64,000 bases of DNA from Alphaproteobacteria bacterium (GTDB taxonomy: Bacteria > Pseudomonadota > Alphaproteobacteria > JAPULJ01). Both the position numbers and the translations under genes were made by a program. Where the stretch lies: the NCBI GenBank assembly GCA_037387885.1, contig JARRKQ010000003.1, forward strand, positions 11,675-75,674, given 5' to 3'. Under the pieces are notes generated by a model, which saw nothing but the letters and a program-made list of their open reading frames with translations, was not told the DNA's origin and did no database searches. Within the stretch, counting starts at the first letter, position 1, and each line of letters opens with the position of its first letter. This document shows, one piece after another, positions 1-64,000 of this stretch.

Positions 1-1733
1 CCGTGGCCGCGACCGCCGGGCAGCTTGTCGACGCCGATCGTGTAGAAGCGGCCGTTGGAGGCGAAGGCGATGAGGCGGTCGCTGGTCTGGGCGTGGATGC
101 GGAATTGTTCCGCGTCGCCCTCCTTGTATTTCGCCTCCGCATCGGGCTCGAGATGGCCGGTCCGCGCGCGAATCCAGCCCTTGGCCGAGCAGAGGACGGT
201 GACCGGCTCGACCTCCATGACGGTCTCGATCGGGATGATCTCGGCCGACGGCGCCTCGCCCATATCGGTGCGGCGGCGCCCGAGCGCGTCATCGCCGCCG
301 AAGCGCTTGCCGGTCTCGCGGATCTGGTCGGCGATCACGGTCCAGCGCCGCTTTTCGTCCTTCAGGCGCTTGAGGTCCTTTTCCTCGGCCTCGAGCGCGC
401 CCAGCTCCTCACGGATCTCGATCTCCTCGAGCTTGCGCAGCGCGCGCAGGCGCATGTTGAGGATCGCCTCCGCCTGGATGTCGGAGAGCTTCCACTTCTT
501 CATCATCACCTTTTTGGGCTCATCCTCCTCGCGGATGATGCGGATCACCTCGTCGATGTTGAGGTAGGCGATGATGTAGCCGCGCAGGATCTCCAACCGG
601 CGCGCGATCTTCTCCAGCCGGTGTTCGGTGCGGCGGACGAGGACGTCGTGGCGGTGGTCGAGGAAGGACTGCAGGACCTCGCGCAGGTTCATGACGCGCG
701 GCGTGCCGGTGGCGTCGAGCACGTTCATGTTGAGCGAGAGGCGGGTCTCGAGGTCGGTGCGGCGGAACAGGCCCTCCATGAGGGCTTCGGCGTCGAGATT
801 GCGGGTCTTGGGCACGAGGACGAGGCGCACATCCTCGGCCGATTCGTCGCGGATATCGGCCAATTGCGGCAGTTTCCGCTCGTGCATCAGGTCGGCCATC
901 TTCTCGATCAGCCGGGCCTTCTGGACCTGATAGGGCATCTCGGTGACGACGATCTGGTAACCGCCGCCCTTGATCTTCTCCGTCTTCCAGCGTGCGCGCA
1001 GGCGGAAGCTGCCACGGCCGGTCGTATACGCCTCGACGATCGCCTCGCGCGGCTCGACCATGACGCCGCCGGTGGGCAGATCGGGGCCGGGGATGAACTC
1101 GACCAGCTTGTCGAAGGTGGCGCGCGGGAATTTGATGAGGTGGAGCAAGGCCTTGCAGATCTCGCCCGCATTGTGCGGCGGGATCGAGGTCGCCATGCCG
1201 ACGGCGATGCCCGAGGCGCCGTTGGCGAGCAGGTTCGGGAAGTTGGCCGGCAGAACGGTCGGCTCCTCGCCCTCGTCGTCGTAGGTCGGGCGGAAATCGA
1301 CGGCGTTCTCATCGATGCCTTCGAGAAGGGCCTGGGCGACCTCGGTCAAGCGCGCCTCGGTGTAGCGCATGGCGGCGGCGTTATCGCCGTCGACATTGCC
1401 GAAATTGCCCTGCCCGTCGATCAGCGGATAGCGGACGGCGAAGTCCTGCGCCAGGCGCACCAGCGCGTCGTAGACGGCGGTGTCGCCGTGGGGGTGGAAC
1501 TTACCGATCACGTCGCCGACGACCCGCGCCGACTTCTTGAAGCCCTGGTCGGGGTCGAGCCGGAGCTGGCGCATCGCGTAGAGCAAGCGCCGATGCACCG
1601 GCTTCAGGCCGTCGCGGACATCGGGCAGCGAGCGCGCGGTGATGGTGGAGAGCGCGTAGGCGAGGTAGCGTTCGCCCAGCGCATCCGCCAGAGGTTTGTC
1701 GAGGACCTCGGCGGCGAAGACTTGGTCGGTCAT
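1..1733 (-). CDS. parC: DNA topoisomerase IV subunit A, N-terminal ~577 codons (3' end lies outside the window)
   Basis: My own minus-strand translation from ATG 1733..1731: [54 protein letters not shown]...[53 protein letters not shown]. These are type IIA topoisomerase A-subunit motifs with a ParC-like rather than GyrA-like N-terminus. It is absent from the ORF track because no stop lies inside the window. The 585-aa plus-strand ORF 3..1760 is its antisense shadow. Confidence 0.85.
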
Positions 1734-1827
1734 GCGGAAATCCTTGAAGAACCGCGATAGGCGGAACCGCTAGATATAGTATTGAGATCGGGTTACAGGG
1801 GCAACATCAAGGTTGAGCGTTGGACGC

Positions 1828-2304
1828 TTATTTTTCCAGCGCAGCCTCGATCTTGCCGATCAGGCGCTCCAGCTCGTCGCGCTCGCGCGGGCTCAGCGCT
1901 TGCGCGATCCTGGCTTCGAGGCGGCGCGCGCGCGGCACCAGCATACCGTAAACCCGCCAGCCCTGCTCCGTCAGAAAGACCTCGAAGGTGCGTCCGTCGC
2001 CGGCCTTGGCGCGCTTACCGAGCAGGCCGAGCTCAAGCAGACGCGCGACCAGGCGGCTCACGGTGGCCTTCGGCTGGGTGCCGAGGCGGCGGATATCGAC
2101 GGGCATGATGGGGCCGCGGTCGGCGACGATCGCCAATACCTTCCATTCGGGAAGCGCGATGAGGACGGGAGCCGCCGCAAGATCGGCTTCGGTGACGGTC
2201 AGGCGGTGACCGAGCGCGCCGAACCGATAGGGCAGAAAGTCGGCGAGACAAATTGTGCCGGCCGGGCGGTCTGCCGTCTTCGCAGCGATTGCATTGGCAG
2301 TCAT
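1828..2304 (-). CDS. MarR-family transcriptional regulator
   Basis: Last 158 aa of track ORF 1828..3525, starting at ATG 2304..2302: MTANAIAAKTADRP...LPEWKVLAIVADRGPIMPVDIRRLGTQPKATVSRLVARLLELGLLGKRAKAGDGRTFEVFLTEQG, a winged-helix MarR pattern. The rest of that 565-aa ORF is antisense to the Rieske gene. Confidence 0.8.
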   Translation of the reverse strand: MTANAIAAKTADRPAGTICLADFLPYRFGALGHRLTVTEADLAAAPVLIALPEWKVLAIVADRGPIMPVDIRRLGTQPKATVSRLVARLLELGLLGKRAKAGDGRTFEVFLTEQGWRVYGMLVPRARRLEARIAQALSPRERDELERLIGKIEAALEK

Positions 2305-2366
2305 CGGTCCCTGCCCTTTCCGGCGGCGTCGGCGCCATTGACAGCGCGAGGCGCGCGTCGTTAGAA

Positions 2367-2386
2367 TTCGTTCCATATAGAACGAA
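2367..2386. promoter_or_regulatory. Perfect inverted repeat TTCGTTC-N6-GAACGAA, candidate MarR operator
   Basis: Read directly: ttcgttc catata gaacgaa. It is an AT-rich island in the divergent spacer 2305..2463 between marR and the Rieske oxygenase gene. Confidence 0.5.
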
Positions 2387-2463
2387 CTGAACCGCCGGGC
2401 AAGAGCGGGGATCGCGGGACCGCCACCGATAGGCCGGCCCGCCGAACGGGAGAGAACCGGACG

Positions 2464-3483
2464 ATGTTCCTGAAAAATCAATGGTATGCGGCCGCCTTTC
2501 CGCATGAGCTCACGGACACGCCGGTCGCGCGCATGATCTGCGGCGAGCCGGTCGTGCTGTTCCGCACGGCGTCGGGCGCGCCGGTGGCATTGGAGGATCG
2601 CTGCCCGCATCGATACGCACCGCTCTCGGCCGGGCGCTGCGCGGGCGAGACGATCGCCTGCGGCTATCACGGCATCGAGTTCGGCCGGGACGGCGCCTGC
2701 ATGCATATCCCGGGGCAGCCGAACATCCCGCCCAAGATGCGCGTGCGCAGCTATCCGATCGTGGAGAAGTCCGGCTGGGCCTGGATCTGGATGGGCGAGG
2801 CGGCCGCAGCCGATGCCGGCGAGATCCCGGATTATTACTGGCTGGAGTCCGAAGAATGGGTGAGCTTCGCGCGGCTCTACCCGATCAAGGCGCATTGGGA
2901 GCTGTGCGCCGATAACCTGCTCGACCTGAGCCACACCCCCTTCATCCACACCAAGACCGTGGGCGTGCGCGAGATGGCCGAGGTTCCGGTCAAGACCTGG
3001 ACCGAGGGGACCCACGTCTACCAGCGGCGCACCATGGAGCAGGTGACGCCGAGCCCGTTCGTCGCCGAATGGGGCGGTTTCAAGGGCGCGATCGACCGCG
3101 TCGCCACGCTCGAATGGCAGCCGGCGGGCAACATGGCGGCGGCCCTCGTCTACGAGGACCCGACGAACCGCATCACGCTGCGGCTCACCAATCCCCTCAC
3201 GCCGGAGACCGAGACGACGACGCATGTCTGGTTCGCCTGGTCGCGTGACTTCGGGCCGAAGGAGGAGGACCATCCCGCTTCGATCCGCTTCAAGGAGCAG
3301 AGCTTCGCCGTGATGGCCGAGGATGTCGGCATCATGGAGATCCAGCAGGCCGCGATCGACCGCACCGGTCGGCCGCGCCCGCCGGTGCCGATCAATGCCG
3401 ACGCCACGCTGATCGCCGCGCGCAAGATGGTGGAGAAGCTGCTGCGGGAGGAAGCGGGCGACGGCGAGCGTCTCTCGGCCTGA
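2464..3483 (+). CDS. Rieske [2Fe-2S] aromatic oxygenase alpha subunit, VanA/phthalate-family type
   Basis: MFLKNQWYAAAFPHEL... with Rieske ligands CPHRYAPLS...CGYHG. Length 339 aa is typical of vanillate-demethylase-like oxygenases. Confidence 0.85.
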   Translation: MFLKNQWYAAAFPHELTDTPVARMICGEPVVLFRTASGAPVALEDRCPHRYAPLSAGRCAGETIACGYHGIEFGRDGACMHIPGQPNIPPKMRVRSYPIVEKSGWAWIWMGEAAAADAGEIPDYYWLESEEWVSFARLYPIKAHWELCADNLLDLSHTPFIHTKTVGVREMAEVPVKTWTEGTHVYQRRTMEQVTPSPFVAEWGGFKGAIDRVATLEWQPAGNMAAALVYEDPTNRITLRLTNPLTPETETTTHVWFAWSRDFGPKEEDHPASIRFKEQSFAVMAEDVGIMEIQQAAIDRTGRPRPPVPINADATLIAARKMVEKLLREEAGDGERLSA

Positions 3484-3508
3484 GCGGCGAACGCACGGCG
3501 CCACACGC

Positions 3509-4585
3509 ATGGACTTCGGCCTCAACTTCTTTCCGAGCGTCGGCCCGGACGAGCTGCCGGCCGACCGCTATTGGTCGGAAGCGCTCGCACTGTCCGAGCT
3601 CGCCGATGCGCTTGGCTATCATCACATCCGCACGGTCGAGCACTATTTCGAGCCCTATGGCGGCTACAGTCCCAACCCGATGTTGTTCCTGGCGGCCGCC
3701 GCGCAGCGCACCAAGCGGGCGCGGCTCATCACCGGGGCGGTGCTGCCGATCTTCAACAGCCCGCTCAAGCTCGCGGGCGAGATCGGCATGCTCGATGCGC
3801 TCTCCGGCGGGCGGCTTGAGGTCGGCTTCGCCCGCGCCTTCCTGCCGCACGAGTTCACGCGCTTCGGACGCAGCCTCGACGAATCGCGCGCTCGCTTCGA
3901 GGAAGGCCTGGCGCAGATCCTCGAACTCCTTGCCAAGGAGAACGTGTCCAGCGACGGGCAATTTCATTCCTTCGCGAACGTTACCTCGCTGCCACGGCCT
4001 GTGCAGACCCCTACTCCGCCGGTCTGGATCGCCGCATCGAGCACGCCGGAAAGCTTCCAGAAAGCGGGTGCGGCCGGGCACTCGGTGATGGCGATCCCGA
4101 TGGCGGGCGGCAAGATCGCCGAGATCGTCGGGCTCTACCGCGAAGCCTGGCAGGCGGCGGGGCATCCGGGACGCGGGCGCGTCATGTTCGCGTTCTCGAT
4201 GTGCTGCATGCCGACGGCCGATGAGGCGATCGCGCTCTACCGCGAGCCGATGAACGCTTATATGAGCGCGCTTGCCGATGCGACGGCGGGCTGGCTTGGC
4301 GGCAGCGCTTCGGCGGATTATCCGAACTACGACAAGATGGCCGAGACGATCCGCCAGCAGACCTTCGACAATCAGCGCGACAGCGGGCTCTGCTGGGCCG
4401 GCACGCCGGCCGAGATAAGACGCTGGATCGAAGACTACGCCTCCGTGGTAGACTTCGAGATCGCCTCGCTGCAGGTCAACCAGCACCTGATGCCGCGCGA
4501 GGCGGCAGAGCGGTCAATCCGCCTGTTCGCGGCGGAAGTGGCGCCCTACTTCGCCGAGCAGCCGGCAGCCGCGGCGGGCGAGTAG
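3509..4585 (+). CDS. LLM-class (luciferase-like) flavin-dependent oxidoreductase
   Basis: MDFGLNFFPSVGPDE...YHHIRTVEHYFEPYGGYSPNPMLFLAAAAQRTKRARLITGAVLPIFNSPLKLAGEIGMLDALSGGRLEVGFARAF, the family-typical pattern. Confidence 0.8.
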   Translation: MDFGLNFFPSVGPDELPADRYWSEALALSELADALGYHHIRTVEHYFEPYGGYSPNPMLFLAAAAQRTKRARLITGAVLPIFNSPLKLAGEIGMLDALSGGRLEVGFARAFLPHEFTRFGRSLDESRARFEEGLAQILELLAKENVSSDGQFHSFANVTSLPRPVQTPTPPVWIAASSTPESFQKAGAAGHSVMAIPMAGGKIAEIVGLYREAWQAAGHPGRGRVMFAFSMCCMPTADEAIALYREPMNAYMSALADATAGWLGGSASADYPNYDKMAETIRQQTFDNQRDSGLCWAGTPAEIRRWIEDYASVVDFEIASLQVNQHLMPREAAERSIRLFAAEVAPYFAEQPAAAAGE

Positions 4586-4616
4586 CCCGGACAAGGACTT
4601 TTGAGGAGAGACTGAC

Positions 4617-5591
4617 ATGGATGGCGGGCCCCTTCCCGACGAGCTTCGCAACGCCCCCGATCTCGATACGCTGGTGAGCCGCGCCGAGGCGCTCGACCTG
4701 TTGCCCGGCTGGACGCCGAAGGTCACGGCGGGCATGTGGTCCGAGCCCAAGACGCCCTATGTGCCGGCGCATTGGAAGTGGTCCGACGCCAAGGCGGCGA
4801 TGGACGGGGCGCTGCGGCTCATCGACACCAAGCTCGCCGAGCGGCGCAACTTCGCCATGATCAATCCCTCGCAGACCGACACGTCCGCGACGATGAATTC
4901 GCTCGTCTGCGCCTACCAGGCAATCCTGCCGGGCGAGCATGCGCGCTCGCACCGCCACGCGCCCGACGCATTCCGCATCATCCTCGACTCGCACGGCGCC
5001 TGGTCCTGCGTCGACGGCGAGAAGCATCCGATGGAGACCGGCGACATCGTGCTGACGCCGGGCATGAGCTGGCACGGCCACGGCCATGACGGCGACGTGC
5101 CGGCCTTTTGGTTCGACGGGCTCAACGTGCCGCTGCTGCGCCGTTTGGAGCCGATGTTCTTCGAAGACCATCCCGACGGCATGGAGCCGATCAAGCGCAC
5201 CGTCGAGGTCTCGCCCTACCGCTTCACCGGCGCCTGGCAGCAGGAGCAGCTCGGTGACGCGGCCGAGGACGCCGACGGGCATTTCGGCCACCGCATCGTG
5301 CTCGACACGTCGTCAATGCCGGCGATGGGCATTCATGTGCACCGCTGGGAGAAGGGCTTCGCCAGCCGGCCCTATCGCAGCACCGCCAATCAGGCCTTCA
5401 TCGTCACCGACGGGAGCGGCTCGAGCACGATCGGCGAGGAGACGTTCGAATGGAGCTTCGGCGATACCTTCATCGCCCCCTGCTGGACCCGGGTGGAGCA
5501 CAAGGCCTCGGAGCGCGCGACCGTGGTGGCGATGAGCGACGAGCCGGTGATGCGCTTCTGCAAGTTCTGGCAGTTCGAGGCGCTCGACTAA
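4617..5591 (+). CDS. Bicupin ring-cleavage dioxygenase, gentisate 1,2-dioxygenase-like
   Basis: 324 aa with ...LVCAYQAILPGEHARSHRHAPDAFRIILDSHGAWSCVDGEKHPMETGDIVLTPGMSWHGHGH..., a cupin His cluster as in gentisate / 1-hydroxy-2-naphthoate dioxygenases. Confidence 0.75.
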   Translation: MDGGPLPDELRNAPDLDTLVSRAEALDLLPGWTPKVTAGMWSEPKTPYVPAHWKWSDAKAAMDGALRLIDTKLAERRNFAMINPSQTDTSATMNSLVCAYQAILPGEHARSHRHAPDAFRIILDSHGAWSCVDGEKHPMETGDIVLTPGMSWHGHGHDGDVPAFWFDGLNVPLLRRLEPMFFEDHPDGMEPIKRTVEVSPYRFTGAWQQEQLGDAAEDADGHFGHRIVLDTSSMPAMGIHVHRWEKGFASRPYRSTANQAFIVTDGSGSSTIGEETFEWSFGDTFIAPCWTRVEHKASERATVVAMSDEPVMRFCKFWQFEALD

Positions 5592-5649
5592 GCCGCCCCT
5601 GACGCGCTATGCAAGGCCTCACATCACGCAGAAGATATGAGGCGGCCCC

Positions 5650-5925
5650 ATGCAGGTTCGGTCCCTGAGCGGCAAGCGGATCACCGAAGGCGCGATCACG
5701 GTCACGCTGATCGACGGCGACAACCTCGCGATTCTGACCAACGCCAAGAACGAGGCGCTTTCGGTGCCCAAGGACGAGGTCAACCGCGTGATCGAAAGCA
5801 TCCGCACGCGCACCGCCAAGTACGAGTTCAAATCCGAGGGCGAAGCTGCGGAGCTCGAAAGCCAGCTGACTGCCTTGTGGAACCGCATCCATCACGCGAC
5901 GGGCCACGCCAGCCCGATGGCGTGA
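5650..5925 (+). CDS. Hypothetical small protein (91 aa)
   Basis: ORF with balanced, non-shadow-like composition (MQVRSLSGKRITEGAITVTLIDGDNLAILTNAKNEALSVPKDEVNRVIESIRTRTAKYEFKSEGE...). I recognise no family. Confidence 0.4.
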   Translation: MQVRSLSGKRITEGAITVTLIDGDNLAILTNAKNEALSVPKDEVNRVIESIRTRTAKYEFKSEGEAAELESQLTALWNRIHHATGHASPMA

Positions 5926-5965
5926 CGGCGGCCGGCCGTTTGTCCGAATATCCCGCATATCGTCC

Positions 5966-6538
5966 GTGAGCACCGACATCACGACCGCGCCGCTGACGCC
6001 CGAACGTTGGGCGGATTTCGAGACGCTGATGGGCCCCAAGGGCGGCTCCGGCGGTTGCTGGTGCATGCTGTGGCGCCAGACCAAGGCCGAGCACGACGCC
6101 AATGCCGGCGACGCGAACCGCGCGGCGATGAAGGCGATCGTCGAGAGCCGCGAAGCGCCGGGGCTGCTGGCCTATGAGGGCGAGGTGCCGGTGGGCTGGA
6201 TCTCGGTGGCGCCGCGGCCGGCCTTTCCGCGGCTCGAAAGCTCACGGGTGCTGAAGCCGATCGACGACCAGGAGGTCTGGTCGGTCTCGTGCTTCCTGAT
6301 CGAGAAGGGCCGTCGCCGGCAAGGCATCGCAACGAAGTTGCTGGAGGCGGCCTGCGACTTCGTGGCCGAGCACGGCGGGCATATCGTCGAGGGCTATCCC
6401 ATCGTGGCGAACCGGCCCGACTATCCCGACGTCTACGCCTGGATCGGCTTCGACAGCGTCTTCAAGCGCGCCGGCTTCGAAGAGGTTGCCCGCACCTCGA
6501 CCAGGCGCCGCATCATGCGGAAGATGCTGGAGACCTGA
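5966..6538 (+). CDS. GNAT-family N-acetyltransferase
   Basis: ...VSCFLIEKGRRRQGIATKLLEAACDFVAEHGGHIVEGYP..., an acetyl-CoA binding motif (R-x-x-G-x-A type). Confidence 0.75.
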   Translation: MSTDITTAPLTPERWADFETLMGPKGGSGGCWCMLWRQTKAEHDANAGDANRAAMKAIVESREAPGLLAYEGEVPVGWISVAPRPAFPRLESSRVLKPIDDQEVWSVSCFLIEKGRRRQGIATKLLEAACDFVAEHGGHIVEGYPIVANRPDYPDVYAWIGFDSVFKRAGFEEVARTSTRRRIMRKMLET

Positions 6539-6617
6539 AGTCGGCCGGCAGCCCGTGGTCAGCCTGCCGTCTTCAGGCTATCCTCAACTACCAACCGCAA
6601 CGGTGGGGACCAGCCGC

Positions 6618-8408
6618 GTGGCCACCGACACCGTCATCCGCAAGCTCGCCGCCGTCGCCGCGGCCGACGTGGTCGGCTATTCGCGGCTCATGGAGGGCGA
6701 CGAGGCCGGCACCCTCGCCCGCCTCAAATCCGCCCGCGCCGACGTCATCGATCGCGCCGTCGCCGGGCACGGCGGCCGCATCGTCAAGACAACCGGCGAC
6801 GGCATGCTCGTGGAGTTCGCCAGCGCTGTCGCCGCCGCGCAGTGGGCGCTGGCGGTGCAAGTGGCGTTAGCGGCGCGCGAACCGGAAAGGCAGGAGGACG
6901 AGCGCATCGCGCTGCGCATCGGCCTCAATCTGGGCGACGTGATTCTCGATGGCGACGATATCTATGGCGACGGGGTCAACGTGGCAGCGCGGCTCGAGGC
7001 ATTGGCGCCGCCCGGCGGCATCGCCGTCTCCGGCGCGGTGCAGGAGCAGATCCACGGCAAGGTGGATGCCGAGTTCGTGGATGCGGGCGAGCATCACGTC
7101 AAGAACATCACCCGGCCGCTCAAGGTCTGGACCTGGCGGCTGGCGCCCGATCCAGGCGCGGCGACCGCTTCGATGACCGCGGCCGATGACGACGGAGAGC
7201 GGCCGTCGATCGTGGTTCTACCCTTCGTCGACATGGGCGGCGGGGCCGACCAGGAATGGTTTGCCGACGGCATTACCGAGGAGATCATCACCGGGCTCGC
7301 CCGCCTGCCCGGTTTCCTGGTCATCGCCCGCAACTCCGCCTTTACCTACAAAGGCCGCGCGGTGAACGTGAGCGAGATCGTGCGCGAACTGGGCGTGCGC
7401 TACGTCCTGGAGGGCAGCGTGCGCGCAGCGACCGGCCGTCTGCGCATCACCGCGCAGCTCATCGACGGCGCTACAAGCCAGCATATCTGGGCCGACAAGT
7501 TCGAAGGCGAGCCCACCGACGTGTTCGCCCTGCAGGATGAGATCACGCGCAAGATCATCAGCACGATCCAGCCAGAGATCATCCATGCGGAGAACACGCG
7601 CCTGCGCGCCGCGCCGGCCCGGACGCTGGCTGCCTGGGAATGCATCACGCGCGGGACCGCCCACTATTGGCGCTGGACGCGCCACGACTTCGCGGAGGCC
7701 GAGCGTCTCACACGCGAGGCGATCGCGCTCGAACCCGACAACGCCGAGGCCCTGGCCCTGCTGGCGCTGACCCGATGGGGCCAGGCGATCAGCGGCTTCG
7801 TGCGGCCAGGCGCGCCGGCGATGGCCGAGTCGCTGGAGATGGCGAAAAGGGCCGTCGCCGCGAACCATCACGCCTCGCATGCACGGATGGCACTCGGCAC
7901 GGCGCTGATGGGCGTGGAACGGCCCGACGAGGCCATGGCCGAGATCGAGCGCGCCGTCGAGAGCGATCCGGGTTCATCCGAAGTGCTGCTGATGAGCGGG
8001 CTTGTGAACGCCTATATAGGATCGCCGGAGCTGGCGATCGAACATTCCCGCGCCTCTTTGCGCCTCAATCCCCGTGACCCAATGGTTTATGCGCGATATC
8101 AGAACATGGGTTTCGCGCATTTCGCGCTCGGGCAATACGCGGAGGCGTTGGATTGTACGCGCCGCGTCAAACGCGTGCTTCCGGAGTGGACCGAGGCGTG
8201 GACGCTCGAGATTGCCTGCCTCGCCCTGCTCGACCAGATGGACGATGCGCGTCGGGCGGCCGGCGACGCACGACATTTCAATCCGCAAATCAACCTCGCC
8301 TACGTCGCGCGCCGCCATCCCTATCGGAACCCGTCGGTGCGGGCGCGCCTCATCGAGGCCTTACGCAACGCCGGCATTCCCGAAACGGCGACGCAGGCCT
8401 CAAACTGA
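6618..8408 (+). CDS. Class III adenylate/guanylate cyclase with C-terminal TolB-like/TPR region
   Basis: I place the start at GTG 6618, in frame with track ORF 6486..8408, because the upstream part overlaps the GNAT gene. RKLAAVAAADVVGYSRLMEGDEAGT...GRIVKTTGDGMLVEFASA...IGLNLGDVI..GDDIYGDGVNVAARLE is the cyclase core. TPR-like repeats follow in the C-terminal half. Confidence 0.8.
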   Translation: MATDTVIRKLAAVAAADVVGYSRLMEGDEAGTLARLKSARADVIDRAVAGHGGRIVKTTGDGMLVEFASAVAAAQWALAVQVALAAREPERQEDERIALRIGLNLGDVILDGDDIYGDGVNVAARLEALAPPGGIAVSGAVQEQIHGKVDAEFVDAGEHHVKNITRPLKVWTWRLAPDPGAATASMTAADDDGERPSIVVLPFVDMGGGADQEWFADGITEEIITGLARLPGFLVIARNSAFTYKGRAVNVSEIVRELGVRYVLEGSVRAATGRLRITAQLIDGATSQHIWADKFEGEPTDVFALQDEITRKIISTIQPEIIHAENTRLRAAPARTLAAWECITRGTAHYWRWTRHDFAEAERLTREAIALEPDNAEALALLALTRWGQAISGFVRPGAPAMAESLEMAKRAVAANHHASHARMALGTALMGVERPDEAMAEIERAVESDPGSSEVLLMSGLVNAYIGSPELAIEHSRASLRLNPRDPMVYARYQNMGFAHFALGQYAEALDCTRRVKRVLPEWTEAWTLEIACLALLDQMDDARRAAGDARHFNPQINLAYVARRHPYRNPSVRARLIEALRNAGIPETATQASN

Positions 8409-8477
8409 GCAACGCAAGCATATGAACCGCCGCGAGACCACGACGGCGAACGGAGTTTATTTAGGAGGAGCGGTCAC

Positions 8478-9536
8478 ATGACACCGGCAAACCAATCACC
8501 CACGGCGGGCGAGCCGACGGCGGATGAACAGGTCGCCAAAGTTTTTGCATGGCGGCGGGGCTTCAATGCGATGCATCTGATCGATATCGGCGTGCGGCTC
8601 GGCCTCTTCGAGGCGTTCGCACAAAGACCGGACTCGACGGGCAGCGAGGTCGCCGACGCGCTAGGGCTGCACGCGCCCTATGTCGAGACCTGGTGTACGA
8701 CCGCCTATTCCTTCGGGCTGCTCGAAGGGAATGAGGATCGCACGTTCAGCCTGGCGCCGTACATGGACGAGATTCTCGCCAAGCCCGGCCACCCGCGCTA
8801 CCTGGGCGGCTACGTCCATTTGGGTACGGAATTCGCGACCGAGGATCACCGATATTGCCTGGAGGCCTTCAAGACGGGCGAGCCGGTACCGTTCCAGGGC
8901 CGTAGCGAGGCGTTCTCCGCGGCCGTGGCGGAGGGCACGGCGGGGCTGCAGTTCCTGAGCAGCCGGAAGCTGCTGCCCGAGCTGCCGGGCCTGAAGGAGA
9001 AGCTCGATGCGGGCGGCACTGTGCTCGAGGTCGGCTGCGGCGAGGGCCGCCACTTGATGCAGCTCGCCAAGGTGTTTCCGAAAGCGCGTTGCGTCGGCGT
9101 CGATATCGACCCGACCGGCATGAAGCAGGCACGCGCGGCCCTCAAGAAGGCGGGGCTGGCGGACCGGATCGAGCTGGTGGCGGGCCAGATCGGCGATGCG
9201 GTGGCGGATGGCTCGGTCGATGCGATCGTGATGATCGAGGTGCTGCACGAGATCGCGCCCGGCATCCGCCAGACGGTGATCGACGATTGCGCGCGGGCGC
9301 TGGCGCCGGGCGGCTGGCTGCTGATCGTCGACGAGACCTATCCGAGCACCCTCGCCCAGTCGCGCGAGGCGGAGTTCCTGTTTCCGGTGCAGACGGGGTT
9401 CGAGGAGCTCACCTGGGGCAACGTGCTGCCGACGCGCGAAGAGCAGGAGACGTTGCTCAAGACCGCCGGGTTCAAGCCCGATGTCGGCCGCGCGGTGATC
9501 GGCGAGGGCTTCACCGTGCTCTCGGCGCAGAAGTAG
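8478..9536 (+). CDS. Class I SAM-dependent methyltransferase (O-methyltransferase-like, N-terminal wHTH dimerisation region)
   Basis: SAM motif I VLEVGCGEGRH, then VGVDIDP and IVMIEVLHEI. 352 aa. Confidence 0.75.
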   Translation: MTPANQSPTAGEPTADEQVAKVFAWRRGFNAMHLIDIGVRLGLFEAFAQRPDSTGSEVADALGLHAPYVETWCTTAYSFGLLEGNEDRTFSLAPYMDEILAKPGHPRYLGGYVHLGTEFATEDHRYCLEAFKTGEPVPFQGRSEAFSAAVAEGTAGLQFLSSRKLLPELPGLKEKLDAGGTVLEVGCGEGRHLMQLAKVFPKARCVGVDIDPTGMKQARAALKKAGLADRIELVAGQIGDAVADGSVDAIVMIEVLHEIAPGIRQTVIDDCARALAPGGWLLIVDETYPSTLAQSREAEFLFPVQTGFEELTWGNVLPTREEQETLLKTAGFKPDVGRAVIGEGFTVLSAQK

Positions 9537-9604
9537 CGGGCAAGATCAGCGTCCGTTCGGGCTCGCCAACATGGTGCGGTCCGCACTTTTGGAGGAGACG
9601 CAGC

Positions 9605-9997
9605 ATGGATCGGTTCACCGGCGGTTGTCTGTGCGGCAACGTCCGAATTGTGGCGACAGGACGCCCCTACCGGGTTGGCCTGTGTCACTGTCTCGACTGC
9701 CGCAAGCATCATGGCGCGCTGTTTCACGCCTCCGGGGTATTCCCTCAGGATGCGGTGACGATCGAGGGTGAAACACGCGACTACCACGGGCGGTATTTCT
9801 GCCCGCGCTGCGGCTCGCCCGTGTTCGGACGCAGCGGAGACGAAGTCGAGGTGAACTTGGGGGCCCTGGATACCCCCGACCAACTGACGCCGACCTACGA
9901 AAGCTGGATCATCCGTCGCGAGTCCTGGCTGCCGCCGTTTCCGCTCACCAGACGATACGAGCGCGACCGCGATCCCACGACGCGCTTTGAAGAGTAG
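9605..9997 (+). CDS. GFA-family protein (glutathione-dependent formaldehyde-activating / CENP-V-like zinc fold)
   Basis: Starts at ATG 9605, inside track ORF 9089..9997: MDRFTGGCLCGNVRIVATG...GLCHCLDCRKHHGALF...FCPRCGSPVF. Cys ligand pattern of the GFA family. Confidence 0.75.
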   Translation: MDRFTGGCLCGNVRIVATGRPYRVGLCHCLDCRKHHGALFHASGVFPQDAVTIEGETRDYHGRYFCPRCGSPVFGRSGDEVEVNLGALDTPDQLTPTYESWIIRRESWLPPFPLTRRYERDRDPTTRFEE

Positions 9998-10014
9998 GTC
10001 GGATTGATGAAGAG

Positions 10015-12006
10015 CTAGCGGAGCGGCCAGGGCAGATCGGTGAGGCTTTGCAGCAGCCCCGGCGGGAAGTCGCGGCCGTGCGTGTCGGCAAGCAGCAGGA
10101 TCATGCCCGTCGCGGCCGTAGTCAGCGTTGCGGCCGCCGGCCATGAGGCTCGCGCACGGTATCGCAGAAAAGCCAATAAAAAGAAAATGTTGGCGAGCAC
10201 GAAGCCGACCAGCGCCGTGCCCGCCAGCAATGCCCCGTACCAGGCGAACGCCGGCCACATGCCGATGCGATCGGCGGCGCCGGAATCTTCGCCGGTTATT
10301 TCCTCATCCCAATGGATGCGGTGCTCGGGCGGTGCGCGCCAGAGGCGGAGGATCACGAGGAGCGCCGCCGGCAGCGTGACGGCGGCGATGGCGAGCGGGA
10401 AGACCTTGTCGATCAGTGCTGCGATCGGCACCACGTCGATCAGCGCATAGGCCGCGAAGGCGGCGAGCACGGCGGCGAAGGCGATCTCAGGCCGCCGGTC
10501 GATGCGCGCCATGGCGTCCGGTTCGGCGGGCCCGCGCGCAATTCTTGACGACTGGCGCACGCCGAGGGCGACTGCCAGCACGATCAGGACCGCGAGGATC
10601 CCCACAGCCGGCGTCAGGAGATATTCAAGCCCGCGATGCATCGTGAATTGCGTCGCCTGGTAGGTGTAGACCTCGGCCGAATCGGCGAGCACGAAGCCGA
10701 TGAGGAAGGCCGGGCGCGGCCAGTCGAAGCGCTTCATGTAGAGCGCCAGGATGGCGATCGCGCCGAGCATGACGAGATCCCAGACCGATTGGCGCGACTG
10801 GAAGGCCGCAAAGAGGATGAACATCAGCATGAACGGCGCGATGAGCGGAAAGCGGATCCGCGTGAGCTGCGCCATTAGCGGCGAGGCGAGCAGGCAGAGC
10901 CCGGCCCCCAGCACGTTGGCGATCGCCAGCGACCAGATGATCGTGTAGGTGGTCGGCAGCTCGCCGCGCACCATGCCGGGTCCCGCCTCGAGGCCGAGCA
11001 GCACCATGCCGCCCAGAAACACCGCCATGCTGCCCGAGCCGGGTATGCCGAAGAGGAGCGTCGGCACGAGCCCCCCGCCCTCCTTCGCGTTGTTGGCGCT
11101 TTCCGGCGCGATGACGCCGCGAATGTCGCCCTTGCCCAGCATGTCGCGCTTCTTCGTCGTCTGGACGAGGTGGGCGTAGGCGATCCAGTCGACGACCGAT
11201 CCGCCGAGGCCGGGGATCACGCCCACGATCACGCCGATGAAGGCGCAGCGGATCGAGAGGGTGAGGTTCCGCCACCAGTCGAGCACGCCCTCGAGCCAGC
11301 CGCGGCCCAAGGTGGTCTCGCCGGCGATCGGCGCGTTGCGGCGGAGCAGCGTGATGATCTCCGGCAGGGCGAAGACGCCGAGGCCGACGATCACGAGTTG
11401 GAGGCCGTCGCCCAGATAGCCGATGCCGAAGGTCATGCGCTCGGTGCCCTGGGCCGGCGCGCTGCCGATGGCGCTCACGAGGACGCCGAGCCCGGTGGCG
11501 ACGACGCCCTTCATCAGGCTGCGCCCGGCGAGCACGCCCACCATGGCAAAGCCGAGGATCGTCAGCATCAGCAGCTCGGGCGTGCGGAAGAGTAGCACGA
11601 CCGGGCGCGCGACCACGATAAAGAAGGTGAGCAGCACAGCGCCGAAGAGCCCGCCCATCAGCGAGGAGACGAAGGCGGCGCTCAAGGCGCGCGCGGCGAG
11701 GCCTTGCTTGGCGAGCGGAAAGCCGTCGAGGACCGTCGCCTGGCTCGAGCTCGATCCGGGGATTCCCATGAGCACCGAGGTGAAGGTGTCCGAGGTCGGG
11801 ATGACCGCGACGAGGCCCACCATCATCGCCAGGCCCGAGACGGGATCGAGGCCGTAGAGGAAGGGCAGCAGCATCGCCAGGCCGGCGATGCCGCCCAGGC
11901 CTGGGAAGATACCGACGGCGAGCCCCAACAGCACGCCGGCGCCGAGATAGAGCAGATGCTCAGGCGAGACGAGCGTGCCGAACGCCTCTGCCATCGCCTC
12001 GAACAT
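10015..12006 (-). CDS. tctA: Tripartite tricarboxylate transporter large permease TctA with a C-terminal 4-TM TctB-like extension
   Basis: MFEAMAEAFGTLVSPEHLLYLGAGVLLGLAVGIFPGLGGIAGLAMLLPFLY... is a typical TctA N-terminus. It is 663 aa against about 500 as I recall for TctA. The last ~160 aa form four additional hydrophobic helices. Confidence 0.8.
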   Translation of the reverse strand: MFEAMAEAFGTLVSPEHLLYLGAGVLLGLAVGIFPGLGGIAGLAMLLPFLYGLDPVSGLAMMVGLVAVIPTSDTFTSVLMGIPGSSSSQATVLDGFPLAKQGLAARALSAAFVSSLMGGLFGAVLLTFFIVVARPVVLLFRTPELLMLTILGFAMVGVLAGRSLMKGVVATGLGVLVSAIGSAPAQGTERMTFGIGYLGDGLQLVIVGLGVFALPEIITLLRRNAPIAGETTLGRGWLEGVLDWWRNLTLSIRCAFIGVIVGVIPGLGGSVVDWIAYAHLVQTTKKRDMLGKGDIRGVIAPESANNAKEGGGLVPTLLFGIPGSGSMAVFLGGMVLLGLEAGPGMVRGELPTTYTIIWSLAIANVLGAGLCLLASPLMAQLTRIRFPLIAPFMLMFILFAAFQSRQSVWDLVMLGAIAILALYMKRFDWPRPAFLIGFVLADSAEVYTYQATQFTMHRGLEYLLTPAVGILAVLIVLAVALGVRQSSRIARGPAEPDAMARIDRRPEIAFAAVLAAFAAYALIDVVPIAALIDKVFPLAIAAVTLPAALLVILRLWRAPPEHRIHWDEEITGEDSGAADRIGMWPAFAWYGALLAGTALVGFVLANIFFLLAFLRYRARASWPAAATLTTAATGMILLLADTHGRDFPPGLLQSLTDLPWPLR

Positions 12007-12066
12007 CAGGGGGCGCGGGCCGAGGTGAGCATGGCTTGACGACGATTCCGGCAGCCCGCTTCGAGG

Positions 12067-13248
12067 CTATGCCTCGTATAGCCCCTTCTTCTCCATCCAG
12101 CCGGTCGTCACCGCCACCGACTCGGCGAGCAGCTCGGGCTGGCCCTTGTAGTAATGCGTGGCGCCCTTGATGACCTGGAACTCGCGGTCGGTCTGGGGGG
12201 CGGCATCGTAGACCAGCTTCGGATGGCTCGCGGGCGCTGCGTCGTCGGCGCTATTCTCGACCACCAGGAGCGGCACCGAGATGCGCCCGGCGCCGGTCGG
12301 CGCGTCGGCGCGCGAGTCGTCGACCGACCACTGCGAGAGCCAGCTGCGGAGCGAGCTGTAGCGGGCGAGACCGGCCGGGCCGACATTCGCGGTCTCCGGG
12401 TCGCCCATATAACAGGCGCCGGGCTCGCGGTCGTTGGGGTCCACCGTGGCGTCGACCCAGCGGAGATCGGCCATGGTGCGGTGGACGACGAAGGCGCGCT
12501 CGATCTCTTTACCGCCCGCCTTGGCGAGATCGTCGAGCCGCTGACGCACCCAGGCGGTGATGCGGCGCATCCGGGCCAGCTGGGCCTCGCGGTACTGCGC
12601 CTGATAGTCCGCCGTAAAGGGCGGCTTGTTGGGATTGTTCGGATTGTAAATGTCGAGCTCGACCTCGCGCCTGCCCGGCTCGAGCTCGTCGGTGACCGAG
12701 GGATCGAGCCATTCGGAGAGGGTCCGGGCGCGGCTAGCATGGGCGGCGATCATGACGACGCCGTCGGCCGTCGGCAGCTTCAGCGCCGTCAGATCGTAAG
12801 GGTCGCCCGCAGGGGTTTCGGTGATGGAGGGGTTCTCCGCCTCGCCCTGATAGAAGAGCGAGAGCGAGGCGCCGCCTGACCAGCCGACCAGCACGACCTT
12901 CTCGTAGCCAAGGACCTCGCGGGCATGGCGGATGTATTCGCCCATGTCGCGGGCGACCTTCTCCATGATGAGCGCGCTATCGTTCTTGGCGTAGCGCGAG
13001 CCGCAGCACATGACGTGGACGCCTGATTCGGCGAGCGCGGTCGGCATCGGCAGAAGCTGCAACGTCGTCGCCGGATGCATGAAGATGGTGACGGTCTTGG
13101 ACGGCTTGCCCTTGGGGCGCAGGAGCTGACCCTCGAGCCAGACCGAGCCCTGGGTGCCGCTGAACCCGTAGGTTTCGGCGGCCTTCAGGACTTCGTCGAA
13201 GCTGAGGATCAGGGGAATGCGCTCGATCTCGTAACTCTCTGCAGCCAT
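12067..13248 (-). CDS. Alpha/beta-fold hydrolase
   Basis: Nucleophile elbow VVLVGWSGGASLS (G-x-S-x-G). 393 aa, located between the TctC-like and TctA genes. Confidence 0.65.
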   Translation of the reverse strand: MAAESYEIERIPLILSFDEVLKAAETYGFSGTQGSVWLEGQLLRPKGKPSKTVTIFMHPATTLQLLPMPTALAESGVHVMCCGSRYAKNDSALIMEKVARDMGEYIRHAREVLGYEKVVLVGWSGGASLSLFYQGEAENPSITETPAGDPYDLTALKLPTADGVVMIAAHASRARTLSEWLDPSVTDELEPGRREVELDIYNPNNPNKPPFTADYQAQYREAQLARMRRITAWVRQRLDDLAKAGGKEIERAFVVHRTMADLRWVDATVDPNDREPGACYMGDPETANVGPAGLARYSSLRSWLSQWSVDDSRADAPTGAGRISVPLLVVENSADDAAPASHPKLVYDAAPQTDREFQVIKGATHYYKGQPELLAESVAVTTGWMEKKGLYEA

Positions 13249-13308
13249 GTCGTCGGATTCCAGTCTTGTTGTGGTTGGAAGAGTGAAAAAGTGTAAGGGC
13301 GCCGACGC

Positions 13309-14382
13309 TCAGCGGAGTTTCACCTTGAAGCGGCGGACGAGCCAGTCGCGCACCCATTTGCGGTCTTGCGCGGCGATGGTGGTGGCCAGATGCTTGGTCG
13401 CCTCGGCTGCCGCGCCCGTGTGCTGCTCGTAGACGCCGAGGCGCTTGGCGGCCTTCTTGGCGAAGCCGGGGGACCCGACCACCTTGGCGAAGGCGGCGCG
13501 ATAGGCCGCGACGATGTCGCCCGGCGTGCCCTTGGGCAGGAAGACCATCTTCTGGCCCGGGAAGCCGGCGACGAAGAAGGTGCGCCAGGCGTGCCAGGCC
13601 GGCCCCGAGGGCTTGCGGCCATGGATCTTCTCGTAGACCTCGGCGAAATGCGGCAGGTCGGGAAACGTCGGGTCGCGGACAAGGCGGCCGTCCTTGGCGA
13701 GCGCACCCCAGGACATGATCGGCACGGCTTTGCCCGCCTTCACCAGCGGGACGACCTGGGAGAGATAGGCGGGGGTCGTCTGCTGGTCGATATTGACCTC
13801 ACCCCGCTCGAAGGCCAGGCGGCCGGCGGCGCGGCCCCGCATGCCGAAGATCGGCTCGACGTCGAGGCCCAGCAGCTCGAAGGCAAGGAGGGGGATGAGG
13901 TCGAGCGAGGTTGCGCCCTGACTGCCGTAGAGCAGCTTCTTGCCTTTGAGCTTCACGAGGTCCTTGGCCGAGCGGACGCCGAGGGCCGGGTTAACGTAAA
14001 GCACACCGCCCGTGGGCGAGGCCAGCACGACCTGCCAGTCCTTGTACTCGTACTTCACCCGCCGGTCGCCCAGGAGGTAGGGGAATTGGGTCGAGCCCGA
14101 GGTGCCCAGGATGGTGAGCCCGTCGGGCTTGGCGCGGGCGGCGAAATAGTTGGTGCCGCGGGTCGAGCCGGCGCCCGGCATGTTGCGCACGACGACGCTC
14201 GGCTTGCCGGGCAGCGCCTTGGCCAACATCGGGGCATAGAACCGGGCCCATTTGTCCGAGCCCCCGCCCTCCTTGAAGGGGATGATCCATTCGACGGTGT
14301 TCCCGGCGAAATCGGCGGCAAAAGCGGAATTGGCCACGAGCGCGGCGAGCGCGCCGGCCAGAATGGCTAGTCTGCGGTGCAT
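13309..14382 (-). CDS. Periplasmic substrate-binding protein, Bug/TctC-like
   Basis: Signal peptide MHRRLAILAGALAALVANSAFA, then IIPFKEGGGSDKWARFYAPMLAKALPGKPSVVVRNMPGAGSTRGTNYFAARAKPDGLT, which matches the PF..GGG.D...R...L....V.N.PGAG....A.PDG.T pattern of TctC/Bug proteins. Confidence 0.7.
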   Translation of the reverse strand: MHRRLAILAGALAALVANSAFAADFAGNTVEWIIPFKEGGGSDKWARFYAPMLAKALPGKPSVVVRNMPGAGSTRGTNYFAARAKPDGLTILGTSGSTQFPYLLGDRRVKYEYKDWQVVLASPTGGVLYVNPALGVRSAKDLVKLKGKKLLYGSQGATSLDLIPLLAFELLGLDVEPIFGMRGRAAGRLAFERGEVNIDQQTTPAYLSQVVPLVKAGKAVPIMSWGALAKDGRLVRDPTFPDLPHFAEVYEKIHGRKPSGPAWHAWRTFFVAGFPGQKMVFLPKGTPGDIVAAYRAAFAKVVGSPGFAKKAAKRLGVYEQHTGAAAEATKHLATTIAAQDRKWVRDWLVRRFKVKLR

Positions 14383-14510
14383 GGCCGTGCCTCCCTGTCC
14401 CGGGGCGCGGGGCCCCGGTTTTTCTTATCGGCAGAGAGTCTGGCACCTCGAACGGTACCCCGTACAGCCCGTATTCCTGCAGCCCCCCTGCCGGCCTGGC
14501 GCAAGGTCAC

Positions 14511-15263
14511 TCAGAACTGGTAGCGCTTCTGACCGCCATCGACCGGGATGACGGCGCCGGTTATGTAGCTCGCGAGCGGCGAGCAGAGGAAGGTGACGAG
14601 GTTGGCGATATCCGCGGGCTCGCCGAAGCGGCCGGCGGGGATCTCCTCCGCCGACATCTGCGCCTGCACGTCGGGGCTGTAGTTGCGGCGGATCTGGTCG
14701 CTCAGGATCTGGCCGGGCGGGATGGAGTTGACGGTAATGCCGTGTCTGCCGACGACCCGGCTGAGCCCCTTGGCCCAGGCATGGACGGCGGCCTTGGCGG
14801 CGAAGGCGCCGTTGATGCCCGTCGGCTCCGACTTGCCGGTGATGTAGACGATGCGGCCCCAACCGGCGGCGATCATCGGATCGAGCAGCAGGCGGGTGAG
14901 CTGGCGGTGGCGGGTGAAGTTGAGGGTCATCGCCTCGTGCCAGTCGTCCTCGCTTGCGTCGAGGTCGAAGGGGCGGCTGCCGCCTGCATTGTTGATCAGG
15001 ATCTCGACGGAGCCGAGGGCATCGGTCGCGGCCTCGGCGATCGTCTTGGGTGCGCTTTCGTCCATGAACTCCGCCGTAATCAGGGATGGCGTAGGGCCGC
15101 CCAAGGCTTTGACCTGCAATGCGGTTTCCTCCAGCGCCTCGCGGCGGCGGCCGGCGATGGCGAGACGCACCCCCTCGCGGCCCAACGCGATAGCGATGCC
15201 CTGGCCGATCCCGGCCAAGGCGCCGGTCACCAGCGCGGTCTTGTCCTGAAGTTGGAGATCCAT
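14511..15263 (-). CDS. Short-chain dehydrogenase/reductase family protein (atypical catalytic region)
   Basis: Starts at ATG 15263: MDLQLQDKTALVTGALAGIGQGIA (TGxxxGIG), then NNAG. Where Y-x-x-x-K is expected the sequence is GAFAAKAAV (Phe, one residue shorter), so it may be a non-canonical SDR. Confidence 0.7.
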   Translation of the reverse strand: MDLQLQDKTALVTGALAGIGQGIAIALGREGVRLAIAGRRREALEETALQVKALGGPTPSLITAEFMDESAPKTIAEAATDALGSVEILINNAGGSRPFDLDASEDDWHEAMTLNFTRHRQLTRLLLDPMIAAGWGRIVYITGKSEPTGINGAFAAKAAVHAWAKGLSRVVGRHGITVNSIPPGQILSDQIRRNYSPDVQAQMSAEEIPAGRFGEPADIANLVTFLCSPLASYITGAVIPVDGGQKRYQF

Positions 15264-15393
15264 CGACGCCCCTCCCCCGGTTGGCGGCGTGGTGACAGCG
15301 TGTGCCGTTTGACCTGGACAGCAATGGCCAGAACGGCAACCGGCCGCGCCTCTGAAACAAGGCACGGCCGGTGCGGATCATACACGGGTAAGA

Positions 15394-15735
15394 TCAGATC
15401 TTGCAGAGCCGTCTCGTCTTCCGCTTGGAAACCCGTTCGCGCAGCACGATCCGATGCTTGGCCTTGCGATGAGCAGCCAGCCAGCGCGCCTGGGCCGACC
15501 GCAGATAGTAGGGCTTTTCGCAGAAGGTCATCTTCCTGGCGTAGCGCTTGCGGGTTTTGGCCTTCAGCCTGGCGCGATCGGCCGGCCGATAGACGCGCGT
15601 CCAGCGCGAGTATTTGCCCGCCTTGGCGAGCTTTCCCTTGGCATTGTACGCATAGAGTGCCACCGAGCCTGCCTCTGCCGTGCCGGCAGCGGCAAGCACC
15701 GCCGCAGCCGCGGCGATGACGACGACGATACGCAT
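15394..15735 (-). CDS. Small secreted, very basic hypothetical protein (113 aa)
   Basis: Internal start MRIVVVIAAAAAVLAAAGTAEA looks like a signal peptide. The mature part is K/R-rich with two Cys. The start choice is uncertain. Confidence 0.4.
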   Translation of the reverse strand: MRIVVVIAAAAAVLAAAGTAEAGSVALYAYNAKGKLAKAGKYSRWTRVYRPADRARLKAKTRKRYARKMTFCEKPYYLRSAQARWLAAHRKAKHRIVLRERVSKRKTRRLCKI

Positions 15736-15999
15736 TCCTGACCTCATTTTCATAGATAGCGCCCCAATACGGCGCCCGGACATCTTTTCCAGTATTTCTG
15801 TGCGCCGCGCAACGATAAGCGTGACCGGGCGGGCCGGCGCCGTCGTCGGAGCCGCCATCGGAGCGGCTTTCGGCACCCCGTCCAATAGCGCAAATTTCCG
15901 CCGGAATTAGCGGGTTTTAGAGGCGAGTTTAACCATTACTTATCACCTCGACCGGCATAGTCCGAAGGCTTGGGTTCTCGATAATCACTGGAGTATCGG

Positions 16000-16530
16000 A
16001 TGTTTTCCAAGAAAGAGAGCAGCCCCGCCATCGAGCCAAAGCCGGTGAGCGAGCGTCTGCGGACCCAGCCGCAACAGCAGCAAATGCCCTCCATCATCAG
16101 TGAGGGTGTCGAGATCGTCGGCGATATGACCGGCGAAAACGAGATCCAGGTTGATGGTTCTGTGCGCGGCAACCTGAAGGCAAAGCGCGTCATGATTGGA
16201 CGCAGCGGCCTGGTCGACGGTTCGATCAAGGCCGATAGCGTGACCATCGCCGGCAACGTCGTCGGCGACACGAGTGCGAAGAATGTTACTCTCGAAGCGA
16301 GTGCCCGTATCAAGGGCGGCGTCACGGTGGGCGGCGATCTTTCGATGGCCGCGGGCGCACGCCTGGAAGGCAAGGTGACGATGAAGGGCGCCGACGAGGC
16401 CGAGAAGGCCAGCGCCGGCAATAAGGACACTGTCGCGAAGCCGAATGGCAGCGGCAACAAGCCGTCCGGTATGCCGTCGGGCAATACGCCCAGCGGCAGC
16501 GAGTCCGGGATGGGCCGTCCCGCCGCCTAA
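16000..16530 (+). CDS. Bactofilin (polymer-forming cytoskeletal protein)
   Basis: SIISEGVEIVGDMTGENEIQVDGSVRGNLKAKRVMIGRSGLVDGSIKADSVTIAGNVVGDTSAKNVTLEASARIKGGVTVGG is a beta-helical bactofilin repeat pattern, with disordered P/S/G-rich termini. Confidence 0.8.
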   Translation: MFSKKESSPAIEPKPVSERLRTQPQQQQMPSIISEGVEIVGDMTGENEIQVDGSVRGNLKAKRVMIGRSGLVDGSIKADSVTIAGNVVGDTSAKNVTLEASARIKGGVTVGGDLSMAAGARLEGKVTMKGADEAEKASAGNKDTVAKPNGSGNKPSGMPSGNTPSGSESGMGRPAA

Positions 16531-16632
16531 CATCGTTTAAGGATGCCATCGCCGCGACCAAGCGGTGATGTACGCGATGCGCCGGGCCGAAGCTGGTCCG
16601 GCGTTCGCGATTCCGGGATCAGGGATCGGGAA

Positions 16633-17178
16633 TCAGCCATTCAACGAGCGCGTCGCGACCGCTCGGGCCTCGTCGAACTGCCGCTCGAGCGCGGGGCTGA
16701 CGCCGCGGCAACCATCGACCACCGACGCCGCCCAGTCGACATACGCACGCTTGCGCTCCAGCGGCCAGTCGGCCGGCGGATCGGCAGCCATGTCGCGAAG
16801 GTTGCTGGTCTTGTCGGCGATCTTGAGCAGCCGCGCGCGATCGGGCTTGCTCGGCGCGGTTTCCACCTGAAGGCGCTTGCGCTCGGCCGAGGGCAGCGAC
16901 TTGTCATCGGTGACGGCGGCGACCAGCGCCGCGACATCCGCGCCGAACTCGGCCTCGATCTCCGCCCTCGTGACGCCGGTATCCTCGATGGCGTCGTGCA
17001 GCAGGCCGGCGATGACGAGGTTCGTGTCCTCACCCCCGGTGGCCTCGGCGACCAGATGGGCGACCTCGGCCAGGTGGTTGAGATAGGGCTTCTCGGTGGC
17101 GCCCTTGCGGCGCTGGTCGACGTGATGCCGCGCGGCAAATTCGAGGGCGCGCATCAACGCCAAGGTCGGATGCTCCAT
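16633..17178 (-). CDS. Stand-alone HD-domain protein, RelA/SpoT-type (p)ppGpp hydrolase-like (small alarmone hydrolase)
   Basis: ALEFAARHHVDQRRKGATEKPYLNHLAEVAHLV...AGLLHDAIEDTGVT, the H..HD..ED motif series of the SpoT hydrolase domain. 181 aa. Confidence 0.7.
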   Translation of the reverse strand: MEHPTLALMRALEFAARHHVDQRRKGATEKPYLNHLAEVAHLVAEATGGEDTNLVIAGLLHDAIEDTGVTRAEIEAEFGADVAALVAAVTDDKSLPSAERKRLQVETAPSKPDRARLLKIADKTSNLRDMAADPPADWPLERKRAYVDWAASVVDGCRGVSPALERQFDEARAVATRSLNG

Positions 17179-17212
17179 TCAGCGCTCCTTCTACGATTTA
17201 AGCGTTTGGCGG

Positions 17213-17959
17213 TCAGACGGCCGCGGCGCTCAGCCTTTCGAGCAGCCGCGCCCTTGCCGCGGGCGATGGACGGTCGAGCGGTGCGAAGACGTGGCGGTCG
17301 AGGAAATGGCCGGAGAGCCTGAGGCCGTCGCAGATCTCCGCCGGCACGCCTGGCCCGCGCCCCGCAAGAAAAGGCGGCAGGGCCAAGAGCTTGTCCCGGT
17401 ATGGCTCGCCGGCCGATAGCGAGACCGCCCGGCCGGTGCGCGGCGAGACGTAGGCGAGTTCGTCGTTCCGCCCCGTGGCGGCGCAGCTCGTGAGATCGAG
17501 CCCGTAGCCGAGCTCGCTCAAGAGACCAAGCTCCCAGCGCACATAGACCTCGCCCCAGAGCGCCAGGCCGCCATTGTCGTCGAGATCGCGACCGAGAGCG
17601 TCGAGGAGCGCCAGGAACCCCTCATAGACCGCGCTGTGCGGCTCGCGCTCGGGCAAGGCGGCCTCGGCCACCGCGCAGGCCGCGGTGAGCGCCGCCAGAC
17701 GCGGCGGATCGTCGAGCAGGGACGCGGCATGGCTGGAGCTGGGCTCGCAGACGAAAGCGCCCAGATGCTCGGCAAGCCGCCCCCGCCAGTGCGCCGTGAC
17801 CACATTGCCCGGCTGATAAACCCCGCGCAGGCGCCGCCCGGTCCCGCCGCGCACCAGCCCGGCATGGCGGCCATGGGTGCGGGTCAGGAGCTGCACGATG
17901 AGCGCATTCTCGCCGTGCTTGCGGGCGCCGAGCACGATGCCCTGATCGGTCCAGTCCAT
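17213..17959 (-). CDS. recO: DNA repair protein RecO
   Basis: Starts at ATG 17959: MDWTDQGIVLGARKHGENALIVQLLTRTHGRHAGLVRGG...; C-terminal ...LTSCAATG...YVSPRTGRAVS. Sits downstream of era as in many bacteria. Confidence 0.8.
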   Translation of the reverse strand: MDWTDQGIVLGARKHGENALIVQLLTRTHGRHAGLVRGGTGRRLRGVYQPGNVVTAHWRGRLAEHLGAFVCEPSSSHAASLLDDPPRLAALTAACAVAEAALPEREPHSAVYEGFLALLDALGRDLDDNGGLALWGEVYVRWELGLLSELGYGLDLTSCAATGRNDELAYVSPRTGRAVSLSAGEPYRDKLLALPPFLAGRGPGVPAEICDGLRLSGHFLDRHVFAPLDRPSPAARARLLERLSAAAV

Positions 17960-18075
17960 GGGGTTAATGTAGGCCCAATTGACCCCGGATGTGAGGGCCT
18001 CGCGGGCCCGGGGCCACCATGCTAGGGTCCCCGCGACCGTAAACACGACGACCTAGGCTTTTCCATGGATCCCCG

Positions 18076-18378
18076 ATGTTCGGCATCATAGGCGCGTTGC
18101 TGGCGGCCTTGCCGCTGGTTCTGATCCCGCTCATGAAGGTGGTGCTGACCCGCACCCATCCGCCACGGATCATCGCCGGCGGCATGGGCGCGCAGTCGAT
18201 CGTCGTCGTGTTGCTGTGCTGTTTCATCGTCGGGATAACGATCTCGGTGGACGCGATCCTCGCCGCCAAGACGGTGTCGTACCTGTCGCTGATCACGGAA
18301 ATCGTGATTCTCATAGCGGGGGTGGTGATCGGGGTGCTGCTGGGTCTGCTCGCCAGGCGCGAGGCGGCGGCGGACTGA
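18076..18378 (+). CDS. Hypothetical small membrane protein (100 aa, about 3 TM)
   Basis: Hydrophobic ORF MFGIIGALLAALPLVLIPLMKVV...; convergent with era. No family recognised. Confidence 0.45.
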   Translation: MFGIIGALLAALPLVLIPLMKVVLTRTHPPRIIAGGMGAQSIVVVLLCCFIVGITISVDAILAAKTVSYLSLITEIVILIAGVVIGVLLGLLARREAAAD

Positions 18379-18409
18379 CCAGCCGTCAGGCGTTGAAGTC
18401 CTCTAGCCG

Positions 18410-19369
18410 TCAGGCGTTGAAATCCAGATCCCAAGGGGCGTAGCGCTCGGGGTCGTCGATCCAGCCCTCGCGGACCTTCACGAAAAGAAAGAGATGCACC
18501 CGGTGGCCGAGGATGGTCTCCAGGTCCTTGCGCGCCGCCGCCCCCACCGACTTGATGCGGCTGCCGCCCTTGCCGAGCACGATCGCCTTCTGGGTATCGC
18601 GCTGGACGTAGATCGTCTGCTCGATCCGCGCGCTGCCGTCGGGGCGGGCCTCCCAGCTCTCGGTCTCGACGGTGAGCGCGTAAGGCAGCTCCTGGCGGAG
18701 CTGGCGGAAGAGCGCCTCGCGGGTCATTTCCGCGGCGATCAGCCGCTCCGACATGTCGGAAAGCTGGTCCTCGGGATAATGCCAAGGCCCCGCGGGAACC
18801 GCAGCAGCCAAATGCTCGCGGAGATCGCCGACCCCGTCGCCCTTGATGGCGGCGATCATGAACGTATCGGTGAAGAGGCCGGTCTCGTTCAATTGCTGGA
18901 CCAGCGCCAGGAGCTTCGGCCGCGGCACCAGGTCGATCTTGTTGATGGCGAGGATCGCCTGTCGTTTGCCGGATTTGAGGCCGTCGATGATGCGCGCCGT
19001 GTCGTCATCGATACCGTCGCGGACCGCGCGGGCGGCATCGACCAGAAGCACGATCAGATCCGCATCGCCCGCACCCTGCCAGGCGCGGGCGACCATGGCG
19101 CGCTCCAGGCGGCGCTTGGGCGCGAAGATGCCGGGCGTGTCGATGAAGACGAGCTGGGCCTGGCCCACCGTGATGACACCGCGCACGATGGTGCGCGTGG
19201 TCTGCACCTTGGGCGAGACGATGGCGATCTTGGCGCCGATCAGGGCATTCAAAAGCGTCGACTTGCCGGCATTGGGCGCACCCACCAGAGCAATGAAGCC
19301 GCAGCGCCGGGCGTTATCGTTGGCGGTTTGTGGGGTGTCCTGCACGGGCTGGCGCGGCGGCGGGCTCAT
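18410..19369 (-). CDS. era: GTPase Era
   Basis: G1 GAPNAGKST, G3 DTPG, G4 NKID, and a KH domain (...KAIVLGKGGSRIKSVG...). Confidence 0.95.
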   Translation of the reverse strand: MSPPPRQPVQDTPQTANDNARRCGFIALVGAPNAGKSTLLNALIGAKIAIVSPKVQTTRTIVRGVITVGQAQLVFIDTPGIFAPKRRLERAMVARAWQGAGDADLIVLLVDAARAVRDGIDDDTARIIDGLKSGKRQAILAINKIDLVPRPKLLALVQQLNETGLFTDTFMIAAIKGDGVGDLREHLAAAVPAGPWHYPEDQLSDMSERLIAAEMTREALFRQLRQELPYALTVETESWEARPDGSARIEQTIYVQRDTQKAIVLGKGGSRIKSVGAAARKDLETILGHRVHLFLFVKVREGWIDDPERYAPWDLDFNA

Positions 19370-20169
19370 GCCTCGCCGGCGGCGATCGCCTCGAGCAGCT
19401 TGCGCGCAGCGGCCTTTTCGGCGGCGCGCTTGGAGGTGCCGGTCGCGGTGGCGCTGGCCTGGCCCTTGACGCTCACCTCGACGGAGAACACCGGCTTGTG
19501 GTCGGGTCCCTCATTGGCGACCACCTTGTAGTCGGGCAATGGCAGGGCGCGCGCCTGGGTCCATTCCTGGAGCGCGGTCTTGACGTCCTTGGGCGGCACG
19601 GCCGCGGCCTCCATGAGCGGCACCCAATGCTCGTGGATGAAGCGCTCGGCCGCCTTCATGCCGCCATCGAGGAAGAGCGCGGCGATAATCGCCTCGCAGC
19701 AATCGGCGAGGATGGCCGGGTTGCGCCGCCCGCCCGCCTCCTCCTCGCCGCGAGAGATGATGAGATAGCCGCCGAGATCGATGCCGCGCGCGACCTTGGC
19801 CAAAGCCTCCTTGCGCACGAGCTGGGTGTGGCGCCGGGCGAGCCGGCCCTCGCGCTCCAGCGGAAAGCGGCGGATCAGGAGCTCGGCGATGGCCAGCCCC
19901 AGCACCCGGTCGCCCAGGAATTCCAGGCGCTGGTAGTTGTGAAGCCGCGCGTCCTCGCTGCCGTCGTCGCCGGCCACGCTCGGATGGGTGAGCGCCAGCT
20001 CCAACAGCGCAGGATCCTTGAAGGTGTGGCCGAGGATCTCGGCGAGCGGCTTCGGTGCGGCAGGCTTCGACGCTGTCGGCTTTGACGCTATCGGCTTTGA
20101 CCCTGCCGGCTTTGATCTTGTCGGCTTTGACCTTGTCGGCTTTGACGGGCGGTTCGGCGCAGCGCCCAC
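19366..20169 (-). CDS. rnc: Ribonuclease III with a repeat-containing N-terminal extension
   Basis: Signature ERLEFLGDRVLGLAIAELL and a dsRBD (...KTALQEWTQARALPLPDYKVV...GPDHKPVFSVEV). Start proposed at GTG 20169..20167, overlapping the lepB stop (TAGTG). There is no canonical start between it and the catalytic domain, so the SKPxx repeats are translated. Confidence 0.85.
   Translation of the reverse strand: MGAAPNRPSKPTRSKPTRSKPAGSKPIASKPTASKPAAPKPLAEILGHTFKDPALLELALTHPSVAGDDGSEDARLHNYQRLEFLGDRVLGLAIAELLIRRFPLEREGRLARRHTQLVRKEALAKVARGIDLGGYLIISRGEEEAGGRRNPAILADCCEAIIAALFLDGGMKAAERFIHEHWVPLMEAAAVPPKDVKTALQEWTQARALPLPDYKVVANEGPDHKPVFSVEVSVKGQASATATGTSKRAAEKAAARKLLEAIAAGEA
20049..20153. repeat. 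15-bp tandem repeat x7 (gctttgacNNNgtcg-like) inside the 5' end of rnc
   Basis: Read directly: gcttcggtgcggcag gcttcgacgctgtcg gctttgacgctatcg gctttgaccctgccg gctttgatcttgtcg gctttgaccttgtcg gctttgacgggcggt. Encodes SKPTR SKPTR SKPAG SKPIA SKPTA SKPAA on the minus strand. Confidence 0.9.
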
Positions 20170-21011
20170 TATTTCACCGACATGAAGACGCGGCTCCAGC
20201 GGATATGGGAGGGCCAGGACCAGACCTCCCACCAGCGCTTGTCCTCGCGCAGCGAGAAGAACATAAAGTCGGCGCGGCCGACGAGGTTCTCCGCCGGCAC
20301 GTAGCCGACGAGGCTCAGATAGCGGCTGTCCTGCGAGTTGTCGCGGTTGTCGCCCATCATGAAGTATTTGCCCTTGGGCACGACGTAGACCTCGGTGTTG
20401 TCGACATAGGGCACGTTGTCGCCGCGCTCGAGGACCGTGTGGCTGACCCCGTTGGGCAGGATCTCGCGGTAGCTCTTGTAGCGCTCGCGCACGCCGCCGT
20501 AATCGCGCTTGATGTCGACATAATCGCCGAGCGGCTCGCGCGGGACGATCTTGCCGTTGATGTAGAGCCGCCCGGCTTTCACCTGAATGCGGTCGCCCGG
20601 CAGGCCGATGACGCGCTTGATGTAATCGGTCTTGTTGTCCGTGGGCTTCTTGAAGACCACGACGTCGCCGCGCTTGGGCTCGCGGAACATGATGCGCCCG
20701 GAAAAGAGCGGCAGGCTGAAGGGCAGCGAGTGCTTGGAATAGCCGTACGAGAACTTGCTGACGAAGAGATAGTCGCCGACCAGCAGTGTCGGCAGCATCG
20801 ACCGCGAGGGGATCGAGAACGGCTCGATCAGCAGGGTGCGCACCACCATCGCGACCAGAACGGCATAGATGACGGTCTTGATCGTGTCCCAGCCGCTGCC
20901 GCCCCTGGGCTTGCGTTTGGCTTTGGGCGCGCGGGCGCGCGGCTGGGCGGCCCCGCCGGAGCTGCCGCTCTCATCCTTGCCCGGCAAGGGTCGGTCCGAT
21001 CTCATATTCAT
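20169..21011 (-). CDS. lepB: Signal peptidase I
   Basis: ...IPSRSMLPTLLVGDYLFVSKFSYG...GDVVVFK...YIKRVIGLPGD...GDNRDNSQDSR, the S26 peptidase boxes. Start taken at MNMRSD (ATG 21011). An upstream ATG at 21053 is possible. Confidence 0.9.
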   Translation of the reverse strand: MNMRSDRPLPGKDESGSSGGAAQPRARAPKAKRKPRGGSGWDTIKTVIYAVLVAMVVRTLLIEPFSIPSRSMLPTLLVGDYLFVSKFSYGYSKHSLPFSLPLFSGRIMFREPKRGDVVVFKKPTDNKTDYIKRVIGLPGDRIQVKAGRLYINGKIVPREPLGDYVDIKRDYGGVRERYKSYREILPNGVSHTVLERGDNVPYVDNTEVYVVPKGKYFMMGDNRDNSQDSRYLSLVGYVPAENLVGRADFMFFSLREDKRWWEVWSWPSHIRWSRVFMSVK

Positions 21012-21206
21012 CTGCGCAGCCCCGTTGAAGCTCTCATGCCGACCCTGGTGCAATTGACGATGCGAGGACCCCTAAGACCCCATGGACCCCATAGAGCGCG
21101 GTCGTTCCCATCGCCGGTTACATATTGCGCGCCGGATGCGCCGCCGCAAGGCGGATCATGCCATGCGAGCGGGCCTCGGGGCACGGGAAAATCCAGCCAG
21201 GGGACA

Positions 21207-21620
21207 TCAAGCAAGGGGGCCGCCGTCGGCAACCGCGGAAATGATGACGATGACCTGCGCCGTCGGCGGCTCGTCGGTGATCGACACGTCGATCTGCGGC
21301 TTCATGCCCGCGGGGATGAGCTCTTCCAGTCGCTTGGCGGCACCGCCGGTGAGCGCCATCGTAGGCTTGCCGCCGGGCAGGTTCACCACGCCCATGTCGC
21401 GCCAGAAGACACCGCGCCGGAAGCCGGTGCCGAGCGCTTTGGAGCAGGCCTCCTTGGCGGCGTAGCGCTTGGCGTAGCTGGCGGCGCGCAGATAGCGGCG
21501 GTCGGAGCGCTCGCGCTCGATCTCGGTGAAGCAGCGCTCGGTGAAGCGCTCGCCGAAGCGCTCCAGGGTGCGCTCGATGCGGCGGATGTCGATGAGGTCG
21601 CTGCCGATGCCGATGATCAT
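21207..21620 (-). CDS. acpS: Holo-[acyl-carrier-protein] synthase
   Basis: [16 protein letters not shown]...[10 protein letters not shown]...[18 protein letters not shown], the 4'-phosphopantetheinyl transferase AcpS pattern. Confidence 0.9.
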
Positions 21621-21645
21621 GGGGTGCGGAGCCGGGCCGGGGCGC

Positions 21646-22428
21646 TCACGCGCTCTTCTGGCCGTCGGCCTCGGCGCGGGCTTTGTCCATCAGGGCGCGC
21701 ATACGCTTGATCGAGGACTCCAGGCCACCGAAGATCGCCTCGCCGACCAGGAAATGGCCGATATTGAGCTCGACGATGGTCGGGATCGCGGCGACCGGAC
21801 CGACGGTGTCGAAGCTGAGCCCGTGGCCGGCATGGCATTCGAGGCCGAGCTCTTCGGCGTAAGCGGCGGCGTCGACGATGCGGGCGAGCTGCTTTGCGGC
21901 GTCGGCCCCGCCGGGCTCGGCCAGATACGCCTCGCAATAGGCGCCGGTATGGAGCTCGACGACGGGCGCGCCCAGCTTCACCGCGCCGTCGAGGGCGGCG
22001 CGGTCGGGCTCGATGAAGAGCGAGACGCGGATGCCGGCGTTGCGGAGCGCCGCCACGAAAGGCGCCAGATGGTTATGGGCGCGCACGACCTCGAGCCCGC
22101 CCTCGGTGGTCCGCTCCTCGCGCTTTTCGGGCACGATGCAGGCGGCATGCGGGGCGTGGCGGAGCGCGATCTCCAACATCTCGTCGGTCGCCGCCATCTC
22201 CAGGTTGAGCGGCAGGTCGATCTCGCGGCTGAGACGCAAGATATCGTCGTCGGAGATGTGGCGCCGGTCCTCGCGCAGATGCGCGGTGATGCCGTCGGCG
22301 CCGGCCAACGCGGCCAGGCGCGCGGCGCGCACGGGATCGGGATGGGGGCCACCGCGGGCGTTCCGGATGGTCGCCACATGGTCGATGTTCACGCCGAGGC
22401 GCAAGGTGCGATTGTTCATGGTCTTCAA
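21646..22428 (-). CDS. pdxJ: Pyridoxine 5'-phosphate synthase
   Basis: [23 protein letters not shown]......[18 protein letters not shown]...L......LNLEMA...M..IA......ACIVPE.R.E.TTEGGL, a PdxJ signature. Confidence 0.9.
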
Positions 22429-22534
22429 GCACTTAGTCCGCCGAAAAAGCAGTCGGATCAGCTTAGACCGCCTGCCATATCCACAATCTAATGCCCCGGG
22501 TGGATGCCTGCAATGTAGGCAGATTGGACCGGGG

Positions 22535-24697
22535 TCAGCCCCTTGCCCGCGCCACTGAGTTGATGACCGGGGTGGCGCGCAGGGCGGCGATGATATCGGT
22601 CAGGTGCTTCACGTCGCGCACCTCGATATCGATGACCATCTCGAAGAAATCCTGATCCCGGCTGGTGATCTTGAGGTTCGAGATATTGCCGTCGTTCTTG
22701 CCGATGATCGAGGAGAGGTCGCCTAGCGCGCCCGGCTCGTTGCCGACGATCACCGAGATCCGGGCGACGAGGCCGCTCGCGCCCTTGTCCCAGCCGACAT
22801 CGAGCCAGCGCTCGGGCTGGCTTGAGAAGCTCTCCAGCGTCTCGCAGTCGATGGTGTGGATGGTCACGCCCTTGCCCGTCGTGATGATGCCGACGATGCG
22901 GTCGCCCGGCAGCGGGTGGCAGCAGCCGGCGTAGTGGACCGCCATGCCGGGGATGAGGCCGGTGATGGGCACCGCCCCGCTCTCGCCCTTGGACTTGATG
23001 CGTTTGGGCAGCGGCACGACCTTGCCGCCCTGCCCGGTCGCGTTCTTCTCGCCGGGGAAGATATGGTCGATCACCTCGGTGGTGCTGACGGTGCCGTCGC
23101 CGACCATGGCGTAGAGGTCTTCGGTGTCCTCGGCATGGAAGTGCTGGCGCACCCCCTTCACGGCCTTGACGGCGAATTCGTGGCCGGCATGGCGGAACGC
23201 CTTCTCCAGCATGGCGCGGCCGAGCCCGGCATATTGCGCACGCTGCTGACCGCGCACGAAACGGCGGATGCGGGCGCGCGCCTTGCCGGTAACGACGAAG
23301 CGCTCCCATTCGGGCGAGGGCGTCTGGGCGCGCGAGGTGATGATCTCGACCTGGTCGCCGTTCTGGAGCTCCGCGCGCAGCGGCACCATGCGGCCGTTCA
23401 CCTTGGCGCCCACGGTAGTGTCGCCGACCTCCGAATGGACCGCGTAGGCGAAATCGACCGGCGTGGCGCCGTGCGGCAAAGCGATCAGCTCGCCCGCCGG
23501 CGTGAAGGCGAAGACCTGGTCCTTGAACATCTCGAGTTTGGTGTGCTCGAGGAATTCCTCCGGGCCCCCGGCATGCTCCAGGATATCGAGTAGCTCCTGC
23601 AGCCAGCGGTACTTCCTGCCGTCGGTGGGGCGTTCGCCCTGCTTGTAGGCCCAGTGCGCGGCGACGCCGGCCTCGGCGATCTCGTGCATCTCGGTGGTGC
23701 GGATCTGGACCTCGATGCGCTGGTTCTCCGGCCCGTAAACGGCGGTGTGCAGCGAGCGGTAGCCGTTCATCTTGGGCAGGCTGATGTAGTCCTTGAAGCG
23801 GCCGGGCACGACCGAATAGGCGCTGTGGATGACGCCGAGCGCGTGATAGCACTCGGCCTCGGTCGGCACGACGATGCGGAAGGCCATGATGTCGGAGAGC
23901 TGCTCGAAGCCGACGTTCTTGACCTGCATCTTGCGCCACACCGAATAGGGCGTCTTCTCGCGGCCCGAGACCTCGGCCTTGATCCCCTCGGCGGCCAGCT
24001 TGTCGGTCAGCTCTTTCAGGATGCGGGGGATGACCTCGCCGCCGCGCTCGCGCAGGAATTCCAAGCGGGCCAGGATCGAATCGCGGGCATCCGGGTTGAG
24101 CTGGGCGAAGGCCAGGTCCTCGAGCTCGGTCTGGAGATCGTGCATGCCAATGCGCGCGGCGAGCGGCGCGTAGATCTCCATCGTCTCGTGGGCGATGCGG
24201 TCGCGCTTCTCGGGCTTGGGGATGCCGGAAAGCGTGCGCATGTTGTGCAGGCGGTCGGCGAGCTTGACCAGCAGGACGCGGATGTCCTCCGACATTGCGA
24301 GGACGAGCTTGCGGAAGTTCTCCGCCTGCTTGGTGGCGTCGGACTGGAGCTCGATGCGCGAGAGCTTGGTGACGCCGTCGACGAGGCGCGCGACGTCCTT
24401 GCCGAACATCCCTTCGATGTCCTCCAGCGTGGCCAGCGTGTCTTCCACGGTATCGTGGAGCAGCGCCGTCGCGATGGTGTCGCTGTCGAGCTTGTATTTG
24501 GTGAGGATGCCCGCGACCTCGACCGGGTGCGAGAAATAGGGATCGCCCGAGGCGCGTTGCTGGCTGCCGTGGGCCTTCACCGTGTAGACGTAGGCGCGGT
24601 TCAGCAGATCCTCATCCGCATGCGGATCGTAGCTCTTGACCGCCTCGATGAGCTCGAATTGCCGGTTTGAAAAGCAGGTTGGCGCGGGCGCCGTCAG
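22535..24697 (-). CDS. spoT: Bifunctional (p)ppGpp synthetase/hydrolase (Rsh/SpoT); start codon unresolved
   Basis: HD domain ([17 protein letters not shown]...[10 protein letters not shown]), synthetase domain (...YRSLHTAV...), and TGS and ACT regions. The track ORF starts at GTG 24580, but the frame is open upstream and encodes the conserved [28 protein letters not shown]. The 5' limit given here is the in-frame CTG at 24697..24695 (see findings). Confidence 0.9.
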
Positions 24698-25191
24698 CTC
24701 GTTTCGTCCGAATCGGACGCGTCGGCCGTATCTGGGGCGGCATCTGCGACAGCATCCGCGCCCGCGGCTTCTGCACCGGCATCGTCTGACGTGTCTTCGG
24801 CATCCTTGAAGGCCGGCGCGCTCGGCGCCGCCTCAGCGCCATCCGCAGACGGCCGCACGGTGACCGTCGAATCGCCGCCGATCGACATGCCGGTTTCCGC
24901 CGCCATCGCCGACTGAATGGCTAAGGTCTCGTTCTCGTCGAGGTCGGGCTCGTGATCCTCTTCGGGCAGGTGCTTCTGGAGGCCGCTGACCAGCGACTCG
25001 CGGATCACGTCGAATTCGACCTTCTCGTCGGCGATCTCACGAAGTGCTATGACCGGGTTCTTGTCGTTGTCGCGGCTCACCGCTTCCTGGGCGCCGCTCG
25101 AAATCTCGCGGGCGCGCTGGGAGGCCAGCATCACCAGCTCGAAGCGGTTGGGGATCTTGAGAACGCAGTCTTCAACGGTTACGCGCGCCAT
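24694..25191 (-). CDS. rpoZ: DNA-directed RNA polymerase subunit omega with a long acidic C-terminal tail
   Basis: [30 protein letters not shown] is the canonical RpoZ N-terminus. The C-terminal ~70 aa are D/E/A/S-rich low complexity. Confidence 0.9.
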
Positions 25192-25311
25192 GGGCGGGCC
25201 ACTCCAGCTAGCTCGTGTGCAAACGGGTTTAGCGGAATATACGGACGGGTTTGTTGCAGTGCAAGATGGCGGGGTTAGAAAAGGCCCGATTTTCGGTGGT
25301 TTTTTGGAGGG

Positions 25312-25818
25312 TTAGTCGATCGGCTGGACGATGCCCTCCCCGCTCAGCGCCTCGACCAGCGCGCTCAAGGGCTCGCCGCTCTCCGAATCCCGCCAATCGG
25401 GAGCGATCTCGCGCAAGGGCAGCAGCACGAAGGCGCGCTCGGCCATGCGCGGATGGGGCAGAATCGGCGGCTCTGGGCCCTCGCGCACCAGCTCATCGTA
25501 AGCGAGCAAGTCGAGGTCGAGCGGGCGGGCGGCGTTGGGCTTGGCGGCGCGTTCCTGCGGCGGCGCCCGCCCGAATTCCGCCTCGACGCGGTGCAGCGCG
25601 GCTAGAAGCGCTTCCGGGTCGAGCTCGGTTTCGATGGCGATCACGCCATTCACGAACCAGGGCTGGTCGGACAAAGGCACCGGCGAGCTCCGGTACCAAC
25701 GCGAACGCGCGGTGATCCTGACCGGCTCACGCTCCAATGCGTCCAGCGCCGCGGCGCAGGTTTCGCGCGGCGGGCCGTAGTCGCTGGGCAGATTGGAGCC
25801 TATTCCGATCAGAATCAT
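25312..25818 (-). CDS. folK: 2-amino-4-hydroxy-6-hydroxymethyldihydropteridine diphosphokinase
   Basis: MILIGIGSNLPS...ITARSRWYRSSPVP...QPWFVNGVIAIET...RPLDLDLL, the HPPK pattern. Start taken at ATG 25818 rather than 25857. Confidence 0.85.
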   Translation of the reverse strand: MILIGIGSNLPSDYGPPRETCAAALDALEREPVRITARSRWYRSSPVPLSDQPWFVNGVIAIETELDPEALLAALHRVEAEFGRAPPQERAAKPNAARPLDLDLLAYDELVREGPEPPILPHPRMAERAFVLLPLREIAPDWRDSESGEPLSALVEALSGEGIVQPID

Positions 25819-26014
25819 TCGCTTGGGCTTCACTTGGTCGTTATTGACCCTTGCCACAGTAGGTATGGGTAATTAGTTAACCATCATTACGACCGGATGC
25901 ACGCTGTGGATAGAAATACCGCCACATGTCCCAGTGTGTTTTTGGGTGTGATTTGGCCGATTCTGGCGCTCTCACGCTCATCCGGCCCACCACTGATTGA
26001 TTGGAGCCATATGA

Positions 26015-26722
26015 ATGTCGGTTGAACTCAATATCCAGAACGGCGAACGTGTTGGACTTTTCATTGATGGATCAAACCTTTATGCAGCCGCCCGGTCCCT
26101 GGGCTTCGATATCGACTACAAGCGTTTGCTCGACCTTTTCCAGAAGGAAGGCCGGCTGATCCGCGCCTTCTACTACACCGCCCTGGTCGAGAACGAGGAA
26201 TACTCTCCCATCCGCCCGCTGGTCGATTGGCTCGACTACAACGGCTACACCATGGTCACCAAGCCGACCAAGGAATTCACCGACGCCGCCGGCCGGCGCA
26301 AGATCAAGGGCAACATGGATATCGAGCTCGCCATCGACGTGATGGAGATGGCCGAGCGGCTCGACCACATCGTGCTATTCTCCGGCGACGGCGATTTCCG
26401 CCGGCTGGTCGAGGCGGTGCAGCGCAAGGGCGTGCGCGTGACCGTGGTCTCCACCATCCGCTCGCAGCCGCCGATGGTCGCCGACGAGCTGCGCCGCCAG
26501 GCCGATACCTTCGTCGAGCTGCAGGATCTGGAATCGGAGATCTGCCGGCATTACCGCGAGGGCCGCGAGGGTGGTGGCAGCGAGCGCGCGCGGCCACGCG
26601 ACGTGCAGGAGCGGGCGCCGGCGGACGTTGCCGAGGCGTCGCCGACCCGTGGCCTTTCGCCGGCCAATCCCGACGGTCTGCTCGATGAGGACGAGGACGA
26701 TCCGATCGCCGAATCGGCGTGA
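26015..26722 (+). CDS. NYN-domain (LabA-like) protein
   Basis: VGLFIDGSNLYAAARSLGFDIDYKRLL...GNMDIELAIDVMEMA..LDHIVLFSGDGDFRRLVEAVQRKGVRVTVVS, the NYN/LabA motif series, with an acidic disordered tail. Confidence 0.75.
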   Translation: MSVELNIQNGERVGLFIDGSNLYAAARSLGFDIDYKRLLDLFQKEGRLIRAFYYTALVENEEYSPIRPLVDWLDYNGYTMVTKPTKEFTDAAGRRKIKGNMDIELAIDVMEMAERLDHIVLFSGDGDFRRLVEAVQRKGVRVTVVSTIRSQPPMVADELRRQADTFVELQDLESEICRHYREGREGGGSERARPRDVQERAPADVAEASPTRGLSPANPDGLLDEDEDDPIAESA

Positions 26723-27375
26723 GCGCCGAGGCGAGCGCCGTCGCCTTCGAGCCGCCGCCCGATAACTGCCCCCTCTGCCCGCGGCTCGCCGGATTCCGCG
26801 CCGAAAATCGCGAGACGTTTCCGGACTTCCATAACGCGCCCGTCGTCTCCTTCGGGCCGGATGACGCGCGGCTTCTCGTGGTCGGTCTTGCGCCGGGCCT
26901 CAAAGGGGCCAACGCGACGGGCCGGCCCTTCACCGGCGACTATGCGGGCGATCTGCTTTACGCAACGCTGGCCAAGTTCGGCTTCACGCGAGGGCAGTAT
27001 GGCGGGCGCGCCGATGACGGGCTCGCGCTGATCGATGCGCGGATCACCAATGCCGTGCGCTGCGTGCCGCCGGAGAACAAGCCGGTCGGCGCCGAGATCG
27101 CCAATTGCCGGCCCTATCTCGTCCGCGAGATCGAGAGCCTGGCGACGCTCAGCATCATTCTGGCGCTCGGCACCATCGCCCATAACAGCGTGCTGACCGC
27201 GCTCGGCCTGCGGCGCGCGGCCTACCCTTTCGGCCACGGCGCGCTCTATGAATTACCTGACGGCCCGGCGCTGATCGCGAGCTATCACTGCTCGCGCTAC
27301 AACACGAACACCGGTCGGCTGACGCCGGAGATGTTCGAGGCGGTCTTCGCGACGATCCGCGGCCGGCTCACATAA
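26719..27375 (+). CDS. Uracil-DNA glycosylase superfamily protein (family 4/5 type)
   Basis: C.LCPRL cluster Cys, then VVGLAPGLKGANATGRPFTGDYAGDLLY and ...HCSRYNTNTG; overlaps the NYN gene stop by 4 nt. Confidence 0.75.
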   Translation: MSAEASAVAFEPPPDNCPLCPRLAGFRAENRETFPDFHNAPVVSFGPDDARLLVVGLAPGLKGANATGRPFTGDYAGDLLYATLAKFGFTRGQYGGRADDGLALIDARITNAVRCVPPENKPVGAEIANCRPYLVREIESLATLSIILALGTIAHNSVLTALGLRRAAYPFGHGALYELPDGPALIASYHCSRYNTNTGRLTPEMFEAVFATIRGRLT

Positions 27376-27392
27376 ATTTTGTCTAGTCCTGA

Positions 27393-28985
27393 CTACTGCG
27401 CCACCGAGCCGTAGACGATCTTGGGCAGCCACAAGGTCAGGTTCGGGAAGGCCGCGAGCACGCCTAGCACCAGCACCTGCAGGAAGACGAAGGGGATGAT
27501 GCCGCGGTAGATGTCGCCGGTCGTGACCTCGGGCGGCGCCACGCCGCGCAGGTAAAAGAGCGCGAAACCGAAAGGCGGCGTCAGGAAGGAGGTCTGCAGG
27601 TTCACCGCGATCATGATGCCGAGCCAGACCGGATTGAGCCCCATCAGCAGCAGGATCGGGGCGACGATGGGGACGACGACGAACTGGATCTCGATGAAGT
27701 CGAGGAAGAACCCCATCACGAAGATCAGCAGCATGACCATGATCATGGCCCCCGCCGGCCCGCCGGGCAGGTTGGTCAGGAAGTTGTGGACCATGTCGTC
27801 GCCGCCGAGGCCGCGGAAGACCAGCGAAAAGAGCGCCGCGCCGATGACGATGCCGAAGACCATGGCGCTGATCTTGGTGGTCGACTGCATGACCTGGCTC
27901 AGCGTGCCGGCGCGCTTCACCCGCCACAGGCTCTCCGCCACGCCCCAGGCGATGGCAAGGCAGCAGATGGCGGCGGCGACGATGCCGACCTGCTGCCAGA
28001 AGGTCGTGACGTTGCGGCCGAGGCGAAGGTCCATGAAGCCGGTGAGGAGGAGCGCGCCCGCGAGCCCGCCGAAGGCGGCGAAGATCGGTAGTGTGCGGTC
28101 GGGCCTGAGGCGGAGGCCGCCCAGCAGCGTGGCGCCGATGGCACCCACCGCCGCAGCCTCCGTCGGCGTCGCGATGCCGGCCAGGATCGAGCCCAGCACG
28201 CTGATGATCAGCACGATGGGGGCGAGCAGCGCCTTGGTCACCTGATAGGCAATCTCCCGCGGCGTCATGTCCATCATGGCCTCGTCGCGCGGGATCGGCG
28301 GCGCCGAGGACGGCCGCACGATGCCGATGAAGATCGTGTATCCGATGTAAAGGGAGACCATGATGAGGCCGGGTATGAGGGCGCCGGCGAAGAGATCGCC
28401 CACCGAGACCGGATCGGGCGAGAAGTTGCCGAGCTTGAGCTGGGCCTGCTGATAGGCGTTGGAGATCTGGTCGCCCAGGATGACGAGCACGATCGAGGGC
28501 GGGATGATCTGGCCGAGCGTGCCCGAGGCGCAGATGGTGCCGCAGGCGAGCTTTGGGTCGTAGCCGCGGCTCAGCATGGTCGGCAGCGAGAGCAGACCCA
28601 TGGTCACCACCGTCGCCCCGACAATGCCGGTCGAGGCGGCGAGCAGCGCGCCGACCACGCAGACCGAAATGCCGAGCCCGCCGCGCAGCGAGCCGAAGAG
28701 CGCGCCCATCGAGGTCAGCAGCTCCTCGGCCACTTTGGAGCGTTCGAGCATCACCCCCATGAAGACGAAGAGCGGCACCGCGATCAGCACCTCGTTGGTC
28801 ATGGTGCCGTAGATGCGGCTCGGCACGAAACCCAGGAAGTCGAAGTCGAAGACACCCAGCAGGTAGCAGAAGCCGGAGAAAAGGAGCGCCGTACCGCCGA
28901 GGGTGAAGGAAACCGGAAAGCCCGCCATCAGGCAGGCGCAGACGCAGACGAACAGCATCAGCGAGAGGAAGTGCGCGAACTCCAT
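27393..28985 (-). CDS. TRAP transporter large permease (DctM family)
   Basis: Starts at ATG 28985..28983 (MEFAHFLSLMLFVCVCACLMAGFPVSFTLGGTALLF...). 530 aa, polytopic. ATGA overlap with the dctQ-like stop. Confidence 0.85.
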   Translation of the reverse strand: MEFAHFLSLMLFVCVCACLMAGFPVSFTLGGTALLFSGFCYLLGVFDFDFLGFVPSRIYGTMTNEVLIAVPLFVFMGVMLERSKVAEELLTSMGALFGSLRGGLGISVCVVGALLAASTGIVGATVVTMGLLSLPTMLSRGYDPKLACGTICASGTLGQIIPPSIVLVILGDQISNAYQQAQLKLGNFSPDPVSVGDLFAGALIPGLIMVSLYIGYTIFIGIVRPSSAPPIPRDEAMMDMTPREIAYQVTKALLAPIVLIISVLGSILAGIATPTEAAAVGAIGATLLGGLRLRPDRTLPIFAAFGGLAGALLLTGFMDLRLGRNVTTFWQQVGIVAAAICCLAIAWGVAESLWRVKRAGTLSQVMQSTTKISAMVFGIVIGAALFSLVFRGLGGDDMVHNFLTNLPGGPAGAMIMVMLLIFVMGFFLDFIEIQFVVVPIVAPILLLMGLNPVWLGIMIAVNLQTSFLTPPFGFALFYLRGVAPPEVTTGDIYRGIIPFVFLQVLVLGVLAAFPNLTLWLPKIVYGSVAQ

Positions 28986-29563
28986 CAGACGTGCTCCACG
29001 CCGCTCGCTGCCTCGGCCGCCTCGGCTGCGGCAACCTCGGCCGGACGCGGCGGCGGCGCCACGCCGGAGATCGTCATCTGCGAGCGCAGCGCGAGCGAGA
29101 TGCCCTGCAGCGCCACCAGCGCCGCGTAGATCAGAATGACGGTCTTGAGCAGGAAGACGGCCGGAAGGCCGCTCCCTTCCTGCGAGGTCTCCAGAACCTT
29201 CCAGGACTTCATGACGTAGGGCCAGGAGATCGAGAAGATCGCCACGGCCATCGGCAGCAGAAAACACACCGCGCCCACCAGATCGACGAAGGCCTGACGG
29301 CGCTCGCTGGCCGGCCGGTAGAAGATGTCGACGCGGACATGGCCGTCATGCAGCAACGTGTAGCCGGCGGCGGCCAGAAATATGGCGGCGTGCATGTAAA
29401 CGATCGATTCCTGAAGCGCCAGCCAGCTCACGCCGAACACATAGCGCATGACCACCACGATCATCTGGACCAGCACCATGATCAGCGCCAGCCACGAAAC
29501 CGCGCGGCCGATCCGCTCGTTAACCATGTCGATCGTGCGAACGACAGCGCGCGCTCGGTTCAT
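28985..29563 (-). CDS. TRAP transporter small permease (DctQ family)
   Basis: 192 aa, 4 TM (…RIGRAVSWLALIMVLVQMIVVVMRYVFG…HVRVDIFY…), immediately upstream of the large permease. Confidence 0.8.
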   Translation of the reverse strand: MNRARAVVRTIDMVNERIGRAVSWLALIMVLVQMIVVVMRYVFGVSWLALQESIVYMHAAIFLAAAGYTLLHDGHVRVDIFYRPASERRQAFVDLVGAVCFLLPMAVAIFSISWPYVMKSWKVLETSQEGSGLPAVFLLKTVILIYAALVALQGISLALRSQMTISGVAPPPRPAEVAAAEAAEAASGVEHV

Positions 29564-29689
29564 CTCCCCCCCGATATATGCGAAACGGCCCAGCTTTGTG
29601 CCCGAGGCTGAGCGCGGGGGACCGCAACCGGTCCCCCGCGCGCCCCGGACATTACGTTATCCGCGGAAAATCAGCTCCGAATACGCCGA

Positions 29690-30769
29690 TCAACCGACGA
29701 ACTTCGCACGCGCGTTCATGAAGGCGCGCTCGCCGATATCCGCCCAAGCGGACGCGTACTTTCGGTAGGCCATGAAGCTCGCGTAGACCTTCTTGGTCGC
29801 CGCATCGGTGCTGCCGACTTCGGCCACCACCTGCTCGGAGACCTTGGCAATCGCGGCAAGCAGTTTGTCGTTGTAGCGCTTGAGCTTCACACCGTGCTTG
29901 GTGATGAGCACGTTGAGCGCGGCCATATTGCGGGCGTTGAACTCCGCGCCCTGGGTCTGGGCCTCGGCCTGGCAGACCACCTTGATGAGGCGCTGCTGGT
30001 CGGCGGTGAGGCTGTCGAAGAGCTTCTTGTTGACGCCGACCGAAGCCACGGTGCCCGGCTCGTGGAAGCCCGGATAGTAGTAGTTCTTGGTGACCTTGTA
30101 GAAGCCGAAGGCGAGGTCGTGCCAGGGGCCGACCCATTCGGTGGCGTCGATCGCGCCCGACTGCAGCGAGGGATAAATCTCGCCGACTGGCAGGTTGATC
30201 ACGGCCACGCCCAGATGACGCAGGACCTCGCCGCCGAGGCCTGGAATGCGCATCTTGAGGCCCTTGAAGTCATCCAGCGTATTCAAGTCCTTACGGAACC
30301 AGCCGCCCATCTGGGTGCCGGTGCTGGCCACGGCGAAGGGCTTGATGTTGAAGCCCGCGGAGAGATCGTCCCACAGCTTCTGGCCGCCGCCGTAGTCGAT
30401 CCAGGCATGGGTCTCGGTGCCGGTGAGACCGTAGGGAACGGTGGTGAAGAAGTTGTAGGCCTTCGACTTGCCCTGCCAGTAGTAGTCGGCGGCATGGTAC
30501 ATGTCGGCGTTGCCCGACGAGACCGCATCGAACGACTCGAACGCCGGCACCAATTCGCCCGCGCCAAACAGCTTCACCTGCAGCTGGCCGCCGCTCATCT
30601 TGGTGATACGGTCGGCGACGCGCGCAGCTGAGGTGCCCAGGCCCGGCGAGTTCTTCGGCCAGGTCATGACGAACTTCAGCTGCTTGATGCCTTTGGAGAT
30701 CGCCGGCTTCGGAAGCGTCGATGCGGCAGCGACAGCGCCGGCCGCGACAAGGAACTTACGTCGACTCAT
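29690..30769 (-). CDS. TRAP transporter substrate-binding protein with Tat-type signal (TakP/COG4663-like)
   Basis: MSRRKFLVAAGAVAAAS (twin-Arg), then KFVMTWPKNSPGLGTSAARVADRITKMSGGQLQVKLFGAGELVPAFESFDAVSSGNADMYH. Confidence 0.85.
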   Translation of the reverse strand: MSRRKFLVAAGAVAAASTLPKPAISKGIKQLKFVMTWPKNSPGLGTSAARVADRITKMSGGQLQVKLFGAGELVPAFESFDAVSSGNADMYHAADYYWQGKSKAYNFFTTVPYGLTGTETHAWIDYGGGQKLWDDLSAGFNIKPFAVASTGTQMGGWFRKDLNTLDDFKGLKMRIPGLGGEVLRHLGVAVINLPVGEIYPSLQSGAIDATEWVGPWHDLAFGFYKVTKNYYYPGFHEPGTVASVGVNKKLFDSLTADQQRLIKVVCQAEAQTQGAEFNARNMAALNVLITKHGVKLKRYNDKLLAAIAKVSEQVVAEVGSTDAATKKVYASFMAYRKYASAWADIGERAFMNARAKFVG

Positions 30770-30791
30770 TTGGTATCCTCCCTTTGTTTGA

Positions 30792-30803
30792 CCCGATATC
30801 GGG
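30792..30803. promoter_or_regulatory. Perfect 12-bp palindrome CCCGATATCGGG just upstream of the TRAP SBP ribosome-binding site
   Basis: Read directly. On the minus strand: ...CCCGATATCGGGtcaaacaaagggaggataccaaATG. Confidence 0.3.
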
Positions 30804-31028
30804 CCGTCCCGCCATTATTGTTTTGCGGGTCCAATCAAACGGAGGACGCGATAACCGCGAGCAACCACACAAATGCGCGCCGGCGCCGCTCCGTGTGCCT
30901 GTTCCGCCCAGCGCTTGCGGGCCGGACGTCGGCCCCATTCGGGACCATTGTGGACAACCTTAGCGGGACGCCCGGTGGTTGGCCAGCCCAATGCAGGTAT
31001 GGGTTAACGCGGGGTGCGGCCCAACCGC

Positions 31029-32009
31029 TCAGGACCACACGGAAACGGCAGTTTCGACCACGCGGGCGAGCTTGCGGCGCTGGTCTTCCTCGCCCATCGG
31101 CGCGCCGCCGACGGTGGTCCCGAAGCCGCATTGCGGGCTGATCGCGAGGCACTCGAGGGGGACATAGGCTGCAGCCTCGTCGATACGCCGCCTTAGATCG
31201 TCGGCCGGCTCGAGGGCGGGTGTCTTGGAGCTGACCAGGCCGAGCACGACGGACTTGCCGTCGGGAACCAGGCGCAGCGGCTCGAAGCCGCCGGCGCGCT
31301 CGCTGTCGAACTCGAGCAGGAACTGGTCGACCGCGGCCTCCGCGAAAAGGCGTTCGGCAACCGGCTCGTAGCCGCCGGTCGCGATCCATTTGCCCCGGTA
31401 ATTGCCCCGGCAGAGATGCATACCGACGGTCATGCCCGCCGGGCGGTCGGTGAGCGCCTCGTTGACGGCAGCGACGCCGAGGGCGGCGATCTCGCCGCGG
31501 TAGACCGCGATCAGGTCGTCCCAGTAGCGATCCATATCGGGATAGACGGCCGGGTCGGCGCAGTCGGGGCCACGGTGGAAATGGATGACCGAGGGGGCGG
31601 GCATGGTGATCTTGACCGGCGTCTTGGCGACCTGTTTGGCGAAAGCGAGCTCATGCGTGGCGATGCCGGCGGTGCGGCGGATCGGTGCCTCCGCGTATGG
31701 CACGGGCACCGGCACCTTGGCCTCGCCGCCCTCGACAAATGCGAACTTGGTCGGCTTGTGGACGAGGCCGTCGACCGCCTCGACAAAGCCGTCGAACCAG
31801 GAGCGGCGGCGGAACTCGCCGTCGGTGACGGCCCCAAGGCCGATGGTTTCCTGCATCGTGACCGCGTCAGTGATGGCCTCGTCGACGACCGCCGCGAAAG
31901 CCGCGTCGTCGATCTCACCCTTGGCATGCGCCTTGTACGCGTCCTTGAGGGACTGCGGGCGCAGGAGACTGCCGATGTGATCGGCGCGGCAGAACGGATG
32001 ATCGGACAT
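31029..32009 (-). CDS. Cobalamin-independent methionine synthase (MetE C-terminal domain)-like protein, apparently shortened
   Basis: FCRADHIGSLLRP..., zinc ligand positions MHLCRGN, LLEFDSERAGGFEPL and SPQCGFG. It is 326 aa against about 370 as I recall for this family. The segment around the conserved (I/L)Q(I/L)D(E/D) strand seems absent between ...YRGEIAALG and VAAVNEAL.... Confidence 0.7.
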   Translation of the reverse strand: MSDHPFCRADHIGSLLRPQSLKDAYKAHAKGEIDDAAFAAVVDEAITDAVTMQETIGLGAVTDGEFRRRSWFDGFVEAVDGLVHKPTKFAFVEGGEAKVPVPVPYAEAPIRRTAGIATHELAFAKQVAKTPVKITMPAPSVIHFHRGPDCADPAVYPDMDRYWDDLIAVYRGEIAALGVAAVNEALTDRPAGMTVGMHLCRGNYRGKWIATGGYEPVAERLFAEAAVDQFLLEFDSERAGGFEPLRLVPDGKSVVLGLVSSKTPALEPADDLRRRIDEAAAYVPLECLAISPQCGFGTTVGGAPMGEEDQRRKLARVVETAVSVWS

Positions 32010-32059
32010 GAGACGCTTCCCCCCGAAGCAGGCAGCCTAGTGTATTTCACGCAGCCGGC

Positions 32060-32085
32060 AAATTATTTTAAGCTTGAAATAATTT
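32060..32085. promoter_or_regulatory. 26-bp AT-rich near-perfect palindrome AAATTATTT-T-AAGCTT-G-AAATAATTT, candidate operator
   Basis: Read directly in the 101-bp divergent spacer 32010..32110. One mismatched pair. Strikingly AT-rich compared with the flanks. Confidence 0.45.
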
Positions 32086-32110
32086 CGACGCGACCCTAGC
32101 CTCAGTAACC

Positions 32111-33515
32111 ATGTGGAAGCCCCCCGAACGCATCCGATACGAGCCCAATCCGGGACCCTCGCCGAGCGCGGAGGACGCGGCCGGCTCGCTCTGGTTCAGC
32201 CCGGTATCGCTGGGCCCGATCACGCTCGAGCAGCGGACCTGGGTGCCGGCGATGGTGCCGTGGCGCTCGACCGACGAGGGCATCGTCACCCAAGATGTGC
32301 TCGACTGGTATGAGCGCTTCGCGCTCGGCCGGCCGGGCGGGTTGGTGATCGAGGCGACGGGGATCCGCGACGTGCCGTCGGGCCCCCTCCTCCGTATCGG
32401 CCACGACCGCTTCATTCCCGGTTTGCAGAAGCTCGTCGAGACGGTGAAGCGCGCGAGCGACGGGCATACCAAGCTCTTCATCCAGTGCATCGACTTCATG
32501 GCGATCAAGCGGCGACCCGATCCTTCGAAATTCTTCGAGCGCTTTCTCGTCATCACAGACCGGCACCGTGACGCTTTTGACGCCAAGGATTGACGAACGC
32601 GAGCTCGAATCCCTGCGCGTCGGCTACCGCGAGCGGGTGACCGACACGCATCTGCCCCATGTGCGCGACCTGCCGGAGACTATGCCGCCGCTCTTCGCCG
32701 CCGCTGCCCGGCGCGCGCGCGAGGCGGGGATCGACGGGGTCGAGCTGCACTACGCGCACGCCTATACGATGGCGAGCTTCCTTTCGCGCACCAACGACCG
32801 CGACGACGGCTATGGCGGCAGCAAGGAGGCGCGGGTGCGCCTGCCGCTGGAAGTATTCCAAACGGTGCGCAAGGAGGTGGGCGAGGACTATGCGGTCGGC
32901 TGCCGCTATCTCGCCGAGGACTGCATCGAGGGCGGCTCGACGGTCGACGACAGCTCATACTATGGCATTGAGTTCGCTCGCGCCGGCATGGACTTCCTCT
33001 CGCTCTCGCGCGGCGGGCGCTTCGAGGACGCCAAACAGCCGGGCATCGGCGAGGCCGCCTACCCCTATACCGGCCGCTCGGGCTACGAGTGCATGCCGGC
33101 CTTCATCTCCGACAAGATCGGGCCTTACGGCCGCAACGTGAAGCCGGGCGGCGCCATCCGCAAGGCGATCCGGGATGCGGGCTTTACGACGCCGGTGATC
33201 GTCACCGGCGGGGTCCATGGCTTCGAGCGCGCGGAAGCGATCCTGCAACGCGGCGAGGCGGACCTGGTGGGTGCGGCGCGGCAATCACTCGCCGATCCCG
33301 ACTGGTTCCTGAAAGTGCGGATGGGGCACGGCGACGAGGTGCGGGTCTGCGAGTACACGAACTACTGCGAAGGCCTCGACCAGAAGCACAAGCAGGTGAC
33401 CTGCAAGCTCTGGGACCGCCTCGACCTCGACGAGCCGGGCGTGACGCGCACTAACGATGGCAAGCGCCGCACCGTGCCGCCGCTCTGGGCGGGCTTGAAG
33501 GACGCGGCCGAATAG
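32111..33515 (+). pseudogene. Old-Yellow-Enzyme-family NADH:flavin oxidoreductase split by a frameshift
   Basis: Track ORF 32111..32593 carries the N-terminal part (...VPAMVPWRSTDEGIVT..VLDWYERFALGRPGGLVIEATGI...). ORF 32568..33515, in the +1 frame, carries the rest (...GIDGVELHYAHAYTMASFLSRTNDRDDGYGGSKEARVRLPLEV...). The two overlap by 26 nt. One protein of about 465 aa is restored by a 1-nt correction near 32560..32593. Confidence 0.7.
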
Positions 33516-33539
33516 CGCGCCTTTTCGTGTGACTCGCCG

Positions 33540-34088
33540 CTAAAGCAGCTTCGACATCAGAAGCTCGTCGACCGGTTGGCCGTCGACGACGAGGCTTTCG
33601 CGCATCGTGCCCTCGACCGCGTAGCCGAGCTTCTCGTAGAGCGCGCGGCCGCGCTCGTTATGCACCTGCACGGTGAGATCGAGGCGGCGGATCCCTTGAG
33701 CCCGCGCCCAATCCTCGACCGCTTCGAAGAGCGCGCGGCCGACGCCGCGGCCCCAGTAGTCCCTGATAACACCGAGGAAGATGCGCGCGCTGGCGCGGTT
33801 CCTTTCAAGACGGCCGCCATCGGCGCCGAGATAACCGACGACAGCCCTACTGCTCTCTGGGCCACTTTCGGCGACGAACCAGGCCGTGTTGGCGCGCGTC
33901 TCGATGTCATTCAGATGCGCGGCGAGGCCCTTGGGCTTGGCCGGTACTTCATGCGGCTCGAGCAGCATGAAGCTGGTTTCCTCGGCGATCGTGCGCTGCA
34001 GCGCAATGATCGCCGGCGCGTCCTTGGGCGTAGCGACGCGGACGATGACCGGATCGCCTGCCGCAGGATCGGCCCCAGGGTCATTCAC
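33540..34088 (-). CDS. GNAT-family N-acetyltransferase
   Basis: Start proposed at GTG 34088. ...IFLGVIRDYWGRGVGRALFEAVEDWARAQGIRRLDLTVQVHNERGRALYEKLGY. Confidence 0.7.
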   Translation of the reverse strand: MNDPGADPAAGDPVIVRVATPKDAPAIIALQRTIAEETSFMLLEPHEVPAKPKGLAAHLNDIETRANTAWFVAESGPESSRAVVGYLGADGGRLERNRASARIFLGVIRDYWGRGVGRALFEAVEDWARAQGIRRLDLTVQVHNERGRALYEKLGYAVEGTMRESLVVDGQPVDELLMSKLL

Positions 34089-34093
34089 GGGCG

Positions 34094-34282
34094 CTAATCC
34101 TCGAGCGAGAGCTCGATATGACCGCAGGCGTTGCAGGCGACGGCGTGGACGGCGGTGCCGCGGCGGAACGACGAGGCGCCCTTGGCCTTGAAGCGGATCG
34201 GTGCGTTCCAGACGATGTTGCCGTCGATGAGATCGGCCGCGCCGCATTTGGCGCAAGTGTCGGATGACGTGTCGGCGCTCAC
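34094..34282 (-). CDS. Small zinc-ribbon protein (62 aa)
   Basis: CAKCG...(35 aa)...CNACG, two CxxC pairs. Its stop lies 5 nt before the GNAT start. Confidence 0.5.
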   Translation of the reverse strand: MSADTSSDTCAKCGAADLIDGNIVWNAPIRFKAKGASSFRRGTAVHAVACNACGHIELSLED

Positions 34283-34411
34283 TTGTGCAGGCCTCCTGTG
34301 CGGTGACGACGAGTTCCGCGTCTTGTTAGCAGGCGTTGACGCGCAATCGCACCGAAAAGACGCGATTCTCTACTAGTAGATATTCGTTGGAATAGGGCGG
34401 GGACGCGCGCC

Positions 34412-35200
34412 CTAATGCGTCACCGAGCCGCCGTCGACGACCACCACCTGCCCGGTCATGAAGCGCGCTTCTTCCGACGCGAGCAGCAGCAGCGGGCCGA
34501 TCAGGTCTTCGGGGTCCTGCTCGCGCTTGATGGCGCGGCTGGCGGTGATGGCGGCGCTCATGGTGTCACGCATGGTCGGGTGCGCCAGCACGCCGTCGCT
34601 CATCACGAAGCCGGGCGCGAGCGTGTTGACGCAGATGCCGTCGTCGCCGACCTCGCGGGCGAGCGAGCGCGTCATCGCCACGATGGCGCCCTTGGAGGTG
34701 ACGTAGTGGAGGAATTGCGGCGTGCCCTTGAAGACGGTGCCCGAGGCGATGTGGATGATGCGGCCGTAGCCGTTCTTGCGCATCTCCGGCACGGCGGCGC
34801 GGGCGCACAGGAACGGCCCGCGCACGTTGACCGCCATCACCCGGTCCCATTCGGCGACGTCGATCTCGGTGAACGGCTTGAGGTCGAGATTGGCGAAGAT
34901 GGCGGCGTTCGAGACGAGGATGTCGAGCTTGCCGTAGGTCTCGACGGCCGTCGCGACCATCGCCTCTACCGCGGCTTGATCGGTCACGTCCGTATGCGTG
35001 GCCACCGCCTCGCCGCCCGCCTGCTGGATGATCTGGGCGACGGGCGTGGCGTCGAGCACATCGGAGACGACAAGCTTGGCGCCGGCTGCCGCGAGCGCCT
35101 TGGCGTAGACCGCGCCGATGCCCTGCGCCGCGCCGGTGACGATGGCGACACGGCCGGCGATGCCGGGGTGGCGGCCGATGTTTTCGTCGTGCTCGCTCAT
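34412..35200 (-). CDS. Short-chain dehydrogenase/reductase
   Basis: VAIVTGAAQGIGAV, NAAI, and canonical S...YVTSK catalytic residues. 4-nt overlap with the upstream Rieske gene stop. Confidence 0.85.
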   Translation of the reverse strand: MSEHDENIGRHPGIAGRVAIVTGAAQGIGAVYAKALAAAGAKLVVSDVLDATPVAQIIQQAGGEAVATHTDVTDQAAVEAMVATAVETYGKLDILVSNAAIFANLDLKPFTEIDVAEWDRVMAVNVRGPFLCARAAVPEMRKNGYGRIIHIASGTVFKGTPQFLHYVTSKGAIVAMTRSLAREVGDDGICVNTLAPGFVMSDGVLAHPTMRDTMSAAITASRAIKREQDPEDLIGPLLLLASEEARFMTGQVVVVDGGSVTH

Positions 35201-36294
35201 GCGGCGCTCCGGGCGGCGGCGGCCTCTTCGGCAAGCAGCTTGTCGACCAGGCGGCGGGCCTGGGCGGCCGGGCGGTCGACGTTGATGTCGACCAGCGGGG
35301 CCTCGGGCTTGGCGCGCAGCTGCGCGTGCTGGCGCTCCAGCATCTCCTGGTCTTCCAGGAAGGTGTTGTAGATGCCTTTGTCGAGGAACTCGGTGATCTC
35401 GGGATCGTCGGTTTTGTAGTCGCGCGGGAAGGACCAGAAGTAGTGCGTCGAATCCTCGGTTTCCGGGGTGATGCCGTCGTAAAGGATATGCGTGATGCCG
35501 GCGTGGCGGTCGCCCTCGGGCGCACCGGTGCCGGCGGTCGCAACGCCCGCATCGAGCCAGACATGGCTCGGCGGCTCGAAGTGCAGCAACTGCCAGCGGT
35601 CGACCTTCTCCTTGCGCTCGCCGAAGCCGCCGGTCGCGGCGTAGAGCGGCGGCGGGTCGATATCGAGCATCCAGCGCGCGGCGGTGACGCTCGGCCGCTC
35701 GTTCACCACCGCGCCCATCGGCGAGACGCTGAGCGCCGCCTTGTTGTTCGCCTTCACCTTGGCGAGCGGCGTCTTGGCGACGTGCTCGTTGCCGATGGTC
35801 TTGGAATGCAAAAAGGTCTCATGCGTCAGGTCGAGCAGGTTGTCGACCAGAAGCTGGTAATGGCAGTCGAACTTGAGATAGCCGCCGACGAAGGACCAGC
35901 CGGGATCGGTGTTGAAGCGGACCTGCGGGATCTTGGCTTCGTCGGCCAGCGCCGGGTCGCCCATCCAGATCCAGGAGAACTTCCAGCGGTCGACGACGGG
36001 GTATTTGCGGATGCGCGCCTGGGCCGGGATCGCGGTCTGGCCGGGAATGGCGACGCACTGGCCGTCGGCATCGAAAGTCATGCCGTGATAGCCGCATTGC
36101 AGCTGGCTGCCATCGACAACGCGGCCCAAGGAAAGCGGTGCCGCGCGGTGGCAGCAGCGATCCTCGAAGGCGACCGGCGTGCCATCGGCGGTGCGGTAGA
36201 AGACGATCGGCTCGCCCAGGATGGTGCGCGCGAGCGGCTGGTCGCCGATCTCCTCAGGCCAGGCGGCGACGTACCAGTAGTTCTTCAGGAACAT
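35197..36294 (-). CDS. Rieske [2Fe-2S] aromatic oxygenase alpha subunit, VanA-like (paralog of 2464..3483)
   Basis: Starts at ATG 36294: MFLKNYWYVAAWPEEIG...CCHRAAPLS...CGYHG. The N-terminus is nearly identical in pattern to the first Rieske gene. Confidence 0.85.
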   Translation of the reverse strand: MFLKNYWYVAAWPEEIGDQPLARTILGEPIVFYRTADGTPVAFEDRCCHRAAPLSLGRVVDGSQLQCGYHGMTFDADGQCVAIPGQTAIPAQARIRKYPVVDRWKFSWIWMGDPALADEAKIPQVRFNTDPGWSFVGGYLKFDCHYQLLVDNLLDLTHETFLHSKTIGNEHVAKTPLAKVKANNKAALSVSPMGAVVNERPSVTAARWMLDIDPPPLYAATGGFGERKEKVDRWQLLHFEPPSHVWLDAGVATAGTGAPEGDRHAGITHILYDGITPETEDSTHYFWSFPRDYKTDDPEITEFLDKGIYNTFLEDQEMLERQHAQLRAKPEAPLVDINVDRPAAQARRLVDKLLAEEAAAARSAA

Positions 36295-36414
36295 GGACGT
36301 GCCCTCCCCCTTTGTCGTGCCGTTCGGCCGGCGTCGGACTACGCCGATCTTCAGGGTGGGCAGGGAGGGTGTCAACTGGGCGGATGCCCTAGGCATACAA
36401 GGCGTGCGTAGGGC

Positions 36415-36909
36415 TCACCCCTTGTCCCTTAACAGCCGTGCCTTCTCGCGCTGCCAGTCGCGCTTCTTCTCGTCTTCGCGCTTATCGAACTGCTTCTTGC
36501 CCTTGGCGAGGCCGACCTCGAGCTTGGCGATGCCGCGCTTGTTGAAGTAGAGCGCGAGCGGCACCACGGTCATGCCGTCCTTCTGCACGCCGCCGATGAG
36601 CTTCTCGATCTGGCGCTTGTGCAGCAGCAGCTTGCGGGCGCGGCGCGGCTCGTGGTTGTCGCGACCGGGGGCGTATTCGGCGATGTAGGCGTTGTGGAGC
36701 CACATCTCGCCGCCCTTCTCGGTCGCATACGCCTCGCGGATATTGGCGTGGCCGGCGCGCAGCGACTTGACCTCGGTGCCGGTGAGCACGAGGCCCGCCT
36801 CGAACTTCTCCTCGATAAAGTAGTCGCGGCGCGCGCGGCGGTTCTGCGCCACCTGGCGGTAGCGGTTCTCGTCGGATTTGGATTTCTTGTTTTTGTTTTT
36901 TCCAGCCAT
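36415..36909 (-). CDS. smpB: SsrA-binding protein
   Basis: Starts at ATG 36909: [51 protein letters not shown]...[11 protein letters not shown].......G.T.VPL..YF....AKLE.GLAKGKK.FDKR. Confidence 0.9.
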
Positions 36910-37028
36910 CGTGGGAATGTCGTGGCAGAGACAGCGAACTGCAAGCGCAAGATGCGCCCGGAGAAGGACCGGGCAGAGTGCAATCAGGCGGGGCAACACC
37001 GCCGCAAACGGGAGGGAGATGAGAAACG

Positions 37029-37754
37029 ATGGCAACCTACGTATTGGTGCATGGCGCCTGGCATACGGGCAACGAGCTCGAGGCGACGGCGAACCCGATC
37101 CGGGCCGCCGGCCACGAGGTCCACTGCCCCACGCTCGCCGGCAACCGGCCGGGCGACGTGAAGACGACCGGGCTCGACGAGGCGATCCAATCGGTCGTTG
37201 ATTACCTGGCCGAGAAGGATTTGAAGGACGTCATCCTGGTCGGCCACAGCTATGGCGGCATGGTGATCACCGGGGTCGCCGACCGGGCGGGCGACCGGCT
37301 CAAGCGGCTCGTCTATTGGAACGCTTTCGTGCCCAATGACGGGGAATGCCTGAACGACATGATACCGCCGCACTACATCGCGCTGTTCGATGCGATCGAG
37401 AAGGAGATCGGCGATGGCTCGGTCGTCATGCCCTTCCCGATCTGGCGCGAGGCGTTCATCAACGACGGCGATGCGGCGACGGCGCAGAAGGCCTACGACG
37501 CGCTCAACCCACATCCGATGAAGACGTTCAAGGATCCGATCAAGCTGACGGCGAACCCGGCCGAGATGGAGATCGCCAAGTCCTACGTCAACTGCACCGA
37601 GGACACCGCGCTGCCGCACGGCCTGCCCTGGCATCCGCGGCTGTCGGAGAAGCTGGGACTGTTCCGGCTGGTGCAGGTGCCGGGCAGCCACGAGCTTTGC
37701 TTCACGGATCCAGAGCGGCTCGCCAAGGCGATCATGGATGCGGGGCGGGACTAA
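37029..37754 (+). CDS. Alpha/beta hydrolase (methylesterase/SABP2-like)
   Basis: [14 protein letters not shown]..., nucleophile elbow LVGHSYGG, C-terminal ...VPGSHE. Confidence 0.75.
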
Positions 37755-37785
37755 CGGCAAAGCTGAGGATTGAGCGCGCGGGCGG

Positions 37786-39021
37786 TTAGCCGCCCGTCCC
37801 GGTGAGCACCGGCTCGATGCGCTCCATCGCCCAGTCGATCTGATCTTCGGTGATCACGAGCGGCGGGGCGAAGCGGATCGTGTTGGTGTGGGTTTCCTTG
37901 CACAGGATGCCCTGATCCTTGAGCGCCTCGCAGTATTGGCGGGCGCCCTTGGCTTCCGGCTCGAACTCGACCGCGATCATGAGGCCGCGGCCGCGCACCT
38001 CGCGGATCAGGTTGTTGCGCACGCCGCGCAGGCGCTCCATGAAGTAATCGCCCATCTTGGCGGCATTCTCGACCATGCCCTCCTCGACCAGCACGCGGAT
38101 CGCGGCGCGCGCAACGGCGCAGGCGAGCGGATTGCCGCCGAAGGTGCTGCCATGCTCGCCGGGGCGGAGCACGCCCAGGACCTCGGAGTTCGAGAGCACG
38201 GCGGAGACCGGGTAGAAGCCGCCGGAGAGCGCCTTGCCGACCAGCGTCAGGTCGGCCTCGATGCCCTCGTGCTCCTCGGCGAGCAGCTTGCCGGTGCGGC
38301 CGAGGCCGGATTGTATTTCGTCGAGGATCAGTTGCACGTTCTCTTCCGTGCAGATCTCGCGGATCTCGCGGAGATAGCCCTCGGGCGGGATCATCACGCC
38401 GGCCTCGCCCTGGATCGGCTCGACGAGGAAGCCCACCGTGTTCGGCGTGATCGCGTCCTTGAGCGCCTGGGCGTCGCCGAAGGGGATCACCTTGAAGCCC
38501 GGCGCGAAGGGCCCGAAGCCCGAGCGCGCGGTGGGGTCGGTCGAGAAACCGACGATCATTAGCGTGCGGCCGTGGAAATTGTTCTGGCAGACGATGATCT
38601 CGGCCTTGCCCGCAGGCACGCCCTTGACCTCGTAGCCCCATTTGCGCACGGCCTTGACGGCGCTCTCCACCGCCTCGGCGCCGCTGTTCATCGGCAGCAC
38701 TTTCGAGGTGTTCGTGAGGGCGCAGATCTCCTGGTAGAAGAGCGCGAGCTGGTCGTTGTGGAAGGCGCGCGAGGTGAGCGTGAGCTTGCCCGCCTGCTCG
38801 ACCATGGCCTCGCGAATCTTGGGGTGGCAGTGGCCCTGATTGACCGCCGAATAGGCCGACAGGCAGTCGAGATACTTGTTGCCGTCGGTGTCCCAGACCC
38901 AAACGCCCTCGCCGCGCGACAGGACGACGTTCAAGGGATGGTAGTTATGGGCGCCCAGATCCTCTTCGATCGCGACGTAATCGCGCTTGGCTTTTGGTTT
39001 CAATTTGCGGCGTTTGATCAT
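37786..39021 (-). CDS. rocD: Ornithine--oxo-acid aminotransferase
   Basis: ...[46 protein letters not shown]...[12 protein letters not shown]...[13 protein letters not shown], class-III aminotransferase of OAT type. Confidence 0.85.
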
Positions 39022-39261
39022 GGCATAGAGATGTGGTTGGGGTCGTCGCGTTCAAGCGACAGGCGGCGGCGCATGGATCCCACGTAGATCCGATAAACGG
39101 GTCTTAGAAAGGTTTGTGGCCAGAAACCATTGCGATTTTCCTAAGATCGGCCCCGATGACGCACGCCGCGCTCAAGAAAGCGTGTCGGCGGCAGGCCTTG
39201 ACATGGAGCGGCGTTGCGGGGCCCCATCCGGGCCATGATTGCTGCCGGAACAACACGCTAG

Positions 39262-40701
39262 ATGGGCCACGCCAAGACGAGCGCGGCGCGGAAAGGGTTC
39301 GCCGCCCTGCCCTCCGTCGACCGTGTGCTGGGCTGGCCGGCGGTGGCAGCGCTCGCCGCGACCTACGGGAATGCGGCGACGCTCGAGGCGGTGCGCGCGG
39401 CGCTCGACGAAGGACGGGCGGCGATCGCGGGCGGCACCGGCTTTGCCGGCGACGGGGCGCTGACACAAGCCGTCGCGGCTCGCCTGGAAGCGCGGTTCGC
39501 GCCGCCCTTGAGGCGCGTCTTCAACCTGACCGGCACGGTGATCCACACCAATCTCGGCCGCGCGCCCTTGGCCGATGAGGCGATTGCCGAGATCGCGGCA
39601 GCTGCGGCGCAGCCGGTGAACCTCGAATTCGATCTCGGCAGCGGTCGGCGCGGCGACCGGGACGACCTGATCGAGAACCAGATCTGCCGGCTGACCGGCG
39701 CCGAGGCCGCGACCGTGGTCAACAACAATGCGGCGGCCGTCCTGCTCGTGCTCAACACGCTGGCGCGGCGGAAGGAGGTGCTGGTCTCGCGCGGCGAGCT
39801 TGTCGAGATCGGCGGGGCGTTCCGCATTCCCGACGTGATGGCGCGGGCCGGCGCCAAACTGCACGAGGTCGGCACGACCAACCGTACGCACCGGAAGGAT
39901 TTCGAAGCCGCGATCAGCCCGCGCACGGCCTGTTTGATGAAGGTGCATACGAGTAACTACGAGGTGCGGGGCTTCACCAAAGCCGTGCCGGAGGCGGAGC
40001 TGGCCGCGCTGGCCCACGCGCACGACCTGCCCTTCGTGGTCGATCTCGGCAGCGGCATGCTCGTCAACCTCGAGGATTTCGGCCTGCCGCACGAGCGCAC
40101 GGCGCGCGAAACGCTGACCGAAGGCGCCGATCTCGTCACCTTCAGCGGCGACAAGCTGCTGGGCGGCCCGCAGGCGGGCATCATCGCCGGCCGCGCCGAT
40201 CTGGTCGCCAAGATCAAGCGCAATCCGATGAAACGGGCGCTCAGGCTCGACAAGCTCGTGATCGCGGCGCTCTCGGCGACCTTGCGGCTCTACGAGGATC
40301 CCGACGGTTTGCGCGAACGCCTGCCGGTGCTGCGGCTGCTGACGACGCCGGCTGACGAGATCGCGGCACGGGCCGAGCGGCTACAGCCAGTATTTGCGAA
40401 AGCATTGGACGGCGTCGCGAGTGTCGAAGCCGTGGCCTGCAAGAGCCAGATCGGCAGCGGCGCCCTGCCCGTCGATCTCCTGGAAAGCACCGCGCTGGCG
40501 ATCCGGCCGGCGGGCGCGCGGAAAGGTAAAGGCGGCGGAAAGGCGAATGCCTTGGCGGCGGCGTTCCGGGCGTTGCCGGTTCCGGTGATTGGGCGGGTGC
40601 GCGAGGGCGCGCTGCTCTTCGATCTGCGCTGCCTGGAAGACGAGGCCGGGTTCGTGGCGCAATTGGGCGCGCTCGACCTGTCGGGGCTCGCGCCGAAATG
40701 A
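39262..40701 (+). CDS. selA: L-seryl-tRNA(Sec) selenium transferase
   Basis: LPSVDRVL..., [40 protein letters not shown], and PLP lysine context [13 protein letters not shown]. Confidence 0.9.
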
Positions 40702-42659
40702 TCATCGCCACCGCCGGCCATGTCGACCACGGCAAGACCTCGCTCTTGAAGGCACTGACGGGGGTCGATGCCGACCGCCTGCCCGAGGAGAAGAAGCGCG
40801 GACTCACCATCGATCTGGGCTTCGTTTACGACGACACGATCGCGCCCGGCACGGTGATCGGCTTCGTCGATGTGCCGGGGCACGAGCGCTTCATCCACAA
40901 CATGCTGGCGGGCGTGACCGCGATCCGCGGTGCGATGCTGGTCGTCGCCGCCGATGACGGGCCGATGCCGCAGACGCACGAGCATTTGGATATTCTCGAT
41001 CTGGTCGGCATCGAGACCGGGTTCGTCGCGCTCACCAAGATCGACAAGGTGGATGCGGAGCGCGTCACCGAGGTGACCGCGGAGATCGAGGCGATGCTGG
41101 CGGGCACGCGTCTCGCCGGTGCACCGATCTTTCCGGTGTCGTCGGTTGACGGTAGCGGTGTCGCGGACATTGCCGCGCATCTGCGAGGCTTGGCGGAAAG
41201 CGAAAAACGGGCGCCACCGGCGGGCAATTTCCGGCTCGCGGTCGACCGCTCCTTTACCGTCGCGGGCGCGGGCCTGGTGGTGACCGGGCCGGTCAGCGCC
41301 GGGCAGGTGCGGACGGGTGACACGGTCGTCCTCTCGCCCGACGGCCGCGAGCTCCGCGTGCGCGGGTTGCGGGCGCAGGACCGGGCGGTCAAGGAAGCGG
41401 TACTCGGCGACCGCTGCGCCATCAACTTGGCCGGGCGCATCAGCAAAGAGGAGATCGCGCGCGGCGACTGGATCGTCGCAATACGTGCCCACGCGCCGGT
41501 GCGTCGGATCGATGTGGCGCTCCGTGTCCTTGGTTCGGAGGACCGCGCGCTCAAGCACTGGACGCCCGTGCATGTCCATCACGGCACGGCGGACGTGATG
41601 GGCCGGGTGGCGCTGTTGGAGGAGAAGGCCATCGAGCCGGGCGGGCAAGGCCTTGCGCAGTTGGTATTGGACGCGGCGCTCTGCGCCCGCGCGGGCGACG
41701 CCGTGATCATCCGCGATCAATCGGCGCGGCAGACCATGGGCGGCGGTCGGGTCGTCGACCCGTTCTCGCCACGGCGCGGCCGGGCGCGGCCCGAACGCCT
41801 CACCTGGCTGCACGCCCTGTGCAATCCGGATCGAGATGCGGCGCTGCAGGCTATTCTCGATGCGTCGCCCGGCGGCGCGCCGCTGCAGACGCTAGAAGCC
41901 GCCTGGAATTTGACGGCCGCAGAGGCCGAAGCGCTGCACGCCAAGGCGGATGTCTGTTGTACAGGTCAGGACGAAGTCGTTGGTCTGACGAAGGCACATC
42001 GCGACGCCCTCGCTTCGGCCATTCTCACGGCGCTTGAGCGGCTGCACCGTGCGAACCCCAATGCGGGCGGTGTGAACGAGGCGCATCTGGCGCGCGCCCT
42101 TCCGTTCCGCGCCCGGCCGGCGGCCTTCGCGCATGTCGTGGGCGAGCTCGTCGCCCAAGGTGAGATCGTGCGCGCCGGCGCCGTGCTGCAGCGACGAGGC
42201 TTCGCGGCCAGACTATCGGCGGCCGACGACCGGGACTGGCGACGTGTCGAAGCGGTGATGAACGCTGCGGCGGACCGGCCGCCGACCATCTTCGAGATCG
42301 CCGAGGACCTCGGCCTGCCGCAGAACCAGGTCGCGGGGCTGTTGGCGCGGACGGCCAAGCTGGGCCTGACCGCGCGGGTGTCGTCGAACCGCTACATGAC
42401 GCGGGCAGGATTGCGGACATTGGCGGGCATCGCCGAAACCGGCGCGCGCGGATTGCCCGGTGGGCGTTTCAGCGTCGCCGCCTTCCGCGACTGGTCGGGG
42501 ATCGGCCGCAATCTCAGCATCAAAATCCTGGAGTTCTTCGACAAGGTGAAGTTCACGCGGCGCCTCGGCAACGAGCGCGAGATCCTGCGCCCGGCTGCCG
42601 ACGTGTTCGGCGCGGGCGAGGCTGCCCCTGCCCCTCAAGAGCCCGTCAAGGCGGGCTGA
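40698..42659 (+). CDS. selB: Selenocysteine-specific translation elongation factor
   Basis: [52 protein letters not shown], and a long C-terminal winged-helix region. ATGA overlap with selA. Confidence 0.9.
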
Positions 42660-42702
42660 ATGCCTTGGACCTCGACGGGGCGGCCATGCTAGCCAGAGAG
42701 AC

Positions 42703-42798
42703 GGAGGAGGATCGGTTCCCGGTGGGCCGCGCGGGCTTCAAACCCGTTGGGACGCGCCAGGCGTGTCTGGTGGGTTCGACTCCCACCCTCTTCCGCCA
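42703..42798 (+). tRNA. selC: tRNA-Sec (anticodon UCA)
   Basis: GGAGGAGG-AT-CGGTTC..GGGCCG-C-GCGGG-CTTCAAA-CCCGT-long variable arm-TGGGTTCGACTCCCA-CCTCTTCC-G-CCA. Features: 8-bp acceptor stem, 6-bp D stem, UCA anticodon in the loop CUUCAAA, long extra arm, encoded CCA. Confidence 0.9.
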
Positions 42799-42816
42799 CT
42801 TCCCGCGACCCTAGCC

Positions 42817-45030
42817 ATGCAGAACGACACGCCGGTCAAATGCGACATCGTGCTGATCGGCGGCGGCCATGCGCATGCCGCAGTGCTGAAGAGCTTCGGC
42901 ATGAAGCCCGAGCCGGGGGTGCGGCTCAATCTGATCTCGCCGGGCTCGCTTACGCCCTATTCGGGGATGCTGCCGGGCTATCTCGCCGGGCATTACACGC
43001 TGGAAGAAACGCATTTGGACCTGCGCGCCCTGGCACGGTTCGCCGGCGCACGCTTCTACCAGACGGCGGCGACCAGCCTCGATCTCGCCGCCGGCACCGT
43101 CCTCTGCGGTGACCGGCCGCCGGTCGCCTTCGATCTGCTCAGCATCGATATCGGCTCGACGCCCAGCGAGCACGGGATCGCGGGCGCCGAACGTTCGATC
43201 CCGGTGAAGCCGGTCGACCGCTTTCTCGCCCGCTGGGACGAGGTCGAGCGGCAAATCGTGGCCGATGGCGGGCGGCACCGGCTGGTCGTCATCGGCGCGG
43301 GTGCCGGTGGAACCGAAACCGCGTTGGCGCTCGATTTCCGGGCGCGTCAGGCGCTGAAGCAGGCCGGCAAGCCCGCGAACGGGTTCGAGGTTGCGATCGT
43401 CGCGCAATCGGCAGAGCCGCTCGAAACACACGGCGCCGGAACACGGCGGCGCATGCGGAAAGCGATCGAGCACGCCGGGATTGCGTTCCACGGCGGCCAT
43501 TCGGTGAAGGCCATCGAGGATGGCCGGATCGTCTGCGAGCCCGCGATCGATTTGCCGTTCGATAGTGTCGTGCTGGTGACGCCGGGGTCGGCGGCGCCCT
43601 GGCTTGCCAGTACAGGCCTCGCGCTCGACGAGCGCGGCTTCATCCGCGTGCACGACACGCTGCAGTCGGTGACCGATACACGCGTCTTCGGCGCCGGCGA
43701 CACTATCGCCTTCGAGCCGCGCGCGCTTCCGAAGAGCGGCGTCTATGCCGTGCGCGAGGGGCCGTTCCTGGCGACGAGCCTGCGCGCGCTTGCAACCGGC
43801 GGAACCCCGCGCGCCTACCATCCTCAGCGTCGGACCTTGGCGCTGATCTCGATGGGGAAGAAGCGCGCGGTGCTGTCCTACGGGGCCGCGTCGGTCGAGG
43901 GCGACCGGGCCTGGCGCTTCAAGGACTGGATCGACCGGCGCTGGATGCGGAAGTACCAGGAGCTGCCGGAAATGGACGGCGGCCAGGACGACGGTGACGA
44001 CGAGCCGATGCGCTGCGGCGGCTGCGGCGCCAAGGTGCCGGCGGATGTATTGAAAAGCGCGCTGGCGACGATCGCACCGAACCAAAGTCCGAAGACACGA
44101 AGTGTCCTCGTAGGGCTCGAGGCGCCGGACGATGCGGCTGTGATCGTTCCGCCGCCAGGCAAGGCGCTGGTGCAGACCTTCGATCAGTTCCGCGCCTTCA
44201 TCGACGACCCCTACCTCTTCGGCCGCATCGCTGCCAATCATTGCCTGGGCGACATCCATGCGATGGGGGCCGAGCCGGCCTCGGCGCTCGCCGCGGTCAC
44301 CCTGCCCTATGCCGAGCCGGAGAAGATGGGCCAGGACCTCAAGCAGCTTCTGGCGGGTGCTCTGGCGACGTTCAAGCTGGAAGGCGTAGCGCTGATCGGC
44401 GGGCATACCGGCGAGGGCGCCGAGTTGATGATGGGCTTCACCATCAACGGCTTCGTCGATGAGGCGGCGATGCTGCGCAAGGGCGGCCTCAAGCCGGGCG
44501 ATGCGATCATTCTGACGAAGCCGCTCGGCACCGGCGCGCTGCTCGCCGCCGACATGCGCTACAAATCGGATGGGCGCTGGATCGACGCAGCGATCGAGAC
44601 GATGCTGCAATCGAACGGGCCGGCCGCCGAGATCGCCCGCAAACACGGGGCAACCGCCGCGACCGACCTCACCGGCTTCGGCCTCGCTGGGCACCTGATC
44701 GAGATGGCCGAGCCGGCGGGGGTGACCGTGACGATCCGACTGGACGATGTACCTGTGCTCAAAGGTGCGCTGGATGTGATGGCGGATGGGATCGTGAGCT
44801 CGTTGCAGCCCGACAATGAGCGCAACGCCGGGCTCGGCGCTACGGCGAACAACACCAGGCGCCCGATTCTGTTCGACCCACAAACGGCGGGCGGGTTGCT
44901 GATCGGCGTTGCCGCGGAAACGGCTGAGGCCTGCCTCGCCGATCTGCGCGAAGCAGGCTTCACCCAGGCCGCGGTAATCGGCGAGGTCAATGCCGAGAAA
45001 AGCGCCGGGCCTCTTGTCGTCGCCGCCTAG
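42817..45030 (+). CDS. selD: Fusion protein: N-terminal FAD/NAD(P)-binding pyridine-nucleotide-disulfide-oxidoreductase-like domain + C-terminal selenide, water dikinase (SelD, Cys type)
   Basis: Starts at ATG 42817 (the track ORF start 42763 overlaps the tRNA). N-terminal DIVLIGGGHAHAAVL and LVVIGAGAGGTE Rossmann motifs. From about aa 398: MRCGGCGAKV (SelD glycine-rich loop with Cys, not Sec), then DDAAV, FGRIAANHCLGDIHAMGA, and the PurM-like C-terminal half. Confidence 0.85.
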   Translation: MQNDTPVKCDIVLIGGGHAHAAVLKSFGMKPEPGVRLNLISPGSLTPYSGMLPGYLAGHYTLEETHLDLRALARFAGARFYQTAATSLDLAAGTVLCGDRPPVAFDLLSIDIGSTPSEHGIAGAERSIPVKPVDRFLARWDEVERQIVADGGRHRLVVIGAGAGGTETALALDFRARQALKQAGKPANGFEVAIVAQSAEPLETHGAGTRRRMRKAIEHAGIAFHGGHSVKAIEDGRIVCEPAIDLPFDSVVLVTPGSAAPWLASTGLALDERGFIRVHDTLQSVTDTRVFGAGDTIAFEPRALPKSGVYAVREGPFLATSLRALATGGTPRAYHPQRRTLALISMGKKRAVLSYGAASVEGDRAWRFKDWIDRRWMRKYQELPEMDGGQDDGDDEPMRCGGCGAKVPADVLKSALATIAPNQSPKTRSVLVGLEAPDDAAVIVPPPGKALVQTFDQFRAFIDDPYLFGRIAANHCLGDIHAMGAEPASALAAVTLPYAEPEKMGQDLKQLLAGALATFKLEGVALIGGHTGEGAELMMGFTINGFVDEAAMLRKGGLKPGDAIILTKPLGTGALLAADMRYKSDGRWIDAAIETMLQSNGPAAEIARKHGATAATDLTGFGLAGHLIEMAEPAGVTVTIRLDDVPVLKGALDVMADGIVSSLQPDNERNAGLGATANNTRRPILFDPQTAGGLLIGVAAETAEACLADLREAGFTQAAVIGEVNAEKSAGPLVVAA

Positions 45031-45077
45031 CGCATCATTTTTCAGGACTGGTTTGTTCCGACCACGATGGTGCCGCG

Positions 45078-45716
45078 ATGCGCGACGTAGACGAATTGGT
45101 GGACGGCTACCGCCGCTTTCTGGCCGGCCGGTACGAGAAAGAGGCCGCGCTCTATAGCGAGCTCGCCGAACAGGGCCAGGCGCCGAAGGTGATGGTGATC
45201 GCCTGCTGCGACAGCCGCGCCGATCCCGCGGCGATCTTCGACGCGCGGCCGGGCCAGCTCTTCGTGGTGCGCAATGTCGCCAATCTGGTGCCGCCCTTCG
45301 AGCCCCACGGCGACTATCACGGCACCAGCGCGGCACTCGAGTTTGCGGTGAACGGGCTCGGCGTGGAGACGATCCTGGTGATGGGCCACGGCCGTTGCGG
45401 CGGCGTGCGCGCCTATCTCGACGGGCTCTATGAAGCCGAGCCACCACGCGGCTTCATCCAGCGCTGGATGTCACTTTTGAAGACGGCGCAGACCGAAGCG
45501 TTGCGCGCGGCGGGCGACCAGCCGATCGAGGCGCAGGCGAAGGCGCTCGAATTCGCCTCGGTGCGCCATTCGATCGACAACCTCCAGACCTTTCCCTTCG
45601 TGAAGGACCGGGTGGCCGACGGCCGGCTGCGCCTGCGCGGCGGCTATTTCGACATCGCCGATGGGCGCCTGCTGGCGCTCGATCCTGAAAGCGGGGCTTT
45701 CAGCTCTGTCGACTGA
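45078..45716 (+). CDS. Beta-class carbonic anhydrase
   Basis: VMVIACCDSRADP...VVRNVANLV...MGHGRCGG, the zinc ligands C-x-D-x-R and H-x-x-C. Confidence 0.85.
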   Translation: MRDVDELVDGYRRFLAGRYEKEAALYSELAEQGQAPKVMVIACCDSRADPAAIFDARPGQLFVVRNVANLVPPFEPHGDYHGTSAALEFAVNGLGVETILVMGHGRCGGVRAYLDGLYEAEPPRGFIQRWMSLLKTAQTEALRAAGDQPIEAQAKALEFASVRHSIDNLQTFPFVKDRVADGRLRLRGGYFDIADGRLLALDPESGAFSSVD

Positions 45717-45736
45717 TCTGGGTCGACTGATCCGGG

Positions 45737-46849
45737 TCAGGCCTTGGCCGGTTCCGGCGTCTCTCCGAACGCATTGATGCCGAGCTGGTCGCGCATGCCC
45801 TCGGTCATTTCCGCCTTGTCGTCCTCCAGCGGGATGCCGGTGGAATCGGCGACGCGGTCGATGGCGTTGAAGAGCGCAGCGACCCCCGCCGCATCCGCCA
45901 AGGCCTCGCCGCCCATGGCCTCGATCACAGCCGCGCGGGCGGCATCAAGCCTGGCCGGATCGGCGCCGACCGCCGCTTCGGCGAATTCGAGCAGGACGCC
46001 CGCGTTCGGGATGCCGCTTTCGTCACCGCTCTTTCCCAGCAGTGCGCTTAGATCGTAGTCGTCTCCGGAATGTTCGCCGCTCGCACGGAGCAGCACCGCA
46101 TGGCTGGTGGTTCAGTAGAGACACTGGTTGAGGGCGGAGACCCGGCCGGCGATCATCTCGATCTGGGCGTGGCTGATGGCGCGGTACTCGGTGCCGAAGT
46201 CGCGCATCTGATCGCCGCGCAGATAGAGCGTGTTCGCCATCTCCCAGAAGCTGCGCGCCGTCGCCGGCACCAGCGTGAGCGCGCGGCGGATATGCGCGGC
46301 GCTGCCCGGATAGAATTCGCGCTGGAGCGGGCCGTCGTGATCGGGATCGAGCGTCGGCACCCAGGCCAGCTCGATATTGAGGTGCTCGGGCGTCTCCGGG
46401 CTCGGCGCGCCGTCCTGCGCGTCCGGAATCTCCGGTGCGTCCTGGCCAATGCCGCGGCAAAAGGTGTCGATGCCGACGACGCTGACGACGACGCCGATCA
46501 GCTCGACATATTCCCTGGGCGAGATACCGCTGCTGGTGACCTCGCGGAACCAGCGTTCGGAAAGCCGGCCCGGATCGCTCATGACCCGGTGAATGATGTC
46601 GACCCAGACCTCCGGGAGCGCGCCCAGATGGTTGTGCTCACCGTCGACAGCAAAGGGCGAGATCGCGGCCTTGCGTTCTGCGCACAGGGCGCAGCCGGCG
46701 ACGTTTCGTGCTTCGGCCGCGATGGCGGTGCGCTGCTCGGCGGTCAGCCAAGTTCCCGGCTCGCCGATCCGCGCCCAGACGTTCGGCAGCGCCGCCGCAA
46801 CCTCGTCGCGAATCGGAACCGGCGCAGCCTCAAAAGATAAGGTGCTCAT
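45737..46849 (-). CDS. Candidate selenoprotein: two-domain CMD/AhpD-like protein (about 370 aa) with in-frame UGA at 46114..46112
   Basis: Track ORFs 46112..46849 and 45737..46096 are in the same frame, separated only by TGA + 5 sense codons. Joined reading: ...HAQIEMIAGRVSALNQCLY-U-TTSHAVLLRASGEHSG..., which gives the AhpD/CMD motif C-x-x-C-x-x-x-H with TGA at the second Cys. The N-terminal domain has its own CALC motif. Confidence 0.7.
46082..46102 (-). promoter_or_regulatory. Candidate bacterial SECIS hairpin for the AhpD-like gene
   Basis: RNA CAUGCGG-UGCUGCU-CCGUGCG. Pairs are C-G, A.C mismatch, U.G, G.U, C-G, G-C, G-C, with a 7-nt loop that starts 17 nt after the UGA and has G at loop position 2. 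The stem is weak and no folding was computed. Confidence 0.35.
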
Positions 46850-46887
46850 ATGAGACGCGGCCTCCTGTCAGCTCAGTGACGAATTCC

Positions 46888-46899
46888 ATACGATCGTAT
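46888..46899. promoter_or_regulatory. Perfect 12-bp palindrome ATACGATCGTAT in the divergent spacer between the two candidate selenoprotein genes
   Basis: Read directly in spacer 46850..46997. Confidence 0.35.
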
Positions 46900-46997
46900 C
46901 GTGCCTATTCGCCCCGAACAACGGTGTCGGCGTTGCAATCCGCGCGCGACGCAGGCACAGTTGGCGTTCCTGCGAGCCATTTCACTGGAGCCGCCTT

Positions 46998-47468
46998 TTG
47001 TCAGAGAAACTTGGGATCGGCGCGACGTTTCCGAAGCTAACGCTCAAGCTGGTCGGTGGCGGAACGCTCGATCTTCCCGAAGGGCTCGACGCCAAATACC
47101 GCGTCATCCTCTTCTACCGGGGCCATTGGTGACCCTACTGCCGCCGTCAGTTGGACGGCTTCGAAGAAAATAGGGAAGCGCTCGAAGCGAAGGGCGTCAA
47201 GATCGTCGCCGCCAGCGTCGATGACGAGGAGAAGGCCGGCGAGATCGCGGCCGGCAAGGGCTTTGCCTTCGGCTACGGCGTGACCCGCGAAGATGCGGAC
47301 AAGCTGGGCTCGTGGTGGGAAGAGCGGCGCGGCATCATCCAGCCGTCGGAGTTCCTGCTCAATCCCGAGGGCAAGGTGATGGCCTCGAGCTACAGTGACG
47401 GGCCGATCGGACGCATCGACGCCGCCGACGTGCTGAAGGTGATCAACTTCTACGAGTCGAAGAAGTAG
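46998..47468 (+). CDS. Candidate selenoprotein: peroxiredoxin-like / redoxin (AhpC-TSA fold) protein with U-x-x-C motif, in-frame UGA at 47130..47132
   Basis: My translation from TTG 46998 (GGAG 8 nt upstream): MSEKLGIGATFPKLTLKLVGGGTLDLPEGLDAKYRVILFYRGHW-U-PYCRRQLDGFEENREALEAKGVKIVAASVDDEE...LLNPEGKVMASSY.... The track lists only the 3' part (47151..47468). FYRGHWCPYC is the usual family motif, and here the first Cys codon is TGA. Confidence 0.75.
47143..47159 (+). promoter_or_regulatory. Candidate bacterial SECIS hairpin for the Prx-like gene
   Basis: GCCGUC-AGUUG-GACGGC: a perfect 6-bp stem and a 5-nt loop with G at position 2. The loop starts 17 nt after the UGA. Confidence 0.5.
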
Positions 47469-47550
47469 CCGTACCTCTGCGTCCGAGCCGGCTCCGAGGA
47501 AGAGCGTCCCAAGGCGCCCCGCCGGCAGTCGATGCGCGAGCGGTAATGCT

Positions 47551-48246
47551 ATGGCCAGCACCCCCGAACCGCCGTCACCCTTACGACTGGGGCTCGTTTC
47601 GGGGGCGACCATTGCCTGTTTCGGCGCCGTGCTTTTCCTGCCGGCGGGACGGCTCGACTGGTTCGCTGGCTGGCTCTATCTCGCGATCGTCGTTGTCTAC
47701 TTCGCCGCCAATTACGTCTATCTCAACCGCGTGAACCCCGAGCTGATCGCCCATCGCATGCGCATGGGCAAGGGCACCAAGCGCTGGGACAAGGTCTGGC
47801 TCTGGCTGAACACGCCCGTTTTCCTCGGCATCCATGTCGTCGCCGGGCTAGATGCCGAACGCTTCGGGTGGTCGCAGATGCCGGGATGGCTTTGGCCGGT
47901 GGGGCTTGCGGTGTTCGTTGCGGGGAGCGTGCTGGTCAGCTGGTCGATGGGCGTGAACCCGTTCTTCGAGAAGACCGTACGCATCCAGAGCGAGCGCGGC
48001 CATCGGGTCATCGACACCGGCCCGTACCGCTTCGTCCGCCATCCAGGCTATCTCGGGTTCTTCGGCTGGCTCGTTTCCACGCCGTTGCTGCTCGGCTCGT
48101 GGTGGGCCTTCGTGCCCGCGGCGCTCTCGCTTTTCTCTTTCATTGGGCGCACGGCGCTCGAGGACCGGACGCTGCGGCGCGAGCTGACGGGCTATGAAGA
48201 CTATGCGCGCCGCGTCCGCTACCGGATCCTGCCAGGGGTTTGGTGA
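47551..48246 (+). CDS. Membrane methyltransferase of the isoprenylcysteine carboxyl methyltransferase / PEMT-like family
   Basis: About 5 TM. C-terminal motif ...HRVIDTGPYRFVRHPGYLGFFGWLV...ALEDRTLRRELTGYEDYARRVRYRILPGVW is typical of ICMT/DUF1295-type enzymes. Confidence 0.7.
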   Translation: MASTPEPPSPLRLGLVSGATIACFGAVLFLPAGRLDWFAGWLYLAIVVVYFAANYVYLNRVNPELIAHRMRMGKGTKRWDKVWLWLNTPVFLGIHVVAGLDAERFGWSQMPGWLWPVGLAVFVAGSVLVSWSMGVNPFFEKTVRIQSERGHRVIDTGPYRFVRHPGYLGFFGWLVSTPLLLGSWWAFVPAALSLFSFIGRTALEDRTLRRELTGYEDYARRVRYRILPGVW

Positions 48247-48262
48247 CGCAGGCGGTCGCGCC

Positions 48263-49246
48263 CTAGTCGAAGGCCGTCTGGTGGCGGCTCAGGATCTGCT
48301 CGCCGAACAGGCTGGCGACGAGCTCGACGACGAGCTCCGCCGTGGTGTTGCGCAGATCGAGCGCGGGGTTGAGCTCGGTGATCTCCATCGAGCCGAGCAG
48401 ACCGGTCTCGTAGAGCATCTCCATGCAGAGCTGCGATTCGCGGTAGGTCGGCCCGCCCTTGACCGTCGTGCCGACGCCGGGCGCGATCGTGGGATCGAGG
48501 AAGTCGACGTCGAAGCTCAGATGCAGATGGCCACCACGCTCGGTCACCCGCGCGACGATATCCTCCATGACGCGGCGCATTCGCCGCTCGTCGATCTCGC
48601 GCATGTCGTAGACGGTGAGGCCGGCCTCCAGCACCGCTGCTTTCTCGACATGGTCGACGGAACGGACGCCGAGCAGGCTGATCTCGTCGGCGCCGAGGAT
48701 CGGCTGGCGGCTGCCGAGCGCGGTGAGCTCCGCCGGGCCGTCGCCGCAAAGGACCGCGACCGGCATGCCGTGAATATTGCCCGAAGGCGAGGTCTTGGGC
48801 GTATTGAAATCGGCATGCGCATCGAGCCAGACGACGCTGAGCGGCGTATCGCTTGCGGCGCAATGCTCGGCGACGGCGGCGATGGATCCGATCGCGATCG
48901 AGTGGTCGCCGCCCATCACCAGGGGCAAACGGCCCGCTTGCAGCGATGTGGCGACCACCGCTTTCAGATTGGCGCACCATTCGGCGGCTTCGGCAAGATG
49001 GCGGTAGCCGTCGCGGACCGGCGCATCGGGATTGGGCGGGCCGGAGACATTGCCGCCGTCGATGACGCTCAGGCCCATCTTGCGCAGCATCAGGTCGAGG
49101 CCGGCGACGCGCAGCGCCTCCGGACCCATCGAGCTGCCCCGGTCGGCTGCGCCGATATCGGTCGGCGCGCCGATCAGCTCGATGGTGGGCTTGGCGGACT
49201 TGCCGGACCGGGCGGGCTTGGACGATTTGGCGGACTTGGCGCTCAT
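48263..49246 (-). CDS. rocF: Arginase with a K/S-rich repeat N-terminal extension
   Basis: Ureohydrolase motifs GGDHS, DAHADFN, SFDVDFLDP. The N-terminus is MSAKSAKSSKPARSGKSAKP before the conserved IELIGAPTDIGA. Confidence 0.9.
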   Translation of the reverse strand: MSAKSAKSSKPARSGKSAKPTIELIGAPTDIGAADRGSSMGPEALRVAGLDLMLRKMGLSVIDGGNVSGPPNPDAPVRDGYRHLAEAAEWCANLKAVVATSLQAGRLPLVMGGDHSIAIGSIAAVAEHCAASDTPLSVVWLDAHADFNTPKTSPSGNIHGMPVAVLCGDGPAELTALGSRQPILGADEISLLGVRSVDHVEKAAVLEAGLTVYDMREIDERRMRRVMEDIVARVTERGGHLHLSFDVDFLDPTIAPGVGTTVKGGPTYRESQLCMEMLYETGLLGSMEITELNPALDLRNTTAELVVELVASLFGEQILSRHQTAFD

Positions 49247-49354
49247 GGCAACACGATACCCGCGCGACGCCTAATGGACGCCTAACGGACAGCCCGGCCC
49301 CGCCGCGGCTGACTGCCTAAGAAATGCCTGGGGAAATGCCTGCCTGGGATTGGG

Positions 49355-50254
49355 TCAGCCCGCCTTGGCGGCCTTCGCCTTGTCGAGAATGCCGACGGCG
49401 ACCATGGTTTCCTCGACCCGGCGCTTGGTCTCCTCGGCGATCTCGCAGATCGGCAGGCGCGCCTCGGCGCTGCAGAGGCCGAGCAGGCTTGCGGCATACT
49501 TCACCGGGCCGGGGCTGGTCTCGCAGAACAGCGCCTCGTGGAGCGGCAGCAGGAGATCGTTGATTTCCGTGGCCCGGTCGAGATCGCGCGCGGCCCAGGC
49601 ATCGTGCATTTCCGCGCACAGCGCCGGCGCGACGTTCGACGTCACCGAGATACACCCCACCCCGCCTTGCGACAGGAACGGGATGGCGGTCGCGTCCTCG
49701 CCCGAAAGCTGGATGAAGTCGGGGCCGGTGACGACGCGTTGCTGCAACGGACGCACGAGATCGGCGGTGGCATCCTTCACGCCGACCACATTGGGCAGCG
49801 CCGCCAGGCGGTCCATGGTCTCGACTGTGATGTTCACGATCGAGCGGCCGGGGATGTTGTAGATCAGCATCGGCAACTCGGCCGCGTCGTTGATCGCCTT
49901 GAAGTGCTGGTAGAGGCCTTCCTGGGTCGGCTTGTTGTAATAGGGCGCGACCGAGAGATGGTAGTCCGCCCCCGCCTTCTTGGCGTGCTGGGCGAAGCCG
50001 ATCGCCTCGTCGGTGCAGTTGGAGCCGGTGCCGGCGATGACCGGAACGCGGCCGGCGGCCGTCTCGACACAGACCTCGACCACCCGGCGGTGCTCGGTAT
50101 GCGAGAGCGTCGGCGATTCGCCGGTGGTGCCCACGGGCACGAGCCCGTCGGTGCCGCTTTCGATCTGCCATTCGATCAAGCGGCGGAACGCGCTTTCGTC
50201 GATCTTGCCGTCGCGGAACGGCGTGATCAGGGCGGTGATCGAGCCCTTCAGCAT
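49355..50254 (-). CDS. dapA: 4-hydroxy-tetrahydrodipicolinate synthase
   Basis: MLKGSITALITPF....IDE.AF..LIEWQI..G..GLVPVGTTGES.TLS..EH..V......A.GRVPVIAGTGSN...EAI...., with active-site context GVKDA. Confidence 0.95.
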   Translation of the reverse strand: MLKGSITALITPFRDGKIDESAFRRLIEWQIESGTDGLVPVGTTGESPTLSHTEHRRVVEVCVETAAGRVPVIAGTGSNCTDEAIGFAQHAKKAGADYHLSVAPYYNKPTQEGLYQHFKAINDAAELPMLIYNIPGRSIVNITVETMDRLAALPNVVGVKDATADLVRPLQQRVVTGPDFIQLSGEDATAIPFLSQGGVGCISVTSNVAPALCAEMHDAWAARDLDRATEINDLLLPLHEALFCETSPGPVKYAASLLGLCSAEARLPICEIAEETKRRVEETMVAVGILDKAKAAKAG

Positions 50255-50420
50255 GGCCTCGTCCTCTTTGTAAGTCGTTGTTCGGTCCGGATTCGCTTGG
50301 GCCGGAGCATAACCCCGGCCTGTTTTTGCGGCAAGGGTGCACCCGTATTAACCAATTCCGCCCTTTGCCGGCTGACATCGCGGCGAAAATTTGGCATAAA
50401 TTTAGACAAATTGTGGCAAA

Positions 50421-50456
50421 GATTCGAACGATTCGAACGATTCGAACGATCCGACC
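50421..50456. repeat. 9-bp tandem repeat GATTCGAAC x3 plus a degenerate fourth unit (GATCCGACC) in the dapA/slt divergent spacer
   Basis: Read directly. Each perfect unit contains a GANTC site (GATTC) and a TTCGAA palindrome. Confidence 0.85.
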
Positions 50457-50490
50457 GACGCTCGGACGCGGAGAACTGGGAGGTTCTGGG

Positions 50491-52869
50491 GTGTTTCGAG
50501 GTCTGATAGTGGGTTTGCTCGCGCTGGCGTTGGGCGCGTCGACCAGTTTGGCCGATAGCGGAAAGCCGCGGGTCAAGGCCGCGCCTACGATGAAACCGGC
50601 GGTTAGGCCCGCTGCAGCGGCGAAGAAAAAGCCCGCCGCCCGCACGGTCGCCCGGCGGAAACACCTTATACGCCGGAAATCTGCCGCCAGCGCACGGGCG
50701 CGGGCCCGGGCCGCCGCGAGCGCGCGGGCGAAAGCGAAAGCCGCAGCCGAGCGCGAGCGTCTGGAAGCAGCCGAACGGCGGCGGGTGCGCCTCGAACGGC
50801 TCCAGCCGGCACGGGGCTCGATCGTCCAGCTTGCCATCCGCGACCCGCTGCCGCCGCTCCGCGCCAATGCGAGCGCCGCCGAGCGCGCCTTCCGCGCCAT
50901 GGAAAAGGCAAGCTGGGGTCAGGCGATTGCCGCCTACCGCCGGGTCCGCGATCCCCTGACGCGCAAGATGCTGACCTGGTATCGCCTGCAAAGCCGCACC
51001 AGCGGCGCCTCGTTCGGCGAGATCCACACCTTCCTGCAGCGGAACCCGGATTGGCCGCTCGGCGCGCGCCTGCGCTACCGCGCCGAAATGGCGATGGGCT
51101 GGAGCCATGCGCGCGACGCCGATGTGCTGGCCTTTTTCAAAGACAAGGCGCCGCGCACCTTGAACGGCGCGATGCGGCTCGCCGAGGCGCTGCGCAACAG
51201 CGGCAGGCCGACCGAGGCGACAACGTTGTTGAAGCGGACCTGGGCGCGCGGGCGCACCTTCGGGCCGCAGGAGCGCGCCTTCCTGAAGCGTTTCGGCGAC
51301 GACCTCACCGTCGAGGATCATGCCGCGCGCGTCCACACCATGATCTACCGGAACCGTCGCCGCACCGCGCGCGTCTATATCCGCGCCCATCGCGACAAAT
51401 TCACCGACGGCATGAAGGCGCTGTTCCGCGCGCGTCTGTTGCTGAGCGGCCGGCGCGCGCCGAGCGAGCGCCGGGTGGAGAAGGCGCTGGCGGCGATCCC
51501 CGAGGCCGAGCGCAAGCACCCAGCGCTCGCCCACGATCTCATCCGCTGGCATCGGCGCAAGGACCGGCTGGAGGAGGCCGTCGCGCTCCTGAACGCCACC
51601 GATGCAAGCGGCGAGCCGGAGCGGCCGTGGTGGCAGCAACGCGCCTGGGTGGCGCGGGTGGCGCTCCGCTTCGGCAAGCCGGAGATCGCCTATGCGGTCG
51701 CGCGCGATCATCACGCCAAGGAACGCCGGCACATCTACGAGGGCGAGTGGCTCGCCGGCTGGATCGCGCTCCGCTATCTGCGCAAACCGGCGCTCGCCAA
51801 ACCGCATTTCGAGAGGCTCTACAAGCTCGCGCGCTATCCGGTGAGCTGGGCGCGCGGCGCCTATTGGCTCGGCCGCACCGCCGAGGCGCGCGGCGACCGC
51901 AAGGCGGCGCTCGCCTGGTACCAAAAGGCGGCGCAGTACGTGCAGACCTATTACGGGCAGTTCGCGCTCGCCAAGCTCGGCCGCAAGCACGTGACCTTAC
52001 CGGCGCGGACGGCGATCACGCCTGCCCAGCGCGCCGCCTTCGAGCGCAAGGAGCTGGTCCGCGCGGCACGGCGGCTCGAAGCGCTCAATCAGCGCGACAT
52101 CGCCCGCTGGTTCGTCTTCGCTGCCTTCGACACGGCGAAGACCCCGGCCGAGCGCGCGCTCGCCTCGCAGCTCGGGATCGAGATCGAGCGGCTCGAGACG
52201 GCCGTGCGCACGGCTAAATATGCAGGGCGCTACAAGCAGTTGCTGGTCGAGAGCGGCTATCCGATCATCATGGTGCCGGCGGAGATCGGCGCGGAACCGG
52301 CCCTCATCCTCTCGCTCATCCGCCAGGAAAGCGAGTTCAACCACGAGGCCATCAGCTGGGCCGGCGCGCGCGGCCTCATGCAGCTCATGCCGCGGACGGC
52401 TTACAGGACGGCCCGCAACATCAAGGTGCGCTACAACCGCAAGGCGCTCATCCGCAACCCCCACTACAACATGAAGATCGGCACCTCGCACGTGGTTGAG
52501 CTGATGGAGGAGCTGGGCGGAAATTACGTATTGGTCGCCGGCGCCTACAATGCCGGGATCGGGGCGGTGAATTTTTGGCTCTCCGTGAACGGCGATCCGC
52601 GCGGCGGCAGCGCCGAGCGCTGGATCGACTGGATCGAGGCGATCCCGGTTCCCGAGACACGCAACTACGTTCAGCGCGTGCTGGAAGCGGTGCAGGTCTA
52701 CCGCGCCCGGTTGGGCGATAACACGCTGTCGGTCGCCAACATCGCCAAACGCTGGAACGGCACGGTCGAGCCCATCGACGTGACGCGCGCCGCGAGCGTG
52801 GGCAGCGCCGGCAACGGGAAAGGCTGCGTCACCCAGACTTCGGCGAAGCCGGGCAGCCCCGCCTGCTGA
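50491..52869 (+). CDS. slt: Soluble lytic murein transglycosylase (Slt70-like)
   Basis: Start proposed at GTG 50491 (GGGAGG upstream; VFRGLIVGLLALALGASTSLA signal peptide). Catalytic region LIRQESEFNHEAISWAGARGLMQLMP...AGAYNAG. The N-terminal region is A/R/K-rich low complexity. Confidence 0.85.
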   Translation: MFRGLIVGLLALALGASTSLADSGKPRVKAAPTMKPAVRPAAAAKKKPAARTVARRKHLIRRKSAASARARARAAASARAKAKAAAERERLEAAERRRVRLERLQPARGSIVQLAIRDPLPPLRANASAAERAFRAMEKASWGQAIAAYRRVRDPLTRKMLTWYRLQSRTSGASFGEIHTFLQRNPDWPLGARLRYRAEMAMGWSHARDADVLAFFKDKAPRTLNGAMRLAEALRNSGRPTEATTLLKRTWARGRTFGPQERAFLKRFGDDLTVEDHAARVHTMIYRNRRRTARVYIRAHRDKFTDGMKALFRARLLLSGRRAPSERRVEKALAAIPEAERKHPALAHDLIRWHRRKDRLEEAVALLNATDASGEPERPWWQQRAWVARVALRFGKPEIAYAVARDHHAKERRHIYEGEWLAGWIALRYLRKPALAKPHFERLYKLARYPVSWARGAYWLGRTAEARGDRKAALAWYQKAAQYVQTYYGQFALAKLGRKHVTLPARTAITPAQRAAFERKELVRAARRLEALNQRDIARWFVFAAFDTAKTPAERALASQLGIEIERLETAVRTAKYAGRYKQLLVESGYPIIMVPAEIGAEPALILSLIRQESEFNHEAISWAGARGLMQLMPRTAYRTARNIKVRYNRKALIRNPHYNMKIGTSHVVELMEELGGNYVLVAGAYNAGIGAVNFWLSVNGDPRGGSAERWIDWIEAIPVPETRNYVQRVLEAVQVYRARLGDNTLSVANIAKRWNGTVEPIDVTRAASVGSAGNGKGCVTQTSAKPGSPAC

Positions 52870-52993
52870 CCCAGGCGCTGCAAACGGCCCCCGTCATGGA
52901 CGGTCGTTGTCTTGAACGATCGTTTTGATGGCCCGCCGGGCAGGTGATAGGCTGCGCGCCCGAGCTTCTGCTGCCCCCAACAACGAGACCATC

Positions 52994-53680
52994 ATGGCGA
53001 CGACCAAACTCGAAAACATCGAGGCCTGCGTCTTCGACGCTTACGGAACGCTGTTCGACTTCAACTCGGCGACCGAGCGCTGCCGCGACGTCCTCGGCGA
53101 CAAGGCCGACGAGCTGTCGGCGATGTGGCGCATGAAGCAGCTGCAATACACCTGGCTGCGCGGCCTCATGGGCAAACACGAGGATTTCTGGCGGGTGACC
53201 GGCGACGCGCTCGACTACTCGATGGACACGATGGGGATCGACGACGACGCCGTGCGCGAACGGCTGATGGACTGCTATATGAGCATCGAGGCGTTTCCCG
53301 AGGTGCCGGCGGTCTTGAAGGCGTTGAAGGAGGCGGGCCTGAAGACCGCAATCCTGTCGAACGGTTCGCCCAGGATGCTCGACGGCGCCGTCGATGCGAC
53401 GGGCACGCGCGATCTCTTCGATGCGCTCATCTCGGTCGAGGAGGTCGGCGTCTTCAAGCCGCATCCCTCGGTCTACGATCTGCCCTCCAAGCATCTGGGC
53501 GTGGCGCCGGCGAGCATCTCGTTCCAGTCCTCCAACTCGTGGGATGCGGTGGCGGCGGGCACCTTCGGCATGAAGGTGGTCTGGATCAACCGCTACGGCC
53601 AGCCGCGCGAGCGCCTGACCTACGATCCCGATGTCGAAGGCACGACCCTGAACGATCTCCTGCCCGCGCTCGGACTCTAG
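52994..53680 (+). CDS. Haloacid dehalogenase, type II (HAD superfamily)
   Basis: Starts at ATG 52994: ...ACVFDAYGTLFD (nucleophile Asp motif), ILSNGS, and FKPHPSVY...SSNSWD. Confidence 0.8.
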   Translation: MATTKLENIEACVFDAYGTLFDFNSATERCRDVLGDKADELSAMWRMKQLQYTWLRGLMGKHEDFWRVTGDALDYSMDTMGIDDDAVRERLMDCYMSIEAFPEVPAVLKALKEAGLKTAILSNGSPRMLDGAVDATGTRDLFDALISVEEVGVFKPHPSVYDLPSKHLGVAPASISFQSSNSWDAVAAGTFGMKVVWINRYGQPRERLTYDPDVEGTTLNDLLPALGL

Positions 53681-53698
53681 ACGCGTGCGGGACCAGGC

Positions 53699-54565
53699 AT
53701 GAGCGGATTGGTGGGCGCACGGGGTTACCGCGAGCGCCATATATCGGCGCAGGACGGCCTGTTGCTCTACATCCGCGACTACGGCGATCCGGTCTCGACG
53801 CGCACGCCCCTGCTCTGCCTCACCGGTCTTACGCGGAATTCGACCGACTACCACGATTTCGCCAGCGCGCGCTCGGCCGACCGGCGGGTGATCACGCTCG
53901 ACTACCGGGGCCGGGGCCGCTCCGCCTACGATCCCGACTGGCGGAACTACAAGCCCGAGACCTATATCGGCGACATCCGGCAAGTGCTGGCGGCGACGAA
54001 CTGCCATCACGTGATCTCCGTGGGCACCTCGCTCGGCGCGATGCTGACGATGGGCATGGGCGCGGCGATGCCGACCATGCTGGCCGGGGCGATCCTGAAC
54101 GATGCGGGACCCGAGCTCGACCCGAGCGGGATCGCGCGGATCCTCGACTATGTCGGCGACGAGACGGCCTACGACGACTGGGATGCGGCGACCGCGCGGG
54201 TGGAAGAGCTCTTCCCCAGCCTGCCGATCACCACGAAAGACGGTTGGCGCGCGCTCGCCGAACGCACTTTTCGCACCCGCGATGACGGCAAACTCGTCTA
54301 TGATTGGGACACCGCGATCGTGAAGAACCTGCGGGCGATGAAGGAGCTGCCCGATCTGTGGGCGCTCTTTCATGGGCTGCGCACCGTGCCGGTGCTGGCG
54401 CTGCGGGGCGAAATTTCCGACGTGCTGAGCCCGGCGACCTTCGAGCGGATGGGCGACGACATGCCGAAGCTGACCCGCGTTACCGTCCCCGGCGTCGGCC
54501 ACGTCCCGACGATGGAAGAGCCCGACGCAAAGCAGGCGATCGACGCGTTCCTGGAGACCGTCTAG
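53699..54565 (+). CDS. Alpha/beta hydrolase
   Basis: PLLCLTGLTRNSTDY, nucleophile elbow region ISVGTSLGAML, C-terminal GVGHVP. Confidence 0.75.
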   Translation: MSGLVGARGYRERHISAQDGLLLYIRDYGDPVSTRTPLLCLTGLTRNSTDYHDFASARSADRRVITLDYRGRGRSAYDPDWRNYKPETYIGDIRQVLAATNCHHVISVGTSLGAMLTMGMGAAMPTMLAGAILNDAGPELDPSGIARILDYVGDETAYDDWDAATARVEELFPSLPITTKDGWRALAERTFRTRDDGKLVYDWDTAIVKNLRAMKELPDLWALFHGLRTVPVLALRGEISDVLSPATFERMGDDMPKLTRVTVPGVGHVPTMEEPDAKQAIDAFLETV

Positions 54566-54593
54566 AGGGCAACCGCCCAAGAGGGCTGATACC

Positions 54594-55622
54594 ATGGCCA
54601 GCGCCGCACCGACCGACGCTACCGAACCCGCGCCCAACATCGCCCAGCCGACTTACGACGACATTCTGGCCGCCGCGCGCCGCCTCGAAGGGCTCGCGGT
54701 TCGCACGCCGCTGATCGAGCCGCCGGCGCTCGCCGAGCGCACCGGGGCGCGGGTCTTCGTCAAGGCCGAGACCTTCCAGCGCACCGGCTCGTTCAAGTTC
54801 CGCGGCGCCTACAATCGCATCAGCCAAATCCCCGAGGCCGACCAGCCGAAAGGCGTGGTGGCCTTTTCCTCCGGCAATCATGCGCAGGGGGTCGCCGCGG
54901 CCGCCAAGCTTCTGGGCATGACGGCGACCATCGTGATGCCGCGCGATGCGCCGGCGATCAAGCTCAACCGCACGCGGGCGCTGGGCGCGAGGGTGATCGA
55001 ATACGACCGCGCAAGCGACGCGCGCGAGGCGATCGGCCAGGAGATCGCGGCGGAGACCGGCGCAACGCTGGTGCGGCCCTATGATGATCCCGCGGTGATG
55101 TGCGGCCAGGGCACGGTCGGCTACGAGATTGCCGAGGAGCTGGACGCGCGGGGCATCGCCCCGGACGCGGTGCTGGCGCCGTGCAGCGGCGGCGGCTTGA
55201 TCGCCGGCACCGCAACGGCGCTGGCGGCGCGCTTTCCCGGGCTCGAGATCATCTCGGTCGAGCCGGCGGGCTACGACGACACGGCGCGCTCGTTGGCGGC
55301 GGGCGAACGGGTCTCGAACGCGCGCGGCGGGCCGGCCTCGATCTGCGATGCGCTGATGAGCCCGATCCCGGGCGAGCTCACCTTCCCGGTCAACAGCCGG
55401 CTGCTGGCGCGCGGGCTCGCCGTCGACGACGCGGAGGTACGCGCGGCCGTCGCCTTCGCGTTCCGGGAGCTGAAGCTGGTGATCGAGCCCGGCGGCGCCG
55501 TGGCGCTGGCGGCGCTCCTTGCCGGTCATTACGACGCAAAGGACAAAGCCGTGGTGATCGTCGCCTCGGGCGGCAATGCCGACCCGGCGCTGTTCGCAGA
55601 AATCCTGGAGAGCGCGGCCTAA
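54594..55622 (+). CDS. PLP-dependent threonine/serine dehydratase (fold-type II)
   Basis: PLP lysine motif QRTGSFKFRGAYN, SSGNHAQG, glycine loop PCSGGGLIAG. Confidence 0.8.
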   Translation: MASAAPTDATEPAPNIAQPTYDDILAAARRLEGLAVRTPLIEPPALAERTGARVFVKAETFQRTGSFKFRGAYNRISQIPEADQPKGVVAFSSGNHAQGVAAAAKLLGMTATIVMPRDAPAIKLNRTRALGARVIEYDRASDAREAIGQEIAAETGATLVRPYDDPAVMCGQGTVGYEIAEELDARGIAPDAVLAPCSGGGLIAGTATALAARFPGLEIISVEPAGYDDTARSLAAGERVSNARGGPASICDALMSPIPGELTFPVNSRLLARGLAVDDAEVRAAVAFAFRELKLVIEPGGAVALAALLAGHYDAKDKAVVIVASGGNADPALFAEILESAA

Positions 55623-55652
55623 AACCGGCCTCGCAATGGTAGGCTTCGAGCC

Positions 55653-56153
55653 TTACGACGCCGTTTTGGCGACGGGGGCCTCAACCTCGGAGCGGCCTGC
55701 GCCGCCCTCGACGGTCTTCAAATCCGGCTTGCCGTCGCTGTCGGTCTTGGCCTTGAGCTCGGGCTCGATCGCCTCGGGCTTGCTGTAGCGCTTGAGCGCG
55801 CCCTCGACATGGGCGCCCGGCTCGACGGTGAGGACGTCGTGGACGATGTCCCCAAGCACCCTGGCGCCGGCAACGAGCACGACGGTCTTGGCGCGGATCT
55901 TCCCCTCGACCGCGCCGCTGACCTGCACGTTTTCGGCAATCAGCTGGCCTTGCACGAGACCGTCGGTGCCGACCGTGATGGTGCGGCTCTTGACGTCTCC
56001 GGTGATCGTCCCCTCGATCTGGATATCGCCGTCGCTCGTCATGTTGCCGGTTACTTGCAGCCCGGCGCTGACGATCGATGGCATGGCGGACGTCTTCATA
56101 CGCGGTGGTTCCGACACCGGCTCCCCCTCGGGCTTGCTACCCTTTGAAAACAT
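55653..56153 (-). CDS. Bactofilin (second copy)
   Basis: PSIVSAGLQVTGNMTSDGDIQIEGTITGDVKSRTITVGTDGLVQGQLIAENVQVSGAVEGKIRAKTVVLVAGARVLGDIVHDVLTVEPGAHVEG. Its start overlaps the M23 peptidase stop by 17 nt. Confidence 0.8.
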   Translation of the reverse strand: MFSKGSKPEGEPVSEPPRMKTSAMPSIVSAGLQVTGNMTSDGDIQIEGTITGDVKSRTITVGTDGLVQGQLIAENVQVSGAVEGKIRAKTVVLVAGARVLGDIVHDVLTVEPGAHVEGALKRYSKPEAIEPELKAKTDSDGKPDLKTVEGGAGRSEVEAPVAKTAS

Positions 56154-57465
56154 ATTTCCCTGCTTTGATGAAGTTCTTGGGATCGACCGGCTTGCCGTCG
56201 ATCAGGATCTCGTAGTGGACGTGCGGGCCGTTGGAGCGGCCGCTGGTTCCGAGAAGCCCGACCTTGTGCCGATGGTCGATCTTTTCCCCCCGCTTGACCA
56301 GGATTTTGCGCAGATGCGCGTAGCGTGTCCGCAGACCCAATCCGTGATCAATCTCGACAAGCCAACCGTAACCGCCGCGCCAGCCGGCGAAGACCACCTT
56401 GCCCGGCGCGGTCGCCAGGACCGGCGTATTGATGTGATAGGCGAAATCCATGCCGTTGTGACGCGCCAGGCGATTGTTCATCGGATCCCGGCGCATGCCG
56501 AAGTGGCTGGACATCCGGTAGTGCTCCAACGGCGCCGTCAGCGGCAGGCGACGGGAGACAGCGCGAATGTAGCGCCAGCGCTCGATCCGCGAATCGAGGA
56601 GGGCGACCTTGAGCGCCAAGGGATCTTCCGCCCGCGTGGCGCGCTTGAAGGGCCCGCCGGCGCCGATGTTCTTGCCGTCGAGCCGGGCGGCGCGGCTGAC
56701 CAGCATCTCGAGATTGAGGCCGGTCATCTTGAGGACGCGCGAGGCTTCGCTGATCGTGCTGCTGGTGCCGTCGGACAGGCGGGTGACGAGGTTGTCCTGG
56801 CGGCTGCGCAGGCTGGCGAGCTGGTTTTGCAGCCGGGCCAGGTTGTTGCGCAACCGGTTGCGCTCTTCGGTGACGGCGCCGTGATCGTTGAGGATCGACT
56901 GGACCTCGTTGCCGATCGAGGCGAGACCGTGCTCCAGCGTGGCGTTGCGCGCGGTGAGCTCGCGCCAGTCGGTGACATGCCCGCCCGGCCGCACGCGGCG
57001 GCGCATCCGGCTGCGCGTCGCCGCGGCCAGGGCCTCGCGAAGATCGGCGAAGCTTTCGGGCGCCTTGCGCTTGGGGCTCGCCGTGGGATGGAACATCGTC
57101 ATCACCTGGGCCTGGCTGCGCTCCAGGCTGCGGGTGATGCTGAGCAACCGGCCGTTATGGGTCGCGACCTGGCGCATGGCCGATTTGTAGGCCTTCTTGG
57201 TCTCGGCGACCTCGCGGTTCTTGGCCCGGATCGCATCCTGGATGGTGGCGAAATAGAAGGTCGTATAGCCGACCCAGCCGATCACGAGCACGGCGACCAC
57301 GGCCATGCAGATCTGCATCGGCCGGGTGACCGAGACGAAGCTGACCTGTCCGTTGCGGCGATAGAAGATCTGCCGCTCGACGAACCACTTTTTCGAGGCG
57401 ACGGTGAACAGCGCTTTGGAAGAGGCCGCAAAATCCGTGGTGCGGCGGTCTGATTTGGATGTCAT
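56137..57465 (-). CDS. M23-family metallopeptidase (LytM-type) with N-terminal TM segment and coiled-coil region
   Basis: C-terminal HNGMDFA...GGYGWLVEIDHG.GL.TRYAHL...GRSNGPHVHYEI (H-x-x-x-D and H-x-H zinc motifs). TM helix ICMAVVAVLVIGWVGYTTFYF. Confidence 0.85.
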   Translation of the reverse strand: MTSKSDRRTTDFAASSKALFTVASKKWFVERQIFYRRNGQVSFVSVTRPMQICMAVVAVLVIGWVGYTTFYFATIQDAIRAKNREVAETKKAYKSAMRQVATHNGRLLSITRSLERSQAQVMTMFHPTASPKRKAPESFADLREALAAATRSRMRRRVRPGGHVTDWRELTARNATLEHGLASIGNEVQSILNDHGAVTEERNRLRNNLARLQNQLASLRSRQDNLVTRLSDGTSSTISEASRVLKMTGLNLEMLVSRAARLDGKNIGAGGPFKRATRAEDPLALKVALLDSRIERWRYIRAVSRRLPLTAPLEHYRMSSHFGMRRDPMNNRLARHNGMDFAYHINTPVLATAPGKVVFAGWRGGYGWLVEIDHGLGLRTRYAHLRKILVKRGEKIDHRHKVGLLGTSGRSNGPHVHYEILIDGKPVDPKNFIKAGKYVFKG

Positions 57466-57839
57466 CCCCTAATGTGCCTTTTCCTGTTCCAGATACGCCG
57501 GGATAGCGGATTGCTCCTCGACGCTTGTTTCAGGTCGGCCTCAAAACCGAAACACATGCTGGGGTTAGGCTACCCGCCACGAAACCGTTCCGGGGCGTGG
57601 CTGTCGCAGGTTTCGCCTGCTTCTTAGCGGTCGTTGCCGCACCACGCTTTACTTGATCACCTGCTGGTCTTGTATTTCACTTTTGTTGCAGACGATCTTT
57701 TTGTCTTAGGCTTGTTTGGCTTGTTTACACTCAAGGTTCGTGGAAACCGGCCCCCAATTGTTATTGGCAGACCCTACACAACCGCTTGAATGCTTGCAAG
57801 CACCCCGTTAACGATTTCAGTGCGATTCTTGGGTGAGTG

Positions 57840-57929
57840 TGGCGGAGAGGGCGGGATTCGAACCCGCGAGCCCCTTGCGGGACCAACGCCTTAGCAGGGC
57901 GCCGCCTTAAGCCACTCGGCCACCTCTCC
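57840..57929 (-). tRNA. tRNA-Ser (anticodon GCU)
   Basis: Reverse complement reads GGAGAGGTGGCCGAGTGGCTTAAGGCGGCGCCCTGCTAAGGCGT-long variable arm-GCGGGTTCGAATCCCGCCCTCTCCGCCA. Features: 7-bp acceptor stem, loop CUGCUAA, class II extra arm, encoded CCA. Confidence 0.9.
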
Positions 57930-58012
57930 GATTGAGCGCGAGAAACCAAAGTCTGGTTAACGCTCGATCCTAAGTAGCCACGGGCGTTACGGCTGTCAAC
58001 GTCGCCCCGACC

Positions 58013-58441
58013 CTATCGCATGCTCCAGTGTTTGTAGGCCTCCTTCATTTGCTCCAACGCCACCGAAATCTGATCCGGTTCGGCCCTGCTCGATTGTGCT
58101 ATGCGGCGATAGGTATCGCGCGCCTCGACGAAACGTATCCAATAGTCCGCCTGTTCGGCCGCCTCGCCGGCGCGCTGACCCGGATAGCGCCGCATCCCCT
58201 GCTCCTCGACCTCGACCAGGATCGCGCGCAGCCGCTTGGCGACGTCGGTCTCGCCGATCGAATAGGCATGAGTGAAAGCATCGAGGATCTTGTCGGTAAG
58301 GCGGCGGTTATATTCAGGGACACCAACTTCAACGGCCAGCTCCGAAGCGTTGAGTATGGTTTCGTTGGGCATGGCGCGAACTTCCGGTGGTACGGGTCCG
58401 GTGGGCGAAACATCCCGGATTTCGGCCAAAAGCCTATCCAA
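58013..58441 (-). CDS. Hypothetical protein (142 aa)
   Basis: ORF with plausible composition in a visibly lower-GC stretch. No family recognised. Confidence 0.5.
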   Translation of the reverse strand: MDRLLAEIRDVSPTGPVPPEVRAMPNETILNASELAVEVGVPEYNRRLTDKILDAFTHAYSIGETDVAKRLRAILVEVEEQGMRRYPGQRAGEAAEQADYWIRFVEARDTYRRIAQSSRAEPDQISVALEQMKEAYKHWSMR

Positions 58442-58596
58442 CGTTCGTTGCCATAGGTTTAAGGATACCGAGAATGCACCATAGATCGCCCGGCCGCCCG
58501 AGCCCGGCAGCGCCGGTCGAATCAGCCCCGGGCTTTACCAGATGTTAAGACTAACGCCGCCAAATTCGCCCGGTTGGTAAATGGAATCCAAACCGG

Positions 58597-58908
58597 ATGC
58601 TCAAGCAGATGTCAGACAAGACGCCCAGCAAGATGTCGCGCAAGACGCGCAGCAAGGTGTCGGAGATGAACACCGAGCCGCTCGTCCTGTCGCGCCCGAC
58701 CGTCGAGACCCTGATCGACCTCGTTGAGATCAAGCTCGGCTGCATCGAGATCTACGACCGCGACGACGCGCGCGAACTGAAGGCGCTGAAAGCCTGCCGC
58801 GACGAGCTGATGGTGCTGCGCGCCAGCAGCGCTCTGCCGAAGAAGGCGATGCTTCGCCCGGCTGCCGAGAGCCAGGCCGAAAGCCAAGTCGCCATGGAAA
58901 CGGCTTGA
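58597..58908 (+). CDS. Hypothetical protein (103 aa; may start at the internal MNTEPL)
   Basis: ORF divergent from 58013..58441, with a K/S/R-rich N-terminus. No family recognised. Confidence 0.45.
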   Translation: MLKQMSDKTPSKMSRKTRSKVSEMNTEPLVLSRPTVETLIDLVEIKLGCIEIYDRDDARELKALKACRDELMVLRASSALPKKAMLRPAAESQAESQVAMETA

Positions 58909-59034
58909 TACTAACGCGTCGCTAGGCACCAACGCGTCACTGCGTGCCGCGTTGTAGTTCCCTCAGGCGCCGGGCGGTCGCGTCCGCGACCTTGGCTTCC
59001 CTCGCATAAAGCTCGGACGCGCGGTCGCGCGTAT

Positions 59035-59067
59035 CAGAGACCAACGAGACGAACTCGCTGGTCTCTG
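59035..59067. repeat. Imperfect 13-bp-arm inverted repeat (hairpin) just downstream of proV
   Basis: cagagacca-a-cgag-acgaa-ctcg-c-tggtctctg. No U-run follows on either strand, so it is not a canonical intrinsic terminator. Confidence 0.4.
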
Positions 59068-59101
59068 CGACAACATTCCATTCCAACATTCACATCGAGG
59101 A

Positions 59102-60322
59102 TTACTGAACCGGCTTTTCGGGGCCGGTGGTCTCGGCCAGGGCGGCGATGATGGATTCGCGCGAGAGCATGCCCTGCACCTTGCCATCCGCATCGATCAC
59201 CGCGACCGGCAGATCGCCCCGCAAGGTCAGCGGCAGCACGTCTTCCAACACCATATCGGCGGTCGCGGTCTGCACCGGCTCGACGAGGCCCGCGATGTTG
59301 TCGGCGTTCTCGGCGATGGCGCGGCGCATGCGTGAGCCCGTGACCGCGCCCAGAAGCTTGCCGTTGGCATCGACGACATACGTGATCTGAAGCTCGCCAT
59401 TGCCGGCCCGGGTCAGCGCCTCCGCCGGCGCTTCGCTGGAGGTGACGACGGCGCAGTCGAGCTTGACACGGCCCGCGGTCAGCACCCGGCCGCGGTTCAC
59501 GTCCTCCACGAAGTCGGCGACGTAGTCCGTCGCTGGTGCGGTCAGGATCTCCTCGCCGGTGCCGACCTGCACGATCTCGCCGTCCTTCAGGATGGCGATG
59601 CGGTCGCCCAGGCGCAGCGCCTCGTCGAGGTCGTGGGTGATGAAGACGATGGTCTTCTTCAAGCGGCCCTGGAGGTCGATGAGCTGGTCCTGCATGTCGC
59701 GGCGGATCAACGGGTCGAGCGCGCTGAAGGCCTCGTCCATGAGCAGGATGTCGGTGTCCATGGCGAGCGCGCGGGCAAGGCCGACGCGCTGCTGCATGCC
59801 GCCGGAAAGCGCGTGGGGATAGCTGTCCTCGTAGCCGTCGAGGCCGACGGTGGCGACCCATTCGCGGGCCTTGGCGCGGCTCTCCTCGCGGGCGGCGCGG
59901 CCGGAGGCGCGCAGGTCCAGGCCGAACGAAACGTTCTCGATCACGGTGCGGTGGGGGAACAGGCCGAAGCGCTGGAACACCATCGCCATGCGCGCGCGGC
60001 GGAAGTCGGTGAGCGCGCGCTCGCCGAGCCCCATGATGTCCTCGCCGTCGACGAGCACCTGACCCGCGGTCGGATCGATGAGGCGGTTGAGGTGCCGGAT
60101 CAGCGTCGACTTGCCCGAGCCCGAAAGCCCCATGACGACGAAGGTCTGGCCTTGCGCGATCTGAAGCGACACGTCGCGGAGGCCGACCGTATGCCCGGTC
60201 TGCTCGAGCACCTCGTCCTTGCTGGCGCCCGCCTCGACCATGGGCAATACCTTGGCCGGCGTGGGGCCGAAGATCTTGGTGACGCCTTTTAGTTCGATCT
60301 TGATGGGCGCGCCGTCAGCCAT
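59102..60322 (-). CDS. proV: Glycine betaine/proline ABC transporter ATP-binding protein with C-terminal CBS pair
   Basis: Starts at ATG 60322 (MADGAPIKIELKGVTKIFG). Walker A GLSGSGKST, signature LSGGMQQRVGLARA, Walker B ILLMDEAFSALD. Confidence 0.9.
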   Translation of the reverse strand: MADGAPIKIELKGVTKIFGPTPAKVLPMVEAGASKDEVLEQTGHTVGLRDVSLQIAQGQTFVVMGLSGSGKSTLIRHLNRLIDPTAGQVLVDGEDIMGLGERALTDFRRARMAMVFQRFGLFPHRTVIENVSFGLDLRASGRAAREESRAKAREWVATVGLDGYEDSYPHALSGGMQQRVGLARALAMDTDILLMDEAFSALDPLIRRDMQDQLIDLQGRLKKTIVFITHDLDEALRLGDRIAILKDGEIVQVGTGEEILTAPATDYVADFVEDVNRGRVLTAGRVKLDCAVVTSSEAPAEALTRAGNGELQITYVVDANGKLLGAVTGSRMRRAIAENADNIAGLVEPVQTATADMVLEDVLPLTLRGDLPVAVIDADGKVQGMLSRESIIAALAETTGPEKPVQ

Positions 60323-60324
60323 CG

Positions 60325-61386
60325 TCAGTGCGCGCCGGTCTGGTAGTGCGCCTGCATGCGCCGGCCGTAGGCCTGGGTGATGCGGTCGAGCACGATGGCG
60401 AGGAGAACGATGCAAAGACCGGCGGTGAAGCCGGTGCCCGGCTCCTGGCGCTGCAGGCCGTAGAACACCTCTTGCCCCAGGCCGCGCACGCCGATCATCG
60501 AGGCGATCACGACCATGGCCAGCGCCATCATGATCGACTGGTTCACGCCCGCCATGACATTGGGGAGCGCCAGGGGTAGCTGGACGCGCCAGAGCTTCTG
60601 GCTGCGACTGGCGCCGAAGGCGGTGGCGGCCTCCATCACTTCCTTGTCGACGAGCCGCAGGCCGAGATCGGTCAAGCGGATGAGCGGCGGCGCGGCATAG
60701 ACCGCGGTCGCGAGAACGCCGGAGAAGGTGCCGAGCCCGAACAGCATCACCACCGGAATCAGATAGACGAAGGACGGCATCGTCTGCATGAAGTCGAGCA
60801 CCGGCCGCATCAACGTGCGGAAGCGGTCGGAAAGCCCCATGGCGATGCCGAGCGGCAGGCCGACGAGCGCCGTGACCAGGATCGAGACGCTGATGAGCGA
60901 CAGCGTCTGCATCGTCGGCTTCCAGAGCTGGAGCGCCCAGATCACCACGAAGGCGACGGCGACGAAGAGCGCGAGCGTCCATTTGCGGCTGGCGTGATAG
61001 GCGAAGAGCGCGAAGGCGATCGCCATCGCCGGCCAGGCGATGCCCTGATAGAGGAAGCGCTCGAAGAAGCCGATGGCGTAGACGATCGGGTTGGAGATGT
61101 TCTCGCGCAGCGCATCGCCGTACGCGGTGACCAGCCAATCGACGGCGCGGTCGACCCAGGCGGCGAGCGGCAGCAGGGGGTCGGCGCCCTCGGAGGCGGC
61201 GGAGAGCAGGCCGAGCCCGGCCAGGTCGGCGATCGCCAGGACGACGGCGACGGCAACCGCCACGCCCGCCGAGATGGCAAAGCGTTGTGAGCGGGCGAGC
61301 GCCGGCCGCGCGCCGACCACCACCAGCGCCACGCCAAAAGCGCCGGCTGCGATCAGCAGGAGCGAGACGATGCCCCCGAAGCTCAT
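60325..61386 (-). CDS. proW: Glycine betaine/proline ABC transporter permease
   Basis: EAA-type loop ...DKEVMEAATAFGASRSQKLWRVQLPLALP.... Polytopic, 353 aa. Confidence 0.9.
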   Translation of the reverse strand: MSFGGIVSLLLIAAGAFGVALVVVGARPALARSQRFAISAGVAVAVAVVLAIADLAGLGLLSAASEGADPLLPLAAWVDRAVDWLVTAYGDALRENISNPIVYAIGFFERFLYQGIAWPAMAIAFALFAYHASRKWTLALFVAVAFVVIWALQLWKPTMQTLSLISVSILVTALVGLPLGIAMGLSDRFRTLMRPVLDFMQTMPSFVYLIPVVMLFGLGTFSGVLATAVYAAPPLIRLTDLGLRLVDKEVMEAATAFGASRSQKLWRVQLPLALPNVMAGVNQSIMMALAMVVIASMIGVRGLGQEVFYGLQRQEPGTGFTAGLCIVLLAIVLDRITQAYGRRMQAHYQTGAH

Positions 61387-61544
61387 AACAAGCTAATGGG
61401 CAAACTCATGGCCGGTTTCCTCCCCAGGAACGGCACACCGCAAATTACGGCCACTAGCCTAGCGCATTTTCCAGATTGCGCAGAATCGACCCAGATCCGG
61501 CGCCCGCAGCGGATCCGAAACCTCGGTCTGTTTCGATCAGCGCC

Positions 61545-61592
61545 GGTTATCAGCCGGGTTATCAGCCCGGTTATCAGCCTGGTTATCAGCTA
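61545..61592. repeat. 12-bp tandem repeat GGTTATCAGCCN x4
   Basis: ggttatcagccg ggttatcagccc ggttatcagcct ggttatcagcta. The fourth unit contains the stop codon (61588..61586) of the upstream minus-strand membrane gene. Confidence 0.9.
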
Positions 61593-62749
61593 TGCGCGAA
61601 GAGGTACTTGCCGGTGTCCGGGTTCTCGCGCCGCCACATGACGTTGTCGAGGAAGTAGTGGTGCACGTTGATGAAGCTCCAAAACATGAAGAGGAACATC
61701 GCCGCACCGAAGGTCGCCTTGTCATAGGCGACGACATTGCCGAGCAAGCCGGGCGCAGCGATGAAGCCGACATAGCCGAGCAGCACCCCGACCGCGAGAA
61801 AGCCGATGAAGCGGAGATGCGCGGCGGTCGGAAAATAACGCGCGACGATGGCCATCCGCGGCGGCGCGGAACCTCCCGGACGGTCGCGCTCGACGTTCAT
61901 CCGGTAACGCGAGACCACGGTGATGTATTGCAGCGAATGGAAGGTCGGCACCAGCACCATCAACATCGGATCGAGACGCAGGACCAGCCAGACATAGAGA
62001 CTGGCGCCGTACGCAAAGACCCCGGTAAGCGGCGGCGGCTGGCCGTCGGCGCGCCACTTGCGGGCGAGCATCAATACGGTCAAGCCCGACGTCGTCGCCG
62101 CCACGCCCGCCGCGGCGTAGAGCACCGGCAGGGGCACGCTCAGCATGGCGTATTTGAGGCCCATGAAATCCCGCTCCGCGACCCACCAGTTGGCGAGCAG
62201 CCAATAGGCGAGCCAGCACGCATAGGCGTTGACGAGCAGGATCTTCTTTTCGCCCGCCGCGAAGAACCGCTTCTTCAACACCGCATCGACGATCAGCATG
62301 CCGTAGCCTTGCTTGACGTAATGCCAGCCGACCAGGAAGAAGGTCACATTGGCGAAAAAGCCCAGCAAGACGGCGTCGCCCTTGGCGTAGGCGATGGCGA
62401 AATAGGCGATCATCGCCAAGGGGACGGCGATCCCCGCCACGATGTAACGCAACCGCAACGCCCGCGGCAGATCGGCGCCGAAGGCCTTGGCCGCGAAGTT
62501 CCGGTAGAAGATCTGATACGAAAAGGCGAAGTGCGGGAAATTGAGCACATAGAGCAACGTCACGCTGACCGCCCCGACGGCGGACAGCATGCCCGGCAGG
62601 TCGCGCAGCAGCGCCAGCGCCGCGAAGACCAGCAGCGATCCGCCGCCAAGGCATAGGAAATCCACGACCGGATGGAGCAGATACGCCTCGCGCGGCGCTG
62701 CCTCGCCCGCAGCGCCGGGCCGATCCAGTCCGACGTCCAGCATCGCCAC
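61586..62749 (-). CDS. Polytopic membrane protein of unknown function (about 10 TM, conserved-looking His motifs) between proX and proW
   Basis: 387 aa with hydrophobic helices throughout. His-containing motifs lie at helix ends: NFPHF, GWHYVKQGYG, TFHSLQY, INVHHYFLDNVMW. I do not recognise the family. Confidence 0.65.
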   Translation of the reverse strand: MAMLDVGLDRPGAAGEAAPREAYLLHPVVDFLCLGGGSLLVFAALALLRDLPGMLSAVGAVSVTLLYVLNFPHFAFSYQIFYRNFAAKAFGADLPRALRLRYIVAGIAVPLAMIAYFAIAYAKGDAVLLGFFANVTFFLVGWHYVKQGYGMLIVDAVLKKRFFAAGEKKILLVNAYACWLAYWLLANWWVAERDFMGLKYAMLSVPLPVLYAAAGVAATTSGLTVLMLARKWRADGQPPPLTGVFAYGASLYVWLVLRLDPMLMVLVPTFHSLQYITVVSRYRMNVERDRPGGSAPPRMAIVARYFPTAAHLRFIGFLAVGVLLGYVGFIAAPGLLGNVVAYDKATFGAAMFLFMFWSFINVHHYFLDNVMWRRENPDTGKYLFAHS

Positions 62750-62882
62750 GCCAGCGCTCCTTGCGGGTCAATCGCAGCCCGGCATCGACGGGTTGCGGTC
62801 AACGCCGCGCCGCCGGCCGGGCAGTCGAGGCTAGCGGCCGAAGCCTTCCAGAGTGTTAATGCAGCTCGGCGCGAACGGAAGC

Positions 62883-62905
62883 GCCGGGCTCAGAACGAGC
62901 CCGGC
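62883..62905 (-). terminator. GC-rich 9-bp perfect hairpin about 45 nt downstream of proX (attenuator / transcript-stabilising or weak terminator)
   Basis: Minus-strand RNA GCCGGGCUC-GUUCU-GAGCCCGGC followed by GCUUCCGUU (only modestly U-rich). Confidence 0.4.
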
Positions 62906-62948
62906 GGAACCGTCCGAGAGCCCATGAAGCTACCGGAAACTACCTGTC

Positions 62949-63989
62949 TTAGAGCGCTTTCTTGACCCGTGCCGCGACGTCCGCGGGGACCCACTTGGTC
63001 CAGATCTCGGGATGCGCCTTCAGGAACTCCTGGGCGGCCTTCTTGCCGACCTTGTCCTTGTTCTCGCGCATATAGACCAGCGCCTTGTTCACCAGATCGT
63101 CCTTCATCTGGTACTTGCCGAGGAAGGCGATGATCTTGGGCGCTTTCTCCGCGAACTTCTTGTTGGCCGCGACATAGACCTTGATCGTGGGATAGGCAGT
63201 CGCCTCGACGCCCTTGCCGTCCTTCGACTTATCGAGCTTGTCCCACTTCGCCTTGTCGAAGGGCGGCTCCTTCAGCATGACCACGTCGTACTTTCCGAGC
63301 ACCCAGGTCGGGCCCCAGTAGTAGAAGACGATCGGCTTGCCGCGCTTGAAGGCGCTGCCGATCGCGGCCGCCAGCGCCGCGCCGGAGCCGGGCTGGAAGT
63401 TCGTATAGTCGCCGAGGAGATCGTAGGCGACGAGCTTCTTGGAGTTCACCCGCTCGCAGTTCCAGCCGAGCTTGCAGTTGTAGAAGCGGCCCTTGCTGGG
63501 CTGCTCGGGATCCTTGAAGAGCGCCTTGTATTTGGGCAGGTCCTTGACGCTCGTGAGGCCGGGCGCCATCGGCTTGATGCCCCGCTCCTTGTCGCCCTTG
63601 ACCAGATAGCGCGGCACGAACCAGCCCTGCACCGCGCCCTGGATTGAGACGCCGCCGGTCTCCATGACCCGGCCCGACTTCATCATCTTGGCCCAGATCT
63701 CGACGTTGTTGGCCTTCCAGAGTTCCATCAGGATATCGACGTCGCCACGGGCGAGCGCATTCAGGAGCGGCTGAGTGGTGCCGGGCACCGAGGTGGTCTT
63801 GCAGCCATAGCCCTTCTCGAGGATGAACTGGGCGACGGAATTGTGGAAATGGCTGCTGGCCCAGTCATTGCCGGCCATGCGGATCGTGCTGCTAACCTCG
63901 CAGCTCTGCGCCCCGGCGGGCGTGCCCGCACCGAGCACAAGCGCCAGCGCCGGTACGATCGTAAGCGTTCGAAGGAGTGTCTTGATCAC
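62949..63989 (-). CDS. proX: Glycine betaine ABC transporter substrate-binding protein
   Basis: Signal peptide MIKTLLRTLTIVPALALVLGAGTPAGA. ...MAGNDWASSHFHNSVAQFILEKGYGC...GDVDILMELW... has the aromatic-box residues typical of betaine binders. Confidence 0.85.
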   Translation of the reverse strand: MIKTLLRTLTIVPALALVLGAGTPAGAQSCEVSSTIRMAGNDWASSHFHNSVAQFILEKGYGCKTTSVPGTTQPLLNALARGDVDILMELWKANNVEIWAKMMKSGRVMETGGVSIQGAVQGWFVPRYLVKGDKERGIKPMAPGLTSVKDLPKYKALFKDPEQPSKGRFYNCKLGWNCERVNSKKLVAYDLLGDYTNFQPGSGAALAAAIGSAFKRGKPIVFYYWGPTWVLGKYDVVMLKEPPFDKAKWDKLDKSKDGKGVEATAYPTIKVYVAANKKFAEKAPKIIAFLGKYQMKDDLVNKALVYMRENKDKVGKKAAQEFLKAHPEIWTKWVPADVAARVKKAL

Positions 63990-64000
63990 GGATTGGTCCT

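Follow-up and report, generated by a model that had tools for sequence, protein, structure and literature searches.

What maintains selenocysteine (Sec) decoding where the neighbors of the sel genes are putative thiol-redox selenoprotein genes rather than formate dehydrogenase (FDH)? In cultured Alphaproteobacteria, Sec is used chiefly for FDH-O, and the fdoGHI genes are located right beside selABC (PMC8124441, PMC1794560), whereas in some other selenoproteomes thiol-redox proteins, not FDH, predominate (PMC1088965, PMC2398784, PMC13188914). Here we address this question for a block of genes at positions 39262-47468 of a 64,000-nt stretch of DNA from Alphaproteobacteria bacterium (GCA_037387885.1 JARRKQ010000003.1:11675-75674), hereafter the window, the numbering of which is used throughout. 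On the evidence presented below, this block is probably a native chromosomal Sec-trait cluster of an uncultured alphaproteobacterium, serving two redox selenoprotein clients equipped with SECIS elements, which are likely to form a selenol/thiol relay and are linked to the decoding genes by co-dependence.

The Sec-decoding gene cluster

The first gene of the block, selA (39262-40701, plus strand), encodes an L-seryl-tRNA(Sec) selenium transferase of 479 aa (TIGR00474, 576.7 bits against a cut-off of 267.9; PF03841 and PF12390). It is followed on the same strand by selB (40698-42659), which encodes the 653-aa Sec-specific elongation factor (TIGR00475, 417.3 bits; cut-off 242) with the GTP_EFTU and Beta-barrel_SelB domains and the winged-helix SelB-wing_2/3 domains (PF09106 and PF09107 were both found). 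Positions 40698-40701 are common to the two ORFs and form an ATGA overlap of the selB start with the selA stop. The third component, the selC gene for tRNA-Sec (42703-42798, plus strand; Rfam RF01852, 72.3 bits with a gathering score of 47), has, according to ARAGORN, the anticodon TCA (UCA), an 8-bp acceptor stem and a 5-bp T stem (8/5 fold), a long variable arm, G73 and an encoded CCA. It is contained in the 157-nt gap between the selB stop (42659) and the selD ATG (42817), 44 nt after the former and 18 nt before the latter. The bacterial Sec-decoding trait is thus complete, with SelA, SelB including the SECIS-binding winged helices, tRNA-Sec and SelD all scoring above the curated cut-offs. 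The first-pass annotation described the four components as contiguous on one strand, with the selA-selB overlap and the tRNA in the selB-selD gap; the ORF coordinates, ARAGORN and Rfam reproduce this layout base for base. The nested selB-selC arrangement, in which the tRNA-Sec gene is embedded in a selB ORF with a C-terminal extension (Mukai 2021), was considered and rejected, given the positions of the selB stop and the tRNA start. Given that selA and selB overlap by 4 nt and that tRNA-Sec is set off from its neighbors by 44 and 18 nt, the four head-to-tail genes most likely comprise a single predicted transcription unit, and tRNA-Sec would be cut out of the joint transcript; consensus scans at the block detected no promoter or terminator signal delimiting transcription units.

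The selD gene (42817-45030, plus strand; 737 aa) is an ndh-selD fusion. The N-terminal portion of the protein (approximately aa 1-385) is an NDH-2-like FAD/NAD(P) flavoprotein domain (Pyr_redox_2) that matches TIGR03169, 'Nterm_to_SelD' (413.7 bits; cut-off 310), and for which the nearest solved structure is NDH-2 (YjlD). The remainder is a selenophosphate synthetase (TIGR00476, 290.6 bits, cut-off 125; AIRS and AIRS_C) with a Cys-type C-G-G-C (CxxC) active-site loop in the motif 'MRCGGCGAKV' of the ORF translation. With both models above their cut-offs and the CxxC loop in place, the selD product is, by its sequence, a member of the known Ndh-SelD fusion class. The alternative model TIGR04369, 'fusion_not_SelD', was rejected, with a score of 437 under its cut-off of 700. 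The Ndh-SelD fusions of aquatic bacteria (Zhang et al. 2008, PMC2398784) share the NADH-dehydrogenase-like N-terminal flavoprotein and the Cys-type loop, and we found no substantive difference from them; in the window, the gene directly follows tRNA-Sec. The fusion, as well as the family membership of the AhpD-related protein described below, had been absent from the first-pass annotation.

Downstream of selD is a gene for a beta-carbonic anhydrase (45078-45716, plus strand; 212 aa; PF00484, 151 bits), followed by the divergent AhpD-like and Prx-like genes, an order that agrees with the one given previously. Since a beta-carbonic anhydrase is retained at the equivalent position only in the closest relatives (loci L001, L002 and L081), it is probably a passenger neighbor and not part of the module.

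Two selenoprotein genes with conserved SECIS-like hairpins

The AhpD-related gene (45737-46849, minus strand; 370 aa) matches NF041238, curated in NCBIfam as 'alkylhydroperoxidase-related (seleno)protein', with 466.2 bits (cut-off 175) over residues 13-362 of 370. This is the family known as 'hypothetical protein 1' of the Sargasso Sea selenoproteome (PMC1088965, PMC13188914), with which the protein shares the full-length match, the CxxU motif, the SECIS hairpin and an alphaproteobacterial, marine-type distribution; the motif here is CLYUT, compared to the name-giving CFYUT. The single in-frame TGA (46114-46112, minus strand; C-L-Y-U-T) is part of the active-site motif C243-L-Y-U246-T-T-S-H250 (CxxU-xxx-H), and the N-terminal half contains the conserved C53-x-x-C56, H72 and H87. 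The C-terminal half aligns with the AhpD-core structures 3c1l and 6k40, such that C-x-x-U-x-x-x-H is placed over CxxC-xxx-H, and the AhpD-core profiles yield 27.1 bits for TIGR00778 (cut-off 27.8) and 51.5 for TIGR01926 (cut-off 81.8); by sequence comparison, the protein is a distant relative of AhpD that falls below the score of a member. The structure model of a Cys homologue is confident for the N-terminal half only, and its fold matches to Sestrin2 and AhpD are non-significant (E ~0.4-2).

The Prx-like gene (46998-47468, plus strand) starts with TTG, preceded 7 nt upstream by GGAG, and encodes a thioredoxin-fold protein of 156 aa with an AhpC/TSA domain (PF00578, 69.8 bits). The single in-frame TGA (47130-47132, plus strand) falls in the motif W-U45-P-Y-C48 (UxxC). 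Among proteins of solved structure, ResA-type thiol-disulfide oxidoreductases are nearest to the Prx-like protein, and U aligns with the first Cys of their CxxC. A peroxiredoxin of the AhpC/BCP type was tried as an assignment and rejected: R, U and Q occupy the positions of the catalytic Pro, Thr and Arg of the P-x-x-x-T-x-x-C plus Arg signature. A BLASTP comparison with E. coli BCP, for which an approximate sequence was used, places FYRGHWUPYC over FYPKAMTPGC, so that R and U stand in for P and T while the Cys is kept; the Arg of BCP is matched by the family-invariant Q115. The product looks like a cytoplasmic protein of the thioredoxin/ResA-type UxxC variety. The combination of PF00578, U-x-x-C in place of T-x-x-C and CxxC in Cys homologues is that of the Prx-like thiol:disulfide oxidoreductase selenoproteins, a UxxC family defined previously (PMC1088965, PMC13188914; 'Prx-like 1' comes from the GOS study, PMC2398784); with this family, of which subfamilies Prx-like 1, 2 and 3 have been published, the protein shares the AhpC/TSA domain and the thioredoxin-like UxxC replacing the peroxiredoxin TxxC, and co-location with an AhpD-like selenoprotein gene, as in the window, has been reported before (PMC2398784).

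Several lines of evidence bear on the decoding of the two TGAs. In the AhpD-related protein, U aligns with the Cys of the homologue P0013 and conservation continues past the TGA; Cys is found at the Sec site in P0013 and 16 of the 18 full-length representatives, with CFSC in P0362 and neither residue in P0265, whereas TGA is present in all 82 copies from 80 related, species-level alphaproteobacterial loci. The Prx-like Cys homologues (P0121, P0122, P0132 and P0157) have WCPYC at the Sec site, and all 21 Prx-like copies that neighbor the AhpD-related gene at these loci have TGA. Each TGA is followed by a predicted hairpin. The one in the AhpD-related gene (46076-46094, minus strand; GCUGCUC-CGUGC-GAGCGGC) starts 17 nt after the UGA and has the loop CGUGC; in 65 distinct sequences, conservation reaches 90% or more in 15 of the 17 core columns (22-38), even at synonymous sites, and the six core pairs form in 387/390 cells, the outermost pair being CG48/UG12/AU1/GC1. 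The hairpin of the Prx-like gene (47143-47159, plus strand; GCCGUC-AGUUG-GACGGC) starts 10 nt after the UGA, has the loop AGUUG, and is paired in all 120 cells of 20 sequences, with one covarying pair (GU10/UA5/AU4/GC1; none of 500 shuffles matched the observed score). Bacterial SECIS elements are recognized as stem-loops that begin approximately 10-20 nt downstream of the UGA, have a small G/U-containing apical loop and are conserved among orthologues; both hairpins have these properties and are candidate SelB targets. Because Cys homologues align at both sites, coding conservation extends downstream and the hairpin after each TGA is itself conserved, both TGAs are predicted to be genuine Sec codons, which bears out the earlier reading of the two ORFs as selenoprotein genes. 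The possibility that the TGAs serve as normal stop codons or result from sequencing error or pseudogene decay, and that the selenoprotein genes are artefacts, is suggested by public gene callers, which end nearly all homologues there, but is already effectively refuted by the identical-codon TGA in 82/82 and 21/21 independent genomes, the conservation across it with Cys replacing Sec, the conserved or covarying hairpins, the adjoining complete Sec machinery and the NCBI curation of NF041238 as a selenoprotein.

Genomic context of the AhpD-related gene in related alphaproteobacteria

For comparison, we used the same 80 loci, with up to 10 kb on each side of the AhpD-related gene and full 10-kb flanks at 49 of them. 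At least one of selA, selB, selD or tRNA-Sec is located within 10 kb at 26 of the 80 loci (19 of the 49 with full flanks), a Prx-like gene adjoins the AhpD-related gene at 21 (none does at the other 59), and both apply at 14, although the loci are phylogenetically related, so that fewer independent events underlie these counts than the figures suggest. For a gene placed at random in a genome of 3-6 Mb, the size seen among these assemblies, the chance of lying within this distance of one sel locus is about 0.5%. Three architectures are observed. In the first, the AhpD-related gene is tail-to-tail with selD; the second has this arrangement but lacks the Prx-like gene; in the third, the gene follows selA-selB-selC in the same direction, including fully co-directional selA-selB-selC-AhpD-related-Prx-like clusters such as L021 and L061. 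Given these frequencies and the three gene orders, the linkage of the Sec machinery with the AhpD-related and Prx-like genes, as judged from gene order, is not due to chance. The physical linkage noted in the window, and the co-occurrence of this gene order for which a check was suggested, accordingly recur in related genomes. By contrast, the description of the module as dedicated is too strong, because 54 of the 80 loci have no sel gene in the sequence covered (up to 10 kb on each side, with 49 loci having full flanks). With GC content flat across the block and synteny with L001, L002 and L081 conserved, the block appears native; the best relative of the source genome in the collections searched is 91% identical.

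Proposed function of the AhpD-related and Prx-like pair

Under the model that we favor, the hairpin after each UGA would enable SelB, in complex with Sec-tRNA(Sec), to insert Sec, and the AhpD-related and Prx-like proteins would most likely constitute a selenol/thiol redox relay in which one protein acts as the reductant of a hydroperoxide or disulfide substrate and is itself re-reduced by its partner in a selenylsulfide exchange; which role falls to which protein we can only infer. Earlier work has proposed that Prx-like and AhpD-like selenoproteins with co-located genes share a redox role (PMC13188914, PMC2398784), and these genes are known to co-localize (PMC1088965, PMC2398784, PMC13188914). 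The machinery would need a client in order to be kept, and the AhpD-related gene would be useless without the machinery because its family almost always consists of selenoproteins; co-dependence and co-inheritance would hold the genes together, as with fdhA flanking selABC in cultured Proteobacteria.

Mycobacterial AhpC and AhpD are a peroxidase-reductant pair, to which the first-pass annotation likened the two proteins. The likeness consists in the AhpD-type CxxC-xxx-H-like motif of one partner and the AhpC/TSA domain of the other. The analogy is weak, however, because the Prx-like protein, unlike AhpC, does not have the Pro, Thr and Arg of peroxiredoxins and has a UxxC of the ResA type. Furthermore, the AhpD-related protein is twice as long as the AhpD-core proteins of known structure that it matches (180-200 aa), with an extra N-terminal CxxC/His domain, and, unlike in the mycobacterial comparison, there are no DlaT or Lpd genes near the block.

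A different role for the same chemistry would be selenium supply, with the two proteins reducing selenite, selenotrisulfides or oxidised selenium, or recycling selenide, for the adjacent Ndh-SelD. The AhpD-related gene is directly tail-to-tail with the Ndh-SelD gene at 13 of the 80 loci, and has the same orientation to it, with a few genes between them, in the window and L081, both proteins contain selenol/thiol redox motifs, and the Ndh domain has no known role (PMC2398784). Nevertheless, we regard this role as very improbable: the co-directional loci L021, L029, L031 and L061 have no selD within 10 kb, most of the AhpD-related copies are far from any sel gene, and by sequence the two proteins are related to antioxidant proteins of the AhpD core and to oxidoreductases like ResA rather than to known selenium carriers. 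Similarly improbable is the extended scheme in which both selenoproteins are an accessory arm of the Sec machinery, with the relay reducing or recycling selenium to feed the NDH-2-like SelD fusion, so that the block would be a self-sufficient cassette for selenium acquisition and decoding in FDH-less aerobic Alphaproteobacteria.

Formate dehydrogenase and the maintenance of the Sec trait

The redox relay with co-dependent decoding genes has to be weighed against the fdhA/fdoGHI-associated selA-selB-selC clusters of Alpha-, Beta- and some Gammaproteobacteria (Zhang et al. 2006, PMC1794560; Mukai 2021, PMC8124441). The gene order, the translational coupling of selA and selB and the adjoining client are the same, and the published logic of co-transfer and co-maintenance of these clusters applies here too (PMC1794560, PMC8124441); indeed, selABC has been proposed to travel with a neighboring client selenoprotein gene (PMC1794560). 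The block differs in that its clients are thiol-redox selenoproteins instead of FDH, that selD, as the Ndh fusion, is included, and that selC is separated from selB rather than nested in it. An fdoGHI-selABC cluster as in cultured Alphaproteobacteria was rejected for this locus, with no molybdopterin oxidoreductase in the 64 kb or beside the related sel genes. Consistent with the earlier statement that the window has no FDH, Pfam scans of approximately 50 ORFs and a tblastn search with an FdhF probe that had been validated beforehand on plasmid records detected neither FDH nor any other molybdopterin oxidoreductase across the 64 kb, and tblastn with this probe found no FDH beside the sel genes of the related loci.

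The adjacency could still be lineage-specific synteny devoid of functional meaning, with the Sec trait maintained chiefly on behalf of a different selenoprotein, for instance an FdhA from another part of the genome. The FDH search of the source genome covered the 64-kb window, so that other selenoprotein genes, FDH included, may be present in the rest of the genome, and the preference for FDH-O in cultured Alphaproteobacteria is compatible with this reading. So are the absence of nearby sel genes at the majority of the related loci and the orientation of the AhpD-related gene in the window, which is convergent on the sel/carbonic anhydrase unit and therefore would not be co-transcribed with it. 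We consider this explanation rather unlikely, however, in view of the recurrence of the linkage at 26 species-level loci in three arrangements, some of them co-directional, at which no FDH flanks the sel genes, whereas fdoGHI adjoins selABC in cultured relatives.

Returning to the client-and-relay interpretation, the protein families, the Ndh-SelD fusion, the co-location of Prx-like and AhpD-like genes and FDH-poor selenoproteomes have all been published already, and since every part and the pairing have been described, the block is a good but fairly ordinary example. It is a fully resolved Sec-trait cluster in which the neighboring clients are thiol-redox selenoproteins instead of FDH, and it fits the published view that aerobic, marine-type bacteria keep Sec for redox proteins. 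A figure that we did not find in the cited literature is the presence of an almost obligately Sec-containing AhpD-related family beside the Sec machinery in about one third of the species-level genomes. The AhpD-related/Prx-like pair offers a tractable way into the function of these abundant, uncharacterized selenoproteins. Loci of this type also help mend the annotation of both families, nearly all database entries of which end at the UGA (245-aa and 105-aa entries) or carry Trp there.

Finally, the divergent selenoprotein genes are separated by a 148-bp intergenic region (46850-46997) with putative promoters. It contains the palindrome ATACGATCGTAT at 46889-46900, and a promoter/operator role of the region and the palindrome is one that we infer only; the palindrome core, CTACGATC, is also found in L001, L002 and L081.

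Organization of the selenocysteine locus

The locus encodes a complete selenocysteine (Sec) machinery followed by two client genes with SECIS-like hairpins. The machinery starts with selA (39262-40701; 576.7 bits against TIGR00474, cut-off 267.9) and selB (40698-42659; 417.3 bits against TIGR00475, cut-off 242), both identified with equivalog models and overlapping by ATGA. The tRNA-Sec gene, selC (42703-42798), detected by ARAGORN and by Rfam model RF01852 (72.3 bits), lies between selB and selD, 44 nt from the selB stop and 18 nt from the ATG of selD (42817); its acceptor/T-arm geometry is of the bacterial 8/5 type, and it has a long variable arm, the anticodon UCA, G73 and an encoded CCA. 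A beta-carbonic anhydrase gene (45078-45716; PF00484) follows on the same strand. The coordinates and anatomy of this block in the first-pass annotation proved correct when compared with the ORFs, ARAGORN, Rfam and the curated models. The selD frame is open from 42550, across the entire tRNA-Sec gene, and includes a GTG at 42763; the domain model is better fitted by the ATG at 42817. We infer that selA, selB, selC and selD, possibly together with the carbonic anhydrase gene, are transcribed as one RNA that is then processed to release the tRNA. Scans for promoters and terminators produced no signal above the shuffled expectation.

The selD gene, at 2.2 kb, encodes a 737-aa fusion protein, a feature overlooked in the first-pass annotation. 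Its N-terminus comprises an NDH-2-like flavoprotein domain (413.7 bits against TIGR03169, 'Nterm_to_SelD', cut-off 310), with type-II NADH dehydrogenases as the nearest solved relatives, and the C-terminal part is a Cys-type SelD with the active-site loop C-G-G-C-G-A-K. This is the published Ndh-SelD fusion, a family in which the CxxC motif is universal and which accounts for about 40% of the Cys-type SelDs in ocean metagenomes (PMC2398784).

The setting of these genes differs from that in cultured Proteobacteria. In Alphaproteobacteria, Betaproteobacteria and Pseudomonadales, selABC is flanked by fdhA, the reported sole selenoprotein gene (PMC1794560), and in cultured Alphaproteobacteria fdoGHI is clustered with selABC and selC is often nested within selB (PMC8124441). 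In contrast, selC in the window is separated from selB by the 44-nt gap, and neither here nor in the related loci do the sel genes adjoin a formate dehydrogenase gene. The proposed lack of this enzyme was borne out for the 64-kb window: Pfam scans of about 50 ORFs identified no molybdopterin oxidoreductase, and the E. coli FdhF probe, which recovered fdhF, fdnG and nitrate reductases when validated on plasmid records, had no match. Across 1.5 Mb of related loci, the same probe detected a single distant homologue (in L049) that is unlinked to sel genes.

The possibility that the block is a genomic island was ruled out, given that its GC content equals that of the flanks, with GC and skew flat across the block, and that the surrounding housekeeping genes (smpB, dapA, an SLT-domain transglycosylase, relA/spoT, era and recO) are syntenic in the closest relatives. 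The AhpD-related protein had no match in a tblastn search of 72,556 plasmids.

Selenocysteine codons and associated hairpins

The two client genes are divergent, and each contains a single in-frame TGA: the AhpD-related gene (46849-45737, minus strand) at 46114-46112 and the Prx-like gene (46998-47468, plus strand) at 47130-47132. The AhpD-related protein is a full-length member of NCBIfam family NF041238, 'alkylhydroperoxidase-related (seleno)protein' (466 bits, cut-off 175), an assignment also overlooked in the first-pass annotation; according to a 2026 review, this family is 'hypothetical protein 1' of the Sargasso Sea selenoproteome (PMC13188914, PMC1088965).

Four independent lines of evidence identify both TGAs as Sec codons: Cys-containing homologues, conservation downstream of the TGA, invariance of the TGA and conserved hairpins. 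In the AhpD-related family, the Cys homologue P0013 contains NQCHYC-TTRHALLLRASGEHSG in place of NQCLYU-TTSHAVLLRASGEHSG in the window, and 16 of the 18 full-length representatives at 50% identity have Cys at the Sec site within the canonical motif, the exceptions being P0362, with CFSC, and P0265, with neither Cys nor Sec. Among the Prx-like homologues, P0121, P0122, P0132 and P0157 have WCPYC where the window protein has WUPYC. Protein conservation persists past both TGAs. A scan of one genome per species yielded 297 loci with an AhpD-related relative; in the best 80 of these 297, a TGA occupies the site in all 82 AhpD-related copies, among them the side-by-side paralogues of two loci and four copies that the first pattern search had missed, and in all 21 neighbouring Prx-like genes. 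The side-by-side paralogues are convergent in one locus (L020, 8215-9701) and tandem in the other (L078, 10001-11851), and every one of them carries an in-frame TGA and a hairpin.

A short conserved hairpin follows each TGA. Minimum free energy folding of the regions after the UGA was not better than that of shuffled sequence (z-scores +0.8 to -0.5); folding energy being uninformative, the hairpins were judged by conservation and covariation across homologues. In the AhpD-related hairpin (CUGCUC-CGUGC-GAGCRG; 65 distinct sequences), conservation reaches at least 90% in 15 of the 17 core columns, synonymous codon positions included, and the six core pairs are formed in 387 of 390 cells, with CG, UG, AU or GC as the outermost pair. 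The Prx-like hairpin (GCCGNC-AGUUR-GNCGGC) is paired in 120 of 120 cells and contains a covarying pair (GU in 10, UA in 5, AU in 4 and GC in 1); neither the slid controls nor any of 500 shuffles reached its covariation score.

Nearly all homologue entries in public databases are truncated at the TGA by gene callers (245-aa and 105-aa entries), and some read it as Trp. Six full-length Prx-like homologues (P0123, P0125, P0136, P0138, P0143 and P0148) have Trp at the Sec position of the window protein (WWPYC), most likely because the gene callers used genetic code 4 or 25; such entries are annotation artefacts that hide selenoproteins. A scan of the window for same-frame coding on both sides of a TGA, which missed the Prx-like gene with its short N-terminus, returned three ordinary gene junctions besides the AhpD-related gene.

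Linkage with the Sec machinery in related genomes

Every structural element of the locus has been described previously. The AhpD-like and AhpD-related CxxU selenoproteins and the Prx-like UxxC selenoproteins are published (PMC1088965, PMC2398784, PMC13188914); Prx-like and AhpD-like selenoprotein genes have been reported to co-locate, with a shared redox process suggested (PMC2398784, section 9; PMC13188914, 'Selenoprotein operon'); formate dehydrogenase is scarce in aerobic marine selenoproteomes (PMC1088965, PMC13188914); and selABC has been proposed to travel with a neighbouring client gene (PMC1794560). As an observation, the first-pass annotation was correct and well-read; it had further suggested a dedicated peroxide or disulfide detoxification module. 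What is added here, and was not found in the cited literature, is the frequency with which NF041238 genes adjoin the Sec machinery and the three gene orders involved, an incremental advance.

The 80 related loci all belong to assemblies of uncultured Alphaproteobacteria, under various labels that include Rhodospirillaceae, Xanthobacteraceae, Hyphomicrobiaceae and Paracoccaceae; the nearest genome relative is 91% identical. The physical linkage recurs among them: selA, selB, selD or tRNA-Sec lies within the 10-kb flanks in 26 of the 80 loci (19 of the 49 with full flanks), a Prx-like gene is adjacent to the AhpD-related gene in 21, both features coincide in 14, and in 13 the AhpD-related gene directly adjoins the Ndh-SelD gene, although, the loci being mutually related, these counts are not independent events. 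The carbonic anhydrase gene recurs in only 2 loci. By chance, a random gene would be found within 10 kb of a single sel locus in about 0.5% of cases (complete listed assemblies of 3-6 Mb).

Three architectures were distinguished. In the first (the window, L001-L004 and L081), the divergent Prx-like and AhpD-related genes are followed by converging selD, selC, selB and selA; the second (L009-L019) is the same without the Prx-like gene; in the third (L021, L029, L031, L061, L084 and others), selA, selB, selC, the AhpD-related gene and the Prx-like gene are co-directional, with the tRNA sometimes only 38-125 nt upstream of the AhpD-related gene. These three arrangements argue for repeated retention of the linkage, despite the kinship of the loci.

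Clustering of the neighbours of the 80 AhpD-related genes brought only the Prx-like family and the sel genes to prominence and was noisy because of antisense ORFs in high-GC genomes. In L048, where 8 kb separate selC from the AhpD-related gene, the genes in between are catabolic and include no further selenoproteins. In L081 (80% identity), OsmC and Pyr_redox_3 (flavoprotein) genes are inserted between the AhpD-related and carbonic anhydrase genes (11250-13088), and in L084 a gene of the known selenoprotein family UGSC (PF24696) is located near selA together with a Pyr_redox_2 fragment (3706-4502); these extra genes fit the theme of a redox and selenoprotein neighbourhood.

Predicted functions of the two selenoproteins

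The C-x-x-U-x-x-x-H centre of the AhpD-related protein aligns with the CxxC-xxx-H of the AhpD-core antioxidant proteins 3c1l and 6k40. In the N-terminal half (residues 1-180; 46849-46310, minus strand), which has no match in Pfam, C53 is invariant and C56, H72 and H87 are nearly so, a pattern that points to a Cys2His2 metal site or an additional redox centre. A structure model, made for the Cys homologue P0013 in place of the window protein, is confident and helical in the N-terminal half (pLDDT >90), with pLDDT <50 for residues 244-341; the Foldseek matches of this model to Sestrin2 and AhpD-core proteins were not significant, so that a tandem AhpD-like fold is only hinted at.

The Prx-like protein matches the Pfam AhpC/TSA domain. 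It is not a canonical peroxiredoxin: of the catalytic residues, an alignment with BCP shows only the Cys to be retained, with Arg in place of Pro, Sec in place of Thr and Gln in place of Arg. Among solved structures, its best matches are ResA-type thiol-disulfide oxidoreductases, in which the nucleophilic Cys aligns with Sec.

The two selenoproteins probably work together on a hydroperoxide or disulfide substrate as a selenol/thiol relay, in which the thioredoxin-fold UxxC protein would more likely be the reductant of the AhpD-related protein than vice versa. The AhpD-related family is almost obligately Sec-containing and hence non-functional without the machinery; the linkage probably reflects co-dependence of the AhpD-related gene and the Sec machinery. 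There is little support for the idea that the pair supplies selenium to Ndh-SelD.

Several additional features of the window were noted. Between the two divergent selenoprotein genes lies a perfect 12-bp palindrome, ATACGATCGTAT (46889-46900), the core of which, CTACGATC, is also found in the equivalent region of L001, L002 and L081; the palindrome is a possible operator or -10-like element. Two copies of an 11-bp direct repeat, GTCGACTGATC, located 4 nt apart (45708-45733), extend over the carbonic anhydrase stop codon and the 20 nt that separate this gene from the convergent AhpD-related one; the repeat, absent from the equivalent junction in L001, L002 and L081, may represent a small duplication or a scar left by recombination. 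An old-yellow-enzyme-like (Oxidored_FMN) gene (32111-33515, plus strand) is apparently split into frames 32111-32593 and 32568-33515, which could result from a frameshift, pseudogenization or a sequencing error. Directly after the Prx-like gene lies a gene for an ICMT/PEMT-family membrane methyltransferase (47551-48246, plus strand), a position kept in L001 and L002 only; its product scores a sub-threshold 18.5 bits (cut-off 270) against the methanethiol S-methyltransferase MddA, and activity on thiols or selenols would be pure speculation.

Follow-up and report, generated by a model that had tools for sequence, protein, structure and literature searches.

AhpD proteins and their selenocysteine-containing relatives

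M. tuberculosis AhpD, PA0269, Mlr4105 (PDB 3c1l) and the protein of PDB 6k40 share one helix-turn-helix proton relay, in which a Glu stands 12 residues before the first Cys of a Cys-x-(His/Tyr)-Cys-x-x-x-His motif. The relay consists of Glu36/Cys48/Tyr50/Cys51/His55 in PA0269 and of Glu118/Cys130/His132/Cys133/His137 in M. tuberculosis AhpD (PMC3141380). Which of the two Cys residues matters more? In M. tuberculosis AhpD it is the second, the exposed and attacking Cys133, that cross-links to Cys61 of AhpC (PMC6626918). In the AhpD of B. thailandensis, the first Cys is more important than the second, which means that the two positions do not have fixed roles.

Selenocysteine (Sec) versions of such proteins have been described as well. 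The GOS and Sargasso surveys contributed the selenoproteins AhpD-like 1 (COG2128/TIGR01926) and AhpD-like 2/CMD (PF02627), which are single-domain CxxU proteins of about 180-200 aa, with the SECIS within the coding sequence. A separate, two-part family is NF041238 (AhpD_rel_CFYUT, alkylhydroperoxidase-related (seleno)protein), whose members come from uncultured Alphaproteobacteria, most of them marine. It is an abundant family that almost always uses Sec over Cys. It was first predicted in the 2005 Sargasso Sea survey (PMC1088965), and a 2026 review equates it with that survey's "hypothetical protein 1," a CxxU selenoprotein (PMC13188914).

A further member of the NF041238 family

The window, a stretch of 64,000 nucleotides from an alphaproteobacterial contig (JARRKQ010000003.1), contains a gene whose product is related to these proteins. 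Its main features are as follows.

45737..46849, minus strand: AhpD-related gene, predicted selenoprotein of 370 aa; ATG at 46849, single internal Sec-UGA, terminal TGA at 45739..45737
46112..46114, minus strand: predicted Sec codon UGA (U246), in place of the second Cys of the AhpD motif C-x-x-C-x-x-x-H
46682..46693, minus strand: N-terminal C53-A-L-C56 motif, within the family-specific N-terminal half (residues 1-188)
46100..46159, minus strand: active-site helix-turn-helix; E231 at 46159..46157 and C243, Y245, U246, and H250 at 46123..46100

Reading of the minus-strand frame from 46849 to 45737 finds one interruption, the TGA at 46114..46112. After ...SALNQCLY-TGA come ACC ACC AGC CAT GCG, followed in the unchanged frame by GTG, the first codon of an ORF listed at 45737..46096; the joined 370-aa product reads C243-L-Y-U246-T-T-S-H250. 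The original prediction, that two ORFs in the same frame are parted by a single UGA, is thus correct. This interval is very probably one gene, encoding a Sec-containing AhpD-related protein of NF041238 and decoded by means of a SECIS at 46094..46076; we infer the incorporation of selenium at U246 from sequence. A promoter and terminator scan of 45600..47600 returned no match.

The joined protein matches NF041238 with 466.2 bits (cutoff, 175; E = 7.6e-140), and residues 13-362 align on positions 1-356 of the 357 in the model. It has the same length class, the C-x-Y-U-T motif, and one Sec, and nothing essential sets it apart from the family. The family name has Phe at x (CFYUT), where the present protein has Leu (CLYUT). 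In relatives (81 related genes from 80 genome loci, with matches spanning residues 1 to about 361-370), C-x-Y-U-T occurs at all 80 loci, with V, T, L, F, I, A, or E at x. The original prediction stated correctly that AhpD-like selenoproteins have been predicted in metagenomic surveys (PMC1088965, PMC2398784), but it overrated the novelty of the two-domain architecture: the family has been curated (NF041238) and reviewed (PMC13188914), and the long, two-part form is its norm, as the 357 positions of the model attest. The AhpD-related selenoprotein is therefore already known; it is genuine but unremarkable, save for the second selenoprotein gene beside it. A selenoprotein specialist would find nothing surprising here.

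An AhpD-like active site with a predicted Sec at the second Cys position

How close is the protein to AhpD itself? TIGR01926 spans the UGA, matching residues 189-343 at 51.5 bits against a cutoff of 81.8 (E = 1e-13), while Pfam CMD (PF02627; 21.4 versus a cutoff of 23) and TIGR00778 (27.1 versus a cutoff of 27.8) also score below their thresholds. By these scores, the protein is a distant relative of AhpD that lies outside PF02627, TIGR00778, and TIGR01926, with homology that is still significant. PDB 3c1l aligns over residues 191-340 (150 residues; E = 2.3e-8), placing its CYYCLTAH opposite CLYUTTSH and the second Cys of its CYYC opposite U246. The alignments to 3c1l, 6k40, and 2pfx all cross the UGA. 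The CMD/AhpD-like identity that had been proposed, with the TGA at the second catalytic Cys, agrees with these matches, and the 119-aa downstream part does show the similarity to the C-terminal half of CMD-type proteins that it would need, since both TIGR01926 and 3c1l extend past the UGA. Matches to TPR proteins also appeared in the PDB sequence search; these were sums of many individually nonsignificant stretches and were set aside as spurious.

The relay residues E231, C243, Y245, U246, and H250 are invariant among 82 full-length sequences, and their spacing is identical to that in PA0269 and M. tuberculosis AhpD. Compared with the AhpDs described above, the present protein differs in having Sec in place of the second Cys and an extra N-terminal half of 188 residues with a CxxC of its own. 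U246 occupies the position of Cys133 of M. tuberculosis AhpD. The active site would accordingly be read as a proton relay of the form E231...C243-x-Y245-U246-x-x-x-H250, and the protein may act as a selenol/thiol oxidoreductase whose C243 and U246 alternate between the reduced state and an intramolecular selenenylsulfide. We infer this redox chemistry, and any role of the N-terminal CxxC domain.

The N-terminal half

Of the two Cys residues of the N-terminal CxxC, C53 never varies, and C56 is kept in 90% or more of sequences. The half that carries it gave no Pfam match even at E values of 10 or less and no meaningful match in a PDB profile search. Structure models were built from a natural Cys homolog (P0013) and from the 245-aa product of the present gene. 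The N-terminal domain is confidently modeled as all-helical (pLDDT 89.6). For the C-terminal half, lack of alignment depth gave a low-confidence model, from which nothing is concluded about the structure of the Sec site.

Human Sestrin2 (5dj4, 5t0n) was the sole top match in two fold searches, at nonsignificant values (E of 0.08-0.9, TM of 0.33-0.44). Sestrin2 is a single chain that comprises a pair of AhpD-like helical subdomains, and the redox helix-turn-helix motif belongs to one of them (PMC4674687). That motif lies in the N-terminal subdomain of Sestrin2 and has a single Cys, whereas the canonical motif of the present protein is C-terminal and has Sec. An hhalign comparison of the N-terminal half with the C-terminal half placed the CxxC on the CxxU, though weakly (E = 0.008; probability, 4.7%).

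The sel genes alongside

The neighborhood of the AhpD-related gene includes a full set of genes for Sec synthesis and insertion.

39262..40701, plus strand: selA, L-seryl-tRNA(Sec) selenium transferase (TIGR00474, 576.7 bits; cutoff, 267.9)
40698..42659, plus strand: selB, SECIS-binding, Sec-specific elongation factor (TIGR00475, 417.3 bits; cutoff, 242)
42703..42798, plus strand: selC, tRNA-Sec with anticodon UCA (ARAGORN; Rfam RF01852, 72.3 bits; gathering score, 47)
42817..45030, plus strand: fusion of a pyridine-nucleotide-disulfide oxidoreductase with SelD, Ndh-SelD (TIGR03169, 413.6 versus 310; TIGR00476, 290.5 versus 125)

The Ndh-SelD fusion also matches Pfam Pyr_redox_2, AIRS, and AIRS_C. 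Its SelD part, the selenophosphate synthetase, is the Cys form, with C-G-G-C-G-A-K. The fusion probably starts with the ATG at 42817, since the maximal ORF begins at 42763, within the tRNA-Sec gene. All of selA, selB, selC, and selD thus fall within 7.5 kb (39262..45030). The adjacency that had been claimed is borne out, both for selA, selB, and the tRNA-Sec gene (39262..42798) and for selD, with the fusion ending at 45030 and a gap of about 700 bp up to the AhpD-related gene's 3' end.

A predicted second selenoprotein gene and a possible partner

On the other side, six-frame reading found a second gene with an internal UGA.

46998..47468, plus strand: predicted second selenoprotein, peroxiredoxin-like (AhpC/TSA), 156 aa; TTG start, TAG stop, divergent from the AhpD-related gene
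47130..47132, plus strand: predicted Sec-UGA of the Prx-like gene, in the motif FYRGHW-U-PYC
47143..47159, plus strand: predicted SECIS of the Prx-like gene; 6-bp stem GCCGUC/GACGGC, loop AGUUG at 47149..47153

The start is preceded by GGAG 8-11 nt upstream, and the protein matches Pfam AhpC-TSA (PF00578) at 69.8 bits (cutoff, 26). Its UGA is kept in all 26 relatives in which the region is complete, always beside the AhpD-related gene. The loop of the putative SECIS starts 16 nt after the UGA, and the hairpin has a free energy of -10.6 kcal/mol. In 27 sequences, 100% of cells pair, versus 4-54% when the partners are slid, and pair 18-26 changes on both sides (GU 13, AU 6, UA 6, GC 2). With its AhpC/TSA domain, conserved UGA, and SECIS, the gene qualifies, as far as sequence can tell, as that of a UxxC selenoprotein. 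The minus-strand ORF 47037..47612 was considered as a conserved partner gene and rejected as an antisense shadow of the Prx-like gene. The original prediction made no mention of the Prx-like gene, although it lies directly upstream on the other strand. A loose scan of the window for other TGA-interrupted ORFs with redox motifs gave 77 candidates, which, beyond the two genes, appeared by eye to be off-frame, high-GC noise.

What might the AhpD-related protein do? M. tuberculosis AhpD has a peroxiredoxin partner, and a partner encoded nearby is probable here as well; unlike a typical 2-Cys AhpC, the peroxiredoxin next door is a short UxxC Prx-like selenoprotein. The likeliest job of the AhpD-related protein would be to re-reduce, or to work with, this neighbor (W-U-P-Y-C), in the manner of the AhpC/AhpD pair. 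That the two are partners is an evenly balanced proposition; their linkage suggests a relay of the AhpC/AhpD kind with Sec on both sides. The Prx-like Sec gene adjoins the AhpD-related gene in 27 of the 80 relatives, in either divergent or codirectional arrangement, and clustering of Prx-like and AhpD-like selenoprotein genes has been noted before (PMC2398784, PMC13188914). Because this is only about a third of the relatives, the partnership, judged by gene order, is not an obligatory one. The conserved adjacency nonetheless offers a concrete, testable hypothesis as to the partner.

A wider joint reading is doubtful. It would have a dual-Sec, peroxide-reducing relay (W-U-P-Y-C plus C-L-Y-U) in which electrons pass by way of an interprotein diselenide or selenenylsulfide. 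The pair and selA-selB-selC-Ndh/SelD might travel together as one compact "selenium island" of uncultured Alphaproteobacteria, and the 370-aa protein might be a Sestrin-like pseudodimer of two AhpD folds, with the N-terminal CxxC as an internal recycling center.

Could the AhpD-related protein contain Sec and yet have no Prx-like partner? It might be a stand-alone hydroperoxidase, given that AhpD itself is weakly peroxidase-active (PMC3141380), or it might handle selenium for Ndh-SelD by delivering or reducing selenium species, in which case its position beside the sel genes would have a functional cause. In keeping with this, about 20 of the 80 relatives have sel genes within 6 kb and 15 have the Ndh-SelD fusion, about two thirds of relatives have no Prx-like gene in the immediate neighborhood, and the N-terminal CxxC domain is without a counterpart in the Pfam and PDB profile searches described above. 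Such an arrangement is nevertheless quite unlikely. Linkage of a selenoprotein gene to a sel operon is commonly explained by cotransfer of the trait with its client, as with fdhA by selABC in Proteobacteria (PMC1794560); the pairing of Prx-like and AhpD-like genes mirrors the experimentally established AhpC/AhpD redox couple; and nothing pointing specifically to selenium trafficking was seen.

Decoding of the internal UGA

Is UGA-246 in fact read through? If it were an ordinary stop, the locus would hold either two genes, for proteins of 245 and 119 aa, or a truncated pseudogene. The GTG five codons after the TGA might serve such a second gene, and public gene callers do list the halves as separate hypothetical proteins. 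In line with the original prediction that ORF calling had missed the gene, the halves of relatives are cataloged apart, as hypothetical proteins of ~245 aa and ~100-125 aa. Standard ORF calling splits both the AhpD-related gene and its Prx-like neighbor at the UGA, and hundreds of such halves sit in public protein collections as unrelated "hypothetical proteins." Because genes are split in this way, the selenoproteomes of uncultured Alphaproteobacteria are undercounted without models such as NF041238.

Comparison with relatives makes an ordinary stop very improbable. The internal column is TGA in 81 of 81 related genes (80 loci), conservation far beyond chance, while the true terminal stops of the same genes vary (TAG 30, TGA 28, TAA 23). 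Downstream of the TGA, the frame stays open for 118-140 codons at 44-90% amino acid identity, with the conserved motifs TTSH..LLRAS and FNAIDRvADatGiP, so what follows ...CLY is no unrelated gene. The first in-frame start after the TGA ranges from 5 to 48 codons away among relatives, with no conserved restart codon. A continuous homolog with Cys at the UGA column, which the original prediction had suggested looking for together with TGA at the same column, also exists: P0013, of 384 aa, reads ...NQCHYCTTRH... (C-H-Y-C-T) and matches 98% of the query at 50% identity. As mentioned, the TGA falls inside both the AhpD-like domain and the PDB alignments, the Sec machinery is adjacent, and constraint at the RNA level is found just downstream.

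That constraint centers on a hairpin within the coding sequence, as in AhpD-like 1 and 2.

46076..46094, minus strand: predicted SECIS hairpin; 7-bp stem pairing 46094..46088 with 46082..46076, loop CGUGC at 46087..46083

For bacterial SECIS elements, the criteria are a loop of 3-9 nt, an upper stem of 4-16 bp, a G in the first two loop positions, a distance of 16-37 nt from the UGA to the loop, and a minimum free energy of -7.5 kcal/mol or lower (PMC13188914). The candidate agrees with all of these, having a 7-bp stem, a free energy of -11.7 kcal/mol, and a loop that is 5 nt long, carries G and U at its positions 2 and 3, and starts 24 nt after the UGA. RNAalifold recovers the hairpin on its own. 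Its conserved core is 6 bp (46093..46088 paired with 46082..46077). Pairing is present in 89.9% of cells, versus 29-55% when the 3' partners are slid, and pair 22-38 shows compensatory changes (CG 69, GC 3, UG 2, AU 1). Across 79 distinct sequences, codons inside the hairpin are frozen at their synonymous sites (CTC in 79/79, CGT in 79/79, GCG in 78/78, AGC in 70/71), whereas the flanking codons vary. Taken whole, the 71-nt region is no more stable when folded than its shuffled versions (z = 0.56); the case for this predicted SECIS is one of conservation, not of stability. An Rfam search for a cis-element gave none, returning only the tRNA-Sec and a subthreshold, chance match to a togavirus frameshift element.

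A hairpin downstream of the UGA had been part of the original prediction, and in that general respect it stands; the particular hairpin named, spanning 46102..46082, does not. Its stem (GCGG/CCGU, about 46099..46085) can be drawn, but 75% of cells pair, no two-sided changes occur, and the closing pair is broken in 38 of the 79 sequences.

In the favored scheme, a ribosome would reach UGA-246, and SelB carrying Sec-tRNA(Sec) would be recruited by the hairpin 18 nt downstream, inside the coding sequence. Sec would then be inserted, and 124 more codons would complete the AhpD-like helical domain (residues about 189-345). A last alternative is read-through without Sec, in which reassignment of the code or near-cognate suppression would place a standard amino acid (Trp, Cys, or Gly) at the UGA. 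Other systems are known to insert Cys at Sec codons when selenium is limiting, but the idea is scarcely credible here: the code is not reassigned, because TGA serves as a genuine stop in the window (the gene's own terminal stop) and in 28 of the 81 relatives; a dedicated tRNA-Sec, selA, selB, and selD lie adjacent; the hairpin fits the SelB-dependent SECIS model; and the site is the redox Cys of a CxxC, the classic position of Sec/Cys exchange.

A split gene with an in-frame UGA

On the minus strand, the AhpD-related gene reads from an ATG at 46849 through ...IEMIAGRVSALNQCLY to a TGA at 46114..46112, after which the same frame continues with ACC ACC AGC CAT GCG GTG... up to a terminal TGA at 45739..45737. 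The ORF list splits the gene in two:

46112..46849, minus strand, N-terminal piece of 245 aa
45737..46096, minus strand, C-terminal piece of 119 aa with a GTG start

Joined, the product has 370 residues and an active-site stretch of C243-L-Y-U246-T-T-S-H250. The original prediction had described two same-frame ORFs joined by a single TGA, and a re-reading of the frame confirmed that account at the level of single bases.

To what family does the joined protein belong? With U replaced by C, the sequence matches the equivalog model NF041238 (AhpD_rel_CFYUT, alkylhydroperoxidase-related (seleno)protein) at 466.2 bits versus a curated cutoff of 175, with residues 13-362 lying on model positions 1-356/357. 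General AhpD/CMD models match more weakly, all on residues 189-343 and all below their cutoffs: TIGR01926 (51.5 versus 81.8), TIGR00778 (27.1 versus 27.8), and Pfam CMD (21.4 versus 23). The best solved structure is that of the AhpD-like Mlr4105 (3c1l; residues 191-340, E 2.3e-8), in which CYYCLTAH aligns to CLY[U]TTSH, followed by AhpD 6k40 and then the "peroxidase-related" 2pfx, 2oyo, and 2prr. Because these structure and profile alignments cross the UGA column, the AhpD-like domain spans the UGA. Apart from the placement of its hairpin, the earlier reading of the gene as an AhpD-like selenoprotein is supported. The original survey of 2005 had described a "hypothetical protein 1" in which a CXXU motif is conserved (PMC1088965), and a later review equates it with this family (PMC13188914). 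In ocean metagenomes, CxxU selenoproteins of the AhpD-like type rank with the most abundant families (PMC2398784). Judged by its sequence, the protein is a real and routine member of the known, curated selenoprotein family NF041238. What can be added are the correct SECIS, the near universality of Sec and the routine mis-splitting in the family, and a Prx-like selenoprotein as a candidate partner.

Predicted recoding of UGA-246

When one genome was scanned for each species, 80 loci emerged, almost all of them in uncultured Alphaproteobacteria, that match the query from residue 1 to ~361-370 at 43-91% identity. The U column is TGA in every one of them, as it is in second copies at two loci. The internal codon is TGA in 81/81 genes counted, whose own ends are TAG (30), TGA (28), or TAA (23). 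No further stop interrupts the frame for 118-140 codons past the TGA, a stretch in which the motifs TTSH..LLRAS and FNAIDRvADatGiP are conserved. The distance from the TGA to the next in-frame start codon varies between 5 and 48 codons among the relatives, a spread showing that the downstream part is not an independent gene. One homolog, P0013 (384 aa), is continuous and has Cys in place of U (...NQCHYCTTRH...). In a large protein collection, almost all relatives are ~245-aa N-terminal or ~100-125-aa C-terminal pieces; splitting by gene callers is routine in this family, and few Cys forms occur. On genomic grounds, the predicted Sec is demonstrated to be present almost always.

SECIS element

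Where does the SECIS lie? In 83 aligned sequences, each starting at the UGA and running for 66 nt, columns 23-36 (UGCUCCGUGCGAGC) show essentially no variation, and RNAalifold predicts a hairpin in which columns 22-27 pair with 33-38 around the loop CGUGC. Pairing holds in 89.9% of cells, including the window's extra closing pair, versus 29-55% with the 3' partners slid; pair 22-38 occurs as CG (69), GC (3), UG (2), and AU (1). The strongest signal is a freeze of synonymous sites within the hairpin. Among distinct sequences, Leu is CTC in 79/79, Arg CGT in 79/79, Ala GCG in 78/78, and Ser AGC in 70/71, and the flanking Thr, Gly, and Leu codons show three to five synonyms each. Selection at the protein level cannot account for frozen synonyms, which point to an RNA element:

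46094..46076, minus strand, SECIS hairpin of the AhpD-related gene (RNAalifold and conservation), loop at 46087..46083

This hairpin satisfies the published bacterial SECIS model (PMC13188914), having a 5-nt loop, a 7-bp stem, and a G at loop position 2 followed by U; its UGA-to-loop spacing of 24 nt and its energy of -11.7 kcal/mol also fall within the model. The hairpin first proposed, with a GCGG/CCGU stem at ~46099..46085, was misplaced: it is frequently broken and shows no changes on both sides. Shuffled sequence folds just as well as the region, so stability alone is uninformative, and Rfam has no matching model for it. Two relatives, L070 (5213, 6357) and L075 (1562, 6703), have the gene in duplicate within a single 13-kb locus, and every copy keeps the TGA as well as the frozen hairpin.

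N-terminal half

The first 188 residues, which take in 46682..46849 on the minus strand, occur specifically in the AhpD-related family; of the two Cys in their CxxC motif, C53 never varies and C56 rarely does. A confident model of the 245-aa product is helical throughout (pLDDT 89.6, pTM 0.90). Fold searches with this model and with a full-length Cys homolog placed only human Sestrin2 on top, at nonsignificant values (E 0.08-0.9, TM 0.33-0.44); in Sestrin2, two AhpD-like subdomains make up one pseudo-symmetric chain (PMC4674687). Aligning the two halves with hhalign (E 0.008, probability 4.7%) set C53xxC56 on C243xxU246, a register that MAFFT gave independently. Sestrin2 and the protein's own C-terminal half are the only structural echoes, both weak. 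As these matches are weak and nonsignificant and a Pfam and PDB profile search of this half found nothing, a diverged second AhpD-like domain is a lead rather than a result.

A Prx-like selenoprotein gene next door

Prx-like UxxC selenoproteins are known, and one is predicted from the gene that diverges from the AhpD-related gene and is separated from it by 148 bp:

46998..47468, plus strand, Prx-like selenoprotein of 156 aa; TTG start, GGAG 8-11 nt upstream, TAG stop
47143..47159, plus strand, SECIS of the Prx-like gene; loop AGUUG starting 16 nt past the UGA, -10.6 kcal/mol

Around the TGA at 47130..47132, the product reads ...YRVILFYRGHW-TGA-PYCRRQL..., giving a U-x-x-C motif (W-U-P-Y-C), and it belongs to the AhpC/TSA family (PF00578, 69.8 bits versus 26; Redoxin, 45.8). 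All 26 relatives with a complete region keep the TGA, and the covarying SECIS is kept in 26 relatives too. The SECIS pairs in 100% of cells, with one pair seen as GU, AU, UA, and GC. The gene always adjoins the AhpD-related gene, either divergently as in the window or co-directionally just downstream. The original prediction, right about the AhpD-related gene, had omitted this second selenoprotein gene from the locus. A minus-strand ORF at 47037..47612, considered as a conserved partner gene, has an antisense-like translation and is a shadow of the Prx-like gene. Earlier papers mention, in a general way, that genes for Prx-like and AhpD-like selenoproteins cluster (PMC2398784; PMC13188914).

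Active site and proposed mechanism

The proton relay comprises Glu118, Cys130, His132, Cys133, and His137 in Mycobacterium tuberculosis AhpD and Glu36, Cys48, Tyr50, Cys51, and His55 in PA0269 (PMC3141380). With identical spacing, the AhpD-related protein has E231, C243, Y245, U246, and H250, invariant in 82 sequences. Its Sec sits where M. tuberculosis AhpD has its second Cys, the exposed Cys133, which cross-links with AhpC Cys61 (PMC6626918). U246 could thus be the attacking nucleophile, with C243 resolving the mixed intermediate to give an intramolecular selenenylsulfide; the likely client would be the neighbouring Prx-like selenoprotein. In Burkholderia thailandensis AhpD, the first Cys matters more (PMC6626918), so the roles of the two Cys positions are not universal.

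Sec machinery and other neighbours

The AhpD-related gene is convergent with a plus-strand sel block, and selD lies ~700 bp from its 3' end, as originally noted. The other neighbours are as follows:

39262..40701, plus strand, selA
40698..42659, plus strand, selB
42703..42798, plus strand, tRNA-Sec
42817..45030 (probable), plus strand, pyridine-nucleotide-disulfide oxidoreductase-SelD fusion (TIGR03169 and TIGR00476, both above cutoff)
45078..45716, plus strand, beta-class carbonic anhydrase (Pro_CA, 151 bits), between selD and the AhpD-related gene
47551..48246, plus strand, ICMT/PEMT-family membrane methyltransferase, 3' of the Prx-like gene

The SelD fusion is a Cys form (active site C-G-G-C-G-A-K), and since its maximal ORF from 42763 overlaps tRNA-Sec, it probably starts at ATG 42817. 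Ndh-SelD fusions with a CxxC motif were described in the GOS paper (PMC2398784). Among the relatives, selA or selB lies within 6 kb in ~20/80 and the SelD fusion in 15/80, and 19 of the first 60 loci contain tRNA-Sec. Linkage to sel genes is recurrent, not universal, and resembles the selABC-fdhA linkage of cultured Proteobacteria (PMC1794560). Further along, neither Pfam nor NCBIfam matches the long ORFs 48194..49285 (plus strand, 363 aa) and 49317..50900 (minus strand, 527 aa), which may be genes or antisense shadows of the kind seen at 47037..47612. L001 and L002, the closest relatives, are the only ones in which the carbonic anhydrase and methyltransferase keep their positions, so both genes are probably unrelated to the selenium genes.

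Follow-up and report, generated by a model that had tools for sequence, protein, structure and literature searches.

The 'Prx-like' selenoprotein family was named in the Sargasso Sea study of Zhang, Fomenko and Gladyshev in 2005 (PMC1088965), became 'Prx-like 1' in the GOS study of Zhang and Gladyshev in 2008 (PMC2398784), and goes by the name of 'Prx-like thiol:disulfide oxidoreductase' in reviews that appeared later (PMC1794560, PMC13188914). Its UxxC motif was already set apart in 2005 from the TxxU of Sec-containing peroxiredoxins (Prx), also known as PrxU, whose peroxidatic residue is Sec and stands three residues later than the Sec of the Prx-like UxxC (PMC1088965). Adjacency to genes of AhpD-like selenoproteins and Ndh-SelD fusions with CxxC were reported for the family between 2005 and 2008 (PMC1088965, PMC2398784), and a review of 2026 regards its Sec as 'predicted with high confidence' (PMC13188914). 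Canonical peroxiredoxins (BCP/PrxQ, Prx5, AhpC) have the overall fold and the Pfam family in common with these proteins. The oxidoreductases of the ResA/TlpA/StoA type (B. subtilis ResA, PDB 3c71 and 1st9), on the other hand, are membrane-anchored and extracytoplasmic and take part in cytochrome c maturation or sporulation; they differ from the Prx-like protein, which uses Sec, but their chemistry is probably alike, with an N-terminal nucleophile and a resolving Cys. As for the bacterial SECIS elements (bSECIS), which have little sequence in common (PMC13188914), a published consensus includes an apical loop of 3-9 nt on an upper stem of 4-16 bp, a G at loop position 1 or 2 that is usually followed by G or U, a spacing of 16-37 nt between UGA and loop, and a minimum free energy (MFE) of -7.5 kcal/mol or lower (PMC13188914 Fig. 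2).

The window, that is, the whole stretch of 64,000 nucleotides that was analysed, carries on its forward strand an AhpC/TSA-fold gene that is split by an in-frame TGA. Read through this codon, the coding sequence (46998..47468) comprises 156 codons including Sec45, from a TTG start at 46998-47000 to a TAG stop at 47466-47468, and is preceded by a Shine-Dalgarno-like GGAG (46987..46990, forward strand) with a spacer of 7 nt. The translation around the TGA reads ...ILFYRGHW*PYCRRQLDGF..., with W-TGA-P-Y-C spanning 47127-47141; the TGA (47130..47132) would encode Sec45, with which the redox motif U-P-Y-C begins, and the TGC at 47139..47141 encodes Cys48, the presumed resolving partner of UxxC, which is invariant and can be placed in alignments with PRDX5 and BCP. 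The ORF list for the region has a single entry, a 105-aa ORF at 47151-47468. The original prediction had described precisely this situation, a 156-codon redoxin gene in frame across the TGA of which only the 105-aa ORF was listed, and both the translation and the ORF list bear it out; the TTG, the GGAG, the TGA, the second Cys and a hairpin downstream of the TGA were also located by it correctly. Similarity of the N-terminal 44 aa to redoxins, on which that reading depended, is present, since the Pfam domain AhpC-TSA (PF00578) covers residues 7-128 (E = 2.6e-19, 69.8 bits versus a cut-off of 26) and the 44 residues fall inside it.

The gene is real, and a comparison with published sequences indicates that it is a member of the Prx-like 1 family, which is already known. 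The GOS read JCVI_READ_1091142149754, labelled '#Prx-like 1', matches it with 63% identity along 127 aa (E = 2e-63) and contains the same motif FYRGHWUPYCRRQL, which is also found in Sargasso 'Prx-like' entries. The signature FYRGHW-U-P-[YF]-C-RRQL ... GSWWE[ED]RR ... INFYES is common to the family and the window gene, as are the PF00578 domain, the UxxC with Sec in first position, the SECIS element directly downstream and the existence of Cys homologs. Nothing essential sets the window copy apart from the published family; it belongs to a GC-rich alphaproteobacterial genome and lies inside a selA-selB-selC-selD cluster.

Relatives turned up in 303 genomes. Orthologs with 62-97% identity were fetched from 80 loci in different genomes of Alpha- and Betaproteobacteria, which together with the window gave 81 sequences, and about 20 kb were examined per genome. 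The nearest relative, with 97% protein identity, is a MAG annotated as 'uncultured Alphaproteobacteria'. TGA occupies the Sec column in 81 of the 81 sequences, no other stop is found in the coding frame of any of the 80 orthologs, and the tblastn alignments run from residue 1 to about residue 156 in all 80 loci. Orthologs beginning at or after the position of 47151 would have pointed to a short gene, but in every one of the 80 a start codon is located exactly 44 codons 5' of the TGA. The loci differ at many synonymous sites, hence they are not copies of one contaminant sequence. Among more distant homologs, the Cys that had been anticipated at the U column is found in seven (P0001, P0002, P0012, P0037, P0050, P0058 and P0062), and TGC or TGT could be confirmed in the DNA of four of these. 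Such Cys homologs with the same motif could also be taken to mean that the TGA arose from a former TGC or TGT codon in a gene now dead, or that it is a sequencing error in a mis-assembled one, and gene callers do report only the downstream 105-aa ORF. This explanation, to which we attach practically no probability, is refuted by the conservation data: the TGA is present in 81 of 81 independent genomes at 62-97% identity, further stops are absent, the start codon is conserved in 80 of 80, constraint at the protein level continues across the TGA, and the Sec machinery is adjacent.

Starting 11 nt after the UGA, a hairpin is found that is a putative bacterial SECIS element (47143..47159, forward strand), with a 5' arm GCCGUC at 47143-47148, a loop AGUUG at 47149-47153 and a 3' arm GACGGC at 47154-47159, that is, a perfect 6-bp stem closed by a 5-nt apical loop which starts 16 nt after the UGA. 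The 17 nt of the hairpin alone have an MFE of -9.4 kcal/mol, and the element shows all four of the consensus features listed above, the 16-nt spacing being the lower bound. As in the SECIS elements of E. coli fdhF/fdnG type and in the bSECIS model, the stem-loop is part of the open frame and closely follows the UGA, with a small loop, G then U at loop positions 2-3 and a 16-nt spacing. The window element differs from those of E. coli in being minimal, with a 6-bp stem and no extended lower helix conserved among orthologs, and in its unrelated sequence, which is usual for bSECIS (PMC13188914). The 61-nt stretch of the window folds no better than usual (z = -1.0); since the fold of a single sequence is not unusual, the sequence of the window alone proves little, and it is the evidence of the 81 orthologs that is strong.

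Across the 81 orthologs, 97.5% of the hairpin cells are paired, as compared to 55% or less when the 3' partner is slid by 1-3 columns, and the RNAalifold consensus recovers the same 6-bp helix. Double (compensatory) changes occur at three pairs of the hairpin, and the covariation observed was reached by none of 500 shuffles, a result that answers the covariance analysis proposed in the original prediction. Only one stem position varies freely, and it covaries with its partner; the pair of columns 27-35 shows a U-U or U-C mismatch in 15 of the 81. The loop begins with A, G, U and U in every one of the 81 sequences and ends in G or A. Synonymous variability, expressed as codon entropy, amounts to 0.18 for the hairpin codons versus 0.71 elsewhere (p = 1.7e-5). 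Arg49 is CGC in 80/81, Gln51 is always CAG, and Leu52 is always either TTG or TTA, another invariant Leu being mostly CTG; conserved codons on either side of the hairpin show no such restriction and vary freely. Covariation, synonymous constraint and agreement with the published bSECIS criteria thus support the SECIS hairpin that had been predicted 11 nt after the UGA. A search of Rfam detected no curated SECIS family near the gene even at E values up to 10, a result that is uninformative because bacterial SECIS elements share little sequence (PMC13188914).

It could also be the case that the hairpin is a by-product of the conserved C-R-R-Q-L-x-G stretch in GC-rich genomes, and that any Sec is directed by a different element. 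The hairpin does lie wholly within conserved coding sequence, no Rfam SECIS family matches it, and its stem is kept in two Cys forms, L081 and L083, the latter of which (TGT) has both hairpin and loop intact; the loop of L081, like that of the Cys form L085, reads AGCUG. However, many alternative codings of the same residues are possible and yet the synonymous sites are nearly frozen; the stem covaries, and its rare changes are compensated even where they alter amino acids (CGC->AGG together with GGC->GCC, and CGN->CAT together with GAC->GAT). Moreover, the GC-rich hairpin persists in a contig of 39% GC whose upstream Arg codon is AGA. Among the four Cys loci, those nearest to the Sec forms retain the hairpin and the distant ones lose it, so that the hairpin is not strictly confined to TGA-bearing genes, which fits the reading of a relic SECIS in the near Cys forms. 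Two other structures were considered and rejected. An extended lower stem, CCCUACU/...UAGGG, appears in the MFE fold of the window but is lost in relatives and missing from the alifold consensus, and an alternative hairpin, CUGCC-GCC-GGCAG, chosen by RNAfold in some relatives, is broken in 27 of 74 distinct sequences and in the window, its covariation being no better than that of shuffles. The lack of covariation in this alternative hairpin also argues against a by-product, which we consider highly improbable.

The genes required for Sec insertion are located 2-8 kb upstream, all of them on the forward strand. They comprise selA, for L-seryl-tRNA(Sec) selenium transferase (39262..40701; TIGR00474, 576.7 bits versus a cut-off of 267.9); selB, for the Sec-specific elongation factor that binds the SECIS loop (40698..42659; TIGR00475, 417.3 bits versus 242.25); selC, the tRNA-Sec gene with anticodon UCA (42703..42798; identified by ARAGORN and by Rfam RF01852, 72.3 bits versus a gathering score of 47); and a fusion gene, ndh-selD, that combines a pyridine-nucleotide-disulfide oxidoreductase with selenophosphate synthetase (42817..45030, with an in-frame ATG at 42817). 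The fusion protein scores 413.6 bits with TIGR03169 (cut-off 310) and 290.5 bits with TIGR00476 (cut-off 125), contains the Pfam domains Pyr_redox_2, AIRS and AIRS_C, and has a SelD part of the Cys type, with CGGC within an MRCGGCGAK motif. A tRNA-Sec gene is present at 10 kb or less from 35 of the 80 Sec-form loci, where it often precedes the Prx-like gene by 40-240 nt, versus none of the four Cys-form loci, and selA and selB are found within the same distance in 30-32 of the 80. This physical linkage is the opposite of what one would expect of a TGA kept in genomes that lack sel genes. At the other 45 of the 80 loci no Sec gene was found within 10 kb of the Prx-like gene. Together with the conserved TGA and the Cys homologs, the linked sel genes support a redoxin whose U-x-x-C starts with Sec, as originally proposed.

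The UGA might be decoded otherwise, as Trp (genetic code 4) or by near-cognate read-through, or it might terminate translation, with re-initiation at the in-frame TTG 47151, 21 nt downstream of the TGA, giving rise to two peptides. Some database entries indeed bear a W at the Sec column. These entries are TGA misread as Trp under the wrong code, as checked for P0016 (L082), the one case in which a real Trp variant was looked for and where the DNA has TGA. Besides, TGA is the normal stop of seven neighbouring genes (selA, selB and five others) in this genome of 66.5% GC. With respect to re-initiation, the 105-aa product would be devoid of the active-site strands and of the redox motif, and codon 52, which encodes the conserved Leu in the hairpin loop, can be TTA, a codon that cannot start translation. 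The linkage of tRNA-Sec, selA, selB and selD to the gene speaks against these possibilities too, and we hold them to be extremely improbable. Insertion of Sec at residue 45 is therefore what we infer from the sequences.

Regarding the active site, the original prediction had taken Sec for the N-terminal peroxidatic Cys, and this part does not hold. In alignments with PRDX5 and BCP, whose reference sequences were entered by hand, Sec falls on the Thr of the Prx motif PxxxTxxC, and it is Cys48 that takes the place of the peroxidatic Cys in true peroxiredoxins; the Pro of the motif is an Arg in the window protein (R-G-H-W-U-P-Y-C), so that only the Cys is retained. In a profile alignment, the residue opposite the catalytic Arg of BCP (sequence again entered by hand) is Pro116, which is invariant and belongs to Q-P-S-E-F. 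On the other hand, the W-C-x-x-C and the cis-Pro of ResA (3c71_A) align residue by residue with W-U-P-Y-C and Pro116, which puts Sec at the N-terminal Cys of the ResA CxxC, and among solved structures it is CxxC oxidoreductases of the ResA type that match best in sequence. A structure model was built with P0001, a Cys homolog that shares 67% identity with the protein of the window; it has a pLDDT of 92, and in Foldseek it gave TM scores of 0.75-0.83 with Bcp4, Prx1, Prx6 and AhpC, suggesting an overall fold nearer to peroxiredoxins than to ResA-type proteins. The Prx-like protein stays below the cut-off of every NCBIfam model: those of Prx, BCP, AhpC and PrxU remain far below (the PrxU model NF040737, for instance, scores 16.5 bits versus 270), and NF002854 (ResA) and the SelL-related NF040769 score 29.3 bits versus 170 and 27.8 bits versus 120, respectively. 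The protein is predicted, from sequence and model, to combine a peroxiredoxin-like fold with an active site of the thioredoxin/ResA type.

A true peroxiredoxin, in which Sec would be the peroxidatic residue of the standard Prx mechanism, could still be argued for, given that the Pfam AhpC-TSA threshold is passed and that the best matches of the modelled structure are peroxiredoxins, with a TM of about 0.8. The reaction of a selenol with peroxide is also fast. Nevertheless, the protein differs from canonical peroxiredoxins in having neither the catalytic Pro, the Thr nor the Arg, the last being replaced by an invariant Pro, and in bearing Sec at the position of the Thr; the preference for ResA-type CxxC oxidoreductases in sequence matches, the low scores of the NCBIfam models and the distinction between UxxC and TxxU already made in 2005 (PMC1088965) are likewise contrary to it. 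We judge this mechanism unlikely, although the protein may act as a peroxidase by a route other than that of Prx. No hydrophobic segment was seen by eye, without a predictor, in the N-terminus MSEKLGIGATFPKL, and this suggests a cytoplasmic location, distinct from that of the ResA-type proteins.

The best explanation as a whole, in which we have high confidence, is that of a cytoplasmic selenoprotein of the Prx-like 1 family whose UGA is decoded via SelB and the hairpin and whose Sec acts as a nucleophile of the ResA type. Covariation, synonymous constraint and the presence of selB 4.5 kb upstream lend indirect support to a hairpin that would bind SelB and drive the recoding of UGA. SelA and SelD, encoded upstream together with SelB and tRNA-Sec, would charge the tRNA with selenium, and during translation SelB, GTP and Sec-tRNA(Sec) would bind the hairpin through the conserved AGUUG loop. 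With the 16-nt spacing, this complex would be at the ribosome at the moment when the UGA (47130-47132) occupies the A site, and Sec would be inserted instead of termination taking place. In the folded protein, W-U-P-Y-C would form the N-terminal end of a helix and face the conserved Pro, a layout of the ResA type that would make Sec45 the attacking nucleophile. Sec45 would reduce an oxidised substrate, presumably a disulfide, a sulfenate or a hydroperoxide, after which a Sec45-Cys48 selenenylsulfide would form and be re-reduced by a partner protein.

The likely functional partner is an AhpD-related CxxU selenoprotein, encoded divergently from the Prx-like gene on the reverse strand (45737..46849), with a C-L-Y-U-T motif whose Sec would be encoded by the UGA at 46114..46112. 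The gene scores 298.7 bits with NF041238 (AhpD_rel_CFYUT; cut-off 175), of whose 357 profile positions only 1-238 are matched before the TGA, and it was also translated through this codon. This gene has its own SECIS-like hairpin, GCUGCUC-CGUGC-GAGCGGC (46076..46094, reverse strand), the loop of which starts 24 nt after its UGA; the hairpin is conserved, and relatives show compensatory variants such as CAUGCUC/GAGCAUG. An AhpD-related gene stands beside the Prx-like gene in 17 of the 80 loci and has kept its TGA in all 17. It is conceivable, albeit doubtful, that the UxxC and CxxU proteins constitute a two-selenoprotein redox relay resembling AhpC/AhpD, tied to selA-selB-selC-selD as a self-contained 'selenium cassette' that perhaps moves as a whole among aerobic Alpha- and Betaproteobacteria, and that these lineages have kept the Sec machinery for the sake of this pair rather than for formate dehydrogenase. 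What the data display is a strong linkage (tRNA-Sec in 35/80 loci, the AhpD-related gene in 17/80); a functional relay, its mobility and a lack of further selenoproteins are conjecture.

The biological addition is small, since the family was published in 2005-2008, together with its UxxC, its SECIS and the pairing with AhpD-like proteins, and was reviewed in 2026, and the practical value is one of annotation. Public databases mis-call the Prx-like gene as a 105-aa ORF: hundreds of truncated copies of 105-108 aa are stored as such fragments, and other copies carry a false Trp at the position of Sec. With no NCBIfam model at its cut-off, automatic pipelines keep missing the gene. The set of 81 sequences, in which the AGUU of the loop never varies, the 6-bp stem covaries and the spacing is 16 nt, could seed a model of the NCBIfam type, and the linkage to sel genes and to a second selenoprotein makes the locus a convenient, compact system for studying Sec insertion and the biochemistry of the family.

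When the window was scanned mechanically from end to end for TGA-interrupted frames, 156 candidates emerged, a result too noisy to be of use in such GC-rich DNA. The type III polyketide synthase gene that adjoins the Cys form in L081 is absent from the window. Downstream of the Prx-like gene, the long ORFs at 48194-49285 (forward strand), 49317-50900 (reverse strand) and 50248-51990 (reverse strand) were rejected as genes, having no family matches; the genes recognised in this region are an arginase-family gene (48263-49246) and a DHDPS-family gene (49355-50254), both on the reverse strand, and an SLT transglycosylase gene (50278-52869) on the forward strand.

The frame of the peroxiredoxin-like (Prx-like) gene opens at a TTG at 46998 (+), with a GGAG at 46987-46990 upstream, and closes at a TAG at 47466-47468 (+), its sole interruption being a TGA at 47130-47132; translation gives MSEKLGIGATFPKLTLKLVGGGTLDLPEGLDAKYRVILFYRGHW up to the TGA and PYCRRQLDGFEEN... 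after it. These elements, as well as a perfect hairpin at 47143-47159 and the fact that a mechanical ORF list holds at this locus only a 105-aa ORF from TTG 47151, had been described in the original prediction, and all of them were confirmed. With Cys substituted at the stop, the read-through product matched the Pfam family AhpC-TSA over residues 7-128 (E = 2.6e-19, 69.8 bits, cut-off 26), as well as Redoxin. The 44 residues N-terminal to the TGA, which had been proposed to belong to a redoxin, are an integral part of the domain, since the AhpC-TSA match extends across them.

A search of 5.8 billion proteins rendered 1310 relatives, a large share of which are only 105-108 aa long and align, with 63-99% identity, to no more than the query's C-terminal 67%. 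Entries of this length are to be expected from a conserved TGA at which gene callers stop. Full-length matches have Cys, Trp or Arg in the Sec column. Trp is found there in the public entries P0003, P0005, P0016, P0018, P0023 and P0030; in the one checked in DNA, P0016 (L082:420-422), the codon is TGA, so that the Trp evidently stems from translation with a code that assigns TGA to Trp. The Trp entries and the many 105-108-aa entries represent a systematic annotation artefact in this family. When one genome was scanned for each GTDB species, 303 relatives were found, the best 80 of which, with 62-97% identity and almost all from MAGs labelled as Alphaproteobacteria or Betaproteobacteria/Burkholderiales, were analysed. 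All 80 cover query residues 1 to about 156, carry TGA at the Sec column and possess a start codon at precisely 44 codons 5' of it (ATG in 77, TTG in 2, GTG in 1), that is, upstream of the position of TTG 47151, and none of the 80 contains another stop in the 44 codons preceding the TGA. In the window, TGA is also the ordinary stop of seven genes, namely selA, selB and the carbonic anhydrase, ICMT-like, DHDPS, SLT and AhpD-related genes. Because of this conservation among orthologs and this use of TGA, it is excluded that the gene is a pseudogene, that the TGA stems from a sequencing error, or that it is read as sense in a variant genetic code.

The gene, unannotated so far, belongs to a family described before and is not new. 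The Sargasso Sea study reported a 'Prx-like protein' family with a UXXC motif and 22 sequences, its supplement including entries such as VLFYRGHWuPYCRRQLVAFEE... and MTIALFYRGHWuPYCRRLLAGYEE...GSWWEERR... (PMC1088965), and the GOS study listed 225 selenoproteins as 'Prx-like 1, pfam00578, UxxC', with about 40 sequences in its supplement bearing the motif HWUPYC (PMC2398784). One of the GOS sequences shares 63% identity with the window protein across 127 residues (E = 2e-63). No NCBIfam model matched the protein at cut-off, the best being ResA (29 bits vs 170) and a SelL-related model (28 vs 120), which may explain the widespread shortened gene calls. The main value of the locus lies in the correction of this annotation, and also in its offering a compact, well-conserved test system of a SECIS and its selenoprotein.

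The hairpin, GCCGTC-AGTTG-GACGGC at 47143-47159 (+), is perfectly paired, and the 61 nt 3' of the UGA in the window alone fold no better than shuffled sequence (z = -1.0), so that a single sequence cannot settle the question. When 60-nt segments of 81 orthologs were aligned without gaps, 97.5% of cells at the six proposed pairs were paired, and sliding the 3' partner by 1-3 columns lowered this value to 5-55%. In three of the pairs both sides have changed; the compensated changes include some that alter amino acids (CGC to AGG with GGC to GCC in L075; CGN to CAT with GAC to GAT in L049, L055 and L066). None of 500 column shuffles matched the observed pairing or covariation score. RNAalifold recovered the identical helix without any hint. 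When only well-conserved codons are considered, codons 49-54 have a normalised codon entropy of 0.18 and the remaining 75 one of 0.71 (Mann-Whitney p = 1.7e-5): Arg49 is CGC in 80/81, Gln51 CAG in 81/81, Leu52 TTG or TTA in 81/81 (the invariant Leu38 being mostly CTG) and Gly54 GGC in 76/80, and codons 46-48, directly 3' of the UGA, vary freely. As an AT-rich control, a contig of 39% GC retains the GC-rich hairpin and uses AGA for the preceding Arg. These patterns indicate that the hairpin is under selection at the RNA level. It also falls within the published bSECIS model (PMC13188914, Fig. 2 legend) in every criterion: an apical loop of 5 nt (required, 3-9), an upper stem of 6 bp (4-16), a G in the first two loop positions, usually followed by G or U (here A-G-U-U-G), a UGA-to-loop spacing of 16 nt (16-37) and an MFE of -9.4 kcal/mol (-7.5 or lower). 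A weak point is that in 15 of the 81 sequences the second pair, counted from the loop, is mismatched (U-U or U-C). An alternative hairpin, CUGCC-GCC-GGCAG, preferred by RNAfold in some relatives, lacks covariation and is disrupted in the window sequence. Recoding of the UGA via the predicted SECIS is well supported by the comparative evidence.

Four loci encoding Cys forms show different fates of the hairpin. In L083 (4001-4477; TGT, on a contig of 43% GC) the full hairpin and the AGUUG loop are kept (GCCGAC-AGTTG-GTCGGC), in L081 the stem is kept with the loop changed to AGCUA, in L085 the stem is broken, and L084 has no hairpin. L083 shares 74% identity with its nearest Sec form, L081 80%, L085 59-64% and L084 50%. 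Across these four loci, a small sample, hairpin retention tracks this identity, a gradient that fits SECIS decay after Sec-to-Cys replacement, and the L083 hairpin is probably a relic SECIS of such a replacement.

A single run of genes at 39262-45030 (+) holds a complete Sec toolkit, comprising selA (39262-40701; TIGR00474, 577 bits), selB (40698-42659; TIGR00475, 417 bits), which overlaps selA at an ATGA, tRNA-Sec (42703-42798; ARAGORN; Rfam 72.3 bits vs 47), 44 nt 3' of selB, and a pyridine-nucleotide-disulfide oxidoreductase/SelD fusion (42817-45030), whose ATG at 42817 is 19 nt after the tRNA and in which a CGGC motif replaces Sec. Ndh-SelD fusions with CxxC were described in the GOS paper (PMC2398784). 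Among the best 80 of the 303 relatives, tRNA-Sec lies within 10 kb of the Prx-like gene in 35, selA in 30 and selB in 32; none of the four Cys-form loci has a tRNA-Sec within this distance. In Alpha- and Betaproteobacterial relatives the tRNA often ends 40-240 nt upstream on the same strand (L010, L033, L057, L059, L069, L073 and L080, at about 9660-9962 in each). Since genomes usually carry only one tRNA-Sec gene, this linkage is very strong, and the tie of selC to one particular selenoprotein gene is unusually tight.

A second selenoprotein gene, of a known AhpD-related family, lies divergently at 45737-46849 (-). The minus-strand ORF 46849..46112 matched NCBIfam NF041238, 'alkylhydroperoxidase-related (seleno)protein, AhpD_rel_CFYUT', with 298.7 bits (cut-off 175) over profile positions 1-238 of 357 only, and the frame runs through a TGA at 46114..46112 to 45737, giving the motif C-L-Y-U-T. 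A hairpin of 7 bp at 46076-46094 (-) has the loop CGUGC, which contains GU and starts 24 nt after the UGA. A homolog adjoins the Prx-like gene in 17 of the 80 loci, in most cases as its immediate upstream neighbour on the same strand, and each of these 17 homologs carries TGA at its own Sec column, together with a hairpin that is conserved and covaries. In one locus (L003:2295, +) there is another candidate CxxU gene (C-Y-Y-TGA-T-V-S-H), distinct from the adjacent AhpD-related gene and located some 8 kb upstream of the Prx-like one.

ResA-type thiol-disulfide oxidoreductases are the closest sequences of solved structure (3c71_A, E = 2.4e-7); their W-C-x-x-C aligns on W-U-P-Y-C, and their cis-Pro matches the invariant Pro of Q-P-S-E-F. 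In an alignment with the true peroxiredoxins PRDX5 and E. coli BCP, to be taken as a lead, the Thr of P-x-x-x-T-x-x-C falls on Sec and the peroxidatic Cys on Cys48, whereas the motif Pro is replaced by Arg and the catalytic Arg by Pro116. An AlphaFold model of the Cys homolog P0001 (67% identical; pLDDT 92.2, pTM 0.89) places the redox motif at a helix N-terminus, and its closest overall folds are peroxiredoxins (Bcp4, TM 0.82; Prx1, Prx6 and AhpC, about 0.8). The protein would be cytoplasmic, since no hydrophobic segment was seen at the N-terminus of the translated sequence. We infer a role in which Sec45 would attack an oxidised substrate and then form a selenenylsulfide with Cys48; by analogy with AhpC/AhpD, the partner that would reduce it may be the AhpD-related selenoprotein. 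The interpretation in the original prediction is supported except for its naming of the Sec position as the peroxidatic Cys, which is not correct, since Sec45 would be the attacker and Cys48 its partner, and Sec aligns with the Thr of the two peroxiredoxin sequences.

Just downstream of the Prx-like gene there is an ICMT/PEMT-family membrane methyltransferase gene (47551-48246, +), as also in L001 and L002, and one lies near the Cys-form homolog in L081 (11247-11756, -); this neighbourhood may reflect coincidence or a weak functional link. A beta-carbonic-anhydrase-like gene (45078-45716, +), between the SelD fusion and the AhpD-related gene, occupies the same position in L001 and L002, with a homolog within 10 kb in L005 and L009. 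Further downstream, the long ORFs 48194-49285 (+), 49317-50900 (-) and 50248-51990 (-) have no family matches and are probably spurious because of the high GC content (66.5% in the window); the real genes in this region are an arginase-family gene (48263-49246, -) and an SLT-domain transglycosylase gene (50278-52869, +), each opposite a spurious ORF, and a DHDPS-family gene (49355-50254, -).
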